Origin: Dehalococcoidia bacterium
Lineage (GTDB): Bacteria; Chloroflexota; Dehalococcoidia; SZUA-161; SpSt-899
Direction of reading: 5' to 3'
Assembly: GCA_046545575.1 (NCBI GenBank)
Contig: JBKGZM010000003.1
Location: 5,118-69,117 of the forward strand
Length of the DNA: 64,000 nucleotides
The notes beneath the pieces were generated by a model. The model searched no databases. It saw nothing but the letters and a program-made list of their open reading frames with translations, and had not been told where the DNA came from. Shown piece after piece: positions 1 through 64,000 of the stretch (position 1 is the first letter of the stretch; each line of letters begins with the position of its first letter). A program made the position numbers and the translations under genes.

Positions 1-1189
1 TTGCTATAGCGGTGAGAAACGACTGCCTGGCTTTCCCAATTGCCTGGAAGATCAAAGAACTGACCATAATGAATCCCGTGAGATACAGGGCAGCAAAGAC
101 CCGCCTTGCACCATGAGAAGCTAAATCGATGAGTTCACTGTCAGTGGTAAAAATACTGATGATCGGCTCTGGAGTGATCTGGATAACGGCAAATAATGTG
201 ATGCAAATGCCTGTCGCGGCGATAAGAGCCAGCTTTATTGCCCGCATTGCCCTGTCAAAGCGTTTAGCGCCATAATTAAAGCCTAGTACTGGCTGGAGCC
301 CCTGACCTATGGTGATCCCCGGCATCAACACAAACATGATGATCCGGTGAATTATGCCATAAGCGGATACCGCCAGATCGCCGCCGTAGACGACAAGTAT
401 GTTATTTACCATAACGACGGACAGGCTGGTGGCGAATGTCCTGGCGAAAGATGCAATGCCTATCGCGAAAATCTCTTTCAGGATGCTCAATTCAAAGAGC
501 ATGTTCCTTACGTGGATTTTCAGAAAGCTTCTACCGGAAAGATAGTACCTCATTACATATGAGGCAGACATGAACTGTGCTGTCACCGTGGCAAGAGCGG
601 CTCCCTGTATCCCCATATCCAGCGCTATGATGAAGATTGCATCGAACACGATGTTCATGCCACCGCCTATCATCATTGCTATCATAGGAACCTTGGCATT
701 CCCTTCGGACCTTATCAGTCCGTTTGAGGACATGGCGAGGGTTTGGAAGAACATCCCGATGATGATTATGGACATGTAATCCCGGGCATATGGGAGGATG
801 GTGTCTGACGCGCCCATAAGTGAAAGCCAGAAATCTATATTGGAGAAGGCAACTATCATGATCAGTGCTGACAGTACGAGCACAGTGGCTAAGGCATTCC
901 CCAGCGCACGTTCTGCTCTTGGGATGTTATCAGCGCCGATCAACCGTGAAATCAGGGAAGCTCCACCCAGTCCAATCAACTGCCCGACGCCCATGCACAT
1001 CATTTGAAACGGAAAGACAATGGAAAGTCCTGCGATGCCAAGGGTACCAACGTAGTGGCCCACGAAGATCGTGTCCACTATGTTGTATAACGTCATGACA
1101 AACATGCCAACGAACGATGGTAAGGACAATTTCAGCAGCAAGTGCCCAATCCGGTGATCATCGAGTATATTTTGATTCTGGGTAGCCAT
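1..1189 (-). CDS. MATE family efflux transporter, partial (C-terminus lies beyond the window edge; about 396 aa present)
   Basis: Absent from the ORF track because it runs off the window. The reverse complement from ATG 1189..1187 reads MATQNQNILDDHRIGHLLLKLSLPSFVGMFVMTLYNIVDTIFVGHYVGTLGIAGLSIVFPF...GASLISRLIGA... and stays open to position 1. The multi-helix hydrophobic pattern and N-terminal motif are typical of MATE (NorM/DinF-like) proteins. The short + strand ORFs at 347..1098 are antisense shadows of it. Confidence 0.8.
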   Translation of the reverse strand, partial: MATQNQNILDDHRIGHLLLKLSLPSFVGMFVMTLYNIVDTIFVGHYVGTLGIAGLSIVFPFQMMCMGVGQLIGLGGASLISRLIGADNIPRAERALGNALATVLVLSALIMIVAFSNIDFWLSLMGASDTILPYARDYMSIIIIGMFFQTLAMSSNGLIRSEGNAKVPMIAMMIGGGMNIVFDAIFIIALDMGIQGAALATVTAQFMSASYVMRYYLSGRSFLKIHVRNMLFELSILKEIFAIGIASFARTFATSLSVVMVNNILVVYGGDLAVSAYGIIHRIIMFVLMPGITIGQGLQPVLGFNYGAKRFDRAMRAIKLALIAATGICITLFAVIQITPEPIISIFTTDSELIDLASHGARRVFAALYLTGFIMVSSLIFQAIGKARQSFLTAIA

Positions 1190-1236
1190 ATCCCTAATTC
1201 ATTCCCTTGTAGCGTAGCGCTGTATTAATACTTCCG

Positions 1237-1710
1237 TTAGTTGGCAATGGCCCTTTCCTGCTGTAATTTCGCCAGTATGTTGCGTATATTCCTCAGCGAA
1301 CCCGACAGCTCATTCAGTTCCTCATCGCTGAGACAGGACAGGGTCTCTTTCACCGCATTCCTCATCTTACTCCGGTGTTCCTCCAATACGGTCTTCCCTT
1401 TATCGGTGAGCACGAGATTCGTCACTCTTCTGTCTGATGAGTCCATTTGCCTTTCGACGAAGCCTAGTTCCACCAGCCTGTCTACCAGGCTGGTCATGTG
1501 AGCACGGGCTATACATAGCCTTTCCCCGATTTCCGCAGCGTAGAGAGTTCCCTCATTCCTGAGCAGCCCCATGATCTCGAAATGGAGTGGTGAAATATCC
1601 GGTTTGATGCCCGCCTGGGTCCTGTGCAAACTCCTCCTCACTTCCCTGAAGATAAGAGGCGGAACGGAGAGCAAATCTGCCGTAACCTTATCCATAATGT
1701 CAGTCCGCAT
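1237..1710 (-). CDS. MarR family transcriptional regulator
   Basis: 157 aa. Winged-HTH pattern LHFEIMGLLRNEGTLYAAEIGERLCIARAHMTSLVDRLVELGFVERQMDSSDRRVTNLVLTDKG. It sits between two transporter genes, which is a typical MarR arrangement. Confidence 0.85.
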   Translation of the reverse strand: MRTDIMDKVTADLLSVPPLIFREVRRSLHRTQAGIKPDISPLHFEIMGLLRNEGTLYAAEIGERLCIARAHMTSLVDRLVELGFVERQMDSSDRRVTNLVLTDKGKTVLEEHRSKMRNAVKETLSCLSDEELNELSGSLRNIRNILAKLQQERAIAN

Positions 1711-1739
1711 TTTGAATTCCTCCCGTAATTGATTTAAAG

Positions 1740-1765
1740 ACTATATTGTTTAATAATTATATAGT
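1740..1765. promoter_or_regulatory. AT-rich inverted repeat ACTATAT-N12-ATATAGT, candidate MarR operator in the marR/MFS divergent region
   Basis: Read directly: actatat (1740..1746) and atatagt (1759..1765) are exact reverse complements. The repeat lies about 30 nt upstream of the marR start. The function is inferred. Confidence 0.3.
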
Positions 1766-1918
1766 TTACTTTCTAAACATATTTTAGCACCTCCTTACTG
1801 AAACCGTCAAGGGCGGCTTCATCAGGTCTTGTACAAAACCAGGCTCTAACGTCTGATAATGTGCAGAATGTCTACAAGAATTGAAGTATGCTGCAATCAT
1901 CATTAAGATAATAGGAGT

Positions 1919-3148
1919 ATGATTAAGCGATTCTCGTTGTACGGTTTTCTGAAAAATCAGCGGTACTTTGAGCCATTTATCATCCTGTTCTTCCTGGCCA
2001 ATGGACTTTCCTTTACGCAAATAGGCTTCCTCGTCGGCTTCCGCGAGATGGCCATCAATCTCATGGAAATACCCAGCGGGGCGGTAGCGGACCTGTTTGG
2101 GCGGCGGCGTTGTATGATCCTGTCTTTTGTCTCCTATATCACCTCATTTACAATCTTTGGCTTTAGCCATGAGTACTGGCAGTTTTTTGTGGCCATGTTC
2201 TTTTTCTCCATTGGCGAGGCTTTTCGCACCGGCACACACAAGTCCATAATATTCACCTGGCTCCGCCTCGAGGGCCGCTCAGATGAGAAAACCAGGGTCT
2301 ACGGCTACACACGATCATGGTCAAACATAGGTTCAGCGGTATCGGTCATCCTGGCCGCGGTTTTCGTCTTACTGACCAAAAATTACGCTTATGTCTTCTT
2401 CTTTGCCATTCTCCCCTACCTGGCAGGGCTCATAAACTTTATAACCTATCCCAAAGAGTTAGAAGGAGAGCCAGAGCTGGGAACAAGTCTCCGAAATATC
2501 CTGCGGCATCTGTGGGAGTGTCTTAAAGATTCTCTGTCTATCCAACGTTTACGCCGACTGATCGCGGAATCGATGGGGTTTGAGGGCGTTTACAAGGCGG
2601 TAGAAAGCTACCTTCAGCCGGTGATCAAAAGTCTGGCGCTCATGCTGCCTTTTCTTACTGGTCTGGGAGATGTACAGCGCAGCGCCATACTGGTAGGAGC
2701 TATATATTTTGCAGTACACCTTGCCTCCGGGTATGCCAGCCGCAACTCGTACCGTGTAACCGAGCGCCTTGGAGGAGAGGAAAAGGGCAGCCGTTTTCTC
2801 TGGAAAATGATTCTAATTCTGTACCTGGGACTGGTCCCCCTGCTGTTTTTTGAATATTACCATGCAGCTATACTAGGATTTATAGTCCTTGCTCTGGTCC
2901 AGAACTTCTGGAGGCCTGTACAGATCAGCCGTTTCGACGCCTATGCTACCGAGACGCAGGGGGCCACGATTCTGTCCATCGAGAGCCAGGCGAAATCTGT
3001 ATCGACCATGATACTGGCACCGATCATGGGAGCGATGGTGGACCTGGTCAGGGATTACAATATCGGCGGGGACTTCTGGCCGGTGGCTACAATGGCAGTG
3101 ATTATCACATTACTGGTCCTGGTCATGCCATTGAGGCGAGACAAATAG
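1919..3148 (+). CDS. MFS transporter
   Basis: 409 aa with about 12 hydrophobic segments. An MFS-like loop motif (ADLFGRRR) follows TM2. The gene is divergent from marR. Confidence 0.8.
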   Translation: MIKRFSLYGFLKNQRYFEPFIILFFLANGLSFTQIGFLVGFREMAINLMEIPSGAVADLFGRRRCMILSFVSYITSFTIFGFSHEYWQFFVAMFFFSIGEAFRTGTHKSIIFTWLRLEGRSDEKTRVYGYTRSWSNIGSAVSVILAAVFVLLTKNYAYVFFFAILPYLAGLINFITYPKELEGEPELGTSLRNILRHLWECLKDSLSIQRLRRLIAESMGFEGVYKAVESYLQPVIKSLALMLPFLTGLGDVQRSAILVGAIYFAVHLASGYASRNSYRVTERLGGEEKGSRFLWKMILILYLGLVPLLFFEYYHAAILGFIVLALVQNFWRPVQISRFDAYATETQGATILSIESQAKSVSTMILAPIMGAMVDLVRDYNIGGDFWPVATMAVIITLLVLVMPLRRDK

Positions 3149-3238
3149 CGAGTCAGCACAGATAGGGCATTGCCCGTAATATCGGCCGGGATTTGACAGA
3201 CCTGGAGAGTTTATAAGTTAGCATCTTCAAACTCAAGT

Positions 3239-3267
3239 TTGTCAGCCTCTCATGATTTCGTTATAAT
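3239..3267 (+). promoter_or_regulatory. sigma70-like promoter for coaX (TTGTCA-17 nt-TATAAT)
   Basis: ttgtca at 3239..3244 and tataat at 3262..3267, 17-nt spacer, about 33 nt upstream of the coaX ATG. Confidence 0.45.
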
Positions 3268-3299
3268 GATTCTAACGGCGAAAAGGTGCGACTTAAGGT

Positions 3300-4082
3300 A
3301 TGTTGCTGGTTGTTGATATCGGGAATACAACGGCGGACATCGGCATTTTTAACGATGGCGACCTTTATGTCAAGTGGAATATCGCCACTGATGTCCATAA
3401 ATCACCCGACGAATATGCGGTGATACTCCTCAACTTGATCGAGCGTGCTGGTATAAACTTGCAGGACATCGAGCATGTAGTAATTTGCTGCGTGGCTCCA
3501 CCACTGGAATATGTTTTCAGCGAGCTGTGCAAGCGGTATCTCAATATCTCTCCTTTAATAGTTGAACCGGGGGTTAGAACGGGGATTAACATCCGTATTG
3601 ATAGCCCGCGTGAGGTCGGGCCAGACCGCATTGTCAATGCAGTGGCAGGACATCACCTTTATGGCGGACCTTTAATCGTTATCGACCTCGGGACCGCCAC
3701 CACCTTTGATATAATCTCCGAGAGAGGCGACTACCTGGGCGGTGCTATCGCTCCGGGGATAAAGACAGCAGCGGAATCGCTTTTTGAACGAACGGCGAAG
3801 CTCCCCCGTGTAGAGCTAGTTCGTCCCAAGAACGTCATCGGCCGCGATACGGTTTCTGCAATGCAATCGGGTTTCGTGTTTGGATATGTCGGACTTATTG
3901 AGGGGCTTATTTATCGGATTCAGCAGGAGCTCGGCGGCAAGAAATGCCGGGTCATTGCCACCGGTGGCTATGCCGACCTCCTGGCCAGAGAGACAAGCGT
4001 CATTGACACGGTATTTCCTCATCTTAGCCTGACAGGGCTTCGACTCATCCATGAACTAAACGCAGGAAGAAAAAATGGTTGA
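3300..4082 (+). CDS. coaX: type III pantothenate kinase
   Basis: 260 aa. N-terminal MLLVVDIGNTTADIGIF (ASKHA phosphate-1 motif), then DLGTATTFD and ATGG motifs. Adjacent to coaBC. Confidence 0.9.
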   Translation: MLLVVDIGNTTADIGIFNDGDLYVKWNIATDVHKSPDEYAVILLNLIERAGINLQDIEHVVICCVAPPLEYVFSELCKRYLNISPLIVEPGVRTGINIRIDSPREVGPDRIVNAVAGHHLYGGPLIVIDLGTATTFDIISERGDYLGGAIAPGIKTAAESLFERTAKLPRVELVRPKNVIGRDTVSAMQSGFVFGYVGLIEGLIYRIQQELGGKKCRVIATGGYADLLARETSVIDTVFPHLSLTGLRLIHELNAGRKNG

Positions 4083-5248
4083 AGGCAAGAAAGCTGTTCT
4101 GGCAGTAACGGGGAGCATTTCGGTCTACAAGATCGTCGATCTTGCCAGCAAGCTTGTCCAAGCGGGAATAGAGGTGGATGTGGCAATGACCGAATCGGCT
4201 ACCAGGTTTGTGGCTCCCATCTCTTTTCGCGCCGTTACTCACAGGCCGGTTCATACGGATATGTGGGCCCCGGTCACGGATTTTGACATCGAACATGTTG
4301 CACTTGGGGAAAGGGGGGATGTGGTGGTGGTGGCACCGGCTACCGCAAATACCATCGCCAAGATAGCGATGGGAATCGCTGATAACCTGGTAACCTGCAC
4401 TGTGTTATCCACACAGTCACCGGTACTGATCGCTCCGGCGATGGACGTGGGTATGTACCTCGACCAGGCTACGCAGGATAACCTGGAGAAGCTCAGGCAG
4501 CGAGGTTATATAGTTGTCGGCCCCGCCAGTGGTAGACTCGCCTCGGGATTGGAAGGCTCAGGAAGACTTGTTGAGGTGGCTGAGCTTCAGACAGCGATAT
4601 ACAAAGTTCTAGGCAGGTCCGGCGACCTAGCTGGCAAACACGTAGTAGTTACCGCAGGAGGAACCCGGGAGCCAATTGACACCGTCCGCTACATCGGCAA
4701 CTACTCCTCAGGGAAGATGGGATTTGCAGTAGCAGAGGCCGCAAGGAACCGGGGAGCATCGGTTTCCCTTATCACAGGCCCGGCTGATATTTCCCCACCG
4801 CTCGGGGTCATGGTGACAAGGATACAAACAGCAGCACAGATGAGAGACGCTGTGATGGACAATACCCCCAAAGCCGATGCCCTGATCATGGCTGCTGCGG
4901 TGGCCGATTACCGGCCGGAGAGTTCAGCTGAGGCAAAGATCAAACGCAAAGCTGAAGGACTGAGCCTTCAGCTTGTGCCCACCGCGGATATTATAAACGA
5001 GGTTCAGGGAAGCCTGATCAAAGTGGGATTTGCCGCGGAGAGCGAGGATTTGGTCAAAAACGCCCAGGGTAAATTAGAATCTAAGCGACTCGACCTCATT
5101 GTCGCCAATGATATCACCGCCTCCGGAAGTGGATTCGGCAGCGACACCAACAAGGTTACCATTATAAATCGCGCTGGTGAAACCGAGGACTTACCTCTGA
5201 TGAGCAAGTTCGAGGTGGCTAACAGGATTCTCGACAGGGTGGCCGAAC

Positions 5249-5259
<11 letters not shown>
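4075..5259 (+). CDS. coaBC: bifunctional phosphopantothenoylcysteine decarboxylase / phosphopantothenate-cysteine ligase
   Basis: 394 aa. N-terminal flavoprotein domain ([20 protein letters not shown]) plus a C-terminal DFP/CoaB domain ([25 protein letters not shown]). It overlaps coaX by 8 nt. Confidence 0.9.
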
Positions 5260-7243
<1,984 letters not shown>

Positions 7244-7316
7244 TATTTCGTATCCTTGCTGGAACACTCTTCCAGTTTCAATTGTATCGCAAGCCATCAC
7301 GGGGAACAAACTGGCC

Positions 7317-8813
7317 TCACGCACAATGGAAATACATACTTACCAGCTTCCGCACCTCATCTTCCTTGTCGTAATACCCTGGCCCTACATCCCTATCGCC
7401 GAAGCTCTTGATCTGGTTCGCCACGTCATCTACCAGTTCAGGGGGAAACACGTTATCCCTTTCATATGTTTCCCGTTGTTCCAAAAGGGACTCGGCCGAT
7501 TCCCAGCAAGAGGCAGGTAAATGAGCGAATCCACCTCCTCGAGATTCATCAGGAGAAGTGCCGGCATTTACGTAGAGCTTGTCAGCTACCTCCAACGCGT
7601 CCTTCATTTCGAGTCCATGTCTGGCAGCCACTGCCATTCCGGCGAGGAGAAAATGAATGTTGGCACTCCCATCGGGGCTGCGAAGTTCGACCGTCTGGTC
7701 AGCGCCCGCTGTCGGTGATTCCTCAGTTTCCTGCGGATTGGCATTCTTTGCCATATCCCCGGCATTTAACCATCCTAACGGAACCCTCACCAGTGCCGAC
7801 CGGTTTCTGTCGCCCCAATATACTGTTGCCGGTGCTTCCTTCTTGGCGTTTATTCTCGCAAATGAGAGGGGAATAGGATTGCCAAAGGCCGTCAAGGAAC
7901 GAGCGAGATCCAGATATCCAGCGATAACCTTCCTTGCCACATCGCTCAGGCCGTTTTTGTCGACCAGCAGGTTTTCACCGTTTTGCATCAACCTGGAATG
8001 GATATGGAGCCCGCTTCCCGCATGCCCGACGGAGATCATGGGGGCAAATGTGATATTAACACCTCGCTTGTAGGCCAGCGTTCTCAGAATCCACCGTGCA
8101 AGGACAATCTGGTCCGCTGCATCCTCTATATCCCTGGGAATGAACTCGATCTCGTTCTGCTCCATGTCCTGTGCTTCTCTGGAAACGAATCCCGCCTCGG
8201 AATGACCGTATTTTATTATCCCACCAGCTTGAGCTATTGCTTGCATCGCCTCGCATCTGAGGTCCTCTTGTTTGGCAAAGGGGGAAGATTCCTCATAGCC
8301 CTTCTCTCCTGCAACCGGGTAAAGGGGATCTTTATCATACACGATGTAGTATTCCAACTCTCCCATAGCCTGGAGACTGAACCCGGTGGCGCTCTTCAGT
8401 GTCTCATGCGCTCTCCGGAGCACATTCTCAGGGGAACTCTTCAGCGGCTCTCCACCGGCTGTATAGTACGAACAGAGGAAATCCACCGTTGGGACAGCGG
8501 AGAACGGATTTACATAGGCGGTCCTGTAACGGGGAATGATATAGAGATCACTTGAGTCTGAGTGGACATAGGAGAACAGATTGGAGCCATCCACCCTCTC
8601 TCCCGCGGAAAGCAACCTGTCCAGTTGATTCTTGCTGTTGACAACGAAGTTGAGCGTCTTCAGCCGACCGTCCCCTCCCAAATGACGAAAGTTGACCGCC
8701 TGAATGTTGTTCTCCTCTATGAACCTGATAAGGTCTCTTCTGGTGAATTCCTCAGGAGATTTATCCAGGTACCTGACTATCTTGTGCGGATTCATTTCTC
8801 GCTCATTGTTCAT
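7317..8813 (-). CDS. glutamine synthetase family protein (divergent, type I-like catalytic domain)
   Basis: 498 aa. A beta-grasp N-terminal domain ([20 protein letters not shown]) and the GS nucleotide-binding signature region ([19 protein letters not shown]). A longer C-terminal half than classic GlnA, so substrate is uncertain. Confidence 0.7.
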
Positions 8814-9126
8814 CCTTCACCTCATTAGTTAATAACTTAACAGATTCTACCATTGATCGTTTCTATATTGAAGGGAAGTCTATTTAAACCCCCTAAATCC
8901 CCTTTTAGTAAAGGGGGATTAAAATCGTAGGGACAGGTTCTTACTAATGGGTACGTAAGTAAGTGAACTTGTAAACTGCCGGAAGTCGTGGACACAAGCG
9001 TCAGAAAACGGGATACGAGTCCAGCTACTTATAACCTCATTAGTAAAACTGTCCGATCGGGTGGGTACAGATGCTGAATGAGATTAGTCGCACTGCCGGA
9101 GGCGGACAATGACACATTAATGGCAT

Positions 9127-10437
9127 TTAATATGCAGCAAGTCCGGGTAAAAAGGTGGCGATTTGAGGGAATGCAATCAGGATAGCAACGCATACTATCA
9201 GTGCCGCCAGGAAAGGCAATATGCCTTTGAATATGCTTTCCAGGCGTACGTTTTCCTCGGCAACCCCTTTTATGACGTAGACATTAATACCGACCGGTGG
9301 CGTAATTACTCCCATCTCGGTCACCAGCACGATTATCACACCGAACCATATGGGATTGAATCCCAGCGCCTCCACCAGCGGGAAAATAATGGGTATGGTA
9401 AGGGTGATGAGCGCCAGCGCATCCATGAAACATCCACCAATTAGATACATCAGCACGATGAAGGCCATGATGGCTGCGTTGGGTAAGGGAAGTCCTCCTA
9501 TCCAGTCTGCCATAACAAGGGGAATTTTGGATATCGCCATGAAATGTCCAAACACAAAGGCACCCGTAACGATAACCATAACCATACAGGATATTCGTAC
9601 AGCATCCTTCACAGCGAAAACAAAGTTGTCCTTGGTAAGTGACCTCCGCACCAGCCCGATAACCAGGGCTCCTGCTGCCCCTATCGCACCTCCCATTGTG
9701 GGACTGAACCAGCCCAGGAAAATTCCACCGATAACCAGGGCAAACAGAATCAGTGCTTCAGCAATACCGCTAAACCCGACGAGCTTCTGCTTCAGGGTCG
9801 TTCCGGCACCCGCTGCCGGGGCAAGAGATGGATTTATCCGCGTTTGAAGAAAGAGGGTAAGCATGAAGAGAACGGCAAGAAGTGCGCCCGGCAGGACTCC
9901 TGCGATGAACAACTTCCCTATCGACTCCTGTGTCAGGATGCCATAGACGATGAATACCGTACTCGGAGGAATGAGTATGCCCAGGCTTCCTGCAGCAGCC
10001 ACACACCCTGTGGCCAGTGAATCAGCGTAATTATACCTCTTCATTTCGGGGAGCGTAACTCTTCCCATTGCCGCTGCCGTGGCGTTGGTCGACCCGCAAA
10101 TAGCGGCAAAACCGGCACAGGCAAGGATGGTCGCCAGGCCGAGCCCTCCCCGCAAACGTCCGAACATGGCATAGGTTGCATCGTAGAGTCTACTGCCAAT
10201 ACCACTGGCAAAGGCGATAGAGCCCATGAGAACAAACATGGGGATCACGCTTAGCGAATAGGAAGAGAAGTTTGTCCAGAAATCCCTGGCCAGCAAGCTA
10301 AGCCCTGCCTGCGGTGATGCCAGATACATATAGCCTGCTACCCCTATCAGGGCCATAGCAAAGCCGACGGGCATCCTGATTAAAAAGAGAAAAAGCAGAA
10401 TAACAATGCCTATAATGCCTATGGTCTCGGAACTCAT
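9127..10437 (-). CDS. TRAP transporter large permease subunit (DctM family)
   Basis: 436 aa, polytopic, with typical DctM length and composition. Overlaps the preceding small-permease gene by 4 nt. Confidence 0.9.
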   Translation of the reverse strand: MSSETIGIIGIVILLFLFLIRMPVGFAMALIGVAGYMYLASPQAGLSLLARDFWTNFSSYSLSVIPMFVLMGSIAFASGIGSRLYDATYAMFGRLRGGLGLATILACAGFAAICGSTNATAAAMGRVTLPEMKRYNYADSLATGCVAAAGSLGILIPPSTVFIVYGILTQESIGKLFIAGVLPGALLAVLFMLTLFLQTRINPSLAPAAGAGTTLKQKLVGFSGIAEALILFALVIGGIFLGWFSPTMGGAIGAAGALVIGLVRRSLTKDNFVFAVKDAVRISCMVMVIVTGAFVFGHFMAISKIPLVMADWIGGLPLPNAAIMAFIVLMYLIGGCFMDALALITLTIPIIFPLVEALGFNPIWFGVIIVLVTEMGVITPPVGINVYVIKGVAEENVRLESIFKGILPFLAALIVCVAILIAFPQIATFLPGLAAY

Positions 10438-10934
10438 CGCGTTACCGCCTTAATAGCTGATCTCAGGAATTCATTAATGAGCAAAAGGCATAAGGGGATA
10501 CATGCTGCTGCTATCCCATAGACAAAGGGATAAAAAGGGATCTCTGCAGTCATTGAAACCTCACCTGCTCTGTGGAGACTCTGTCCGTACTGAATGCATC
10601 TCCATATAAGTAGAGAGAAGAGAGACAAGCTGAGGAGAGAAGTGAGGCAACCGAGGATGTACTGAACTCGCTCCGGCATCCGTACTGTAAAGAATTCTAC
10701 TTCGATGTGACCTTTCATGGCCTGGGTTTGCGCTATAGCAAAGCCAGCGGTAACCGTTGCCATCAAGCTTACAACCTCTATAGCCGCTGGGACGGGCTGG
10801 CTAAATCCTTTAGACCCGATGGCATTCGCCACGGTAAGGGCCATCATGCCCACGATTGAGACACATGCTACCCAGTTAAACCATTCGCTCAGTAGATTGC
10901 TAACCCATGTAAATTGCTCAAGCGTTTTTTGCAC
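10434..10934 (-). CDS. TRAP transporter small permease subunit (DctQ family)
   Basis: 166 aa with 4 predicted TM helices, located between the DctP-like and DctM-like genes. Confidence 0.8.
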   Translation of the reverse strand: MQKTLEQFTWVSNLLSEWFNWVACVSIVGMMALTVANAIGSKGFSQPVPAAIEVVSLMATVTAGFAIAQTQAMKGHIEVEFFTVRMPERVQYILGCLTSLLSLSLFSLLIWRCIQYGQSLHRAGEVSMTAEIPFYPFVYGIAAACIPLCLLLINEFLRSAIKAVTR

Positions 10935-10968
10935 TTATAGACCTCTTCCTTATAATACCTGCACTAGA

Positions 10969-10997
10969 GGTGCCGACTGCACCAGGCAGCCGGCACC
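10969..10997 (-). promoter_or_regulatory. intercistronic 12-bp stem-loop between the TRAP binding-protein gene and the permease genes
   Basis: On the + strand, ggtgccgactgc/accag/gcagccggcacc. The single A.C mismatch on the + strand becomes a G.U wobble in the minus-strand RNA, which is the operon sense. No U-tract follows it. Confidence 0.5.
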
Positions 10998-11025
10998 CCA
11001 GTTCCCTTACTCCATACTATCGCTG

Positions 11026-12147
11026 CTATTCAGCTTGTGCCAGTACTTCCTCGAGATAGGTCAGGCACTCATCCGCTGTTGGGGCCTGATCAGAATAGTA
11101 ACCGATTCTCTCCTCTACATAGTCGACAGCTTCCTGGCCAGGCAAACCCTCAGCGCTCGTTTCATCTATGTAGTTATCGATAAGCGGGTTTACAGCGTCA
11201 ACCCAACGCGCGGTTTCATCGGCTGAAAGATCGATTACCTCTCTGCCTTCCCCAAGACTCTTGAAGTAATCTATCCCCATCTTATCGTATCCTGACCATA
11301 CCTTACCATGCTTGGGTACCCACTCCTCGCTGACCTCGGTGAATACATCTTTAACGTCCTGTGGCAATGAGGCCCATTTATCATTGTTCATCGTCACGAT
11401 CATATTAGCGGTGTAGCCAACCTCCCTGCAGTCAGTGACGTATTTCACCACCTCAGCTTGGTTCCAGCCCTTGAGAACCTCTCTGGGGGTATAACTTCCG
11501 TCCACAACCTTCTTGGACATCAGTTCGTAGGCCTCTCCCTGACCTGCTGCATAGGCCTCAGCGCCCAGAGCCTTTACGACCTTTGCTCCCATAGAAGTGC
11601 CCCGTATCTGCATACCCTGGATCTCCTCAAGCTTGCGGACCGGCTTTTCGACAGTGAACAGTACACCCGGGCCATGGGCATGGAAATATAACGGATGGGT
11701 ATCGCTGAACTCCTCAGGGGTAAACTCATTGTAGAAATCGCTGGCAGCTTGAGTAGCGACCCAGCCACTGGGGTACTTCAATGGCAGGTCAACAACTTGC
11801 GTCAACGGGAAACGCCCAGCAGTATACGCCAATACAGTCATTCCTACATCCGAGATACCCTCGACTACACCATCATAAACCTCGGGGCCTGCGGTAAGTG
11901 ACCCGCCGGGATAGTAGGTAAATTCCACCTGGCCATTTGTCCGCTCAGTTATTTCATCACACCACGATTGACCGAGAATTGCGTTGGCATGTGTGGGAGG
12001 GAAGAAATTACTGTACGTTAGCTCGATGGTCTCAGCGGGTGTTGTCTCCGCGGGTGTTGTTTCTTCTTTCACTGGCGCACACCCTGCAAACAACGGCACT
12101 GCAATCAATGCCAGAGCAAGAACAGCTATCAATAAGATCTTACGCAT
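11026..12147 (-). CDS. TRAP transporter substrate-binding lipoprotein (DctP family)
   Basis: 373 aa. Signal peptide with lipobox LFAGC. First gene of the P-Q-M operon. Confidence 0.85.
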   Translation of the reverse strand: MRKILLIAVLALALIAVPLFAGCAPVKEETTPAETTPAETIELTYSNFFPPTHANAILGQSWCDEITERTNGQVEFTYYPGGSLTAGPEVYDGVVEGISDVGMTVLAYTAGRFPLTQVVDLPLKYPSGWVATQAASDFYNEFTPEEFSDTHPLYFHAHGPGVLFTVEKPVRKLEEIQGMQIRGTSMGAKVVKALGAEAYAAGQGEAYELMSKKVVDGSYTPREVLKGWNQAEVVKYVTDCREVGYTANMIVTMNNDKWASLPQDVKDVFTEVSEEWVPKHGKVWSGYDKMGIDYFKSLGEGREVIDLSADETARWVDAVNPLIDNYIDETSAEGLPGQEAVDYVEERIGYYSDQAPTADECLTYLEEVLAQAE

Positions 12148-12308
12148 TGCTACCTCCTTTTAGATTTTGTAGTTCCACCCCTTACTGTACTACAGTTACC
12201 TCATGCTCTCACCCCCTATCATGTTGGTTTTTACATATTCTACTCTTCATCATCTTAATTTTCAAGGCATAGGGTGCAGAGGTATAGCGTAGAGAAGCTA
12301 TTCACAGT

Positions 12309-12314
12309 TATAAT
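12309..12314 (+). promoter_or_regulatory. -10 box (TATAAT) for rnpB
   Basis: A perfect tataat ends 7 nt before the first base of the P1 helix of RNase P RNA. I recognised no clear -35. Confidence 0.45.
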
Positions 12315-12320
12315 GGAATT

Positions 12321-12674
12321 GGCCAAGTAGACCAGGTGACCGCCCGCCGAAGGCGGGAGGAAAGTCCGAGCTCCTCCGGGCAGGGTGCTGGGTAATCCCC
12401 AGGAGAGGTAACTCTCGGAAAGTGCCACAGAAACAAAACCGGTCGCCTATGGCGGACCAAGGGTGAAAAGGTGAGGTAAGAGCTCACCGCGCTCGCCGTG
12501 AGGCGAGTGGCGGGTAAACCCCACCCGGAGCAAGGCCAAATAGGAGGGGAGAGTGCCCGGCTCGTTCGGACCCTCGGGTTGGCCGCTCGACCCCGATGGC
12601 AACATCGGGGCTAGATAGATGGTCACCATCCGCCTCTGGCGGATACAGAACTCGGCTTACAGGTCTGCTTGGCC
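12321..12674 (+). ncRNA. rnpB: RNase P RNA, bacterial type A
   Basis: Universally conserved blocks read directly: GGAGGAAAGTCCGAGCTCC, ACAGAAACAAAACC, GGGTAAACCCCACCCGGAGCAAGGCCAAATAGG and ACAGAACTCGGCTTACAGG. The P1 helix pairs ggccaagtagacc (12321..) with ggtctgcttggcc (..12674). Confidence 0.95.
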
Positions 12675-12690
12675 GGCATACCACGAACAT

Positions 12691-13707
12691 CTAGATGCCC
12701 TTCTGAGCCATATATGCAGCCACGTCAGCAGTCCGGCAACTGTAACCCCATTCGTTATCGTACCACGACAGCACCTTTACCATATTTCCTCCGACAATCA
12801 TTGTGCTTAGACCGTCCACGATGGAACTGGCAGAGTTGCCCTTAAAGTCCATGCTGACCAGAGGCTCCTCACAGAATTCCAGAATACCCTTCATCGGACC
12901 CTCAGCTGCTGCCTGCAGGGCGTGATTTATCTCCTCGGCGGTGGTAACCTCTCTCTTCAAGTCAGCCACAAAATCGATGATGGACACCGTGGGGGTCGGC
13001 ACTCTGAAGGCTATGCCATTTATCTTTCCTTGCAACTCCGGGATCACCCTGGTGGTTGCCGTTGCTGCCCCCGTGTTGGTAGGGATTATATTCGACCCCG
13101 CTGCTCGCGCACGGCGGAGATCCTTATGGAACATATCCAGTATTCTCTGATCATTTGTGTAAGAATGCACGGTGGACATGAAACCTTGCTCTATGCCGAA
13201 GTTATCATGGAGAACCTTCACTATCGGGGCGATGCAATTGGTTGTACACGAGGAATTGGAGATAACACGATGTTTTGCAGGGTCATACTGGTACTCGTTG
13301 ACCCCCAGGACGAGAATCAAGTCCTCGTTCTTGGCCGGTGCAGAGATAACGACCTTTTTAGCCCCGCCTTCCAGGTGGGCAGCAGCCTTGGTAGCGTCTG
13401 TGAAAAGTCCGGTCGATTCAACAACTATGTCAATGCCAAAATCCTTCCAGGGTATTTTGGCAGGGTCTCGTTCCGATATAACTTTGACCTCTTTCCCGTC
13501 GACGACGATGGCGTCTTCAGTGGCCTCTACTGTGCCCGGATAAGGCCCGTAGGTTGAATCATACCTGAGAAGATGGGCATTGGTCTCGGTGTCTGTCAGA
13601 TCGTTGATCGCAGCAACCTCCAGTTCGTCTGCGTGATGCTCATTGATGGCTTTTAAGACCTGTCTGCCGATGCGCCCGAAGCCATTGATCCCAATACGTG
13701 TTGCCAT
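12691..13707 (-). CDS. gap: type I glyceraldehyde-3-phosphate dehydrogenase
   Basis: 338 aa. [12 protein letters not shown] motif and active-site SNSSCTTNC. Confidence 0.95.
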
Positions 13708-13795
13708 AGTAATCCTCCTCGCGTTTATTATGCTTCACTCATTATAGCAGATAAAAGCCAATTATCTGCAATCCGCTGTGCTGTAGCAATGACGT

Positions 13796-13823
13796 TTGAG
13801 TAAGCCTGAATGTTTGATATACT
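13796..13823 (+). promoter_or_regulatory. candidate promoter for the mobA-moeA-mobB operon (TTGAGT-16-TGaTATACT, extended -10)
   Basis: ttgagt at 13796..13801 and tatact at 13818..13823, preceded by tg at 13815..13816. Confidence 0.4.
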
Positions 13824-13855
13824 AAAGTGGAGACAAGCGTAAGTGTAATTTCCCC

Positions 13856-14461
13856 ATGAGTTCAATTATACTTGCAGGCGGCAGCGGTTCCCGTATGGGG
13901 CAAAATAAGTGTTTGATGGCTCTCAATGGGAAGAGTCTGCTGCAGCGCACGATGGATCGAGTCAATGAACTCGCTGGAGAGATCATCCTTGTGGTAGAGC
14001 AAGGGAAGTCATTGCTATACCCACAACTTCCCGAAAATGTGAAGGTTGCCGAGGACTTCTCGGGAGGGAAAGGCCCGTTGATGGGAGTCTATTCCGGGTT
14101 AAAGGCGTCGAGTGATAATTGGAGCCTGGTTGTCGGATGTGACATGCCATTCCTTAACGTTAATCTGCTCCGCTACATGGCCGATTTTGCTCCTCATTTT
14201 GATATCGTTATCCTGAGAATTAATGGTCTTCCGGAGCCGCTTCACGCAATTTACTCCAGCGAATGTGCGAATGTTATTGAGGAGATAATGGAAGAAGGCA
14301 AGTTCAAGGTAAATACAATACTTAAACGAGTCAATGTGAAATATGTTGAGGAAGGGGAAATATCCTTATTCGACCCCGAACATTTGAGTCTGTTCAATGT
14401 AAATACCCCCTCTGACCTTGAGAAGGCCAAACTAATTCTGAGTCGAGAGGAAGTGCAATGA
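13856..14461 (+). CDS. mobA: molybdenum cofactor guanylyltransferase
   Basis: 201 aa. N-terminal ILAGGSGSRMG nucleotidyltransferase motif. 4-nt overlap with moeA. Confidence 0.85.
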   Translation: MSSIILAGGSGSRMGQNKCLMALNGKSLLQRTMDRVNELAGEIILVVEQGKSLLYPQLPENVKVAEDFSGGKGPLMGVYSGLKASSDNWSLVVGCDMPFLNVNLLRYMADFAPHFDIVILRINGLPEPLHAIYSSECANVIEEIMEEGKFKVNTILKRVNVKYVEEGEISLFDPEHLSLFNVNTPSDLEKAKLILSREEVQ

Positions 14462-15708
14462 TCTCTATTGAGGAAGCTCTTGAGAAGGTCCTGAACAATG
14501 TAAGAGTTTTGGAGCGGGAGAGGAAACCCATTCTGGAGACCCTCGGCCAGGTATTGGCTGACACAATTTATTCACACATTGATATACCGTCACTGAACAA
14601 CTCGGGCATGGATGGCTATGCAGTCCAGTGGGATAGCATCAAAGACGCAGGGAATTCCCAGGTGGTCCTCAAGGTCATCGGTGAGGTAGCCGCGGGGTAT
14701 GTGTCTTCCCAAGAGGTGACCCCTGGCACCGCTGTCAGGATCATGACGGGTGCGCCGCTTCTTGAAGGAGCGGATACCGTTGTTCCATTCGAGAACACTG
14801 ATGAAGAGACCCGTAAGGGGAAAGGGACGCCGCTTGATGAGATCGGGGTAGTGGAAGCAGTGGAAAGGGGGGCCAACGTCAGAGAGGCTGGCGAGGACAT
14901 CACGAAAGGAGCGCTGACCCTGGAGCAGGGCACAGAGATCCGTCCGCAGGAGGTAGGAGTTCTGGCATCATTGGGGTATGCCGAAATCAATGTAATTCGC
15001 CGCCCCGTTGTCGCCATTCTCGCTACCGGTGATGAACTGGTGGACGCCGGGCAGCCATTGCGGCCGGGCAAGATATATAACAGCAACGCCTACAGTGTCG
15101 CTGCCCAGGTTCTCCGATACGGAGGCATACCTCATATTCTGGGGATCGCTACAGACGTGCGAAGTGATGTCTCTGATAAGATAGCAAAGGCCATGGATTC
15201 AGACCTGCTGATTACTACAGGTGGAGTCTCGAAGGGCGATTATGATGTAGTAAAGTACGCGCTGGCTGAGATCGAAGATATATCATTTTGGACGGTTCGA
15301 ATGAAGCCAGGCAAGCCACAAGGTTTTGGGGTGCTACAGAAGGGAGATAAGCGCGTCCCACATCTGGGATTTCCCGGCAATCCTGTCAGTTCGATGGTAA
15401 GCTTTGAGCAGTTTGCAAGGCCGGCAATTCTCAAAATGCTCGGGAAGAAAAAGCTTGTCAAACCGACTATTTCAGCGGTAAGCGAGAGCCGAATCGAAAA
15501 CACGGACGGACGCCGTGTTTTCGTGAGAGCTATGGTGAGAAAGGAGAAAGGCCAGTACTATGCTAGCTCAACGGGGCCGCAAGGGTCCGGTATCTTGACT
15601 TCTATGACGAGGTCCAATGGACTTATGATCCTCCCAGAAGATAGGGCATCAATAGAGGTAGGAGATGAAGTTACCGTGCAAATGATAGACTGGAAGGAGG
15701 AAAGATAG
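14458..15708 (+). CDS. moeA: molybdopterin molybdotransferase
   Basis: 416 aa. MoeA domain pattern (GMDGYAV, IMTGAPLLEGADTVV, TTGGVSKGDYD, PGKP). Confidence 0.9.
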   Translation: MISIEEALEKVLNNVRVLERERKPILETLGQVLADTIYSHIDIPSLNNSGMDGYAVQWDSIKDAGNSQVVLKVIGEVAAGYVSSQEVTPGTAVRIMTGAPLLEGADTVVPFENTDEETRKGKGTPLDEIGVVEAVERGANVREAGEDITKGALTLEQGTEIRPQEVGVLASLGYAEINVIRRPVVAILATGDELVDAGQPLRPGKIYNSNAYSVAAQVLRYGGIPHILGIATDVRSDVSDKIAKAMDSDLLITTGGVSKGDYDVVKYALAEIEDISFWTVRMKPGKPQGFGVLQKGDKRVPHLGFPGNPVSSMVSFEQFARPAILKMLGKKKLVKPTISAVSESRIENTDGRRVFVRAMVRKEKGQYYASSTGPQGSGILTSMTRSNGLMILPEDRASIEVGDEVTVQMIDWKEER

Positions 15709-15709
15709 C

Positions 15710-16357
15710 ATGCCACCTACTGTTTGTATTGTGGGCAAATCGGAGACGGGGAAAACAACCCTTTTAGAAAAGTTGATTCCCGAACTCAAAGGCCGTGGTC
15801 ATCGCATTGCTACTATAAAACACCAGGCTGGAGGTTTCGATCTGGACATACCGGGAAAGGATTCCTGGCGCCACGCTCAAGCGGGCAGCGAGTGTGTTAT
15901 CCTGAGTTCCACGGAAAGGGTGGCGGTCATCCAGCAAACCGACCATGAGATGAGTCTGGCCGATCTCGCGCAGTTTATCCCGTGGGATTGCGACCTCGTT
16001 CTCGTGGAAGGATTTAAGAAAGGGAAAGCCAGCAAGATAGAGGTTCACAGAAAGGGGTCTGGGGAGCTTGCCCTTTTCCCCCAGGAACTTCTGGCGGTGG
16101 TTACAGATGAAGAATTAGACCTCGATGAGAGAGCTCCCCAGTACTCCCACGATGACATATCAGGATTGGCTGACCTCATTGAGGACAAGATCTTATCATC
16201 ACAAGCGGAGGAGGTCTCTGTCTTTGCAGATGGCAAAGCGATCCCAGTTAAACAATATGTTGCAGACCTCTTCGCCAACATAGTGTATGATATGGTTTCA
16301 TCACTGAAGGGGGCAGAGTCGCCCAAGAACATGAGCATTTCTATCAGGAAGCGTTAG
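15710..16357 (+). CDS. mobB: molybdopterin-guanine dinucleotide biosynthesis adaptor protein MobB, with a C-terminal extension of about 55 aa
   Basis: 215 aa. Walker A GKSETGKTT and a MobB core (IKH, VLVEGFK). The tail EVSVFADGKAIPVKQYVADLFANIVYDMV... is unassigned. Confidence 0.8.
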   Translation: MPPTVCIVGKSETGKTTLLEKLIPELKGRGHRIATIKHQAGGFDLDIPGKDSWRHAQAGSECVILSSTERVAVIQQTDHEMSLADLAQFIPWDCDLVLVEGFKKGKASKIEVHRKGSGELALFPQELLAVVTDEELDLDERAPQYSHDDISGLADLIEDKILSSQAEEVSVFADGKAIPVKQYVADLFANIVYDMVSSLKGAESPKNMSISIRKR

Positions 16358-16361
16358 GTGT

Positions 16362-17012
16362 TTATATACTCGGGGTAAGTTTGTGAAGGGCAAGGGATAG
16401 AACGAAATGCCCCCCAGCTTCAGGCTGGGGGGCATTTCTTATTTGCTCACTCAAATGGCCGAGGGGAAGTAATTCCCTGCCGAACGTGGAGTTGATTAAT
16501 ACCGCTGCGGAGCAATACCAGGCAATAAGGGCACACAGGATTCCCTCGTATCCTGCTATCGTCTTGACGGTCGCATTGTATTCTCCCCAGGCAAGCAGGA
16601 AGAACAGAATGGTAAGGGTCACAAACACGGCGCATAGCGCCCGTGAGGTTTTCAGAGATGCAATGGTTGCATAGCCTGTAAAGATTCCCCATGCAACCAG
16701 GAACAGGGTCATACCTTCGACAGGCACTGCAGGAAGCAGTCCCGCTGTCTCCAGGATTATCATGGTGGCCAAAGCGATCCAGAATGCGCCAAAGGACGAG
16801 AAGCAGGTAGCTCCGAAGGTGTTTCCGGATTTTACTTCCCACATTCCAGCGCAAAATTGGGCCATTCCCCCATAGAACAATCCCACCGGCAGTACCATTC
16901 CCAGACTCGCTGCATCGACTATCCCGGCATTAACGAAGTTCAGAAGGAAGGTCGTCATCGCGAATCCCCCCAAACCTAAAGCTGCCGGATTAGCTAGCTT
17001 GCTGTCACTCAC
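16362..17012 (-). CDS. satP: acetate/succinate channel, GPR1/FUN34/YaaH (SatP) family
   Basis: 216 aa. MSDSKLANPAALGLGGFAMTTFLLN... parallels E. coli SatP (NPAPLGL, YGG..Q, GNTFG). Homology appears to end near ...FGRELLPLGHL. The last 27 or so codons run through the terminator hairpin. Confidence 0.85.
   Translation of the reverse strand: MSDSKLANPAALGLGGFAMTTFLLNFVNAGIVDAASLGMVLPVGLFYGGMAQFCAGMWEVKSGNTFGATCFSSFGAFWIALATMIILETAGLLPAVPVEGMTLFLVAWGIFTGYATIASLKTSRALCAVFVTLTILFFLLAWGEYNATVKTIAGYEGILCALIAWYCSAAVLINSTFGRELLPLGHLSEQIRNAPQPEAGGHFVLSLALHKLTPSI
16404..16438 (+). terminator. rho-independent terminator (15-bp perfect stem) downstream of mobB
   Basis: gaaatgccccccagc/ttcag/gctggggggcatttc, followed on the + strand by cttattt. 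It lies inside the 3' tail of the convergent satP ORF. Confidence 0.75.
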
Positions 17013-17054
17013 GCGGTTATTCTCCTTTCTCTATCTATCTCGATTTCGGTTTGT

Positions 17055-19034
17055 TTATCCTTGTCTGCCCCTGATCAGGTCATCAACTACGGAAGGGTCA
17101 GCAAGCGTACTCGTATCACCCACGCCATCGACTTCACCAGCAGCCACCTTGGTCAATATCCTTCTCATGATCTTGCCACTCCTGGTCTTGGGTAAGCCGT
17201 CAGTGAACTGGACACCGTCCGGTGTCGCGATGGGGCCGATCTCGTTACGGACATGGCTCCTGAGTTCCTTCTTGAGATCATCCGTCTTCTCCACACCGGC
17301 CCTCAGTATCACAAAGGCATATATGCCCTGGCCTTTGACCTCGTGCGGCATACCCACAACGGCAGCCTCGGCTACGCTCGGGTGAGATACCAGCGCGCTC
17401 TCAACCTCGGCTGTCCCCATTCGGTGCCCGGATACGTTGATCACGTCGTCTATCCGGCCCATGAGCCAGTAGTAGCCATCCTCGTCTATCCTGGCTCCGT
17501 CACCGCATGTGTATACTCCCTCGAACTTCCTGAAATATGTTTCCTTGAACCGCTCAGGATCGCCATAGACCCCTCGCATAAGTCCAGGCCAGGGCCTTGT
17601 GATGACCAGCCAGCCGCCTTCGTTGACATCTGCCTTGCTGCCGTCTTCCCTCAGAATCTCCGGAACAACGCCGGGGAGTGGGAACGTGGCAGAGCCAGGT
17701 TTGAGCGGTGTGGCCCCAGGAATCGGGCTGATCAGGTGACCACCGGTCTCGGTCTGCCACCAGCAGTCGGTTATGTAGCACCGCTCTTGTCCTACTACTG
17801 TGTAGTACCACATCCACGCCTCCGGGTTTATAGGTTCGCCCACGGAACCCAGAACGCGCAGACTGCTCAGATCGTGCTTGGTTACCCATTCATCCCCCTC
17901 TCTCATGAGGGAGCGAAGGACTGTCGGAGCGGTATAGAACGTGTTCACGCCATACCTCTCCACGATCTGCCAGAACCTGTCCGGTTTGGGATAGGTCGGG
18001 ACTCCTTCAAATATCAGGCTGGTAGCGCCAAGGGATAGAGGCCCGTACAGGCAGTAGGTATGCCCTGTAACCCATCCGATATCCGCTGTACACCAGTATG
18101 TTTCCTCATCGGGCTTGAAGTCGAAACTCCATTTCATTGTCTGGCCAGCAAAGAGCAGATAGCCAGCCTGTGTATGCAGTACCCCTTTAGGCTTGCCAGT
18201 GGTTCCACTAGTGTAAAGTATAAATAGCGGGTCCTCGGAATCCATTACTTCAGGCTCACAGGTTGCCTTGATGTCCTCGGCAGCCATCTCATCATTCCAG
18301 AAGCGATCACGGCCTTCCTTCATGGGAACCTCGATATCGGCCCTCTTGACCACGATGGAGTGCTTCACCTCAGGACAGCTTTCCAGAGCCTCGTCTGCAT
18401 TGTCCTTACTTCTGATGACTTTACCGCTGCGGTAGTAGCCATCCGCACAGATCAGGAGCTTAGCGCCGCAGTCCAGTATCCTGTCCCTTAAAGCATCGGC
18501 ACTGAAACCACCGAATACGACGCTGTGAATAGCACCGATTCTGGCGCAGGCCAGCATAGCAATTGGCAATTCAGGGATCATGGGCAAGTAGATGGATACT
18601 CTATCCCCCTTTTGAATGCCGTGTTTCTTCAACACATTGGCGAATTTGCATACCTCGTGATAGAGCTCTTGATAGGTAATGATCCTGCTGTCGCCGGGGT
18701 CTCCTTCCCAGATAAATGCAGCCTTGTTCTTTCTCCAGGTGCTGGTATGTCTATCCACGCAGTTGTAAGCGACATTGAGTTTGCCCCCTACAAACCACTC
18801 ATGCTTGCCTTCTTTGAAGTCCTCAACGAGCACCTTGTCCCACTTCTTGTACCAGTCCAGCTGTTCTGCTAATTCTCCCCAGAAGCCTTCAGGGTCATCG
18901 ATGGATCTCTGGTAGGTTTCCCTGTACTCATCCATGCTCTTGATGTAAGCCTGCTGCCTTTGTTCCTCAGTAGGGTAGAAAACTCGCGTTTCCGTCATTA
19001 CCGAGTTTATGCCTTTTTCGTCTGCCATTGCCAA
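17055..19034 (-). CDS. acs: acetyl-CoA synthetase (AMP-forming)
   Basis: 659 aa. AMP-binding signature [19 protein letters not shown], and C-terminal [11 protein letters not shown] containing the conserved regulatory lysine. Confidence 0.95.
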
Positions 19035-19202
19035 AAATCCTCCTTAGTCAAAAACTTTCAATATCTGCTCATGCGCCTGTGCGGCGCACACGCGTATCCT
19101 ATCTCTTTCAAGCATTGGAATCTATCAAACCACACACCACATCCATCCATCCAGGCAAGGCCTTGCCGTTTATTGTGCGATTAGTAGATGCTCTATTGAG
19201 GG

Positions 19203-19658
19203 TTAATCCTGAGCAGTAACGCCGAGCAATTGCACGTAAGATTGCCGCAATCTCGTTGCTACCACCCGTGCGACTGCCTTAGCTACTTTAAACCCTATTT
19301 CCGGTCTTTCAGCGAACAAATCATCGAGTTTCTGCCCTTCAAAGGCCAGAACCTTTGTTGTCTCTATAGCCTTGACGCTGGCTGTACATGTATGGGGCTC
19401 TATGATGGCTGACCAGCCGAATGTCTCAAAATTGGAAACTGCCTGGACCTGGCGCTGTGCCATTGGTCCTACCTCTAAGATGATCCCAACCAGCCCCTCT
19501 TCTATCACATAAACGCGATCCTCTATCCTGCTTTGCTTGCAAATAAGGTCACCAGGCTCGAAGACTTCAGAAGTGCACAGATCCTGGATGACAGCCAGTT
19601 GGTCATCATCGAGGTCACGAAACAACTCAGACCTTTTCAGGAGCTCAATTTTTTCCAT
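19203..19658 (-). CDS. stand-alone cyclic-nucleotide-binding (CAP effector) domain protein with no output domain
   Basis: 151 aa. Beta-roll pattern LFRDLDDDQLAVIQDLCTSEVFEPGDLICKQ...VYVIEEGLV. The phosphate-binding cassette is degenerate (FGWSAIIEPHTCTASVKA where FGE......RSA is expected). Confidence 0.75.
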   Translation of the reverse strand: MEKIELLKRSELFRDLDDDQLAVIQDLCTSEVFEPGDLICKQSRIEDRVYVIEEGLVGIILEVGPMAQRQVQAVSNFETFGWSAIIEPHTCTASVKAIETTKVLAFEGQKLDDLFAERPEIGFKVAKAVARVVATRLRQSYVQLLGVTAQD

Positions 19659-19712
19659 TCATACCCTCCCCTTTTGTGTTTGATAGACTGTTTATATAGC
19701 TGCACTGTAGCT

Positions 19713-19741
19713 ATTATAACGCACCTGTCGGCATCATGCAA
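19713..19741 (-). promoter_or_regulatory. sigma70-like promoter (TTGCAT-17-TATAAT) for the cNMP-domain gene, and probably acs-satP
   Basis: On the minus strand, ttgcat (19741..19736) and tataat (19718..19713), 17-nt spacer, about 50 nt upstream of the ATG at 19658. Confidence 0.5.
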
Positions 19742-19770
19742 CGTCTGTTCGCTGGCAAATAATCCTACCA

Positions 19771-21666
19771 CTACGTAAAAGCCATCCTTAGCTGATATGT
19801 CCCGCTTTCGTATCGCTCTTCGATTTTGAACCCCGCTTTTCTGAACAGTTGAAGCATTGCTTCATTCCCCCATAGCACCTCAGCGGTAAAACCAAGAAGT
19901 CCCTGATTCTTTGCCAGGTAAGTTAGATACGAGAGCAATGCAGTCCCTATTCCTCGATCTTGGTACTCATCCCTCACAGCGAAAACAACTTCAGCGGTAT
20001 AACCGTTCCTATCTATGTAATACCTTCCCACCCCTAAAACCTCTTCTCTTTCACTCCACGAAGGCACTGCAACGATGGCCATTTCCGTGGTATAGTCGAC
20101 AATTACGAACTCCTGCAGCCACTCATGCTGCATATCCTTTCGCACCGACATGAATTTCTTGTACACGCTATCATCTGAAAGGGAATAGAAGAAGTCCCGA
20201 AGTAAAGGCTCATCGCTTATTTTAATGGGCCTGAGAAATACCTCCATTCCGCTTTTTGTTGACCTGTAGGTCTCCAAATCCTCCGGATATTCCCCTCCCT
20301 TTCCTTCTATGAGTTTCTGATCGTCATATATGAGCTTGAGTTCCTTTGCCTTCTGTAGCAGCCAGGACCTGAACTTTGGATGTGCAACCGCTATGAGTTC
20401 CATAGCCCTTTCTCTGATATTCTTCCCATGTAAATACGCTATCCCGTATTCCGTGACAACGTAGTGAATATCGCCCCTGGTCAGAGTCACCCCTGCTCCT
20501 TCTTTCAGAAATGGGACTATTCTGGAGACTTCACCGTCTTGAGCAGTCGCTTGCAGAGCCAATATGGTCTTACCGCCCGGTGCAAGTACAGCGCCCCTCA
20601 TGAAGTCAGCCTGCCCCCCAATGCCGCTGTAAAACGTCTTCCCGATTGATTCTGCGGTGGCCTGCCCGCTTAAGTCTATCTCCAGTGCGCTGTTAATCGC
20701 AACCATGTTCTCGTGCTGAGCTATTACCAGAGGATTGTTCGTGTAGTCGATAGTCCGGAATTCGATGCCCGGGTTGTCGTGAATATATTCATATGCCTCC
20801 TGCTTACCCATGCAGAATGTCGCCACGGTCTTTCCGCGATCAAGGGATTTCCTTGTGTTATCGACCACACCCCTTTTCATAAGTTCCACCAGGCCATCGC
20901 TTAGAAGTTCGGTATGAACCCCCAGGTGTTGCTTATAAATAAGGCTGGACAGAATCGCGTTTGGTATGCTTCCATACCCTACCTGAATCGTATCCCCATC
21001 CCGGATCAGGCGTGCCACATGCATGCCAATACGTTGCACAATCTCATCGGGAGCCTTGGCTTCATATTCCAATAACGGGGCATCATGTGCGACGATGAAG
21101 TCTACACTGTCTATATGTATGAAGCCATCGCCGTGGACACGAGGCATATTTTGATTGATTTGAGCTATGACCAAGGAAGCGCTCTCCACCGCCGCTTTTG
21201 TGAGGTCCACACTCACTCCCAGACTCATAAAACCGTGCCTGTCAGGAGGTGAGGTTTGGATAAGCGCCACGTCAATCGGCACTACCCCCCGATAGAACAA
21301 GCCCGGAACGTGTGAGAGAAAGATCGGTGTATAGTCTGCAATTCCCTCGTTGACTGCGTTTCTGGTACTGCTCCCGAGAAAGAAGGAATTATGGCGGAAA
21401 CTATATTTGTATTTGTCATCGGCGTAGGGAGCGATCCCAAACGTCCAGACATGTATAAGTTCTGCGTCGAAAGAAGCTTTGCTTGATTCCACATAATTTA
21501 TCAACGCCTGAACCAGATATTCAGGTTCACCACATGCTGATCCTATGACGATTCTGTCACCTCTGCGAATGTGGCTGAATATCTGTCTCTCTGAGGCAAA
21601 TTTCTCGGGGTATTGTTCTTTCAGCTTGTCCAGCGCGTTATCTGTCTGTGACGACTCTATTTCCAT
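19771..21666 (-). CDS. acetyl-CoA hydrolase/transferase family domain fused to a C-terminal GNAT acetyltransferase domain
   Basis: 631 aa. The N-terminal 440 or so aa resemble 4-hydroxybutyrate/acetyl-CoA CoA-transferases (SACGEP, GIGGQADF). The C-terminal 170 or so aa form a GNAT domain (VFLRPIKISDEPLLRDFFYSLSDDSVYKKF...RDEYQDRGIGTALL). Confidence 0.8.
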   Translation of the reverse strand: MEIESSQTDNALDKLKEQYPEKFASERQIFSHIRRGDRIVIGSACGEPEYLVQALINYVESSKASFDAELIHVWTFGIAPYADDKYKYSFRHNSFFLGSSTRNAVNEGIADYTPIFLSHVPGLFYRGVVPIDVALIQTSPPDRHGFMSLGVSVDLTKAAVESASLVIAQINQNMPRVHGDGFIHIDSVDFIVAHDAPLLEYEAKAPDEIVQRIGMHVARLIRDGDTIQVGYGSIPNAILSSLIYKQHLGVHTELLSDGLVELMKRGVVDNTRKSLDRGKTVATFCMGKQEAYEYIHDNPGIEFRTIDYTNNPLVIAQHENMVAINSALEIDLSGQATAESIGKTFYSGIGGQADFMRGAVLAPGGKTILALQATAQDGEVSRIVPFLKEGAGVTLTRGDIHYVVTEYGIAYLHGKNIRERAMELIAVAHPKFRSWLLQKAKELKLIYDDQKLIEGKGGEYPEDLETYRSTKSGMEVFLRPIKISDEPLLRDFFYSLSDDSVYKKFMSVRKDMQHEWLQEFVIVDYTTEMAIVAVPSWSEREEVLGVGRYYIDRNGYTAEVVFAVRDEYQDRGIGTALLSYLTYLAKNQGLLGFTAEVLWGNEAMLQLFRKAGFKIEERYESGTYQLRMAFT

Positions 21667-21695
21667 TCTTCTCTTGATTCATTGGGATAACCCGA

Positions 21696-22409
21696 TTAAT
21701 GCTTTTCAAACTCTTTAAAGCGATACCCAATCCCTCGCTCACCTAAGATGTACCGGGGATGCTTGGGATCTTCCTCGATCTTCTGGCGGAGATAGGTTAT
21801 GTAAAGCCACAGGTAGTGGTCTTCATCTCTGTACTCATATCCCCATACCCTTCTTAATAGAGTCTCGTGAGGCAAAACGCTGCCGGCATTGCTGACCAGG
21901 TGATACAGAAGACGGTACTCAGTAGGCCTTAGTTTGATTTCTTTTCCTCTGATCATCACCTTGCGTCTGTTGAAATCAATGGACAGGTCATCATCCACCT
22001 GAATCTCGGTCTTGGGAGCTGCAGTAGGCGTCTCAGCTCGCCGAAGCAATGCTTTCACGCGGGATACGAGTTCCCTGGGACTAAAAGGCTTAGTCACGTA
22101 ATCGTCAGCTCCGAGATCAAGCCCCCTTATTTTATCGGTCTCCTCACCTCTCACCGTGAGCATAATGACCGGCACAGTCGATATTTCACGGATTCTTCTC
22201 AGGGTCTCAAATCCGTCCATCTCCGGCATCATGACATCCAGGATAACAAGGTCCGGTAATTCTTTGGAGATTTTCTTTAGAGCCTCATAGCCACTGGATG
22301 CACTGGTGACCTGACAGCCTTCCAGTTCCAAATTCATGCTCACTGCCTCTATAATTCGAGGCTCATCGTCCACGACCATTACTGTTCTCTTCCGTTGGGA
22401 TTCTACCAT
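21696..22409 (-). CDS. OmpR/PhoB family response regulator
   Basis: The ORF is open to 22505, but M33 (ATG 22409) has a GGGAG Shine-Dalgarno sequence 7 nt upstream and gives a typical 237-aa protein. Receiver domain (VVDDEP..., DVMMPEMDG) plus winged-helix trans_reg_C (RLLYHLV...GIGYRF). Confidence 0.9.
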
Positions 22410-22485
22410 TTCAAATCTCCCTGAACATGTAACTGCCTCATCAGGCGGTTCTTCTGTTCCTGAGTCATGATTTTGTCTTCCATGA

Positions 22486-23703
22486 TCAGAGTTTATCCTC
22501 TCCAATGGGCAAGTTGAATGAAAAGTAAGAGCCCTTACCCGGAGTGCTATCTACCCAGATTTGTCCTCCATGAGTCTCAATAATGCTCTTGCAAATGTAA
22601 AGGCCCAATCCTGTGCCCTGTATCTGGCCCGTACGGCTATTGTCACCCCTGTAAAAACGATCAAATATCTGGGGCTGATCGCGCAGCGGGATGCCGATTC
22701 CCTGATCAATGATACTGATCGATACGTCGTTTCCCGATACCGAGCCCCGAATTGTAATCTTCCCGCCACCGGGTGAGAACTTCACAGCGTTTTCAAGGAG
22801 GTTTATAAGAACTTCCTCTATCATCTCCGGATCAGCCAGGACAGGAGGGAAGTCCGGGGGGAAATCAGCCTCCATCTCATGTATTTCGATTAACTCGCTC
22901 AATTTCCTTCCTACCCTGTTTACCTCTGTGGGGATGTCCAAAAGAAGTCGGTTGAGTGATAGATTCCCGGTTCTAAGTCGCGAAGTGTACAGGAGCTTGC
23001 TTACCAGGTTGCTCAAGCGATCGCTCTCTTCCTCGATTGCCTGCAATTTGCTCTTTATGTCATCTATGGTCCAATTGGCATCAGGACGAGCCAATGTTCC
23101 GGTATACGCCTTGATTATCGAGAGGGGGGTCTGAAGTTCATGTGATACTGTTGCGAGGAGCGTTGAAGTGATATCTTCAACTTCGCGCTGGTGATCGAGG
23201 CCATGAATTTCATCACCGCTATTTTGCGAAACAGTGTTAAGCTTAAATTGGGCTTCGCTGAGTTGAGATGCCAAATGGCTGTTCTGGATGGAGAGGGCTG
23301 CCTGATCGGCGAATATGGAGAGCAACTTTTGATCCTCGGTAGTAAACATTTCGGATGAGGCAGAACGCAACACAGCTATAACCCCGATTTCCCCTTTCTC
23401 GAGCGTGATAGGAAAAGCAAGGATCAACTCTTGGCTCTCCTGGTTTTGTATGTCCTCAGGAGCATGTATCCCGGGGACAAGATCTGAGAGCCTGTAAATA
23501 TGTTGTTCTTCGTAGTCCAGCTTTGAGATAAGCTCTTGCATTACAGGGCGCAGCCTGGTAATACCAGCGGAATCAAGGCCGCATGCTGCCTCCTCAACAA
23601 AATACCCCTCCAGATCGTGCCACAGCGCTACTATCCCTGCGCTACAATTCAAGGTTTCCACAGATTTCTGTAAGATACCAGTAAGGGTATCCTCTTTCGT
23701 CAT
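22486..23703 (-). CDS. cytoplasmic sensor histidine kinase (GAF-HisKA-HATPase_c)
   Basis: 405 aa, no TM segments. H-box SHELQTPL, N-box [10 protein letters not shown]-boxes DQGIGI and GTGLGL. Confidence 0.9.
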
Positions 23704-23796
23704 AACGGCACGCAGACTGATGAGTTCTAAACCTATTGTATCACACGCATAAGGATATCATGAGCATTATTCAGCAGCTCGATCCTGCACGTTACG

Positions 23797-23823
23797 TTGA
23801 CCGAAGGCCCAAAATGTTATAAT
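23797..23823 (+). promoter_or_regulatory. promoter for the DUF262 gene (TTGACC-15-TGtTATAAT, extended -10)
   Basis: ttgacc at 23797..23802 and tataat at 23818..23823, preceded by tg at 23815..23816. GGAGG lies 7 nt before the TTG start at 23862. Confidence 0.45.
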
Positions 23824-23861
23824 AGGAATTTGGGCACAAAAGATAACTTGGAGGCACATTC

Positions 23862-24599
23862 TTGGATGTTATGAACCGTGAGATCAGCACAGATGAAGAG
23901 ACAATACCCGATTTCGTCAATAGACTGGCGGAAGGCAAGCTTTTAATTCCATCATTTCAGCGTGAATTTGTATGGGGTCCTGAGGATATCATAAAGATCT
24001 GGGACAGCATCTATCGTTTTTACCCGATAGGAAGCATTCTCTGTTGGGAGACAACTATCGACCTGAATGTTGCCCGTCAATTAGGCGGGCTTCTTCTACC
24101 TGTCGATACAGAGGGCAATGGGAAACACGGAAAACGGGTTTACATCCTGGACGGGCAGCAGCGGGCAACATCTCTATTTGTCTCAATGTATGGCGGTGAA
24201 GGAAAGGTAAAAGGTCAAAGCAACTTCGATTTCACGCTGTACTTTGATGCGACAGATGCCACTTTTTTCTTCGCAAATGAGTTTAAGAAGCGCAAACGCA
24301 AAGCAAATCCGGCCTTTCTCATCCGCCTGAGCGACGTTCCCAAGTGGGAGGATGATTTCCATCAGCGTATATCGAGAGAGCCGGGGTTCAGTCAGAAGAT
24401 CGAACAGAACCTGCGTCAATTAAGCCGCGTTTTCAGTGATTATAAACTGTCCTTCATTCGCATTAAAAACTTTGACGTCGCAGCGGTATGCGATATATTC
24501 GAACGTATAAACCAAGAAGGGAAAGACCTGCAGTCGATCGATATAATGGTAGCCAGAACCTTCAGGAATTATGATTTTGTAATAGAAGAGGATATGTAG
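23862..24599 (+). CDS. DUF262 (GmrSD N-terminal / ParB-like NTPase) domain protein, apparently C-terminally truncated
   Basis: 245 aa. Hallmark motifs IPSFQREFVW, ILDGQQRATS and FERINQEGKDL. The ORF stops about 20 aa after the last motif. Typical family members continue for 100-350 more residues. Possible pseudogene remnant. Confidence 0.7.
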   Translation: MDVMNREISTDEETIPDFVNRLAEGKLLIPSFQREFVWGPEDIIKIWDSIYRFYPIGSILCWETTIDLNVARQLGGLLLPVDTEGNGKHGKRVYILDGQQRATSLFVSMYGGEGKVKGQSNFDFTLYFDATDATFFFANEFKKRKRKANPAFLIRLSDVPKWEDDFHQRISREPGFSQKIEQNLRQLSRVFSDYKLSFIRIKNFDVAAVCDIFERINQEGKDLQSIDIMVARTFRNYDFVIEEDM

Positions 24600-24618
24600 T
24601 TTCTGCGAGTAGATGCAT

Positions 24619-25686
24619 CTATTTGAGTTCCTGCAGCCTTGTCTTCATCTGGTTCAAGCGGGGGAGGTCGGTTAGTCCGGATACCAGCGTTACTGCACCG
24701 ATCTCGGTGCTCCCCTTATCAGGGTAATCACCGTATCTAACCTCACCGACTTTTAGTTTTTGTTCAAGATGGCCTTTCCCGGCTATGATGGCCTGTGTAA
24801 ATAAATGCTCCGGTCTCCCGTAAACCACCAAGCCCGCCGCCTTTGCACCACTGACGTCACAGGCGAAGGTCAACATGCTTTCATCCGTGCTCTCTTTTAT
24901 GATTTCCTCCAGCCTTTTCTCGTCAGGCTTTACTCCTTTCGCCCAGAACCGACTCTTAAGTCTGATCTTCTCGCTGCGGTGCCCGATGGTTGAAAAGCCT
25001 CCGCCCTGACCGAAGGTAGCTATAACTTCCGAAGAGCCAAATACCTCCTGCGGGGGATGTTTGGCTTCCCCTGCCCCCAGAAGAATGGTCAATCTCGCTG
25101 CTATATCCTCGTTAATTCTCTGGTACATCTTCTCCACGGGTTCACCGGTCTCGCTGATCTCCTCATGCATTTCGTACTGACCGTTATCCACAAGTAAGGT
25201 ATTATCGAAATTAGCCCGCCACGACTCGGTGCTCCTGAGCGTATTGGCGATGCACAGCGCCTCCTTATCTGACGCCATCCCCACAGTGGAAGGTAATACC
25301 GCGAGTCCATAGACTGGCTTATGGTATATGTCCCTGATCTCCTTTGCCAGTATATGCCCTCCACCAGCTCCAGTCCCACCAGCCATTCCTGCCACAATAC
25401 AATAAGCTTCGGGGTCCAATTTCCTGCTCGCCCTCGCAATCCTGTCCATCATCTGGGACAAGGACTTCTGAGCCATCTCTTCGCTAAGGTCAATATTGGC
25501 CCCTACCCCTCTACCTTTTTGCCTGTACTTGCCTATTAGTATCTTTTCGTCGATGTTTTTCAGTCCAGCCAGGTCCAGCCCCTCTGTGTTGATCACTATG
25601 GCAGCATAGCGTTTCTTGTCCATTCCCATAAGGGCATCGACAATTTTAGCTCCTGCCTGACCATAACCAATCCAGAGCATCCTCAT
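24619..25686 (-). CDS. tubulin/FtsZ-superfamily GTPase, CetZ-like
   Basis: 355 aa. IGYGQAGAKIVD (T1), tubulin-signature-like AGMAGGTGAGGG (T4), VYGLAVLP, LLVDNG, ILLGAGE, YGDYP...LVSGLTDLPR. The block order resembles archaeal CetZ (comparison from memory) rather than bacterial FtsZ, and it lacks the FtsZ C-terminal linker and peptide. Confidence 0.75.
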   Translation of the reverse strand: MRMLWIGYGQAGAKIVDALMGMDKKRYAAIVINTEGLDLAGLKNIDEKILIGKYRQKGRGVGANIDLSEEMAQKSLSQMMDRIARASRKLDPEAYCIVAGMAGGTGAGGGHILAKEIRDIYHKPVYGLAVLPSTVGMASDKEALCIANTLRSTESWRANFDNTLLVDNGQYEMHEEISETGEPVEKMYQRINEDIAARLTILLGAGEAKHPPQEVFGSSEVIATFGQGGGFSTIGHRSEKIRLKSRFWAKGVKPDEKRLEEIIKESTDESMLTFACDVSGAKAAGLVVYGRPEHLFTQAIIAGKGHLEQKLKVGEVRYGDYPDKGSTEIGAVTLVSGLTDLPRLNQMKTRLQELK

Positions 25687-25695
25687 GGTGAGGTT

Positions 25696-25724
25696 ACTAT
25701 ACCATTAAATTATTAATTTTGCAA
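25696..25724 (-). promoter_or_regulatory. promoter of the CetZ-like gene (TTGCAA-17-TATAGT), predicting a leaderless or near-leaderless mRNA
   Basis: On the minus strand, ttgcaa (25724..25719) and tatagt (25701..25696). Only 9 nt (aacctcacc, with no SD sequence) separate the -10 from the ATG at 25686. Confidence 0.4.
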
Positions 25725-25801
25725 TAGCATTGGACCCATCTAGACAACGACTAAAATGTTTGGTAACATGTTCAAAGTATTTGGGCATAAAGAGAAGCAG
25801 A

Positions 25802-26524
25802 ATGATAGGAGACAGGATAGTTGTAGATGAAGTACATGTCAAGGCTGCGGAAGCTATAGCGGGGTTGCTTCTACCTCAGATAGAGGAGAGCACCGACAGG
25901 TTCATAATCAGTATCGCCGGCGAATCCGGCAGTGGCAAATCGGAGATCGCTACAGTACTTTCAAGTATCTTTAATAGCGGGGAGAAAAGGTGTGTGACCC
26001 TGCAACAGGATGACTATTTTGTGTATCCGCCAAGAACCAATGCCGTATTACGTAGAAATGATATTAGGCATGTGGGGATATCCGAGGTTCAACTCAAAGC
26101 CCTTGACCGGAATCTGGATGAGATCGCTGCAGGGAAACCTCAAATCAAGAAGCCCCTGGTGGTTTTTGAAGAGGATATGATCATCGAGGAGACGATTAAT
26201 CTCGATGGTGCCAATAGCATACTGGTCGAAGGAACCTATACCACTCTCTTGAACAATGCTCATTACCGCATCTTTCTTGAGCGCACCTATATTGATACAG
26301 CCAGGATTCGGAGACAAAGGATAAGGGAGAAGCAGGATGAGTTCCTGGAGAAGATCCTGCACATCGAGCACAAGATCATCTCCTGTCATAAACATAAGGC
26401 CGATATTATCGTAACCAATGACTATAATGTTACTCTCAATTCCGAAAGGAAGATCGAAGCAGCCAATTCAAGCTCAAACGAGGTAGCTTATCATCAATGT
26501 AGCCATTCCCAGCATAATGAGTAA
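25802..26524 (+). CDS. uridine kinase / phosphoribulokinase family P-loop kinase
   Basis: The ORF is open from 25730, and ATG 25802 (MIGDRIVV...) is the likely start. Walker A IAGESGSGKSE, QQDDYF and ILVEGTY motifs match the Udk/PRK family. The C-terminal tail overlaps the mgtE 3' end by 51 nt. Confidence 0.65.
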   Translation: MIGDRIVVDEVHVKAAEAIAGLLLPQIEESTDRFIISIAGESGSGKSEIATVLSSIFNSGEKRCVTLQQDDYFVYPPRTNAVLRRNDIRHVGISEVQLKALDRNLDEIAAGKPQIKKPLVVFEEDMIIEETINLDGANSILVEGTYTTLLNNAHYRIFLERTYIDTARIRRQRIREKQDEFLEKILHIEHKIISCHKHKADIIVTNDYNVTLNSERKIEAANSSSNEVAYHQCSHSQHNE

Positions 26525-27826
26525 TCCGCCCGTATCGGTGATGGTGGTAACCACCACGGTTGACCCGAGGGCAGGATCCACTTTCATAAGCTTTAATAGC
26601 AAGGGGATTACCACCCCGCTCAACCCCGCAACTATCATGGTCGCAAACATGGCTCCTCCCAGGACCACAGCCAGCCATAAGTCATCTTTCCAGAAAAATG
26701 CTATATTCCCGGCGATAACTGCTATCACCAGCCCATTAATGGCCGCCAGCCCCAGTTCTTTAAAAAGTGCTCTCTTCGCATTTCTGAAGGATACCTCGCC
26801 CAAAGCAAGGCTGCGCACCATGATGGTTAAGGTCTGAGCACCTGCATTCCCTCCCTGACCGGCGATAACGGGGATGAAAACGGCAAGTGCCGCTACCTGA
26901 GCTATCGTGGATTCGAACAGGCCCACAACCACACCAGCCAGGATAGCCGTACCCAAGTTGATACTCAGCCAGGGTAGCCTTCTTCTTATGGAGTCCCTAA
27001 ATGGTGTGAGTATCCGCTCATTTTCGCTAACCCCAACCATGTGATACATATCCTCGGTGGCTTCCTCCTCTGCCACTTCCAGGGACTCCTTCAGGCGAAT
27101 TATACCTAACAGGCGACCTTCATCATCGATGACGGGCAAAGCTGAGAGGTCGTGACGTGACATGATGCGAGCACATTCCTCCCTGTCAGTATCCGCAGTC
27201 ACGAATATAACATCGGGGTTCATCACCTCACTTATTTTCTCTTCGGGGTCAGCCAGGATCAATTGTCTAAGCGTCAATGTTCCCTGTGGTCGATTCCTTC
27301 TATCAACGACGTATAGGACCTCTACCGTTCCCTGGGGCGGTTTGAGTCTTCTCAGTCTATCGAGTGCTCTCGCCGCTGTCATTCGTGAAGGAAGAGTGAG
27401 AACCTCAGGGGTCATCAGACCGCCCGCGGTGTCTTCACTGTAGCTAAGCAAGGGAGAGACCTGTTCCTTTTCCTCCATCCCCTCCAGAATCTCGTGACTC
27501 TCCTGCGGAGGAAAGCTCTGGAGTACATCCGCAGCCACATCTGGGCCTACATTATCCAATATAGGCAAAAGTGTATCCCGGTCTATTTCCTGAGATAGCC
27601 TCCTAACGTCTTCCTTTTTCAGATGCTCGAACAGGTCAGCTTGTTTTTCCTCATCCAGGTTAGGGAAAAGCTCCTTCTGCTCCGCTCTGTCCAGTTCAGT
27701 AAACGCCTGAGCTTGATCCGGTGCTCTGAACTGAGACAGCAGATCAATGGCTTTATCCCATTCTTGTTCCTGGACATACTGTTTCAGGTCATCTATTAGT
27801 TCCAGTATTTCTGTTGTCATAAGCAT
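26474..27826 (-). CDS. mgtE: magnesium transporter MgtE
   Basis: 450 aa. N-domain, tandem CBS domains and 5 C-terminal TM helices with GNAGAQ and PALGSTVVVTTITD motifs. Confidence 0.9.
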   Translation of the reverse strand: MLMTTEILELIDDLKQYVQEQEWDKAIDLLSQFRAPDQAQAFTELDRAEQKELFPNLDEEKQADLFEHLKKEDVRRLSQEIDRDTLLPILDNVGPDVAADVLQSFPPQESHEILEGMEEKEQVSPLLSYSEDTAGGLMTPEVLTLPSRMTAARALDRLRRLKPPQGTVEVLYVVDRRNRPQGTLTLRQLILADPEEKISEVMNPDVIFVTADTDREECARIMSRHDLSALPVIDDEGRLLGIIRLKESLEVAEEEATEDMYHMVGVSENERILTPFRDSIRRRLPWLSINLGTAILAGVVVGLFESTIAQVAALAVFIPVIAGQGGNAGAQTLTIMVRSLALGEVSFRNAKRALFKELGLAAINGLVIAVIAGNIAFFWKDDLWLAVVLGGAMFATMIVAGLSGVVIPLLLKLMKVDPALGSTVVVTTITDTGGLLIMLGMATLMISYLV

Positions 27827-28326
27827 CTTCTCCTGGTCTTTGTTCCTCTTGTCATGTTTACCTTCGGCTATTCAATTCTGCCAAGTTGATCCCGCGTGTA
27901 GTACTTTGGCTCTTCATGGATGACAACGGAGCACTCCGCTTACTATTATATCGTTAGGAGCTATAGAGACAAATTGGCCCGATTTTATTCAGTGAAATTC
28001 GGGGGAATAATGGCCCTGAACTTCTCTCAAGAATATACCACATCGGTGGCTAAAGCCTATCACAAACACCACAGACTGTCCATATCAGCGGAGCCATTAT
28101 CCAAACAGTCACACCGCAATAAAAATCAGTCTCATCCTCTGGCTCACGCAAGCATTCGGGATGTATTCATTACTGAAAATAATTGAGTATAATATATGAG
28201 CATGCAGGGTCGCTTATGGAAAGGAAAGCAATACCACCTTCTTCTCAGCGTGATCGTAGCTGTGCTCGATCTCTCGGCACCGCTGGAGATGTTTCCCAAA
28301 TGACCTATGCATGTGGAGAGGAAGAA

Positions 28327-31300
28327 ATGGACGCCTTTGAGGAAGTTAATAACCGCTTCCGGACGAGTTTAAAGGAACATCTGGCCCATGCACTTCGACA
28401 ATTTGAGGAAGCCGACATAGTCGTTGGTATTCCTTTCTACAATGAGGTTGATACCCTCTCACATGTAGTGAAAACGGTAGAAGAAGGTCTTAAGAGGTTT
28501 TACCCTGATTCACGGTCAGTGATCATAGCAGTTGGTTCTTCTGCAGGACGAGAGGCGCTCGAGGCGATCGAAGCGCTCCCCCAAAGCAACATACGGCGAA
28601 TGGCTTTCTTGCTGGAGGATGGTCAGTTGGAGGGGAAAGGTTGGCATATCCGTGCCATCATGGAGATAGCGCTCAATCTCGGCGCTGATCTTGTCCTTTT
28701 AGAAGCTGATTTAGAGAGCCGCTTTAACAACGGAGAGGTTGAAGGCCTCTCTCCTGAATGGATTGATCTTCTTCTCCGACCGATAAAAAGCGAGGGGGTG
28801 GACCTGGTTCTTTCCAGGTTCAACTTCCATCACCTGGATGCCCAGGTTTGCAGCAATGTCGCCCAGCCTCTCCTTGCTGCTCTCTATGGTTACTCCCTTG
28901 GTTGTCTCATAGGCGGACAGTGGGGGATATCTTACCCTTTACTTCGACTATATTCTCAGGAGCCTCCTCAAGCGTGGATGACAGCTATCACGGGATATGG
29001 AATAGATAGTTGGCTTGCTACCACAGCGATTGCCAGCGAGGCTCGTATCTGTGCAGCAAATCTTGGCATCAAGATTCACACAGTATCATGGGCGAAGTCG
29101 GAACTCGTCTCAAGGCAAGTTATCAAATCCCTGTTTGACCAGATAGTCAATGTTCCGAAATGGTGGAGAGGAAACGGCGCGAGTGATGCGGCTCCCATGG
29201 TACAACCAATACCAGTGATGGGGGCACAGAAGATGCAACGCCCCGATCCAGTTACCATACACCCCCACGTTCTGATGAGTAGATACAGTAATAGCTTCAA
29301 TCTGTTTCACTCACTCTATCAGAGGATCTTCCCAAAGGAAACGTATCAGCACTTGGCCAAAATGGCCAGCATTGACCATGCAGAGGCTGATTTCCCCCTT
29401 ACGCTGTGGGCAAAGATCGTTTATCGGTTTCTTCTGGCCTATGCCTTCAAAACAGATATGAGCAGGGACGATCTTTTCAATGCCTTCATATCTCTCCACA
29501 ACAGATTTGTGGTCAGTTTTGCAACAGAGATGGGAATCCTGAGAAATAAACTGAAGGCACTACCTTCGTTGGAAGCAGAGGAATTGCTATCCGCAAAAGC
29601 CGGGAAAAGAGAGGAAGACCTCACGAACGAGTTTCTACGTCAATGTCCTGGTTTCTTAAGCGCGTGGGAAAAGAAAGCCGAGGAACGCAAACCCCCCGTG
29701 CCGCAAATAACCTATCGGGAATTTATCCCAGGGGTGCCACTGGTAGTACCTCCGGAACTGGTCGCTCCTGATGGTAAAAAGGTATACGCCGAGGAAATCT
29801 ATAAATCAATATTCACCAGGCAAAAGGCGGAATTCGAGCAGTTCGTGCATGGGTTCTTAAACGTGCCCCAAGGCGCTCGCTCAGGCGAAATAACGGCGGC
29901 GATACGGGACTTCCTGCATCAAGTGGAGGTTGCGATTCCTCCTACTGGCAGTCTCTCTTCCCTTATGCGGACGAAAGAATTAGTGAATTTCGTTTTCCAC
30001 AACTTCCCGCATGAAGAAGGGTTCTCCCTGACCAGTGACATGGCCTTCTGGCTTTTATGGCAGCACCCTCCCTCCTCTTTGGTCAACAGAATGGGGTATA
30101 GCAACCTCTCTGAACTCTTGCAAGACTACGATCCCCTGGATACGCTTGCGCTCGCAAGCTGGATTGAGGATCGGGACTATATGGAAGAACTGCGGAGGCT
30201 TATAGCTGAGAACATTCGCCCTGAGCATTTCACCATCTGTCCTATAGAGCCCTTGGTGGTCAGCCACCAGGATTTCCCTTCACTCGTGGAGATGAAGGAG
30301 TCATCTGCCCTGGATAAGTTAACATCCCGCGTGGTCGTGTCAAGCCTTCACAAAGGTATGGGGGGTGAGTTTCCCAAGCTTCGCTACCTTACTAGCATTA
30401 CCAAGAACATTGTGGAGGCAGAGAGATTTGGAAAGGTATGGCAAAGGTTTGCCTCCATCAGGAGGGAGTTTGGCCTCAGGGTGATAAATTCACTGGAGGG
30501 ACATTGGGGGAGAGAGCCGCTTTCAGCACATAATATTTTTGAGGATGGCCACCATCGCATGCTGACAAAGCGGCTTAGGCAAATGGCGGATAAGATAGGC
30601 TCGGAAGCTGATAAAGACTTAAATCCAGCGGAATTATCGGGCAGCCTTAAGGCCATGGCCGATTCATACCATTTAGCGCTTACCCTTCCTGATGGCAAAT
30701 TTGTTACCTGTTCGGCCTGGTCCTGGGCAAGCTACAGCTTCAAGGGTGGGCAGGACTTACCCTCTCCACTTTCACTTCACGTCGAGAGGGACTGGTTTTC
30801 ACGTGAATTTTTGATTGAATATTTCAAGGCCGCAGGTGGAAAAGAAACAGAGGTAGAGCAAAGGATTGTTGAGCTCATGGAGCAGGGAAGAGAATGGGAG
30901 GACCTGGCGTCTATCCTGTTGGGCACCGAGAAAGAAACCGCTCAGGAGATAGTCTCAAAGGATACGGCTCCCTCTATGCAGCCAGAAGCCGGTCTACTGA
31001 AAAGATTTGGCGGCAACCCAATTCTGAATCCTATCAAAAACCATTATTGGGAGTCCAAATACGTGCTTAACCCGGGTACTATAAGACTCGGAGACAAGAT
31101 TTATCTGGTTTATCGGGCATTTGGGGATGACGAGATCTCCCGGCTTGGATTGGCATTAAGTGAGGATGGTTTCAGATTCTCTGAGAGGCTGGAGTTTCCT
31201 ATATTCGGGCCGAAGACCAAGAGCGAGGAAAAGGGATGTGAAGATCCTCGATTGACCCTGATAGGCGATTGGATTTATATGCTCTATACCGCATATAGCA

Positions 31301-31962
31301 GTACAGTGGCGCAGATCGCTCTCGCATCCATAGCGGTTCAGGACTTTGTTAGCTTCCGCTGGAACAAGTGGAGACGGCACGGCCTGGTCTTCCCCGGCTT
31401 TACTGACAAAGATGCAACCATGTTCCCCGAGCAGTTCGATGGGGAGTTCGCAATGCTCCATCGTGTTGTGCCACACATATGGATCACCTTCTCTCCCCAT
31501 CTCCGTTGTCCCTGGCCGCGGAAGGAACATAAGATAGTGGCGGGTACAACTTCCGGAATGCTGTGGGATGCAGTAAAGATAGGTGCTGGAGCTCAACCAA
31601 TAAAGACAAAATATGGATGGCTTCTCGTCACTCATGGCGTCGACTATACGCATATCTACCGTCTCGGTGTGATGTTGCTCGACCTGGATGATCCCTCAGT
31701 GCTTCTCTACCGTTCACCGAACCCTGTGCTTGAGCCAGTGGAGGATTGTGAGATAGGACATCCTGACACATGTTGGGTGCCAAATGTGGTGTTCACCTGT
31801 GGAGCCATAGCAGCCAAGGACAAGAAAACTCTCGAAGACGAGGATGAGATACTGGTTTACTATGGAGCCGCTGATACGTCAATCAGCGTGGCCACTGCCA
31901 CGGTTGGTGACCTCATCCCCAAGCAAGTCAGGGATGCTCTGCTAGTCAATTACCGTATCTAA
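28327..31962 (+). CDS. large cytosolic multidomain protein: N-terminal GT-A-like glycosyltransferase, about 600 aa unassigned, C-terminal GH130 (DUF377) glycoside-phosphorylase-like beta-propeller
   Basis: The ORF is open from TTG 28183. ATG 28327 (MDAFEEV...) has GGAGAGG 5-6 nt upstream, giving 1211 aa. N-terminus: VVGIPFYNEVDTL...LLEAD (GT-A nucleotide-sugar fold pattern). C-terminus: GNPILNP...NPGTIRLGDKIYLVYRA...GCEDPRLT...YTAY...YYGAADT, typical of GH130. Confidence 0.7.
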   Translation: MDAFEEVNNRFRTSLKEHLAHALRQFEEADIVVGIPFYNEVDTLSHVVKTVEEGLKRFYPDSRSVIIAVGSSAGREALEAIEALPQSNIRRMAFLLEDGQLEGKGWHIRAIMEIALNLGADLVLLEADLESRFNNGEVEGLSPEWIDLLLRPIKSEGVDLVLSRFNFHHLDAQVCSNVAQPLLAALYGYSLGCLIGGQWGISYPLLRLYSQEPPQAWMTAITGYGIDSWLATTAIASEARICAANLGIKIHTVSWAKSELVSRQVIKSLFDQIVNVPKWWRGNGASDAAPMVQPIPVMGAQKMQRPDPVTIHPHVLMSRYSNSFNLFHSLYQRIFPKETYQHLAKMASIDHAEADFPLTLWAKIVYRFLLAYAFKTDMSRDDLFNAFISLHNRFVVSFATEMGILRNKLKALPSLEAEELLSAKAGKREEDLTNEFLRQCPGFLSAWEKKAEERKPPVPQITYREFIPGVPLVVPPELVAPDGKKVYAEEIYKSIFTRQKAEFEQFVHGFLNVPQGARSGEITAAIRDFLHQVEVAIPPTGSLSSLMRTKELVNFVFHNFPHEEGFSLTSDMAFWLLWQHPPSSLVNRMGYSNLSELLQDYDPLDTLALASWIEDRDYMEELRRLIAENIRPEHFTICPIEPLVVSHQDFPSLVEMKESSALDKLTSRVVVSSLHKGMGGEFPKLRYLTSITKNIVEAERFGKVWQRFASIRREFGLRVINSLEGHWGREPLSAHNIFEDGHHRMLTKRLRQMADKIGSEADKDLNPAELSGSLKAMADSYHLALTLPDGKFVTCSAWSWASYSFKGGQDLPSPLSLHVERDWFSREFLIEYFKAAGGKETEVEQRIVELMEQGREWEDLASILLGTEKETAQEIVSKDTAPSMQPEAGLLKRFGGNPILNPIKNHYWESKYVLNPGTIRLGDKIYLVYRAFGDDEISRLGLALSEDGFRFSERLEFPIFGPKTKSEEKGCEDPRLTLIGDWIYMLYTAYSSTVAQIALASIAVQDFVSFRWNKWRRHGLVFPGFTDKDATMFPEQFDGEFAMLHRVVPHIWITFSPHLRCPWPRKEHKIVAGTTSGMLWDAVKIGAGAQPIKTKYGWLLVTHGVDYTHIYRLGVMLLDLDDPSVLLYRSPNPVLEPVEDCEIGHPDTCWVPNVVFTCGAIAAKDKKTLEDEDEILVYYGAADTSISVATATVGDLIPKQVRDALLVNYRI

Positions 31963-32472
31963 CTCCCTGGCCGCCTCGATGGCGCTCTGAAATGCGCCGA
32001 ATTTTATGTCCTGGATGATTCCTTGTTCATCAATTAGGAAAGTAGTAGGAAAAAACCGGATTTGGTATTTCGAAGCCACTGAACCGCTGGCATCGAGGAG
32101 CACAGGGAAAACAAGGCCTGAACTTTGTGTAAATTGCTTCACACTGGAAAGAGACTCACCTACGTTAACTGCAAGCACCACTGCCTCCTCCGAGTAGCCT
32201 TTGAAAGCTGAGTTGAGATATGGCATTTCCACCCGGCAAGGACCGCAGGACGATTGCCAGAAGTTGAGTAAGACTGCTTTCTCTTGAAAATCACTGAGAG
32301 AGATATCTTTCCCTTCTACACCGGGAAGGGTAAAATCAAAAGCTGGCTTGCCAATTTGAGGTCCTGCTTTCGTTGGTTCATCCTCCGAGGAACACCCAGT
32401 AATAAGCAGTGTGGGCAAAAGGGCAATGATCAACGTCACAATAGACAAATTTTTTGCTGTGATCAGTTTCAA
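31942..32472 (-). CDS. TlpA/ResA-like thiol-disulfide oxidoreductase lipoprotein
   Basis: 176 aa. Lipobox LITGC and thioredoxin fold with FWQSSCGPC (CxxC). Adjacent to ccdA. Confidence 0.85.
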   Translation of the reverse strand: MKLITAKNLSIVTLIIALLPTLLITGCSSEDEPTKAGPQIGKPAFDFTLPGVEGKDISLSDFQEKAVLLNFWQSSCGPCRVEMPYLNSAFKGYSEEAVVLAVNVGESLSSVKQFTQSSGLVFPVLLDASGSVASKYQIRFFPTTFLIDEQGIIQDIKFGAFQSAIEAARELDTVID

Positions 32473-32491
32473 TTTACTCCCTCCTCTCCTA

Positions 32492-33190
32492 CTAAGGACT
32501 CAGCCATTGAAGCTTATTGAGAATCGTTAATACACCCACCGCTATCAACAACAACCCGCTGATAGTAGAGACCAGGGGAGTATAGCGACTGAATCGCTTT
32601 AGCCATAAACTGATTGTGCCGACCGCAAGGCTAACAATCACAAAGGGCAAGCCTAAGCCGAGAGAATAAGCGATCAACAGATAGGCCCCACGCCAGGCAG
32701 TCTCCGAATTATAGGCCATTGCCAATATACCTCCCAGTATTGGACCAACACAGGGAGTCCATCCAAGGGAGAACGCCGCTCCGATGAGAAATGACCTCAA
32801 GTATCCTGTCCCACTACCTAGAGAAGAACCAACGCGTTTCTCGTAATTAAGCCATGGTATCTTGAAGCTCGCCAGAAGGAATAATCCAAAGAATACTAAT
32901 AGTGACCCGGATATCAGGTTCAGAGTCTGCAGATGGGCCCCGGTTGCAAACCCGGCTAGCCCCGCCGCTGTCCCCATCCCGGTGAATACCAATGAGAAGC
33001 CGGCTACGAAAACCAGCGCATGGAAAAGGGGACCTCGATATGCAGCTTTCCCGTCAGAGCTTAGCACAGACGCCCCGGCAACGTTAGCCAGATAGACCGG
33101 TACCAATGGCAATACGCACGGCGATAAGAAAGACAAAACGCCACCACCAAAAGCTACGATAAACGATATATTCCCCGTACCTACCATCAT
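32492..33190 (-). CDS. ccdA: cytochrome c biogenesis / thiol-reductant transfer membrane protein CcdA (DsbD family)
   Basis: 232 aa, 6 TM helices. Conserved FLSPCVLPLVP and GWTPCVGP cysteine motifs. Confidence 0.9.
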   Translation of the reverse strand: MMVGTGNISFIVAFGGGVLSFLSPCVLPLVPVYLANVAGASVLSSDGKAAYRGPLFHALVFVAGFSLVFTGMGTAAGLAGFATGAHLQTLNLISGSLLVFFGLFLLASFKIPWLNYEKRVGSSLGSGTGYLRSFLIGAAFSLGWTPCVGPILGGILAMAYNSETAWRGAYLLIAYSLGLGLPFVIVSLAVGTISLWLKRFSRYTPLVSTISGLLLIAVGVLTILNKLQWLSP

Positions 33191-34221
33191 CCGGAAAACA
33201 GGTCCCGTATTTTGTCTTCTGTAGGTTCCCTTACAATTCCATTTTCAGTGATAATAGCGGTCACATACCGGTTCGGGGTCACATCGAAGGCCGGATTGGC
33301 CACGTTCACACTGTCCGGCGCGATATGAGTTCCTTGGATGTGAGTTACTTCCTCCGGGCTCCGTTCCTCAATGGGTATGACTTCACCTGATGGCAAGGAA
33401 AGGTCTATAGTGCTGGTCGGTGCGGTAACATAGAAGGGCACGGAATTTTCCTTCGCCAGAACCGCAACTCCGTAGGTGCCGATCTTATTAGCTACATCGC
33501 CGTTGGCCGCGATTCTATCCGCCCCCACTACAACGCAATTGATCTTGCCCTTCTTCATAAAGTGTCCTGCCATATTGTCAGTTATCAGCGTCGTCGGTAT
33601 GCCTGCCTGGACAAGCTCCCATGCCGTGAGCCTGGCCCCTTGGAGCAAGGGACGTGTTTCATCGACGAAGACTCCAATCCTTTTTCCTTGCTCATGAGCC
33701 TCCCCGATCATTCCCATCGCCGTGCCATAACCAGCGGTTGCAAGCGCTCCGGCGTTGCAATGTGTGAGAATGTTGAATCCATCCTCGATGAGTTCAGCGC
33801 CCGATTGCGCAATCCGCCGGTCAACACCCGCCACTTCCTGTGCAATGCATTCAGCCTCTTCCATCACAGAAGCCCTGATCTCTTCAATTCTCGCGTCTTT
33901 ATCAATAGCTGCTTCCATCCTTTTAAGGGCATAAAAAAGATTGTATCCCGTGGGACGAGTAGCGGCAAATTCCTCCGAGACAGATTTCATCTTCTTCTGG
34001 AATTGCAATCGCGAGTTTGCCTCTACGGACTGTGTGGCCAGGGCAAGTCCGTAAACCGCCGCGACAGCAATGGCCGGAGCGCCGCGAACACGCATGTTCT
34101 TTATCGCTTCGATCACCTGTGGATACCGGGTGAATTCGAGATAGACCTCTTCAAGGGGAAGCCTTGTCTGATCAAGAAGCTTGAGTTTTCCGCTTTGCCA
34201 TTTCAGTGGTTCTATTCGCAT
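33187..34221 (-). CDS. mtnA: S-methyl-5-thioribose-1-phosphate isomerase
   Basis: 344 aa, eIF-2B alpha/beta/delta-like family. RVRGAPAIAV, CNAGALAT and VGADRIAANGDVANKIGTY motifs. Confidence 0.85.
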   Translation of the reverse strand: MRIEPLKWQSGKLKLLDQTRLPLEEVYLEFTRYPQVIEAIKNMRVRGAPAIAVAAVYGLALATQSVEANSRLQFQKKMKSVSEEFAATRPTGYNLFYALKRMEAAIDKDARIEEIRASVMEEAECIAQEVAGVDRRIAQSGAELIEDGFNILTHCNAGALATAGYGTAMGMIGEAHEQGKRIGVFVDETRPLLQGARLTAWELVQAGIPTTLITDNMAGHFMKKGKINCVVVGADRIAANGDVANKIGTYGVAVLAKENSVPFYVTAPTSTIDLSLPSGEVIPIEERSPEEVTHIQGTHIAPDSVNVANPAFDVTPNRYVTAIITENGIVREPTEDKIRDLFSG

Positions 34222-34241
34222 AAATTTTCCTTTTGTAGATT

Positions 34242-35294
34242 CTAAAATGCCTCAACCTCCGCCATCAAGGCCTCCAGGAAACCTCCCTCCTCCACGGTGC
34301 GGACCTTTTCTCCTTTCTTGAAAATAACTCCCCGGCCCTTCCCGCACGCTAGGCCTACATCAGCATCCCTGGCCTCACCGGGCCCGTTCACCACGCACCC
34401 CATCACCGCTACCTTTATGGACTTGTCCATCTTCGAAAGGCGCTCCTCAACCGCGTTGACCAGAGGAACAAGTTCTACTTCAGTACGCCCGCAGGTAGGG
34501 CAGCTAACCAGTGTAGGTCCCCGGTTGCTCATATTAAGCGACTTCAGAATCTCATATCCGGCGATTACCTCCTCGACGGGATCGCCGGTAAGGGAGACGC
34601 GAATGGTATCGCCTATCCCCTCATAAAGAAGTATGCCGATGCCCGTGGCACTTCGAATCGTCCCCTTTCCGGGTGTACCTGCTTCAGTGATACCCAGGTG
34701 AATCGGATATGCTGTTCGTTCTGCAAGCGCTTTGTTTGCCTCGATCGTGTCCAGCACATCAAAGGCCTTAAGCGACACCTTGATGAGTTCGAAATCAAGG
34801 CTCTCCAGCAGTTGAATCTCTCCCATGGCGGCATCGACCATTCGCTCCACATGGCTACGGTCTGCCCCATCTTCACTGAGTGGGGGAAGACTTCCGGCAT
34901 TCACCCCGACGCGTATAGGAACCTCACGCTCTTTGGCTGCCAGCACAACCTTCTTAATGTGTTCGGAGTCGCGAATGTTCCCGGGGTTCAAGCGCAGTCC
35001 GTCGACACCGCTCTCCAGTGCATGTAGCGCAAGCCGGTAGTCGAAATGGATATCGGCGATGATGGGGAGAGACGACTTTCTCTTTATCCCGGCAAGTGCC
35101 TCAGCCGCCTCCATATCGGGGACGGCTACTCTTACAATCCCACACCCATGCTCAGCCAGCTGGTCAATTTGAGCCACGGTGGATTTTATATCGCGTGTGT
35201 CCGTCTTGGTCATGGACTGGACAACGATGTCACCAGCACCACCAACTCTCACATCACCAACCTGAACAGGTCTGGAAGCCCGACGTTTAATCAT
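34242..35294 (-). CDS. ispG: 4-hydroxy-3-methylbut-2-en-1-yl diphosphate synthase (flavodoxin)
   Basis: 350 aa. VQSMT, RVAVP, CPTCGR and GCVVNGPGE motifs. Confidence 0.95.
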   Translation of the reverse strand: MIKRRASRPVQVGDVRVGGAGDIVVQSMTKTDTRDIKSTVAQIDQLAEHGCGIVRVAVPDMEAAEALAGIKRKSSLPIIADIHFDYRLALHALESGVDGLRLNPGNIRDSEHIKKVVLAAKEREVPIRVGVNAGSLPPLSEDGADRSHVERMVDAAMGEIQLLESLDFELIKVSLKAFDVLDTIEANKALAERTAYPIHLGITEAGTPGKGTIRSATGIGILLYEGIGDTIRVSLTGDPVEEVIAGYEILKSLNMSNRGPTLVSCPTCGRTEVELVPLVNAVEERLSKMDKSIKVAVMGCVVNGPGEARDADVGLACGKGRGVIFKKGEKVRTVEEGGFLEALMAEVEAF

Positions 35295-35304
35295 TTCATA
35301 TGTT

Positions 35305-36375
35305 CTAGGGCAATATATTTAGTCCACTAAAGAGCCGTGGAAGATCGAAATAGAGAATCAGCATGACACCGGCAGCGTTCAGAAACACAAAGGCTATCAG
35401 GTGTATGAGTCCCTCTTTCTGAGGTGATATCCTCTTCCCACGTCGGATCTTTTCCACGAGCACAAACGCTATTCGACCACCATCAAGAGCAGGTATGGGG
35501 AGCAGGTTCATAACCCCGAGGAAGATGCTCAATAGTCCTGTCCATTGCAGAACCGGCATGATTCCCATACTCGCCAACCTCCCTGTCTCCTGAATGACGG
35601 GGATTATGCCTATATGCTCGCGTGAGGCCTGTCCCTGAAAAAGAGCGATAATTCCACGTGCCGTTGCGTCTACCATGTCCCAAGTTTGTTTGGCTCCTTC
35701 AGCAACAGCTTCCCACGGTGGGAGCCACTCAGTCTCGGTAATAATGCGGCTCCATGAGAGTCCTATTCCCAATGCGCCCTCATCAGGGGGAGGATTGGGT
35801 CTGGGAACCATTTCCAACATCTGTTCCTCACTTTGCCGCTCCACCACCATGGTGATCTCCTGGCCTAGATTATCGTTAACGGTTTTCTGTAGCTCGTCGA
35901 AGTTCTTGACAGATTTACCGTTTATCTCCAGAATCTCATCACCGACCTCAAGCCCAGCGGCTTCAGCAGGTGAATCGCTGCTTACCATTGTTACCTCGAT
36001 TCCTTCCCCTCCAACAACTACCGGATGCGGTACCATGTAAACGATGCTGAACATGACCAGGGGAAACAACAACATCACCAGTGACCCGGCGCTTAGAATC
36101 AGTATCCTGCTGGCAGATCCCTGTCTCGCTAAGCTCCGCGGCTCAGCAGGGTCCTCCTCCCCCAGCATTTTGGTAAATCCTCCAAACGGAATCGCGTTAA
36201 TGGAATATTCCGTCTCACCTCTTCGAAAAGCAAAGATACGCGGAGGGAAACCAATACCAAATTCCAGGACTTTGACCTTCCGCCACTTGGCAGTGCTGAA
36301 GTGCCCCAACTCGTGGATAATCGTTAGGAAACTAAGTACAACGATAAAGATAATTATGGTCAATACAACACTCAT
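35305..36375 (-). CDS. rseP: RIP metalloprotease RseP (site-2 protease, M50)
   Basis: The ORF is open to 36408. ATG 36375 (MSVVLT...) forms an ATGA overlap with the dxr stop. HELGHF zinc motif and a PDZ domain are present. Confidence 0.9.
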   Translation of the reverse strand: MSVVLTIIIFIVVLSFLTIIHELGHFSTAKWRKVKVLEFGIGFPPRIFAFRRGETEYSINAIPFGGFTKMLGEEDPAEPRSLARQGSASRILILSAGSLVMLLFPLVMFSIVYMVPHPVVVGGEGIEVTMVSSDSPAEAAGLEVGDEILEINGKSVKNFDELQKTVNDNLGQEITMVVERQSEEQMLEMVPRPNPPPDEGALGIGLSWSRIITETEWLPPWEAVAEGAKQTWDMVDATARGIIALFQGQASREHIGIIPVIQETGRLASMGIMPVLQWTGLLSIFLGVMNLLPIPALDGGRIAFVLVEKIRRGKRISPQKEGLIHLIAFVFLNAAGVMLILYFDLPRLFSGLNILP

Positions 36376-37460
36376 TTTCCCCACCCCCATGCTCTTTCTC
36401 TTGCCCAAGCATCTGCCTCTAGGATTTCCTCCAGAGACGGATCGGATATTTGATTATGCTTATCAATTACGTCCTGGAGCAATCGTGGGATGTCGAGAAA
36501 GCCTATCTTTCCGGAGAGAAAGAGCTCCACTGCTATCTCATCCGCTGCACTCAGGACGGCCGGGTAAGTACCACCCGCTTTTCCTGCCTCAATGGCGATC
36601 TTGAGACAGGGGAGACTATCTAAGTCAACGGGATCAAAAATCAGTGAGTGTAAGCTGGCAAAATCAAGTTGAGGTAAACTTGAATTCTCCCAGCGCTCTG
36701 GATGCGAAAGGGAATATTGTATGGGAAGTCGCATATCAGGTGCGCCAAGTTGAGCCTTGATAGAGCTATCAGTGAACTTGACCATCGAGTGCACAATACT
36801 GCCTGGATGAATCATTACTTTGATTTTATCGAAAGAGACCCCGAAAAGCCAATGGGCCTCGATAACCTCCATCCCCTTGTTCATGAGATTGGCTGAATCC
36901 ACGGTTACCTTACGTCCCATCTTCCAGGTCGGATGATTCAGTGCTTCAGCAGGTGTTACTTTGGCGAGATCTTCTTGCGGAGTATCCTTGAAGGGGCCTC
37001 CAGAGGCTGTGAGGGCGATCTCCTCCACCTGGCTCCTTTCTCCCTGTAAACACTGCCAGATGGCACTGTGCTCGCTGTCAACGGGTCGAATCTCAACGTT
37101 ATGTGTTCGGGCTTCCTCCATCACTATCTTTCCCGCTACAACAAGTGATTCCTTATTGGCCAAGGCAATGAGTTTCCTGCTGCGGATTGAGGACAAAAGA
37201 GGCATCAAGCCCGCTTTCCCCGATGTTGCTACAACCACCAGATCAACATCCCGATGACTTGCAATGTCCTCCAAAGATGGTCCCTTCCCACCGATATGCA
37301 CCAGTTTAGGCTTAAATTCCTCAGCTTGCTTCTCCAGTAGCCCGACGTTACTTCCTGCAGCTAGTGCCACCACACTGAGATGGTCAGGGAATGCCCGAAC
37401 CACTTCCAGCGTCTGCTGGCCGATAGAACCGGTGGAGCCAAGCAAGGCGATTCTCTTCAT
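36372..37460 (-). CDS. dxr: 1-deoxy-D-xylulose 5-phosphate reductoisomerase
   Basis: 362 aa. LGSTGSIG NADPH motif, LANKESLV, DSEHSA and NKGMEVIEA. Confidence 0.95.
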   Translation of the reverse strand: MKRIALLGSTGSIGQQTLEVVRAFPDHLSVVALAAGSNVGLLEKQAEEFKPKLVHIGGKGPSLEDIASHRDVDLVVVATSGKAGLMPLLSSIRSRKLIALANKESLVVAGKIVMEEARTHNVEIRPVDSEHSAIWQCLQGERSQVEEIALTASGGPFKDTPQEDLAKVTPAEALNHPTWKMGRKVTVDSANLMNKGMEVIEAHWLFGVSFDKIKVMIHPGSIVHSMVKFTDSSIKAQLGAPDMRLPIQYSLSHPERWENSSLPQLDFASLHSLIFDPVDLDSLPCLKIAIEAGKAGGTYPAVLSAADEIAVELFLSGKIGFLDIPRLLQDVIDKHNQISDPSLEEILEADAWARERAWGWGK

Positions 37461-38296
37461 AAGATCACCATATACAGATAATAATACGTCAACACACCAG
37501 TGAAAAGGAGACTGTCCAGGCGGTCAAGTATGCCGCCATGTCCGGGGATAAGGGTACTGGATTCCCCAACTCCTGCTCCTCGTTTCAGCATCGATTCGGC
37601 CAGATCTCCTACCTGAGCGAAAACACCAACAACAATCCCGAGCACGAGCACTTTCCAGATCTCAACCTGTGAGCCCAACACCGTGGAAAAGGGAGATGCC
37701 TCAATCAATCCCAAGAGATAGCTGAGAATAACCACTACCGCAACGCCGGTAATTATCCCTCCTGCCGCCCCCTCACAGCTCTTGCCCGGACTGATACCTG
37801 GAGCCAGGGGATGTCTTCCCCACGCCCGACCCGTGAAGTACGCCATGCTATCCACAGCAAAGGTCGAAAGGATAGCCAGCAATGTCCATTCCCATCCGAA
37901 GTTTCCGCGGAGAAGTATCCAGAAGCTCAGCAGCCATCCCACATAGATTGTGCCCCCCAGGGTCCAGAGCCAATCACCAAATGCGCCCTCAGCACCGGCA
38001 TGGGAAATGAGTGAGCGCAACACAACCCAGATAAGCGGGAGTAGCACAATCACCGGTAACAGCCACACACTGTAGATTTCTCCACGATAGGCAAAATACA
38101 TGATGGCTGCTATCAAAAGCAGGCCAGGGAATAGCAGTGGAGTCTGCCCCTTTTTGCTGACCAATTGACGGAACTCATGGAACCCCAGGAGGGCTGCAGC
38201 ACCTATAATCAGAGAAAACCAGATGTCTCCCAACCAGATGGATGCTGCGATCACGGGGAGGAAAACGGTTGCGCTAATAAGTCTTTGTCGGAGCAT
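37457..38296 (-). CDS. cdsA: phosphatidate cytidylyltransferase
   Basis: 279 aa, polytopic. C-terminal signature S..KR...(K)D...L.PGHGGILDR.DS. Confidence 0.9.
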   Translation of the reverse strand: MLRQRLISATVFLPVIAASIWLGDIWFSLIIGAAALLGFHEFRQLVSKKGQTPLLFPGLLLIAAIMYFAYRGEIYSVWLLPVIVLLPLIWVVLRSLISHAGAEGAFGDWLWTLGGTIYVGWLLSFWILLRGNFGWEWTLLAILSTFAVDSMAYFTGRAWGRHPLAPGISPGKSCEGAAGGIITGVAVVVILSYLLGLIEASPFSTVLGSQVEIWKVLVLGIVVGVFAQVGDLAESMLKRGAGVGESSTLIPGHGGILDRLDSLLFTGVLTYYYLYMVIL

Positions 38297-38344
38297 GCTA
38301 TTGTGGATAACTGCGGGGAGAGGTTCACTGGCCTTCTAAAAGGT

Positions 38345-39109
38345 CTACTTGTTTGACCCCACCCCACCAAACCGGCGCTCCCGCCGACTGTACTCCAGGA
38401 GCGCCTGCATTACATCATCTTCGCCAAAGTCCGGCCAGGGGGTCGGAGTGGAATAATACTCACTATAGGCAGCCTGCCAGATGAGAAAGTTGGAAAGGCG
38501 CATTTCCCCGGCAGTGCGGATAATCAAGTCCGGATCGGGTAATTCATTGGTTAAGAGATAGCGGTTAAACGTCACTTCGCTAATATCATCCACTGTCAGA
38601 CCATCCTCGATAATCCTGCGCACGGCACTTAGAATCTCCGAACGCCCACCGTAGTTAAACGCCAGGTTAAGGGTCATTCGCGTATTGTTCCTGGTCAGAG
38701 CAATTCCATCCCCGATCTTCTTCTGTAATCCCTCACTCAATCCGTCAAGATCCCCCACATGGCTCAACTTGATGTTCTCATTGTGAAGATTTTGCACCTC
38801 TCGCTCGATGACCTCTTCAAGTATGTGAAAAAGGCCTTGTATCTCTTCGCTCGGGCGGGTCCAATTCTCAGTGGAGAACGCATAGAGAGTGAGGTACTTA
38901 ATGCCATGATTGGCAAATATCTTGATTACATTGCGGATATTCTCGGTCCCTGCGGAGTGCCCCTCAAGCCGGGTCAAGCCTCTACTCTGAGCCCATCTGC
39001 CATTCCCATCCATGATGATAGCAACATGGTTAGGAAGAGGACTGATACTGCTTTGAGAAGAATGCAACTCAGCCACTGCAGTTGCCTTTTGCATTGACTG
39101 CTTCGTCAT
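38345..39109 (-). CDS. uppS: isoprenyl transferase (undecaprenyl diphosphate synthase)
   Basis: 254 aa. HVAIIMDGNGRWA, TLYAFSTENW and IRTAGEMRLSNFLIWQ motifs. Confidence 0.95.
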   Translation of the reverse strand: MTKQSMQKATAVAELHSSQSSISPLPNHVAIIMDGNGRWAQSRGLTRLEGHSAGTENIRNVIKIFANHGIKYLTLYAFSTENWTRPSEEIQGLFHILEEVIEREVQNLHNENIKLSHVGDLDGLSEGLQKKIGDGIALTRNNTRMTLNLAFNYGGRSEILSAVRRIIEDGLTVDDISEVTFNRYLLTNELPDPDLIIRTAGEMRLSNFLIWQAAYSEYYSTPTPWPDFGEDDVMQALLEYSRRERRFGGVGSNK

Positions 39110-39121
39110 TGATGATCTCCG

Positions 39122-39679
39122 TTAGTCCTCCATAATTTCTTTCTCTTTATCTTTACCTATCGAGTCGATCTTCTCAATATAGCTGTCAGTCAATTTCTGG
39201 AGGTCCTGCTCGGCACGTTTTTCCTCGTCCTCAGAGATTTCCTTGTCTTTTTGCATCTGGCGCAGTTTTTCCATTGCCTCGCGTCTTACGTTGCGGATGG
39301 CAATTCGATCATCTTCCTCACGCCGCCGTACGGTTTTCACCAGCTCCTTCCTGCGCTCCTCGCTAAGTTCCGGTATTGTAAGTCTTATAATATTGCCATC
39401 GCTCGACGGATTGAGTCCGATATCCGACTTCTGTATAGCCTTCTCGATACTGGGAAACGACGATTTGTCCCAGGGCTGTATCGTCAGCATCCGCGCCTCC
39501 GGGACGGAGATAGTGGCAATCTGATTCAGTGGGGTAGGAACTCCGTAATAGTCGACCCGGATGCGCTCCACCAGCGATGGGCTGGCACGTCCGGTACGCA
39601 AACCAGCCATTTCTCTTCCGAACACCTCAACGGCTTTCTCCATTTTGTCTTCAGCTGTGCTAAGAACATCACTTATCAT
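39122..39679 (-). CDS. frr: ribosome recycling factor
   Basis: 185 aa with the canonical RRF sequence pattern (RTGRASPSLVE, IQPWD, LNPSSDGN, PELSEERRKEL). Confidence 0.95.
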   Translation of the reverse strand: MISDVLSTAEDKMEKAVEVFGREMAGLRTGRASPSLVERIRVDYYGVPTPLNQIATISVPEARMLTIQPWDKSSFPSIEKAIQKSDIGLNPSSDGNIIRLTIPELSEERRKELVKTVRRREEDDRIAIRNVRREAMEKLRQMQKDKEISEDEEKRAEQDLQKLTDSYIEKIDSIGKDKEKEIMED

Positions 39680-39689
39680 GATACTACCC

Positions 39690-40409
39690 TCAATCTGAGA
39701 CTAGTGATCCTGTGCTGCTGCCTATCACTGCCTGCTCTATGCCATGGGGCGCTTGGAGGTTGAATACCAGGATAGGCAGGTGGTTCTCCATACAGAGCGC
39801 GAAGGCTGTTGAATCCATCACTTCCAACCGCTGTTCTAAAGCTTCTTGATAAGTAAGCTTGTCGAACTTTTTAGCCCCTTTGTTAAGCAGCGGATCGGAG
39901 TCATAAACGCCGTCCACCTTGTTCTTCCCGAGCAGGAGGATCTCAGCACCTATATCCACTGCTCTGAGTGCTGCTGCGGTATCGGTGCTCATATACGGAT
40001 TACCAGTCCCTGCGGCAAATATCACAACCCGCCCCTTCTCCAGATGGCGTATTGCACGCCTCCTGATATACGGTTCAGCCACGGACTCCATCGATATGGC
40101 ACTCTGCGTCCGCACAGTCACTCCCTGTTTTTCCAGGGCATCTTGAAGGGCCAGGGCATTGATCATTGTAGCGAGCATTCCGGCGTAATCAGCCGTGGAA
40201 CGATCCATGCCTTTCGCCTCAGCGGCATTTCCTCTCCATATATTCCCACCCCCCACAACCATCGCGATCTCAGTCCCAGTTTCCTTAACCTCGATAATTT
40301 GCCGCGCAATCTCCTTCAGTACATTGGAGTCGATACCAAACCGTTCCTCCCGGGAAAGTGCCTCACCGCTGATTTTCAGCAGGACGCGCTTGTATTTGGG
40401 TTGGCTCAT
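39690..40409 (-). CDS. pyrH: UMP kinase
   Basis: 239 aa. [22 protein letters not shown] and [20 protein letters not shown]. Confidence 0.95.
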
Positions 40410-40924
40410 TCCCCTCCAGTTTCGAAACGGCAGAACTTGCTAACCCCAATGTTCTCTCCAACCTTAGTAATGACCTCAACTACAATATCGCTAATAGTCT
40501 TCTGAGGGTCCTTTATGAAGGGCTGCGACAGGAGACAAACTTCTTCGGGATTCTCATCTTCAGGGACTTCATCAGGAGACAGATACTGAGGATCAGTAGC
40601 CGTGACTTGCATAGCTATATCGTGAGCCAATTCCTTGAACTCAGGGGTCTGCGCCACGAAGTCAGTTTCGCATGTAACGAGAACCAAAGCACCGACACGG
40701 CCTCCAGAATGCACATATGCCTCGACCAATCCATTTCCCATGGCCCGTTCTTTCTTCTTCTCGGCTATGGAATACCCTCGTTCACGCAGAGCCTCCGCAG
40801 CAGCCTCGATATCCCCCTCACAGTTTGCTAAGGCTTTTTTACAATCCATGAGCCCAGCACCGGTTCTTTCCCGTAGCCCCCGTATCTGTTCAACAGCGAT
40901 CTGCAAATCCCCCTCCTTTTTCAC
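40406..40924 (-). CDS. tsf: translation elongation factor Ts (short form)
   Basis: 172 aa. UBA-like N-terminus [19 protein letters not shown] start in a GTGA overlap with the rpsB stop. Confidence 0.85.
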
Positions 40925-41760
40925 TCTTCATTATCTTCGTTGCCTGTAAAGTCAAGCCCCTCTTCGCCGATCTCAGGGGCGACTCCCGCTGCTACATCCG
41001 TAGCAGGTGGACTGAAAGAGTCTGCTCCGGCTTTCCCTTCCAACACTGCATTAGCCATCACGGTACATATAAGCCTGATGGACTTTATGGCGTCATCATT
41101 AGCGGGGATAGGGTAATCGACCACTGTTGGGTCACAATCGGTATCCACCATGGCCACAATCGGGACTCCCAGTTGCCTGGCCTCTGCAATTGCGATCTTT
41201 TCCCGAACCGGGTCGACCACGAACATCGCAGATGGAATTTGAGTCATCTCCTTGATGCCGCCAAACGACTGATTAAGACGGTTGATCTCCCTTTCCAGCC
41301 TGGATTCTTCTTTCTTGGGTAAAGAGGCTAGTTCCCCTTTAGCCTGCCTATCTTCCAGGCGAACAAGGTAATCAATCCTTGCCTGTACTGTGGAGAAGTT
41401 GGTAAGCGTTCCTCCCAGCCAGCGTCTGCTCACGTAATAAGCACCGCACCGCCGTGCTTCTTCCTCAATGGCATCCTTGGCTTGTTTTTTGGTTCCCACA
41501 AAGACGATGTCACCACCATCAGCAATCAGGTCCCTTACGAAAATACGCGCCTCTTCCAACTTGACCAAAGTCTGTTGCAGGTCGATGATATGAATGCCAT
41601 TTCGCTGAGTAAATACATACTCCTTCATCTTGGGGTTCCACCGCTTCCTCTGGTGCCCAAAATGGACTCCAGATTCCAACAGCATCTTGACGGTGACTGG
41701 CCCACCAAACGGACTGGTTATTTCTTGTGTCTCATTCACATCTAATTCATTCATACCCAC
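40921..41760 (-). CDS. rpsB: 30S ribosomal protein S2
   Basis: 279 aa. [19 protein letters not shown] and a VDTDCDP motif, with an acidic C-terminal tail. Confidence 0.95.
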
Positions 41761-41904
41761 ACACCTATTTAAACTGCTTTGTTAGTTTAACACAAGTAAA
41801 AATGAAAAGGCAACTGCCCGACTAAGACTCAAGGGTCAACAGTATGGTCTGTACCTTTGCCTGCTCGCCGAAGGAAAGGCTGGAGGTTAGGCACCTGTCC
41901 GCTC

Positions 41905-42549
41905 CTACCTGGACTCGTTAACGGGGTTCGTTCCCTTCTTACCCCAACTGACCAGAAGATAGCAAAAAGGGGTGTCTAACACAGAGACAGCGAGCTTGAT
42001 AACGTACTGTGCCAGAATTAGCTCTCCCAACAGTATCCCCAGCGGGACAACCCCATAGAAAGCGATGAACCCGAATATTACAGTGTCCAGTCCCTGTGAG
42101 ACCGCCGTGGAAAGGGTGTTTCTCATCCAGAGCAATCGTCCCTTTGTTCTGGTGCGCAAGAAATGGAAGGCAAAGATGTCATGGTTCTGAGAAACCAAAT
42201 AGGCCGCCAATGATGCGAGGACAATCCGTGGAACACTTCCCAAAACCTCCTGATACAATTCCTGATTTCCCCACTCCGGCGATGGGGGCAAAATACCTCC
42301 CAGCCAGATGAGAAGCACCAGCAGTGCGTTCGCAAAGAATCCAACCCACACAACTGTTCGTGCTGTATTCTTTCCCCAAACTTCAGAGATGGTATCGGTG
42401 AAGAGAAATGTCAGTGGATAGCAAATAATGCCCGCGTCGATAGTGACTCCAAAGACATTTATCAGCTTTGCTCCCGAGAGTATGTTGGCAGCCGCCAATG
42501 AGATGATGAACAGTCCCGAGAGAAGTAACAATTTGCTTTGATTGGTCAT
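41905..42549 (-). CDS. yhhQ: queuosine precursor transporter (YhhQ/VUT family, DUF165)
   Basis: 214 aa, 6 TM helices. Pattern YPLTFLFTDTISEVWGK and Q.iD is typical of YhhQ. Confidence 0.75.
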   Translation of the reverse strand: MTNQSKLLLLSGLFIISLAAANILSGAKLINVFGVTIDAGIICYPLTFLFTDTISEVWGKNTARTVVWVGFFANALLVLLIWLGGILPPSPEWGNQELYQEVLGSVPRIVLASLAAYLVSQNHDIFAFHFLRTRTKGRLLWMRNTLSTAVSQGLDTVIFGFIAFYGVVPLGILLGELILAQYVIKLAVSVLDTPFCYLLVSWGKKGTNPVNESR

Positions 42550-42556
42550 GCTTTTG

Positions 42557-43561
42557 TTAGATGAAGTGCTTCCAGCGGAAGGAAGCCAGCATACCTGCTA
42601 CAATAGCAAGCATAATGAGTATGATAACAGGAAAGGAGATAGGCCTCTCAGATAAAGGCAACAGCGCAATATTCATCCCATAAATACTCGCGATAAGTGT
42701 CGGGGGGAGCATTATGGTTGAGACGATGGTCAGGATGCGCATGACCTGATTGGTGCGAAATGATACCAGCGTGTTGTTGGTGTCATTCAGTCCTTCAATA
42801 ACTTCCTTGTACTCATCCAGAGTGTCCAGTATCTTGCGATTGTGATCAGCCAGATCCCCGAAATATACTCCAAAGACCGGAATCTCCTCGGCTTCTTCAA
42901 GTTCGTCAGGCGAAAGGAATTCCGATCCTTCCTTTTCCGGAATGATTGAGGACTCGTTCCGCTCCAGCCACTCAAATACCTCTGTTTGCGGCCTTATTAT
43001 TCGCCTGTAGGAAAGCACATCCCGGCGCAAAATCGACAACTCACGCACTGCATCTCGGGGGTCGCCACTGAAAACCTTGTTATCGGCTTCCTCGATGTTA
43101 CTGCCGATCTTGTTAAGGATCGGGAAGCAGTAGTTGACCAGGCGGTCGAGTACTATGTAGAGAAGATGTCCTGCACTCTGACTCATATTTGCCGCTCTTG
43201 TGTCCTGATTGGCTACACAATCCCTGAAGAACTTCGAGAGCGGTTTGAGATCGCCCTGATGTACGGTGATCAAGTAATTCTCACCCAGGAAGACAGCAAC
43301 CTGACTGGCTGTGGTAACACGGGCTTGCTTACTGAATACAGGGAAGTGGAATACCATGAATAAATATTCGTCATATCTGTCGATCTTGGGACGCTGAACC
43401 CTGCTCAGACAATCGTCCAGATCCAGAGCATGGAAAGGATAATGCTCAGCTATATAATCCATCTCCCGCCTCGTCGGCTGCTCGATGTTGATCCAGAGTA
43501 AATTCCTGTACGAGGCAGTGCTGATATTCAGGTCTTGATTCGTAGTTTCAGGGATTGTCAT
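42557..43561 (-). CDS. corA: CorA family magnesium/cobalt transporter
   Basis: 334 aa. Two C-terminal TM helices with a YGMN signature (SIYGMNI). Confidence 0.9.
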   Translation of the reverse strand: MTIPETTNQDLNISTASYRNLLWINIEQPTRREMDYIAEHYPFHALDLDDCLSRVQRPKIDRYDEYLFMVFHFPVFSKQARVTTASQVAVFLGENYLITVHQGDLKPLSKFFRDCVANQDTRAANMSQSAGHLLYIVLDRLVNYCFPILNKIGSNIEEADNKVFSGDPRDAVRELSILRRDVLSYRRIIRPQTEVFEWLERNESSIIPEKEGSEFLSPDELEEAEEIPVFGVYFGDLADHNRKILDTLDEYKEVIEGLNDTNNTLVSFRTNQVMRILTIVSTIMLPPTLIASIYGMNIALLPLSERPISFPVIILIMLAIVAGMLASFRWKHFI

Positions 43562-43572
43562 ACCTTGACGTC

Positions 43573-43899
43573 CTATCCTAGAGAGGAATCAAGGACTTTC
43601 TTGAATTCCTCCTTGGGCCTGAGTCCGACAAGCTGCTTTACAGGCTTGCCCCCTTTGAAAAGCAACAATGTCGGGATGCTCATTATACTATAACTTGATG
43701 CTGTTTTAGGGCTTTGATCAACGTTGACCTTGGCAAAGTCGACTTTCCCGTCATACTCTTTGGCCAGTTCCTCAACGATCGGTGCTACCGCCAAACAGGG
43801 CTTGCATGACGGAGCCCAGAAATCGACCAGGACGGGTTTTTTCGCCTTAATTACCGTCTGCTCGAAATTGCTGTCATTGACTTCCACTGGCTTTGCCAT
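43573..43899 (-). CDS. trxA: thioredoxin with atypical active site (SCKPC instead of WCGPC)
   Basis: 108 aa, colinear with E. coli TrxA (VLVDFWAPSCKPC..., IPTLLLFKGG). Confidence 0.85.
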   Translation of the reverse strand: MAKPVEVNDSNFEQTVIKAKKPVLVDFWAPSCKPCLAVAPIVEELAKEYDGKVDFAKVNVDQSPKTASSYSIMSIPTLLLFKGGKPVKQLVGLRPKEEFKKVLDSSLG

Positions 43900-43923
43900 T
43901 TACCCTCCTCACTTTTTCATTCT

Positions 43924-44883
43924 TCAGGTTCCTATGGTCTCCATAACCTTTTGCTTCACCATTTGCTCCGCTATCCCGATGGCACGCTCTATAGCAGTAG
44001 CATCGCTCTTGCCATGTGTTATCACTACATTGCCTTCGACCCCAAGAAGCAGCGCCCCCCCCAATGAAGTATAATCCAGGATGCGCTTCTCTGCCTCATG
44101 GAAATCCAGGCTGTTACCATCCGCCTCCGCCGAAGTCGACATATCCGCAAATATCCGTGCCAGTCCCTCGCTCAGTTTTATCACTACATTGCCCGTGAAC
44201 CCATCAGTCACTACAACATCAGCTTTCCCTCTGGGAAGTTCTGCTCCCTCTACATTGCCAACAAAGTTGGGTTGATCCTTCGATAACATATGATAAGCAG
44301 AACGGGCCAGTTTATTTCCCTTTGTCTCTTCCTCTCCGTTAGATAGCAGGCCCACCCGGGGAACAGACACGCCGTGTATTCTCTGCATATACACTGTTCC
44401 CATTTGGGCGAACTGGACCAGATATTGAGGTTTGCAATCGGAATTTGCGCCCACATCGAGGAACAGAACCCGGCCATTAGGTGAATGGAAAACAATCCCC
44501 AATGCCGGGCGGGAGATACCCTTTTTCTTCCCTACGACAAGTAAAGCTCCGGCAACCATAGCACCTGTGCTGCCACCGGAGACAAACGCCGAGGCCTCGC
44601 CAGCCTTGAGCAATCCCATTCCCCTGACGATGGAAGAGTCCTTCTTGCGACGAATTGCTCGCACGGGCTCCTCATCCATGCCAATTGTCTCCTCGGCATG
44701 ACAGAAGCTAATGTTGGCACGACCAGCACCATACTGGCTTAGCTCACTCTGTACTGTTTTCTCAGGCCCAACAAGGATTATGTTGACATCAAAAGAGCGT
44801 GCAGCTTCCACCGCTCCTTTTACGATTTCCGAGGGGGCATAGTCGCCGCCCATGGCATCCACAGCGATTACAGGCTTTTCCAT
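43924..44883 (-). CDS. plsX: phosphate acyltransferase PlsX
   Basis: 319 aa. AVDAMGGDYAP, GSTGA and DVGAN motifs. Confidence 0.9.
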   Translation of the reverse strand: MEKPVIAVDAMGGDYAPSEIVKGAVEAARSFDVNIILVGPEKTVQSELSQYGAGRANISFCHAEETIGMDEEPVRAIRRKKDSSIVRGMGLLKAGEASAFVSGGSTGAMVAGALLVVGKKKGISRPALGIVFHSPNGRVLFLDVGANSDCKPQYLVQFAQMGTVYMQRIHGVSVPRVGLLSNGEEETKGNKLARSAYHMLSKDQPNFVGNVEGAELPRGKADVVVTDGFTGNVVIKLSEGLARIFADMSTSAEADGNSLDFHEAEKRILDYTSLGGALLLGVEGNVVITHGKSDATAIERAIGIAEQMVKQKVMETIGT

Positions 44884-45542
44884 AGGCTTCCCCTAATCCT
44901 CCGTATCGCCTCAGCGACGCTTTCCTTCTCGTTGAATACCGCTGCCCCTGCCACCAACACCCGGGCTCCTGCTTTGGCAACTCTAGGTGCTGTTTCGGCA
45001 TTGATCCCGCCATCCACCTCAAGCTCCGCTTCAAGATTTTCAGAATCGAGCAACTTCCTCAAGCGGGATATCTTATCCAGGGTCTCGGGGATAAAAGCCT
45101 GTCCTGCGAATCCCGGATTGACCGTCATTACCAGCACCAGGTCAACCAATGGCAAGACCTCTTTTATCGTCTCCAGAGGAGTAGCGGGGTTAAGGGATAC
45201 TCCTGCCTTGAGGCCAAGCTCCTTGATTTCCGTCAACGTGCGATGCAGATGAACTGACACCTCTACGTGCACGGTGATGATGTCCGCACCTGCCTGAGCA
45301 AAACTCTGGATTTGTTGCTCAGGGGTATTGACCATCAGGTGGACGTCAAGGGGAAGAGAGGTATAGGACTTTATCGCCTTGACCACTCCATCACCGATAG
45401 TGATCCTGGGGACGAATTGCCCGTCCATTACATCGACATGGATATAATCGGCACCGGCTTCAGTGGCCTCAGTCACCTGCTCGCCCAGGCGAGCAAAGTC
45501 CGCCGAGAGGATGGACGGGGCAAGTTTTATTTTTTCATTCAT
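44868..45542 (-). CDS. rpe: ribulose-phosphate 3-epimerase
   Basis: The ORF is open to 45635. M32 (MNEKIKLAPSILSADF) is the homology-consistent start. HVDVMDG, DVHLM and MTVNPGFAGQ motifs. Confidence 0.9.
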   Translation of the reverse strand: MNEKIKLAPSILSADFARLGEQVTEATEAGADYIHVDVMDGQFVPRITIGDGVVKAIKSYTSLPLDVHLMVNTPEQQIQSFAQAGADIITVHVEVSVHLHRTLTEIKELGLKAGVSLNPATPLETIKEVLPLVDLVLVMTVNPGFAGQAFIPETLDKISRLRKLLDSENLEAELEVDGGINAETAPRVAKAGARVLVAGAAVFNEKESVAEAIRRIRGSLWKSL

Positions 45543-46905
45543 TGAGAACTCCTCTTGCCTCTCGCAATGCCTCCTCAACTCGCCTCGGAGCGGTCCCACC
45601 GGGAACGTCCCTGGCCGCAACGGAGGACTCCACATCGATGGAGCGGAGGTCTTCCTCGAACAACGGCGAGAATTGCTGATACTCGGGAAGGGTTATATCC
45701 TGCAGCGATTTCCCCTGCGCAACAGCATACCTGACAAGTTTAGCCACTACACTGTGCGCTTCACGAAACGGCATTCCTTTTCCAGCCAGATAATCAGCCA
45801 GGTCAGTTGCCAGAGTATAGCTCTCGCCCGCGGCCTGTCCAGTACGGTCGGAATTGACTCTAAGACTTCTTATCATTCCAGCAAACACCCCAAGTGTCGA
45901 ATGTACGGTGTCCACCGTTCTGAAGAAACTCTGTTTGTCCTCCTGCAAATCCCTGTTGTACGTAAGCGGTAGGGATTTCATGGTGGTGAGTATGGACATT
46001 AAATCACCATAGACGCTGCCGGTCTTCCCCCGCGCCAGCTCAGCCACATCCGGGTTCTTCTTCTGCGGCATGATGCTTGAGCTCGTGACATAGGCATCAT
46101 CGACCTCAATGAACCCGAACTCTGCCGACGACCAGAGGATGATTTCCTCCGCTAGCCGGGAAACGTGCATCATGACCATGCTTGCGTCTGCAATGTACTC
46201 AATAATGAAATCGCGGTCGGAGACGGCATCCATACTATTCCGGCTAACCTGACTGAACCCCAGTTCCTTCGCCAGTAAATCGCGGTCCACCTGATATGGC
46301 AACCCTGCAAGTGCGCCGCTGCCCAAAGGCATCACGTCAACGCGTTTGAGGCAATCGCCAAAGCGCTCAATATCCCGTTGCAACATTTCAAAGTAAGCCA
46401 GAAGATGATGGGCCAGGAGTATCGGTTGTGCCCGTTGTAGATGAGTATATCCCGGTAATATAACCTCCTTATTGGCTTCGGCCAAATCCAGTAGCGCTGC
46501 CTGAACCTCTTTCAGCTTGGTAATGGTTTCGGATATCGCTTCCTTGGTGTAAAGGCGCATGTCAGTGGCGACCTGATCATTTCGTGAGCGAGCGGTGTGC
46601 AACTTTCCAGCCACGTTGCCGATCTTTTCGTACAGGCGACTCTCGATATTCATGTGAATATCTTCCAGGGAAGTGTCAAAATTGAACTGGCCGGATTCGA
46701 TTTCATCACGGATAGAGGTTAAGCCCTCTACTATAGCTTCAGCTTCTTCCCCGGCAATTATGCGCTGCCATGCAAGCATCCTGGTATGGGCAATTGAGGC
46801 CGCAATATCCTGCCGATACAGTCGCTTATCAAAGGGCAGAGATGAGGTATATTCCTGTACCGATTCGTCGGTTTCTTTTTGGAATCGGTCTCGCAGTGCA
46901 CTCAT
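45535..46905 (-). CDS. argH: argininosuccinate lyase
   Basis: 456 aa. Fumarate-lyase signature SSIMPQKKNPD and TGYTHLQRAQP-like PGYTHLQRAQP. Confidence 0.95.
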   Translation of the reverse strand: MSALRDRFQKETDESVQEYTSSLPFDKRLYRQDIAASIAHTRMLAWQRIIAGEEAEAIVEGLTSIRDEIESGQFNFDTSLEDIHMNIESRLYEKIGNVAGKLHTARSRNDQVATDMRLYTKEAISETITKLKEVQAALLDLAEANKEVILPGYTHLQRAQPILLAHHLLAYFEMLQRDIERFGDCLKRVDVMPLGSGALAGLPYQVDRDLLAKELGFSQVSRNSMDAVSDRDFIIEYIADASMVMMHVSRLAEEIILWSSAEFGFIEVDDAYVTSSSIMPQKKNPDVAELARGKTGSVYGDLMSILTTMKSLPLTYNRDLQEDKQSFFRTVDTVHSTLGVFAGMIRSLRVNSDRTGQAAGESYTLATDLADYLAGKGMPFREAHSVVAKLVRYAVAQGKSLQDITLPEYQQFSPLFEEDLRSIDVESSVAARDVPGGTAPRRVEEALREARGVLNE

Positions 46906-47039
46906 GGCCTTAATTGTGACACTAACCTGCTATCCAGGTCAAGTGTGAATTTTGCCTGGAGATATTTGAGGATGAGCTAAGTAAGCAAATACCAAAGTCC
47001 AACACAAAAGTTATGCTATTTAACAAAAGGATTGACACT

Positions 47040-47243
47040 TCAAGTGAGAGGCCTTTGAGCACTCCGTTTGGCCTCTGCAACATCATCGAGATAGCTTTGA
47101 TAGCACTTGCAGAGGTGTTTAAAGACACTAACAACCTCTTGCCGGTACTCCTCGCTATCGCCCAGCCCTCCCTTGATTCTTTCTTCCGCAACGAATAACG
47201 CCGCTTGCTGAAGTCTCACACTGGTAGTAGTGAGCTCCCTCAT
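47040..47243 (-). CDS. hypothetical small protein (67 aa)
   Basis: ATG 47243 is preceded by AAGGGGGG 5 nt upstream (MRELTTTSVRLQQAALFVAEERIK...). No recognisable family. It sits in an otherwise non-coding 540-bp gap. Confidence 0.35.
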   Translation of the reverse strand: MRELTTTSVRLQQAALFVAEERIKGGLGDSEEYRQEVVSVFKHLCKCYQSYLDDVAEAKRSAQRPLT

Positions 47244-47400
47244 AAAGCCCCCCTTTTTCAATTGTGCGGGCCACTATGTAGCCCGTAGTGATTTAACCGC
47301 AGTGCGAAGCTCTTCCCTGCCTACCCATCCCCCATGGGAAGGCATCTCCTCCACACTGTATGTCTAGTATACCTTCTCGGATAACAGCATACAAGTATGC

Positions 47401-47429
47401 TTGACAACATCAAGCACTGACATTATGAT
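47401..47429 (+). promoter_or_regulatory. sigma70-like promoter (TTGACA-17-TATGAT) for the comM/yifB-like gene
   Basis: ttgaca at 47401..47406 and tatgat at 47424..47429. The ATG at 47450 has no obvious SD sequence, so the leader is short. Confidence 0.5.
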
Positions 47430-47449
47430 TTTTAGCTAGAATAACTATT

Positions 47450-48973
47450 ATGCTGGCAAAGGTAATCTCCGCTGCGGTTGTAGGTCTTGAGGGGCAACTC
47501 GTAGAGGTAGAGGTTGATATCTCGCCCGGGTTGCCCTCAATGACGATTGTAGGACTCGCCGATACCGCCATCCAGGAATCCCGCGAGAGAGTAAGGTCGG
47601 CAATCCGAAATGCGGGTTACACCTTTCCCGCCAGGAGAATCACAGTCAACATGGCCCCTGCTGACCTCAAGAAAGCTGGCCCGGTCTACGACCTGTCCAT
47701 CGCCGTGGGTATCCTGCTCAGCTCGGAGCAGGTTTCTTTTGATACCTCGAATGCTCTTTTCGTCGGCGAACTCTCACTGGATGGTAGCCTTCACCACACG
47801 CAGGGAGTCCTCTCGATGGTATCTCTGGCAAAGGAGAAGGGACTATCCCCGGTGTTCATCCCCGCTGTAAATGCCAAGGAAGCCGCCATGGTTCAGGGTG
47901 TAACAGTTATTCCTGTGGAGTCACTAACACAACTTGTGGATCATATGCGAGGAGAGGCATCAATACCCGAATATGTACTTGAGGAAAATCCGTTCGAGGC
48001 GGTGGGGTTGGAAGATGGGGTAATAGATATGGCTCACATAAAGGGGCAGGAGCATGCCAAAAGGGCCCTTGAAGTAGCTGCTGCTGGCGGCCATAATATG
48101 GTCATGAGTGGGCCCCCTGGCGGGGGCAAGACGCTTCTGGCACGGTCCCTGCCATCTATTCTCCCTCAGATAACAGCCGATGAGGCCCTGGAAGTTACCA
48201 AGATATACAGTGTGAGTGGACTTCTCCCCACTGATACGCCTTTGATAACCCAGCGGCCCTTCCGGTCGCCACACTACACAGTCTCCTATGCCGGACTTGT
48301 CGGAGGTGGACGCTCACCGAAACCGGGTGAGATTAGCCTCAGCCATCATGGTGTTCTATTCCTTGATGAGCTGCCGGAGTTCGGTCACTCGATATTGGAA
48401 GTTCTACGCCAGCCCCTGGAGGACAGAGCAGTATCGATAACGCGTGCTCAAGGGAGTATTTCCTATCCGGCCAATTTCATGCTGGTTGGCGCTATGAACC
48501 CCTGCCCGTGCGGATATTATGGCGACCCGGTAAAACAATGTACATGTTCATCGACAGAGGTCGCTCGCTATCAGAAGCGAATAAGCGGTCCCTTGCTTGA
48601 CCGCATCGACGTGTTCATCGAAGTGCCGCGAATCGAATATGAGAAGCTCACCGATGAGCGACTGGGAGAATCCTCAGAAGCCATCAGGGCAAGGGTAGAT
48701 GCTGCTCGCTCCATTCAGCATCAGAGATTCGAGGGCACCAGGCTCACCTGTAATGCCGACATGACACCGGTGGAGATCCGCGAATTCTGCCGGACGGACC
48801 CTGCTGCACAGAGCCTTCTCCAGGCGGCAGTGCAGCAGCTCTCACTTTCAGCACGCTCATTTCACCGTCTCCTCAAACTGGCACGGACAATTGCCGACCT
48901 CGACGGCACTGACGGGATTACCTCCACACACGTGGCCGAGGCGTTACAGTACCGGCCGAGAAATCAGGCATAA
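47450..48973 (+). CDS. YifB/ComM family Mg-chelatase-like AAA+ ATPase
   Basis: 507 aa. Lon-like N-terminal domain, Walker A GPPGGGKT, LFLDELPEF, and a Zn-ribbon-like CPCGYYGD...C.C. Confidence 0.9.
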   Translation: MLAKVISAAVVGLEGQLVEVEVDISPGLPSMTIVGLADTAIQESRERVRSAIRNAGYTFPARRITVNMAPADLKKAGPVYDLSIAVGILLSSEQVSFDTSNALFVGELSLDGSLHHTQGVLSMVSLAKEKGLSPVFIPAVNAKEAAMVQGVTVIPVESLTQLVDHMRGEASIPEYVLEENPFEAVGLEDGVIDMAHIKGQEHAKRALEVAAAGGHNMVMSGPPGGGKTLLARSLPSILPQITADEALEVTKIYSVSGLLPTDTPLITQRPFRSPHYTVSYAGLVGGGRSPKPGEISLSHHGVLFLDELPEFGHSILEVLRQPLEDRAVSITRAQGSISYPANFMLVGAMNPCPCGYYGDPVKQCTCSSTEVARYQKRISGPLLDRIDVFIEVPRIEYEKLTDERLGESSEAIRARVDAARSIQHQRFEGTRLTCNADMTPVEIREFCRTDPAAQSLLQAAVQQLSLSARSFHRLLKLARTIADLDGTDGITSTHVAEALQYRPRNQA

Positions 48974-49051
48974 TTAAGAATCCGCTCCGGAGGATAAATT
49001 GAGCGATACTAAACAAAGGATTCTTGCTAAAATATAAAAGGAAGGGGAAAC

Positions 49052-49918
49052 ATGGCAGAAGCTAAAATCGGGGTTATTGGAGGAACAGGACTATATCAGA
49101 TTGAGGGAATGGAGGACATCGAAGAGGTCAACGTAGATACCCCCTTCGGTTCTCCCAGCGATTCACTCATCCTCGGCACAATCGAGGGAACAAGGATTGC
49201 TTTTCTTCCTCGACATGGACGGGGGCACAGAGTTAGTCCTACGGAAGTCCCATCTCGGGCTAACATCTATGCGCTGAAATCCATGGGAGTGGAATGGATC
49301 ATCGCCATCAACTCGGCCGGAAGCTTCCGGGAGGAAATAGAGCCCCACCACCTTGTTATCCCCGACCAGATAATAGACCGCACGAGAAACAGGGTTAACA
49401 CCTTCTTCGGCGGCGGATTGGTAGTTCATCTCCCATTCGCCGACCCATTCTGCCCGGTCCTGAGCCAGATTCTCTACCAGTCAGCAAGGGACGCCGGGGC
49501 CGTGGTCCACAAAGGCGGCACGTTCGTCGCAATGGAAGGACCCCAGTTCTCCACCAAGGCTGAGTCCAAACTCTACCGCTCCTGGGGTGCAGACATAATC
49601 GGAATGACGGTTCTCCCCGAAGCCAAGCTGGCAAGGGAAGCTGAGATATGCTATGCGAGTGTAGCCTGTGTCACCGACTACGATTCCTGGCATGAGGACC
49701 TCGGGACAGTTAGAATTGAAAGCGTGCTGGACATTCTCGCCAAGAATGTCGAGATATCCAAGAGTATAATCAAGACGGCCGCATCCCGTATTCCTTCAGA
49801 ACGCACAGACTGCGATTGTGCCAGCGCACTTGAGACAGCGATAGTAACTGCCCCGGAGCTTGTCCCGGAGCAAATGAAAAAAGACCTGAACCTGCTGATC
49901 GGCAAATACATCCAATGA
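49052..49918 (+). CDS. mtnP: S-methyl-5'-thioadenosine phosphorylase
   Basis: 288 aa. IGVIGGTGLY, FLPRHGRGH and GMTVLPEAKLAREAEICYA motifs (PNP/MTAP family). Confidence 0.9.
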   Translation: MAEAKIGVIGGTGLYQIEGMEDIEEVNVDTPFGSPSDSLILGTIEGTRIAFLPRHGRGHRVSPTEVPSRANIYALKSMGVEWIIAINSAGSFREEIEPHHLVIPDQIIDRTRNRVNTFFGGGLVVHLPFADPFCPVLSQILYQSARDAGAVVHKGGTFVAMEGPQFSTKAESKLYRSWGADIIGMTVLPEAKLAREAEICYASVACVTDYDSWHEDLGTVRIESVLDILAKNVEISKSIIKTAASRIPSERTDCDCASALETAIVTAPELVPEQMKKDLNLLIGKYIQ

Positions 49919-50964
49919 TAGATAAAAACGAATTCAAACCAGGAGGCCTGCCTACTGCTATCGGCAGCATGCCCCATACAGACCCCGAGGCAGCGCTTTC
50001 TCTTATCCTGGATACCTTGCCAGATTTACCCGTGTGGCCACAGCTCCCTCAGCGATCACACCTTGAAAACATGTATGTCCAGTACAGCGAGGGGCTCCCC
50101 GGTGTGGTTCTGACAGATCAGAAAATCTACATCGACCGCTCAGCCGATATCTTCACTTCCAGGGAAATGGAAGACCTTTACACCGCATATATGGAAAATA
50201 AGGGCGATGATTACGCTATCAGCCCTGAGTATGCGGCAGGACTAAGGCTTTTCCTCGAACGGAAACTGGACTCGGCTCTTGCCGTCAAAGGCCAGGTAAC
50301 CGGGCCAATCAGTTTCGGGCTGGTAGTCACCGACCAGGAACGCCGCCCTACGCTCTACGATGAGGTCCTTGCCGATGCAATAGCCAAGCATCTGAGATTG
50401 AAAGCCGTCTGGCAGGAAAGCGAACTCGCCAGGGTATCGCCCAATACTATCATATTTCTCGATGAACCTTATCTCGCCTCACTGGGATCGGCCTTTGTAG
50501 CCCTTTCATCCGATATGGTGGTCAACCTGACCAATGAAGCGCTTGGCGGCATCAGCGGACTCAAGGGCATGCACTGTTGCGGAAACACGGACTGGTCCGT
50601 GTTGATGAGCACCGACATCGATATCCTCAGCTTCGATGCTTACAACTACGGACACTCGCTGACACTGTACCCGGACGCAGTCCAGGCCTTTCTCGACCGA
50701 GGCGGCGTGATCGCCTGGGGCATTGTGCCCAATGAAGAGTCCCCTCTTGATGAGGAAACCACGGATTCCCTCATCAAGAAGCTCGATAACCTTATGAGTT
50801 TGCTTTCGGATAAGGGCGTTCGGTATGATATACTGTTAGAGCGTTGTCTTATTACCCCGTCCTGCGGATTGGGATCATCTTCCCCGGAGACCGCGGCCAA
50901 AGCACTCCAGTTAACAGCCGAAGTTTCCAGGGAATTCAGGCGCTCACACGATCTTGAGAAGTAG
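49915..50964 (+). CDS. MetE-like (cobalamin-independent methionine synthase C-terminal barrel / UROD superfamily) putative zinc-dependent methyltransferase
   Basis: 349 aa. AIGSMPH near the N-terminus, DEPYL, MHCCGN (H-x-C) and TPSCGLG (distal Cys), as in MetE-type Zn sites. ATGA overlap with mtnP. Confidence 0.55.
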   Translation: MIDKNEFKPGGLPTAIGSMPHTDPEAALSLILDTLPDLPVWPQLPQRSHLENMYVQYSEGLPGVVLTDQKIYIDRSADIFTSREMEDLYTAYMENKGDDYAISPEYAAGLRLFLERKLDSALAVKGQVTGPISFGLVVTDQERRPTLYDEVLADAIAKHLRLKAVWQESELARVSPNTIIFLDEPYLASLGSAFVALSSDMVVNLTNEALGGISGLKGMHCCGNTDWSVLMSTDIDILSFDAYNYGHSLTLYPDAVQAFLDRGGVIAWGIVPNEESPLDEETTDSLIKKLDNLMSLLSDKGVRYDILLERCLITPSCGLGSSSPETAAKALQLTAEVSREFRRSHDLEK

Positions 50965-51007
50965 AAAAGCAATCTATTTGCAATTCTGAGGAAGGCGGAT
51001 ACCTGTC

Positions 51008-51115
51008 ATGAATAAAGCCAAGAAAGATGCTTGGAGAAAGCATCGCCAGAAGAGGAAGAAGCTTAAAGAAAAACAGAAGGCCGAGCAGGCTACCACAGCG
51101 CAAGGCGAGGGATAG
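51008..51115 (+). CDS. possible 35-aa highly basic peptide (MNKAKKDAWRKHRQKRKKLKEKQKAEQATTAQGEG)
   Basis: Below the ORF-track size cutoff. Read directly from the sequence. It ends 4 nt before the next gene. The weak GAGGAAGG is about 12 nt upstream. Confidence 0.25.
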   Translation: MNKAKKDAWRKHRQKRKKLKEKQKAEQATTAQGEG

Positions 51116-51119
51116 TTAA

Positions 51120-52148
51120 ATGGCTCAGCTTCCGCCACTGATACAGGCGCTCCTCAATGAAGAAACCTATCCGGAGAAGCCCGAGCGCGTCGATCTGGTT
51201 CAGACTCAGATGTCCTTCGTCTTCCTCCTTGGCAAACTTGTCTATAAGATCAAGAAACCCGTGAATTTCGGTTTTCTCGATTTCAGCACCCTGGAAAAAC
51301 GCCACCATTATTGCCAGCAGGAGGTGATGCTCAACAGACGCCTCAATCCGGAGATGTACCTCGGCGTTGTTGAGATATCACAGAATGGGGATGATTTTTC
51401 AATGGATGGATCTGGGGAGATCGTTGAATACGCCGTCAAGATGCAACAGATTCCCCTTGAACGAACGCTCGACAGGCTCCTTGCCAGGGACGAGGTAACG
51501 CCGGAAATGCTCGACAGGGTAGCACAAAAACTGGTGAATTTCCACCAGCAATCGGAGTCGACCCCGGAAATCTCCAAATACGGGGATGTCACTGCCATAA
51601 CCCGGAACACCGATGAGAACTTCTCTCAAACACAGCAATATATAGGCAGGTCTCTGTCGCAGCAAACCTATAACACGATAAAGACATACACGGAGAATTT
51701 CCTGAGAAACGAGGATCAGTTATTTAGGCACAGAGTCGAGGAAGGCAGGATCAAGGACTGCCACGGGGACCTGCACTCAGCACACATCTGCTTCGGCGAG
51801 AAAGTATATATCTTCGATTGTATTGAGTTCAACGACCGCTTCAGGTACTCAGATGTGGCAAGTGAGATTGCATTTCTAGCCATGGACCTCGATTTCCATG
51901 GCCATCCTGACCTGGGCAAACATTTCGTCGATGCCTACGTTAAGGCTTCTGGAGACCAAGAACTATTGCAACTTCTGGACTTCTACAAATGCTACCGTGC
52001 CTACGTGCGTGGAAAAGTAGAGAGCTTCAAGCTCGATGACCCTCACATTTCAGATGATGAAAAACAAGAGACATTGGGCATTGCCAGTAGATACTTCACG
52101 CTGGCGGAGTCGTATGCATCAGCATATATCGATGAAAAAGTGAGGTGA
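51120..52148 (+). CDS. aminoglycoside phosphotransferase-like (protein-kinase-fold) family protein
   Basis: 342 aa. VYKIKKP lysine motif, catalytic-loop CHGDLHSAHI and Mg-binding IFDCIEF, matching the APH/ChoK fold. Confidence 0.7.
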   Translation: MAQLPPLIQALLNEETYPEKPERVDLVQTQMSFVFLLGKLVYKIKKPVNFGFLDFSTLEKRHHYCQQEVMLNRRLNPEMYLGVVEISQNGDDFSMDGSGEIVEYAVKMQQIPLERTLDRLLARDEVTPEMLDRVAQKLVNFHQQSESTPEISKYGDVTAITRNTDENFSQTQQYIGRSLSQQTYNTIKTYTENFLRNEDQLFRHRVEEGRIKDCHGDLHSAHICFGEKVYIFDCIEFNDRFRYSDVASEIAFLAMDLDFHGHPDLGKHFVDAYVKASGDQELLQLLDFYKCYRAYVRGKVESFKLDDPHISDDEKQETLGIASRYFTLAESYASAYIDEKVR

Positions 52149-52151
52149 CCC

Positions 52152-52754
52152 TTGAGAGAGCCATTTGCCAAATTCATCGAGTCAGAGCTAAGTCCGGATG
52201 CCCTTCTGATCACCTGCGGCCTTCCCGCAAGTTTTAAAACGGAGACAGCGGAAGAGGTCACCAAAATCAAGGGCTACTCCATGATAAGGACTGACATCGT
52301 CAGACTTGAGGTATTGAAGGGCGAAGACATCTTTGACGAGAAGGTCGCTTCAGACATGGAGAAACGTGAAAAGGTTTACAACGAGGTATTCCGGCGTGCA
52401 GGAGAAACCCTTGCCAAAGGCCAGGGAGTGATCCTCGACGCCACCTTCATTAAGCAATCACTGCGGAGACGGGCCGCTGAGATAGCCGCCATGAACAATC
52501 GACTATTCGTAATCATGCAGACATCCTCCCCGGAGGAAATCTCCCTTGCCCGCATAAAAAAGCGCACCAGGGAAAACTACGAGTCGAACGCTCTGACTGA
52601 ACAGGCGTACATGAATAATAAAGCCAAATTTGAGGAAGTCGACCTTAGCGAGCTGAAGGAGCAGTATCCAAACCTCGATATCCTTCATTTCGTAGTAGAT
52701 ACCCAATATGACCAACCGGAGTATTGGCACGTCATCGAGGTAAACAGGGGATGA
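52152..52754 (+). CDS. AAA_33/zeta-toxin-like P-loop kinase homolog with a degenerate Walker A
   Basis: 200 aa, TTG start 3 nt after the upstream stop. It has CGLPASFKT where GxxGxGKS/T is expected. The rest resembles small nucleotide/sugar kinases (VILDATF). Confidence 0.55.
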   Translation: MREPFAKFIESELSPDALLITCGLPASFKTETAEEVTKIKGYSMIRTDIVRLEVLKGEDIFDEKVASDMEKREKVYNEVFRRAGETLAKGQGVILDATFIKQSLRRRAAEIAAMNNRLFVIMQTSSPEEISLARIKKRTRENYESNALTEQAYMNNKAKFEEVDLSELKEQYPNLDILHFVVDTQYDQPEYWHVIEVNRG

Positions 52755-53629
52755 AAATTGATCTCCATATCCACACCAAAACCTGTTCCGACGGGGCTCT
52801 CCCCATTGAGGAGGTGTTCAAGGAGGCAAAAGCCCGCGGCATTGACTTTATGTCAACTACTGACCATGATTCAATCGAGTGCCAGGATCAAGCCATCGAG
52901 CTGGCAAAAGAGTACCAGATATCCTATATCACCGGAGTGGAACTGAACGTCACCTTCCAGTACGGAGACGAGTCCGTCTCCCTGGACTTCCTGGGCTACC
53001 AGTATGATAAGGACAATAAAGAGCTCAAGGAGAAGCTTCACAATATCGCGAAGTACAGAGTAAAAAGAGCACGCCGGATCATGGATAATTTAAACGCCGA
53101 ATTCGACAAAGAAGGTCTTCGAAGGTTCACCGACGAGGACATGCAGAAGATACAGGAAAACGTAGAAGGTACATTCGGCAGGCCTCACATTGCTAATTAC
53201 CTGATCGAACAGGGTATCGTCAAGGACAAACAGGAGGCTTTCGATAAATACCTGGTTAAGTGCAATGTTCCCAAATATCCACTTTCGCTTGAGGAAGCGT
53301 CGAAATTGATCAGAAACGCCGGCGGCGTCCTCGTCCATGCCCATCCTGCCGATCCCAAGGGAATATCGTTGATTGAGATAACCCGCAATTTACACGAGCA
53401 AACCAGGATAATCGAAGAACAAATGCTGGACTACATTGATGGAGTTGAATGCTGGCACTCCAGCTACGATGAAAAAATAACTCGACACTACATCGAATTT
53501 GCAAGGAAACACGGACTCCTCGTGACCGGCGGCAGTGACTGCCATCAGAAGCCGATCATTATGGGCACAATGCAAATCCCTGACTGGGTAGCCGCGCAGT
53601 TTAGTGCCCGCCAGAGAAAAACCAGCTAA
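52751..53629 (+). CDS. PHP-domain phosphoesterase (TrpH/YciV-like)
   Basis: The ORF is open from 52724. ATG 52751 (MKIDLHIHTKTCSDG) makes an ATGA overlap with the upstream gene. PHP metal motifs HIHT, TDHD, HAHP and GGSDCH. Confidence 0.8.
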   Translation: MKIDLHIHTKTCSDGALPIEEVFKEAKARGIDFMSTTDHDSIECQDQAIELAKEYQISYITGVELNVTFQYGDESVSLDFLGYQYDKDNKELKEKLHNIAKYRVKRARRIMDNLNAEFDKEGLRRFTDEDMQKIQENVEGTFGRPHIANYLIEQGIVKDKQEAFDKYLVKCNVPKYPLSLEEASKLIRNAGGVLVHAHPADPKGISLIEITRNLHEQTRIIEEQMLDYIDGVECWHSSYDEKITRHYIEFARKHGLLVTGGSDCHQKPIIMGTMQIPDWVAAQFSARQRKTS

Positions 53630-53679
53630 TATCCAACTTAACAGCAAGCGACTAATCAACTATTGACCGAGGGCAAATA

Positions 53680-55852
<2,173 letters not shown>

Positions 55853-55871
55853 CCAGACAGGAAGGTGCAAA

Positions 55872-56159
55872 ATGGCACTAAGTCGCGAGGAAGTAAAGCA
55901 CATTGCGCTTTTGGCCCGGCTGGGCCTGGATGAAGAGGAAGTGGAGAAATACACTGCTCAACTATCTCACATACTGGAGAACTTCGAGATACTCCAGGAG
56001 GTTGATACAACCGATGTCGAGCCTACCGCGCACATCATGCAGGTAGGGAATGTAGTGCGGGAAGACCAGCCATCTCCTTCACTATCCCAGGAAGAGGTCC
56101 TGGCCAATGCACCACAGAGGGAAGATAATTTCTTCAGAACAAAGCCTGTACTTGAGTAA
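55872..56159 (+). CDS. gatC: Asp-tRNA(Asn)/Glu-tRNA(Gln) amidotransferase subunit C
   Basis: 95 aa starting at [17 protein letters not shown], with GGAAGG upstream. The ORF is open from 55827. Confidence 0.9.
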
Positions 56160-56176
56160 TCAGCAGGAGGGCATTC

Positions 56177-57646
56177 TTGAATCTATATGATCTCAGCATC
56201 CACGAGGCGCACAATCTCCTGAAATCCCGGGAGATCTCGTCAGTAGAGCTTACCAAATCCGCACTCGAGAGAATCAAACAGGTAGACGGAGACCTGAACG
56301 CATTTGTAACCGTCACCGAGAATCTGGCCTTGAGCCAGGCCCAAAAGGCTGACGAACGATTGCAGAACGGTGATGCTACTCCTCTAACGGGGATACCAGC
56401 TGTTATCAAGGACAACATGTGCACGAAAGACATACGCACGACATGCTCCTCCAAAATCCTTGAGAATTTTGTGCCTCCCTACGATGCCATGGTAATGGAG
56501 AAGCTGAATCCGCACGACATCGTGATGGTAGGCAAAGCGAACATGGACGAGTTTGCCATGGGGTCATCCAACGAGCACTCGGCATTCAGTCCCACTCATA
56601 ATCCCTGGAACCTGGAAATGGTCCCTGGGGGATCGAGCGGAGGGCCGGCAGCAGCAGTAGCATCTGGTGAGGCTGTTTATGCCCTGGGCTCGGATACAGG
56701 AGGAAGCATCCGACTGCCTGCTGGATTCTGCAATGTCGTGGGGCTCAAGCCAACCTATGGGAGAGTCAGTCGCTACGGGCTCGTTGCCTTCGCTAGCTCA
56801 CTCGACCAGATCGGACCAGTAACCGGAGACGTTACCGATGCCGCTCTGGTCCTGAACGCCATTGCTGGCCACGACCCGCGCGACTCCACATCCATCCCGC
56901 AAGCTGTTCCAGACTACACACAGTCGCTCACGGAAGATATCAAGGGCCTCCGTTTGGGGGTTCCCAAAGAATACTTCGCCACAGGAACAGACAAAGGAGT
57001 AGAGGAAGCGATGCGGGCCGCCATCTCGAAGTTGGAGGAACTGGGAGCGCACGTAGAGGAAACCTCCCTTCCCAGCACGAGATACGCGCTGGCAGTCTAC
57101 TACATAATCGCTCCTTCAGAGGCATCAGCCAACCTGGCCCGTTATGACGGGGTCAAGTACGGCTTCTCAGCACACGATGCTGACAGCATGTGGGAGGCGA
57201 TGGAAAAAACGCGGCAGTACGGATTTGGTCCTGAGGTAAAGCGCCGTATCATGCTGGGAACATATGCGCTCTCGGCCGGCTACTACGATGCCTACTACCT
57301 CAAAGCCCAGAAGGTCCGGACGCTGATAAGACAGGAATTTTCCGAAGCCTTTGAGAAATTCGATGCGCTGATTGCCCCCACCTGCCCCACCCCACCCTTC
57401 AAGATCGGGGAGAGGATCGACGATCCCGTCCAGATGTATCTGACCGATGTCTGCACGCTTCCCATAAGCATCGCTGGCGTACCTGGGATATCAGTCCCGG
57501 CGGGATTCTCCCACGGATTGCCAGTGGGAATGCAGATCGTGGGCAAGCCGCTGGCTGAGGAAACGCTTCTCAGGATCGCATACACATTCGAGCAAAGCAC
57601 GGAGTGGCACAAGAGGAAACCGCCTTTGGAACAGAAGGTTTCGTAA
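56177..57646 (+). CDS. gatA: Asp-tRNA(Asn)/Glu-tRNA(Gln) amidotransferase subunit A
   Basis: 489 aa. TTG start with AGGAGG 6 nt upstream. Amidase signature [12 protein letters not shown]...GSDTGGSIR. Confidence 0.95.
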
Positions 57647-57654
57647 AATTGAGT

Positions 57655-58230
57655 ATGGAAGATATCAACTCTGGGAAGAACGACTTTGGACTCCTGCAGC
57701 GCGACGACACTGCGTTAGTTGTCATTGATGTTCAGGAGCGGCTATTCCCACATATAGCTCATGGGGAGATGGTAGCTGATAATATAGTTCGCCTGCTCCG
57801 CTTTGCAAAAATCATCGATCTTCCCGTCGTCATGACCGAGCAGCAAAATCTCGGCCCTACCATTCCTCAGATTAAAGAGGCAATACCAGAGCTACCGGTC
57901 ATTACCAAAATCGATTTCAGTGCCTTTAGATGCGATGAATTTATAGAACATTTGGAGAAACTCCGTAAACGAACACTGCTTCTCACGGGAATCGAATCAC
58001 ACATCTGTATAAATCAGACCGCTCTACAGGCTTTGCAGTCACCTTTTCATTTTAGGGTGCACGTCATCGGCGATGCCGTTTCTTCGCGTTCCCTGGATAA
58101 CAAGGATTTCGCATTAGACAGAATGAGACAAAGTGGGGCTGTTATCTCTTCAACCGAGATGGTGATTTATGAATTACTGGAGAGGGCGGGGACGGATGAA
58201 TTTAGAGAAGCACTCAAATTGATCAAGTAA
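57655..58230 (+). CDS. isochorismatase-family hydrolase
   Basis: 191 aa from ATG 57655. ALVVIDVQ and the GIESHICI catalytic Cys motif. Confidence 0.8.
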   Translation: MEDINSGKNDFGLLQRDDTALVVIDVQERLFPHIAHGEMVADNIVRLLRFAKIIDLPVVMTEQQNLGPTIPQIKEAIPELPVITKIDFSAFRCDEFIEHLEKLRKRTLLLTGIESHICINQTALQALQSPFHFRVHVIGDAVSSRSLDNKDFALDRMRQSGAVISSTEMVIYELLERAGTDEFREALKLIK

Positions 58231-58481
58231 TGGCAGCTTTTCAAGAGAGAATGAAAAACTTATCTAGTGTTAAGTGCCACTCAGGCTACACCTACGCCGA
58301 GCGCCTGGAGGCTCTCCCCTGGGAAGGCCAAACCCGACAGGTTGAGAACATCGAGAAGGAATGGCGGGAACCTGGGGAGAAGCACTTCTACGTGCGCACC
58401 GAAGATGATAAGCGCTTCCATGTATGCTATGATGAATTACGGGATAACTGGGTGGTCGAACCGATAAGCTGCTTATGCTGA
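58230..58481 (+). CDS. hypothetical protein (83 aa), translationally coupled to the isochorismatase-like gene
   Basis: TAATG stop/start overlap at 58228..58232. No family recognised. Confidence 0.5.
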   Translation: MAAFQERMKNLSSVKCHSGYTYAERLEALPWEGQTRQVENIEKEWREPGEKHFYVRTEDDKRFHVCYDELRDNWVVEPISCLC

Positions 58482-58549
58482 GCTTTTTGAATCATAAGCG
58501 GAAGTTCCTTCGATAGCATCAGAATATCGCTGAAAAAGAAGGGGCAAAA

Positions 58550-59029
58550 ATGGAAGAGATTCTAAAGATACTCGAGCAAGATGCCCGAACAAGTCCTGAG
58601 CAAATCGCGACCATGCTCGGGAGATCGGTTGACGAGGTAAATGAGGCCATCAAGCAAGCTGAGGAAAGCCGCACCATTGTCAAATACAAGACGATGGTAA
58701 ACTGGGAAAAGACGGGGAAAGAAGAGGTCCATGCCCTCATTGAGGTCACGGTCCAGCCTCAGCGTGAGGTCGGTTTTGACGCCATTGCCGAGCGAATTTA
58801 CCGCTTCCCCGAGGCCAAGTCGGTGTATCTCATCTCTGGCACCTACGACCTTGCTGTACTGGTGGTAGCCAGGACGATGCAGGAAGTAGCAAATTTTGTG
58901 TCGCAGAAGCTGTCCACTCTGGATTCGGTGCAGGGAACGGTGACCCACTTTCTCCTCAAACGTTATAAGGAGGATGGGGAAATCCTCGAGGATGGCGAAG
59001 GACCGAAGCGGGAACCTCTAACCCTTTGA
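58550..59029 (+). CDS. Lrp/AsnC family transcriptional regulator
   Basis: 159 aa. HTH_AsnC N-terminus (ILKILEQDARTSPEQIATMLGRS) and a RAM/AsnC_trans_reg C-terminal domain. Confidence 0.85.
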   Translation: MEEILKILEQDARTSPEQIATMLGRSVDEVNEAIKQAEESRTIVKYKTMVNWEKTGKEEVHALIEVTVQPQREVGFDAIAERIYRFPEAKSVYLISGTYDLAVLVVARTMQEVANFVSQKLSTLDSVQGTVTHFLLKRYKEDGEILEDGEGPKREPLTL

Positions 59030-59134
59030 GCGGGCCACTCAACCATCATCAACCAGCCGAAGCCCAGCCGGCTCCAAATTTATAATTTTTGGTTTTTGAT
59101 CTTTGATTTTCAATAGATCCCAATATAATGATTT

Positions 59135-59887
59135 ATGAAGCGAGATCACACAGCTATGGAAACCACTGAAAAGCCTGTCGAATTTGAAAGCAGATGGATC
59201 AGGGTCGGAGAGGCCAACATCCACTATCTGGTAGGTGGTGAAGGCACACCTCTGGTGCTCCTTCACGGTAGCGGTGGTGGAGCGGAGAACGAGTGGGGGC
59301 CCAACCTGGAAATTATGGCGCGTAACTTCCGGATCTATGCGCCGGACTTGGTAGGCTTCGGTAAAAGCGATAAGCCCACGACAAATTACAACCAAAGGTT
59401 CTTGAAGGATTTCTTCACTGAGTTTGTGGAAGCAATGGGCTTGGAACGCATAAATCTTATGGGACACTCGTTGGGTGGAGGCGTTGCTCTGGCATTCGCC
59501 TTTGATCATCCGGGAAAGGTGGAAAATCTTGTCCTGGTAGGCAGCTCAGGGCTCAGCACGAAAACGGGCTTCCTCGGCAAGTTGCTCATACCTCTTTTCG
59601 GCTTGTACGCGAAGTTGGCGGGGAATCATTCCTTTGCCTCAATAGTTGAGCGCGGAGACGACAGTGAGGCATGGGAGATATTTATGGACAGACTGCCGGA
59701 ATTGATAACACCTACACTGCTCCTGTGGGGAGAACGGGATGGATACATGCCCGTGAAACTGGCTCACCAGGCCCATGAGCGCCTTCCGAACTCACGGCTT
59801 CATGTGTTCGAGAAGTGCTGGCACGCGCCTCAGAGAGCACGGACCGAGGAATTCAACAGTTTAGTCCTGAATTTTCTGAAGGAGTAA
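59135..59887 (+). CDS. alpha/beta hydrolase
   Basis: 250 aa. HG oxyanion motif (LLHGSGGG), nucleophile elbow GHSLGG and a C-terminal His (CWHAPQ). Confidence 0.85.
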   Translation: MKRDHTAMETTEKPVEFESRWIRVGEANIHYLVGGEGTPLVLLHGSGGGAENEWGPNLEIMARNFRIYAPDLVGFGKSDKPTTNYNQRFLKDFFTEFVEAMGLERINLMGHSLGGGVALAFAFDHPGKVENLVLVGSSGLSTKTGFLGKLLIPLFGLYAKLAGNHSFASIVERGDDSEAWEIFMDRLPELITPTLLLWGERDGYMPVKLAHQAHERLPNSRLHVFEKCWHAPQRARTEEFNSLVLNFLKE

Positions 59888-59888
59888 T

Positions 59889-60353
59889 ATGCTTATTGGC
59901 GTTATCGGCGGAGGTAACTGTTCATCGGAAGGAGCCCGGATGGCGGAGGCGGTCGGACATGAACTGGCAAAGAATGGTGCTACGCTGGTGTGCGGGGGGC
60001 TGGGAGGGGTTATGGAGGCTGCCTGCAAGGGAGCCAAAGAAGCCGGAGGACTGACCATTGGCATCCTACCGGGCAATGATAAAACGAGCGCAAATCCCTA
60101 TGTGGATATCCCAATCGTAACTGGGATGGGGGAAATGCGCAACGTGATTATCATAAAATCGGTACAGGCGGCCATTGCCATTGAAGGCGAGTTCGGTACC
60201 CTATCCGAGATCGCTCATTGTTTTAAGTGGGGAGTCCCCGTTGTCGGACTCAACACCTGGGAGTTTTCAAGGCAAGGTCAGGTATTGGGTTCAGTGATTA
60301 AAGCTAGCAGTCCGCAGGACGCCGTGGAGAAGGCACTGGCTACGATTAACTAA
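59889..60353 (+). CDS. TIGR00725-type SLOG (LOG/DprA-like Rossmann) family protein
   Basis: 154 aa. VIGGG..., CGGLGGVMEAACKGAKEAGGLTIGILP and EGEFGTLSE motifs. The start is 1 nt after the hydrolase stop. Confidence 0.75.
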   Translation: MLIGVIGGGNCSSEGARMAEAVGHELAKNGATLVCGGLGGVMEAACKGAKEAGGLTIGILPGNDKTSANPYVDIPIVTGMGEMRNVIIIKSVQAAIAIEGEFGTLSEIAHCFKWGVPVVGLNTWEFSRQGQVLGSVIKASSPQDAVEKALATIN

Positions 60354-60369
60354 GTTAACTAGGTAACAA

Positions 60370-60930
60370 ATGTCAGAGGAACAGAACCAAAAAACCATCA
60401 GCGGCGAGGTAGTTTCCCACCTGAGAGATATCTGGATGCAGAGAATATCCAGAGCAAACGAAAAACTACGCACCCTTTTGCTTTCCTTCAGTATTTTTAT
60501 GACTTTCTTCGTGTTTACATTTAGTAATCTTGCCAATAACAGTCCAAAGGGAGAGTTGGACTTATTAAGAGGATGGCTCGGCGGTTCTCTTTTACTTTTT
60601 CTACTCTCGCTCTCTGCTTTCGCGGTGGGCTTACTTAAAGAGGAACCCCAACAGTTTGAAGAACTTCATTCTCGCATAGTTGATAATGCTGACAAGGTTA
60701 ATGAATGCGAAAAGCACAAAGCCGAGGAAGAAGCAAAAGACTGCTTTCGCCACAAACAGACTTTGGCTATCGTGGGGACCCTTTTTTTGCTACTCGCGTT
60801 GATTACGTTAGCTGTTCCCTTCTTAACGCAGCTGTACGATCTTTCACCAATATCCCCGATTGCAACAATGTCTGTTATATTCGTCCTAGTGATGATATTC
60901 ATCATCAGAAAACGAGGAAAGACTTCATGA
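60370..60930 (+). CDS. hypothetical membrane protein (4 predicted TM helices)
   Basis: 186 aa. Hydrophobic segments lie around residues 35-55, 70-90, 135-155 and 162-180, with a charged loop with 2 Cys between TM2 and TM3. The DNA looks lower in G+C by eye. Confidence 0.55.
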   Translation: MSEEQNQKTISGEVVSHLRDIWMQRISRANEKLRTLLLSFSIFMTFFVFTFSNLANNSPKGELDLLRGWLGGSLLLFLLSLSAFAVGLLKEEPQQFEELHSRIVDNADKVNECEKHKAEEEAKDCFRHKQTLAIVGTLFLLLALITLAVPFLTQLYDLSPISPIATMSVIFVLVMIFIIRKRGKTS

Positions 60931-62271
<1,341 letters not shown>

Positions 62272-62274
62272 GGT

Positions 62275-63267
62275 ATGCAGATCGTTGAGGGAGTTTATCA
62301 AATACAGATCCCACTTGACAACACCCCAATGGGGCACGTTAACACATATTTGATAAAAGGAGATGATGGATGGGTGCTCGTCGATACCGGATGGGACACA
62401 CCATCTGCATTTGAATCTCTCCAAAGCCAGCTCAGGGATATAGGGCTGGATTTCCGGGATATCACACGGATACTTATTACACATGCCCACCCCGATCACT
62501 TCGGTATGGCTGGCAAGATCAAGGGCCTGTCAGGGGCTAAAGTTGCCATGCACAGGCTGGAAGCGGAAACCATACAGTCCAGATACTGGGATATGGACTC
62601 CCTCCTCCAACAGATGGGAGACTGGCTTCGCAGCAATGGCATCCCCGATGAGGAATTACCCGCCTTGCGGAATGTCTCACTGGGGATGGCAAAGCTCGTC
62701 GACTGCGTTGAGCCCGATTGGCCCCTCTCCGGTGGGGAAATCATTCCCGTCAAGGATGCTTCTTTACAGGTCCTGTGGTGCCCGGGCCATTCGCCGGGTC
62801 ATATCTGCTTCTACGACCACAATAGAAAATTACTTTTCGCGGGCGACCACATCCTTCCGGAGATAACCCCCAATGTCAGCTTACACGTACAGTCTGGGCC
62901 AGATCCTCTTGGCGACTACTTGAAATCCCTGGAGATGCTGTCTGAACTGGATGTGGAGAAGGTTCTACCAGGACACGAGTACATCTTTACCAACTTCCAA
63001 CAAAGGATAGAGGAATTGAAATCGCACCGGAAAGAAAGAATGGATAACGTTATGGAGGCAGTCGAAGACATACCGCAAGTAGGATATGACATCGCCTCCA
63101 AAGTGCCATGGATGGAGGGAAAAGCTGCATGGAACAAGTTGGGGCCTTTAGATAAACGAGCGGCTGTCTGCGAGACCCTGGCCCATCTGGAAGTGCTCAC
63201 AAACGACCATAGGATAGATAAAATCAAAGACGAGCATGTATCCTATAAAATGAGGGATAGAAAATGA
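62275..63267 (+). CDS. MBL-fold metallo-hydrolase
   Basis: 330 aa. HxHxDH motif (THAHPDHFG), later GHSPGH and a C-terminal winged-helix-like tail. Confidence 0.8.
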   Translation: MQIVEGVYQIQIPLDNTPMGHVNTYLIKGDDGWVLVDTGWDTPSAFESLQSQLRDIGLDFRDITRILITHAHPDHFGMAGKIKGLSGAKVAMHRLEAETIQSRYWDMDSLLQQMGDWLRSNGIPDEELPALRNVSLGMAKLVDCVEPDWPLSGGEIIPVKDASLQVLWCPGHSPGHICFYDHNRKLLFAGDHILPEITPNVSLHVQSGPDPLGDYLKSLEMLSELDVEKVLPGHEYIFTNFQQRIEELKSHRKERMDNVMEAVEDIPQVGYDIASKVPWMEGKAAWNKLGPLDKRAAVCETLAHLEVLTNDHRIDKIKDEHVSYKMRDRK

Positions 63268-64000
63268 GTTTTCAGAGACCTAACATAATCAGACCACCCA
63301 GCGAGTGGAAAAGTTACTATCTGCCGGTAACGAGTGGATGCTCCAATAATACCTGTACCTTTTGCACCTACTATTATGGCTCCAAGCTGCAGATGCGAGA
63401 TGTAGAAGACGTTAAGGCGGAGATCGATGCGTTAGCCCTTTACTTACGTAATGGTGTTCGGACGCCTGGGGTCCATCCCATCGTGTATGAACTCGCACCC
63501 TATATGGAATCAAAGCGCGTGTTCCTGCAGGATGCCGATGCCCTGGTTTATCCGCACGAAAAGATGGTTGAGGTGCTTCAATACCTGAATTACAAATTCC
63601 CCGATCTTGAGAGGGTTGCTGCGTATGCTACTCCACAGGACCTGTTAAGAAGGTCCGTTGATCAACTCAAGGCTCTGCGAGACTTAAAGCTGGATATCCT
63701 CTACGTGGGGTTTGAGAGCGGCGACGATGATGTGCTTCAGCACGTTCAGAAGAATGCCACTCATGACGAGATAGTGGAAGCGGCCAAGAAGCCAAAGGCT
63801 GCTGGCATTACGCTTTCGGCGACGGTGATCCTGGGATTGGCAGGGGTAGAAGGAAGCGAGAAACACGCCAGGGAAACAGCGCGCTTGCTGAATGAAACCG
63901 ACCCCGAATTCGCTGCTGCCCTGACCCTTACCCTTACTCCGGGGACTCCTCTATACGAGGAGATGCAAGAGGGGAAATTCCAGCTTATCACGCCATTTCA
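63264..64000 (+). CDS. radical SAM domain protein, partial (continues beyond the window)
   Basis: Absent from the ORF track because it runs off the edge. ATG 63264 overlaps the MBL stop (ATGA). It reads MSFQRPNIIRPPSEWKSYYLPVTSGCSNNTCTFCTYYYG...VFLQDADAL...YVGFESGDD... The Cys triad spacing is CX4CX2C. Confidence 0.7.
   Translation, partial: MSFQRPNIIRPPSEWKSYYLPVTSGCSNNTCTFCTYYYGSKLQMRDVEDVKAEIDALALYLRNGVRTPGVHPIVYELAPYMESKRVFLQDADALVYPHEKMVEVLQYLNYKFPDLERVAAYATPQDLLRRSVDQLKALRDLKLDILYVGFESGDDDVLQHVQKNATHDEIVEAAKKPKAAGITLSATVILGLAGVEGSEKHARETARLLNETDPEFAAALTLTLTPGTPLYEEMQEGKFQLITPF

Follow-up and report, generated by a model that had tools for sequence, protein, structure and literature searches.

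A CetZ-branch protein of the tubulin superfamily and its conserved clade in Dehalococcoidia

The DNA analysed here (the window, 64,000 nucleotides of a Dehalococcoidia contig) encodes on its minus strand, at positions 24619–25686 including the stop codon, a 355-aa tubulin-superfamily protein that is a member of the CetZ branch, with the two-domain architecture and the fold of CetZ. The assignment draws on the open reading frame, Pfam, comparison with the PDB, and an AF2 model searched with Foldseek. We consider it fairly probable that this is a functional member of the branch, an anciently acquired GTP-dependent filament protein of a clade that Dehalococcoidia have maintained.

The open reading frame of cetZ runs from an ATG at 25686 to a stop codon at 24619–24621, and no second tubulin-family open reading frame was found within the 64-kb window. 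We took the first ATG as the start because the N-terminus MR(x)LWIG is kept in 41 of the 41 loci readable there; public gene calls begin two codons downstream, giving 353 aa. The translation includes the motifs IGYGQAGAKIVD and AGMAGGTGAGGG, so that the hallmarks of tubulin/FtsZ GTPases claimed in a first-pass annotation of this DNA are indeed found, together with a match to PF00091.

[quoted passage not shown] The C-terminal domain is CetZ_C (PF21011, residues 181–350, 24637–25146, minus strand; E = 4e-28, 98.4 bits against a cutoff of 21.6). Both domains are present in all members of the clade described below, and Haloferax CetZ1 and CetZ2 (4b46 and 4b45) share this architecture.

In a phmmer search of the PDB, CetZ1 (4b46, Haloferax volcanii CetZ1 according to the structure-search annotation) aligned over residues 1–348 with E = 4.8e-57 and CetZ2 with E = 3.9e-31, both full length, whereas the best FtsZ reached 6e-9 over the N-domain only, TubZ 7e-6 and BtubA about 1e-3. 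The identity to CetZ1-type proteins in full-length alignment is about 34–39%. The AF2 model (pLDDT 87.6, pTM 0.88) gave the same picture: CetZ1 (TM 0.81/0.86), CetZ2 (0.82/0.87) and a M. thermophila CetZ occupied Foldseek ranks 1–4, with the Haloferax proteins as the best fold match (0.81–0.87) and FtsZ and TubZ behind. The solved CetZs are thus nearer to the window protein, by sequence and structure, than FtsZ, TubZ or tubulin. The blocks of CetZ1 that the first-pass annotation had quoted proved accurate, since the HMMER alignment to 4b46 pairs the same ones, placing IGFGQAGGKVVD, LIGQSRVKGHGVGAD, GLGGGTGSGGAPVLAKHLKRIYTEPVYGLGILP, GAGE, GGDYP and LLSGVTNVPR opposite the corresponding residues of the window protein; the GAGE, GDYP and SG(V/L)T..PR blocks are common to both proteins. 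Its proposal of CetZ-type identity therefore agrees with the domains, the sequence and the predicted fold, and also with the position in the tree.

The window protein lacks the defining features of FtsZ, TubZ, BtubA/B and Tubulin_2 (FtsZl-1). A divergent FtsZ was rejected: the FtsZ_C domain (PF12327) is absent from the window protein in Pfam, TIGR00065 ftsZ scores 51.2 bits against a cutoff of 295.2, the linker and C-terminal peptide are missing, and no dcw genes lie within the 64-kb window. Bacterial FtsZ shares the superfamily and the GTPase fold (N-domain alignment at about 1e-8, TM about 0.7), but it has FtsZ_C, a linker, a C-terminal peptide and a dcw operon, none of which is seen in the window protein or at its locus. 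FtsZl-1 was rejected because Tubulin_2 (PF13809) covers residues 52–152 only, with 21.9 bits, below the cutoff of 27, and BtubA/B because of the marginal similarity to BtubA given above.

TubZ structures do occur among the fold matches (TM 0.72–0.80), as expected for a shared superfamily fold, and a truncated GmrSD_N gene immediately downstream of cetZ could point to an island of defence or mobile genes. It is nevertheless very improbable that cetZ encodes a TubZ/PhuZ-type tubulin for plasmid or phage segregation, residing in an integrated element. CetZ1 and CetZ2 are far ahead of TubZ in phmmer (5e-57 against 7e-6) and also in Foldseek E-value, and the CetZ_C domain is present. The plasmid or phage setting and partner genes of TubZ/PhuZ are absent, with no integrase, tubR/tubC-like or centromere-type neighbour and no compositional island at the window locus; in many species cetZ lies on the chromosome, with a gene order shared within sub-clades, and the GmrSD_N neighbour is found in 0 of 42 related species-representative loci.

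The host of the window gene is bacterial. A class-A RNase P RNA lies at 12324–12675, and the window also contains uvrB, mgtE and a two-component pair, which confirms the bacterial chromosome that the first-pass annotation had recognised from these markers; plsX and the genes rpsB-pyrH-uppS-cdsA-dxr-rseP-ispG are further bacterial members of the window. Because CetZ is archaeal elsewhere and chimeras readily arise in MAG data, an assembly or binning error that put archaeal DNA into a bacterial contig has to be weighed; its probability is close to nil. The chimeric join that had been named as a possible refutation is contradicted by an independent NCBI MAG contig (L044, from GCA_046537795.1), which is 99.84% identical over 6.3 kb with the same order mgtE-kinase-cetZ-GmrSD_N-HK, and by a Logan assembly identical to the window over 21 kb. 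The composition of cetZ resembles that of its host (GC 0.514 against 0.507 for the window; codon-usage distance mid-range), 42 Dehalococcoidia genomes, closed chromosomes among them, carry homologues, and in three relatives (L001–L003) cetZ shares a contig with bacterial ftsA, ftsZ and mraZ.

CetZ is currently described as "archaea-specific" (e.g., PMC11621097). The present gene resides in bacteria, as indicated by the class-A RNase P RNA, the bacterial gene clusters, the Dehalococcoidia/Chloroflexota genomes and the relatives with ftsA and mraZ on the cetZ contig. The requirement of an archaeal host reflects taxonomic custom among workers on CetZ and is no molecular criterion.

The homologue set comprises 99 protein clusters at 52–66% identity, and every named one is from Dehalococcoidia/Chloroflexi. 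An alignment-based scan found the gene in 42 GTDB species genomes, all Dehalococcoidia/SAR202/Chloroflexota and including closed chromosomes of 4.1 and 4.4 Mb (a single-protein scan of GTDB species genomes gave none), and about 40 genomes hold a full-length copy. These numbers indicate vertical maintenance of a clade, as opposed to a single isolated transfer. Many bacterial relatives, which the first-pass annotation had listed as grounds for refutation if they formed a known bacterial clade, do exist, but they are of CetZ type. The synteny of cetZ is kept within sub-clades, beside unrelated metabolic genes. The sub-clade of the window is tail-less: the protein terminates at its last helix without a C-terminal tail, according to the AF2 model and the alignment. 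The 373-aa marine relatives bear a short, semi-conserved C-terminal peptide, so that the earlier statement of "no C-terminal peptide" holds for the window protein and not for these relatives.

In a neighbour-joining tree rooted with FtsZ, the bacterial clade is monophyletic (bootstrap 100) and CetZ plus the bacterial clade separates from FtsZ (bootstrap 100). The Thermococcus CetZ (P0162) branches deepest, with the bacterial group inside it at a node support of 68; the backbone is otherwise unresolved, with bootstraps of 0–32. Thermococcales CetZ was taken as the boundary of the CetZ clade by Brown & Duggin (2023). The other CetZs exclude the bacterial group in 0 of 100 replicates. The group does not branch with the CetZ1 or the CetZ2 subfamily, and the archaeal relative that could be identified is Thermoprotei-like; we therefore rejected haloarchaeal CetZ1 or CetZ2 as a direct source of the group. 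The sister sequences include P0105, which lies on an archaeal (Thermoprotei-like) contig next to a MetRS gene; every named relative of this MetRS is archaeal, the best being from Thermoprotei at 69%. A P0101-like sister lineage, probably also from Chloroflexota, is separate from the main clade. The scan of species genomes gave no counterparts of P0101, P0102 or P0105, and the contigs of these sequences are short.

The bacterial group lies within a family that is otherwise archaeal, and a sequence from an archaeal contig groups with it. We therefore favour an ancient archaea-to-bacteria transfer of CetZ; a transfer from bacteria to archaea may apply to P0105 alone. A recent horizontal transfer was rejected, as no compositional signal is present. 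Of the two origins offered in the first-pass annotation, transfer or an undescribed bacterial lineage, the first is thus favoured, and the lineage of the second had already been mentioned in PMC9871819.

The relation of cetZ to the division genes was followed through related loci. The FtsZ-based scan used general patterns and returned mostly FtsZ of other phyla; the informative loci were L051–L057, L106 and L125. In the three nearest relatives (L001–L003), ftsZ (Tubulin plus FtsZ_C) and ftsA lie 1.5–2.5 kb from cetZ on the same contig, within a minimal division cluster, mraZ-rsmH-ftsA-ftsZ, with which cetZ is convergent. The ftsZ product at L003:12474–13598 is a true FtsZ, with FtsZ_C, TIGR00065, a linker, a C-terminal peptide and dcw membership. 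In the MAG bin.164, cetZ and ftsZ are both present, on separate contigs. The observation that cetZ has no dcw context therefore stands for the window but not for its three closest relatives, where the gene abuts ftsZ.

This proximity, together with published evidence that CetZ1 is also found at midcell during rod division, would fit a second division protein, that is, a divergent FtsZ-like paralog acting in the divisome beside FtsZ as archaeal FtsZ2 does. We regard this as unlikely. The window protein fails the FtsZ_C and TIGR00065 comparisons, its sub-clade lacks the linker and the C-terminal peptide for FtsA binding, and the convergent orientation leaves no co-transcription with the ftsZ cluster. 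The adjacency is also not kept: the slot beside ftsZ is without cetZ in L054–L056, and in the window, in L005 and at every marine locus cetZ has a different location.

The GTP-binding loops are intact, apart from two clade-specific exchanges described below. Alignment of the clade gave a mean column identity of 67% and 77 invariant columns, including G7, G9, Q10, G12, G103–G109, N168 and E220, and the T1 loop GxGQAG agrees with the CetZ consensus. Function would be retained because the GTP-pocket residues and E220 are invariant, E220 being the counterpart of the CetZ1 residue E218, whose mutation blocks function in H. volcanii. The T7 (synergy) loop region (residues 212–224, PQEVFGSSEVIAT, 25015–25053, minus strand) carries this catalytic glutamate, which is E in 17 of 17 clade members, and Q213 and E214, which are invariant in the clade only. 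At position 217 of the same loop, the window protein has Gly in place of the usual Asp; the clade has S14/G1/N1/A1, whereas D is found in 44 of 58 archaeal CetZ (D215 in CetZ1) and in FtsZ. The T4 loop with the tubulin signature (residues 100–110, GMAGGTGAGGG, 25357–25389, minus strand) has Ala102 in place of Gly, at the position of CetZ1 G108 and of E. coli FtsZ G105 (the FtsZ84 position), the significance of which is drawn from published CetZ work. Column 102 reads A14/G2/S1 in the clade and A3 in the sister sequences, against G in 51 of 58 archaeal CetZ.

The M-loop (residues 241–255, IRLKSRFWAKGVKPD, 24922–24966, minus strand) has a hydrophobic/basic tip, RFW, that aligns with LLSRL of CetZ1; W248, G251 and P254 are invariant, F247 is conserved at 90% or more, and the low pLDDT of the block is consistent with a flexible loop. 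Compared with CetZ1 and CetZ2, the bacterial protein has an M-loop shorter by about 16 aa, a T5 loop longer by 3–4 aa and an insertion after the QYE motif, and in the window sub-clade both the C-terminal tail and a LESLF-type peptide are lacking. Superfamily members elsewhere use a C-terminal peptide for partner binding. Unlike the Haloferax CetZs, the protein is from a bacterial host and is not halophile-acidic.

Two active-site-proximal residues that archaeal CetZ and FtsZ share almost universally, the T7 Asp and the T4 Gly, are thus changed in the clade, and GTPase-driven dynamics could be weak or differently organised. With its first acidic T7 residue lost (D to S/G), Ala at the FtsZ84-equivalent glycine, a tail-less sub-clade and no conserved partner genes, the clade would suit a degenerating or repurposed relic of transfer that binds GTP but no longer builds dynamic filaments, acting perhaps as a stable scaffold or as a GTPase that does not polymerise. 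We assign a low probability to such a relic, as the column identity and the invariant pocket residues and E220 hold across deeply diverged species and full-length copies occur in about 40 genomes. The two nucleotide differences between the two assemblies of the window gene are both synonymous, so within-population differences are only of this kind; promoter or Shine-Dalgarno signals are conserved, and AGGTGAG still matches the tubulin signature.

Both genes flanking cetZ lie on the opposite strand. A sigma-70-type promoter identified by consensus scan (25696–25724, minus strand) consists of TTGCAA, a 17-nt spacer and a TG-extended TATAGT, and ends 9 nt before the ATG. The same layout is found in L001–L004, with an invariant −35 T/G and TGnTAnAnT amid otherwise unconserved sequence, so that a footprint 8–9 nt from the ATG is kept in five species. 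No Shine-Dalgarno sequence was found ahead of the cetZ ATG. A promoter at this distance implies a leaderless or near-leaderless mRNA, and this is probably how the gene is transcribed in the window sub-clade; the earlier suggestion of a monocistronic gene with its own promoter and a probably leaderless message is supported by gene orientation, the five-species footprint and the missing Shine-Dalgarno sequence. No intrinsic terminator was found 3' of cetZ. In the marine clade, a conserved 5'-UTR element has a weak consensus fold (−2.67 kcal/mol, a 5-bp stem, one compensatory change), for which we make no RNA claim. No partner gene is conserved family-wide across the 42 loci, and genomic context therefore gives no functional clue.

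In the functional-filament model that we prefer, the ancestor of the clade would have come from archaea by ancient inter-domain transfer, and cetZ would since have relocated within genomes as a one-gene unit. In vitro, CetZ1 of H. volcanii forms polymers with GTP; such assembly, and a role in cell shape or motility, have been examined only for CetZ1 and CetZ2 of this species. By homology, the bacterial protein would bind GTP and assemble head to tail as CetZ1 does, the T7 loop of one subunit completing the GTPase site of the next, with hydrolysis leading to filament turnover. The exchanges specific to the clade, Ser/Gly for the T7 Asp and, at the FtsZ84 position, Ala for the T4 Gly, probably give slower hydrolysis and stabler polymers, and the basic/hydrophobic RFW tip of the M-loop probably makes lateral or envelope contacts, which in the window sub-clade would be made without any C-terminal tail.

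The most speculative step concerns what such filaments would do. Dehalococcoides is not known to have peptidoglycan and possesses an S-layer. Judging from this and from the minimal dcw clusters, CetZ hosts appear to lack a peptidoglycan elongation and division apparatus, and the protein might shape cells or organise envelope-associated machinery, which would parallel CetZ1 in the S-layer-bounded haloarchaea. Such a role is no more than inferred. As a tentative extension, for which we see a possible but rather doubtful case, archaea-derived CetZ filaments with re-tuned GTPase loops and, in the window sub-clade, RFW contacts would be the shape or envelope cytoskeleton of Dehalococcoidia, replacing MreB and the peptidoglycan elongasome.

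CetZ-like proteins in Chloroflexota-Dehalococcoidia were mentioned in one sentence by Santana-Molina et al. 2023 (PMC9871819), who reported sequences matching the CetZ C-terminal HMM at about 1e-10 and branching with CetZ-like proteins. These are almost certainly the same group as the present clade, although the groups were termed "paraphyletic" there, whereas here the main clade is monophyletic and the P0101-like lineage stands apart. The novelty of our results is accordingly modest; new are the active-site changes, the coexistence with FtsZ, the minimal dcw context, the tailed and tail-less sub-clades, the leaderless promoter and the Thermoprotei-like sister. Their value lies in characterisation and testable hypotheses, not in discovery.

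Taken together, the data point to domain crossing and long retention in bacteria of a protein that is routinely called archaea-specific. The CetZ mechanism has been studied only in Haloferax, where 3 M KCl is needed in vitro, and non-halophilic bacterial CetZs may be far easier subjects for biochemistry and structure. The clade is also a natural experiment in how far CetZ can dispense with the tail, the long M-loop and the T7 Asp. It bears on shape-building in abundant uncultured marine SAR202 and other Dehalococcoidia that seemingly do without standard peptidoglycan machinery; if the tentative extension above were true, an archaeal morphogenetic machine would have been transplanted across domains into wall-less bacteria.

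The minus-strand open reading frame at 25686..24619 encodes 355 aa, and the GTPase motifs and CetZ-type identity assigned to it in the first-pass annotation are borne out by its translation, domain content, PDB sequence matches and predicted fold. Pfam places the Tubulin/FtsZ GTPase domain at residues 3–169 and the CetZ-specific C-terminal domain PF21011 at residues 181–350 (98 bits vs. a cutoff of 21.6); in the same search FtsZ_C was not detected and Tubulin_2 stayed under threshold, and the NCBIfam ftsZ equivalog scored 51 bits, where the cutoff is 295. Among all PDB sequences, the top matches were Haloferax volcanii CetZ1 (4b46, E = 4.8e-57, residues 1–348) and CetZ2 (4b45, 3.9e-31), with FtsZs at only ~1e-8 through the N-domain alone, TubZ at 7e-6 and BtubA at ~1e-3. 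The CetZ1 sequence blocks listed in the first-pass annotation are all found in the 4b46 alignment. A confident AlphaFold2 model from 21 clade sequences (pLDDT 87.6, pTM 0.88) is closest to H. volcanii CetZ1 (TM 0.81/0.86) and CetZ2 (TM 0.82/0.87), followed by Methanosaeta CetZ and then by FtsZ and TubZ.

In public gene calls the protein (P0001, 353 aa) begins at the second ATG (Met3; window 25678–25686). The N-terminus MR(x)LWIG, which every homolog retains, argues for the first ATG, at 25686, as the start, and the shorter call is probably a gene-caller artefact from the missing ribosome-binding site. The genes on both sides lie on the opposite strand, so the cetZ-like gene is a single-gene unit, as had been proposed. 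The proposal that it has its own promoter also holds: a predicted promoter, TTGCAA-17-(TG)TATAGT, ends 9 nt upstream of the ATG, and in the window and four related loci (L001–L004) the −35 and extended −10 positions are invariant and equally spaced within unconserved DNA. If transcription starts, as usual, ~7 nt past the −10 element, the mRNA would have a leader of 0–3 nt, and no Shine-Dalgarno sequence is present in these five loci, which agrees with the suggestion of a probably leaderless mRNA. Marine sub-clades differ: upstream of the gene they have a strong GGAGG and a conserved element rich in GC. This element, GTGCGGTCCGGCCAGCcttgGCTGG..GGGCCGACAC, lies immediately 5' of GGAGG (L008:4405-4461, with equivalents in ~18 marine SAR202-type loci), and its distal part is length-variable and often UUCG- or CUUG-capped; it could form a hairpin with a regulatory role in the 5'-UTR, for which RNAalifold gives weak support.

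The surroundings of the gene are bacterial, as first described. The window contains a bacterial class-A RNase P RNA, uvrB, glnA, a TRAP transporter, gap, coaX/coaBC, the classic bacterial cluster rpsB-pyrH-uppS-cdsA-dxr-rseP-ispG, and plsX, argH and comM. GC content is even along the window, and the GC (0.514), GC3 and codon usage of the cetZ-like gene are inside the range of its neighbours. An assembly chimera at this locus is ruled out, as far as sequence data go, by two contigs with an identical protein: a Logan contig matches with 100% identity across 21 kb, and an NCBI MAG contig (GCA_046537795.1) with 99.84% identity across 6.3 kb, where the gene order mgtE-kinase-cetZ-GmrSD_N-histidine kinase is likewise kept and two differences, both synonymous, fall within the cetZ-like gene.

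The GmrSD_N gene (23862-24599, plus strand) encodes a 245-aa N-terminal GmrSD (DUF262) domain alone, and 19 nt separate its end from the stop codon of the cetZ-like gene. Of the ten differences that set the window apart from the MAG contig, six fall in the 49 bases 24569-24617, which span the 3' end of the GmrSD_N gene and the spacer; together with the missing nuclease half, this clustering suggests a decaying fragment. On the other side, 115 nt away and divergent, is a uridine-kinase/PRK-like P-loop kinase (25802-26524, plus strand), whose 3' end overlaps that of the convergent mgtE (26474-27826, minus strand) by ~50 nt. A CetZ review reports nucleotide-metabolism genes near archaeal cetZ genes; the kinase neighbour is not conserved in the other loci. 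Further along, 28183-31962 (plus strand) encodes an unusually large protein of ~1250 aa with a C-terminal Glyco_hydro_130 domain and a long unannotated N-terminal part.

A word-indexed search returned 99 clusters at 52–66% identity, of which almost all have the full length of 352 or 373 aa, with Dehalococcoidia or Chloroflexi as the source name in every case. When one genome for each GTDB species was scanned by alignment, 42 loci emerged. All come from MAGs of Dehalococcoidia/SAR202/Chloroflexota, with many marine ones, and closed chromosomes of 4.1 and 4.4 Mb are among them. When 1.84 billion representatives were searched exhaustively, the entire Dehalococcoidia clade formed one 50% cluster, followed by three rare sequences, P0101, P0102 and P0105 (36–41% identity), and by a tier at 30–39%, among whose members are CetZs of Halogeometricum, Haloplanus and Thermococci and an archaeal contig bearing aIF2-gamma, S6e and aIF5B.

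Neighbour-joining trees (Kimura distances, ~350 columns, 100 bootstraps) recover the Dehalococcoidia clade as monophyletic (bootstrap 100) and join it to P0102 (90–94), then to P0101/P0278 and P0105 (100). With three Dehalococcoidia FtsZs as the root, all CetZ_C-bearing sequences split from FtsZ at 100. The Thermococcus CetZ (P0162) is the deepest branch, in agreement with the published family definition, whose boundary is set by Thermococcales CetZ (Brown & Duggin 2023). The bacterial group lies inside, separate from the CetZ1 and CetZ2 subfamilies, and the remaining CetZs form a clade without it in 0 replicates, on a backbone of low support (bootstraps 0–32). The transfer from archaea to bacteria that had been proposed is favoured, its simplest form being an ancient acquisition by Chloroflexota from an archaeon outside the haloarchaea and vertical inheritance thereafter; several transfers, or a back-transfer, are also conceivable. 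Next to P0105 (L048:3743-4795, also L049) is a MetRS for which every named relative is archaeal (Thermoprotei 69%, Asgard lineages 56–61%), and next to the P0101-like gene (L131, L132) is a CoA-ligase-like gene with Chloroflexi/Dehalococcoidia as its best named relatives (53–43%). P0105 may represent the donor lineage. The P0101-like gene probably belongs to a second bacterial lineage, which would fit the published wording "paraphyletic groups".

The alternative first considered, an undescribed bacterial lineage, does not stand, since Santana-Molina et al. 2023 (PMC9871819) had already mentioned CetZ-like proteins in Chloroflexota-Dehalococcoidia, as "paraphyletic" groups. In the library searched, the two terms occur together in only one further paper; the CetZ review covers archaea only, and recent papers call CetZ "archaea-specific" (e.g., PMC11621097).

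Comparison of loci revealed no partner gene conserved family-wide. In the three closest relatives (L001–L003), the cetZ-like gene lies downstream of meaB and is convergent with mraZ-rsmH-ftsA-ftsZ-orf99-Ig/collagen-like, where ftsZ has an FtsZ_C domain; the absence of a dcw context noted initially thus applies to the window, where the gene sits between mgtE/kinase and GmrSD_N/HK, but not to these relatives. In L054–L056 the corresponding slot is empty and meaB directly abuts orf99, a presence/absence polymorphism of the cetZ-like and Ig/collagen-like genes (L003:8809-12272 vs. L054:11314-12779, L055 and L056), and in the MAG of L054 the cetZ-like gene sits on another contig, L005. From these comparisons, the bacteria possess FtsZ and CetZ together, the cetZ-like gene relocates as a one-gene unit, and its dcw association is not conserved.

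The alignment of 21 clade members has 77 invariant columns, among them the T1 and T4 loops, N168 and E220. The latter aligns with E218 of CetZ1, the T7 catalytic residue, mutation of which blocks rod formation and hyperstabilises filaments; since CetZ1 also polymerises with GTP, the bacterial protein probably forms head-to-tail, GTP-dependent filaments. Unlike CetZ1 (D215) and FtsZ (D209), the clade has Ser or Gly in place of the first T7 acid, alongside an invariant Q213-E214; the T4 glycine (CetZ1 G108, FtsZ84 G105) is Ala, and the T5 loop and the region past helix H6 are longer. The clade-specific T7 and T4 changes would probably slow hydrolysis. The M-loop is ~16 aa shorter than in CetZ1 and keeps an invariant basic/hydrophobic R-F-W tip, which lines up with LLSRL, a stretch essential to CetZ1 function; contacts would be made through this loop. 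The C-terminal peptide had been described as absent, which is correct for the window's sub-clade (352–355 aa), ending at the last helix, but not for the 373-aa marine forms, which carry a ~20-aa tail with a semi-conserved end peptide, DGVPEPSxV or VVEPSVI (e.g., P0028, P0036, P0072; L011:10001-11122), recalling the C-terminal peptides through which FtsZ and CetZ1 bind their partners.

The dcw cluster mraZ-rsmH-ftsA-ftsZ (L003:12474-16348, also L001, L002, L052, L054, L055, L057 and L106) contains no ftsI, mur, ftsW or ftsQ between rsmH and ftsA in the clusters examined. Dehalococcoides is peptidoglycan-less and bounded by an S-layer, and the reduced clusters are consistent with such a lifestyle. 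Together, these points motivate the hypothesis that the bacterial CetZ acts in cell shape or in organising the envelope, as in haloarchaea. The window protein is a genuine, well-supported addition to a bacterial CetZ group noted earlier and never characterised, of moderate interest chiefly as a starting point for experiments.
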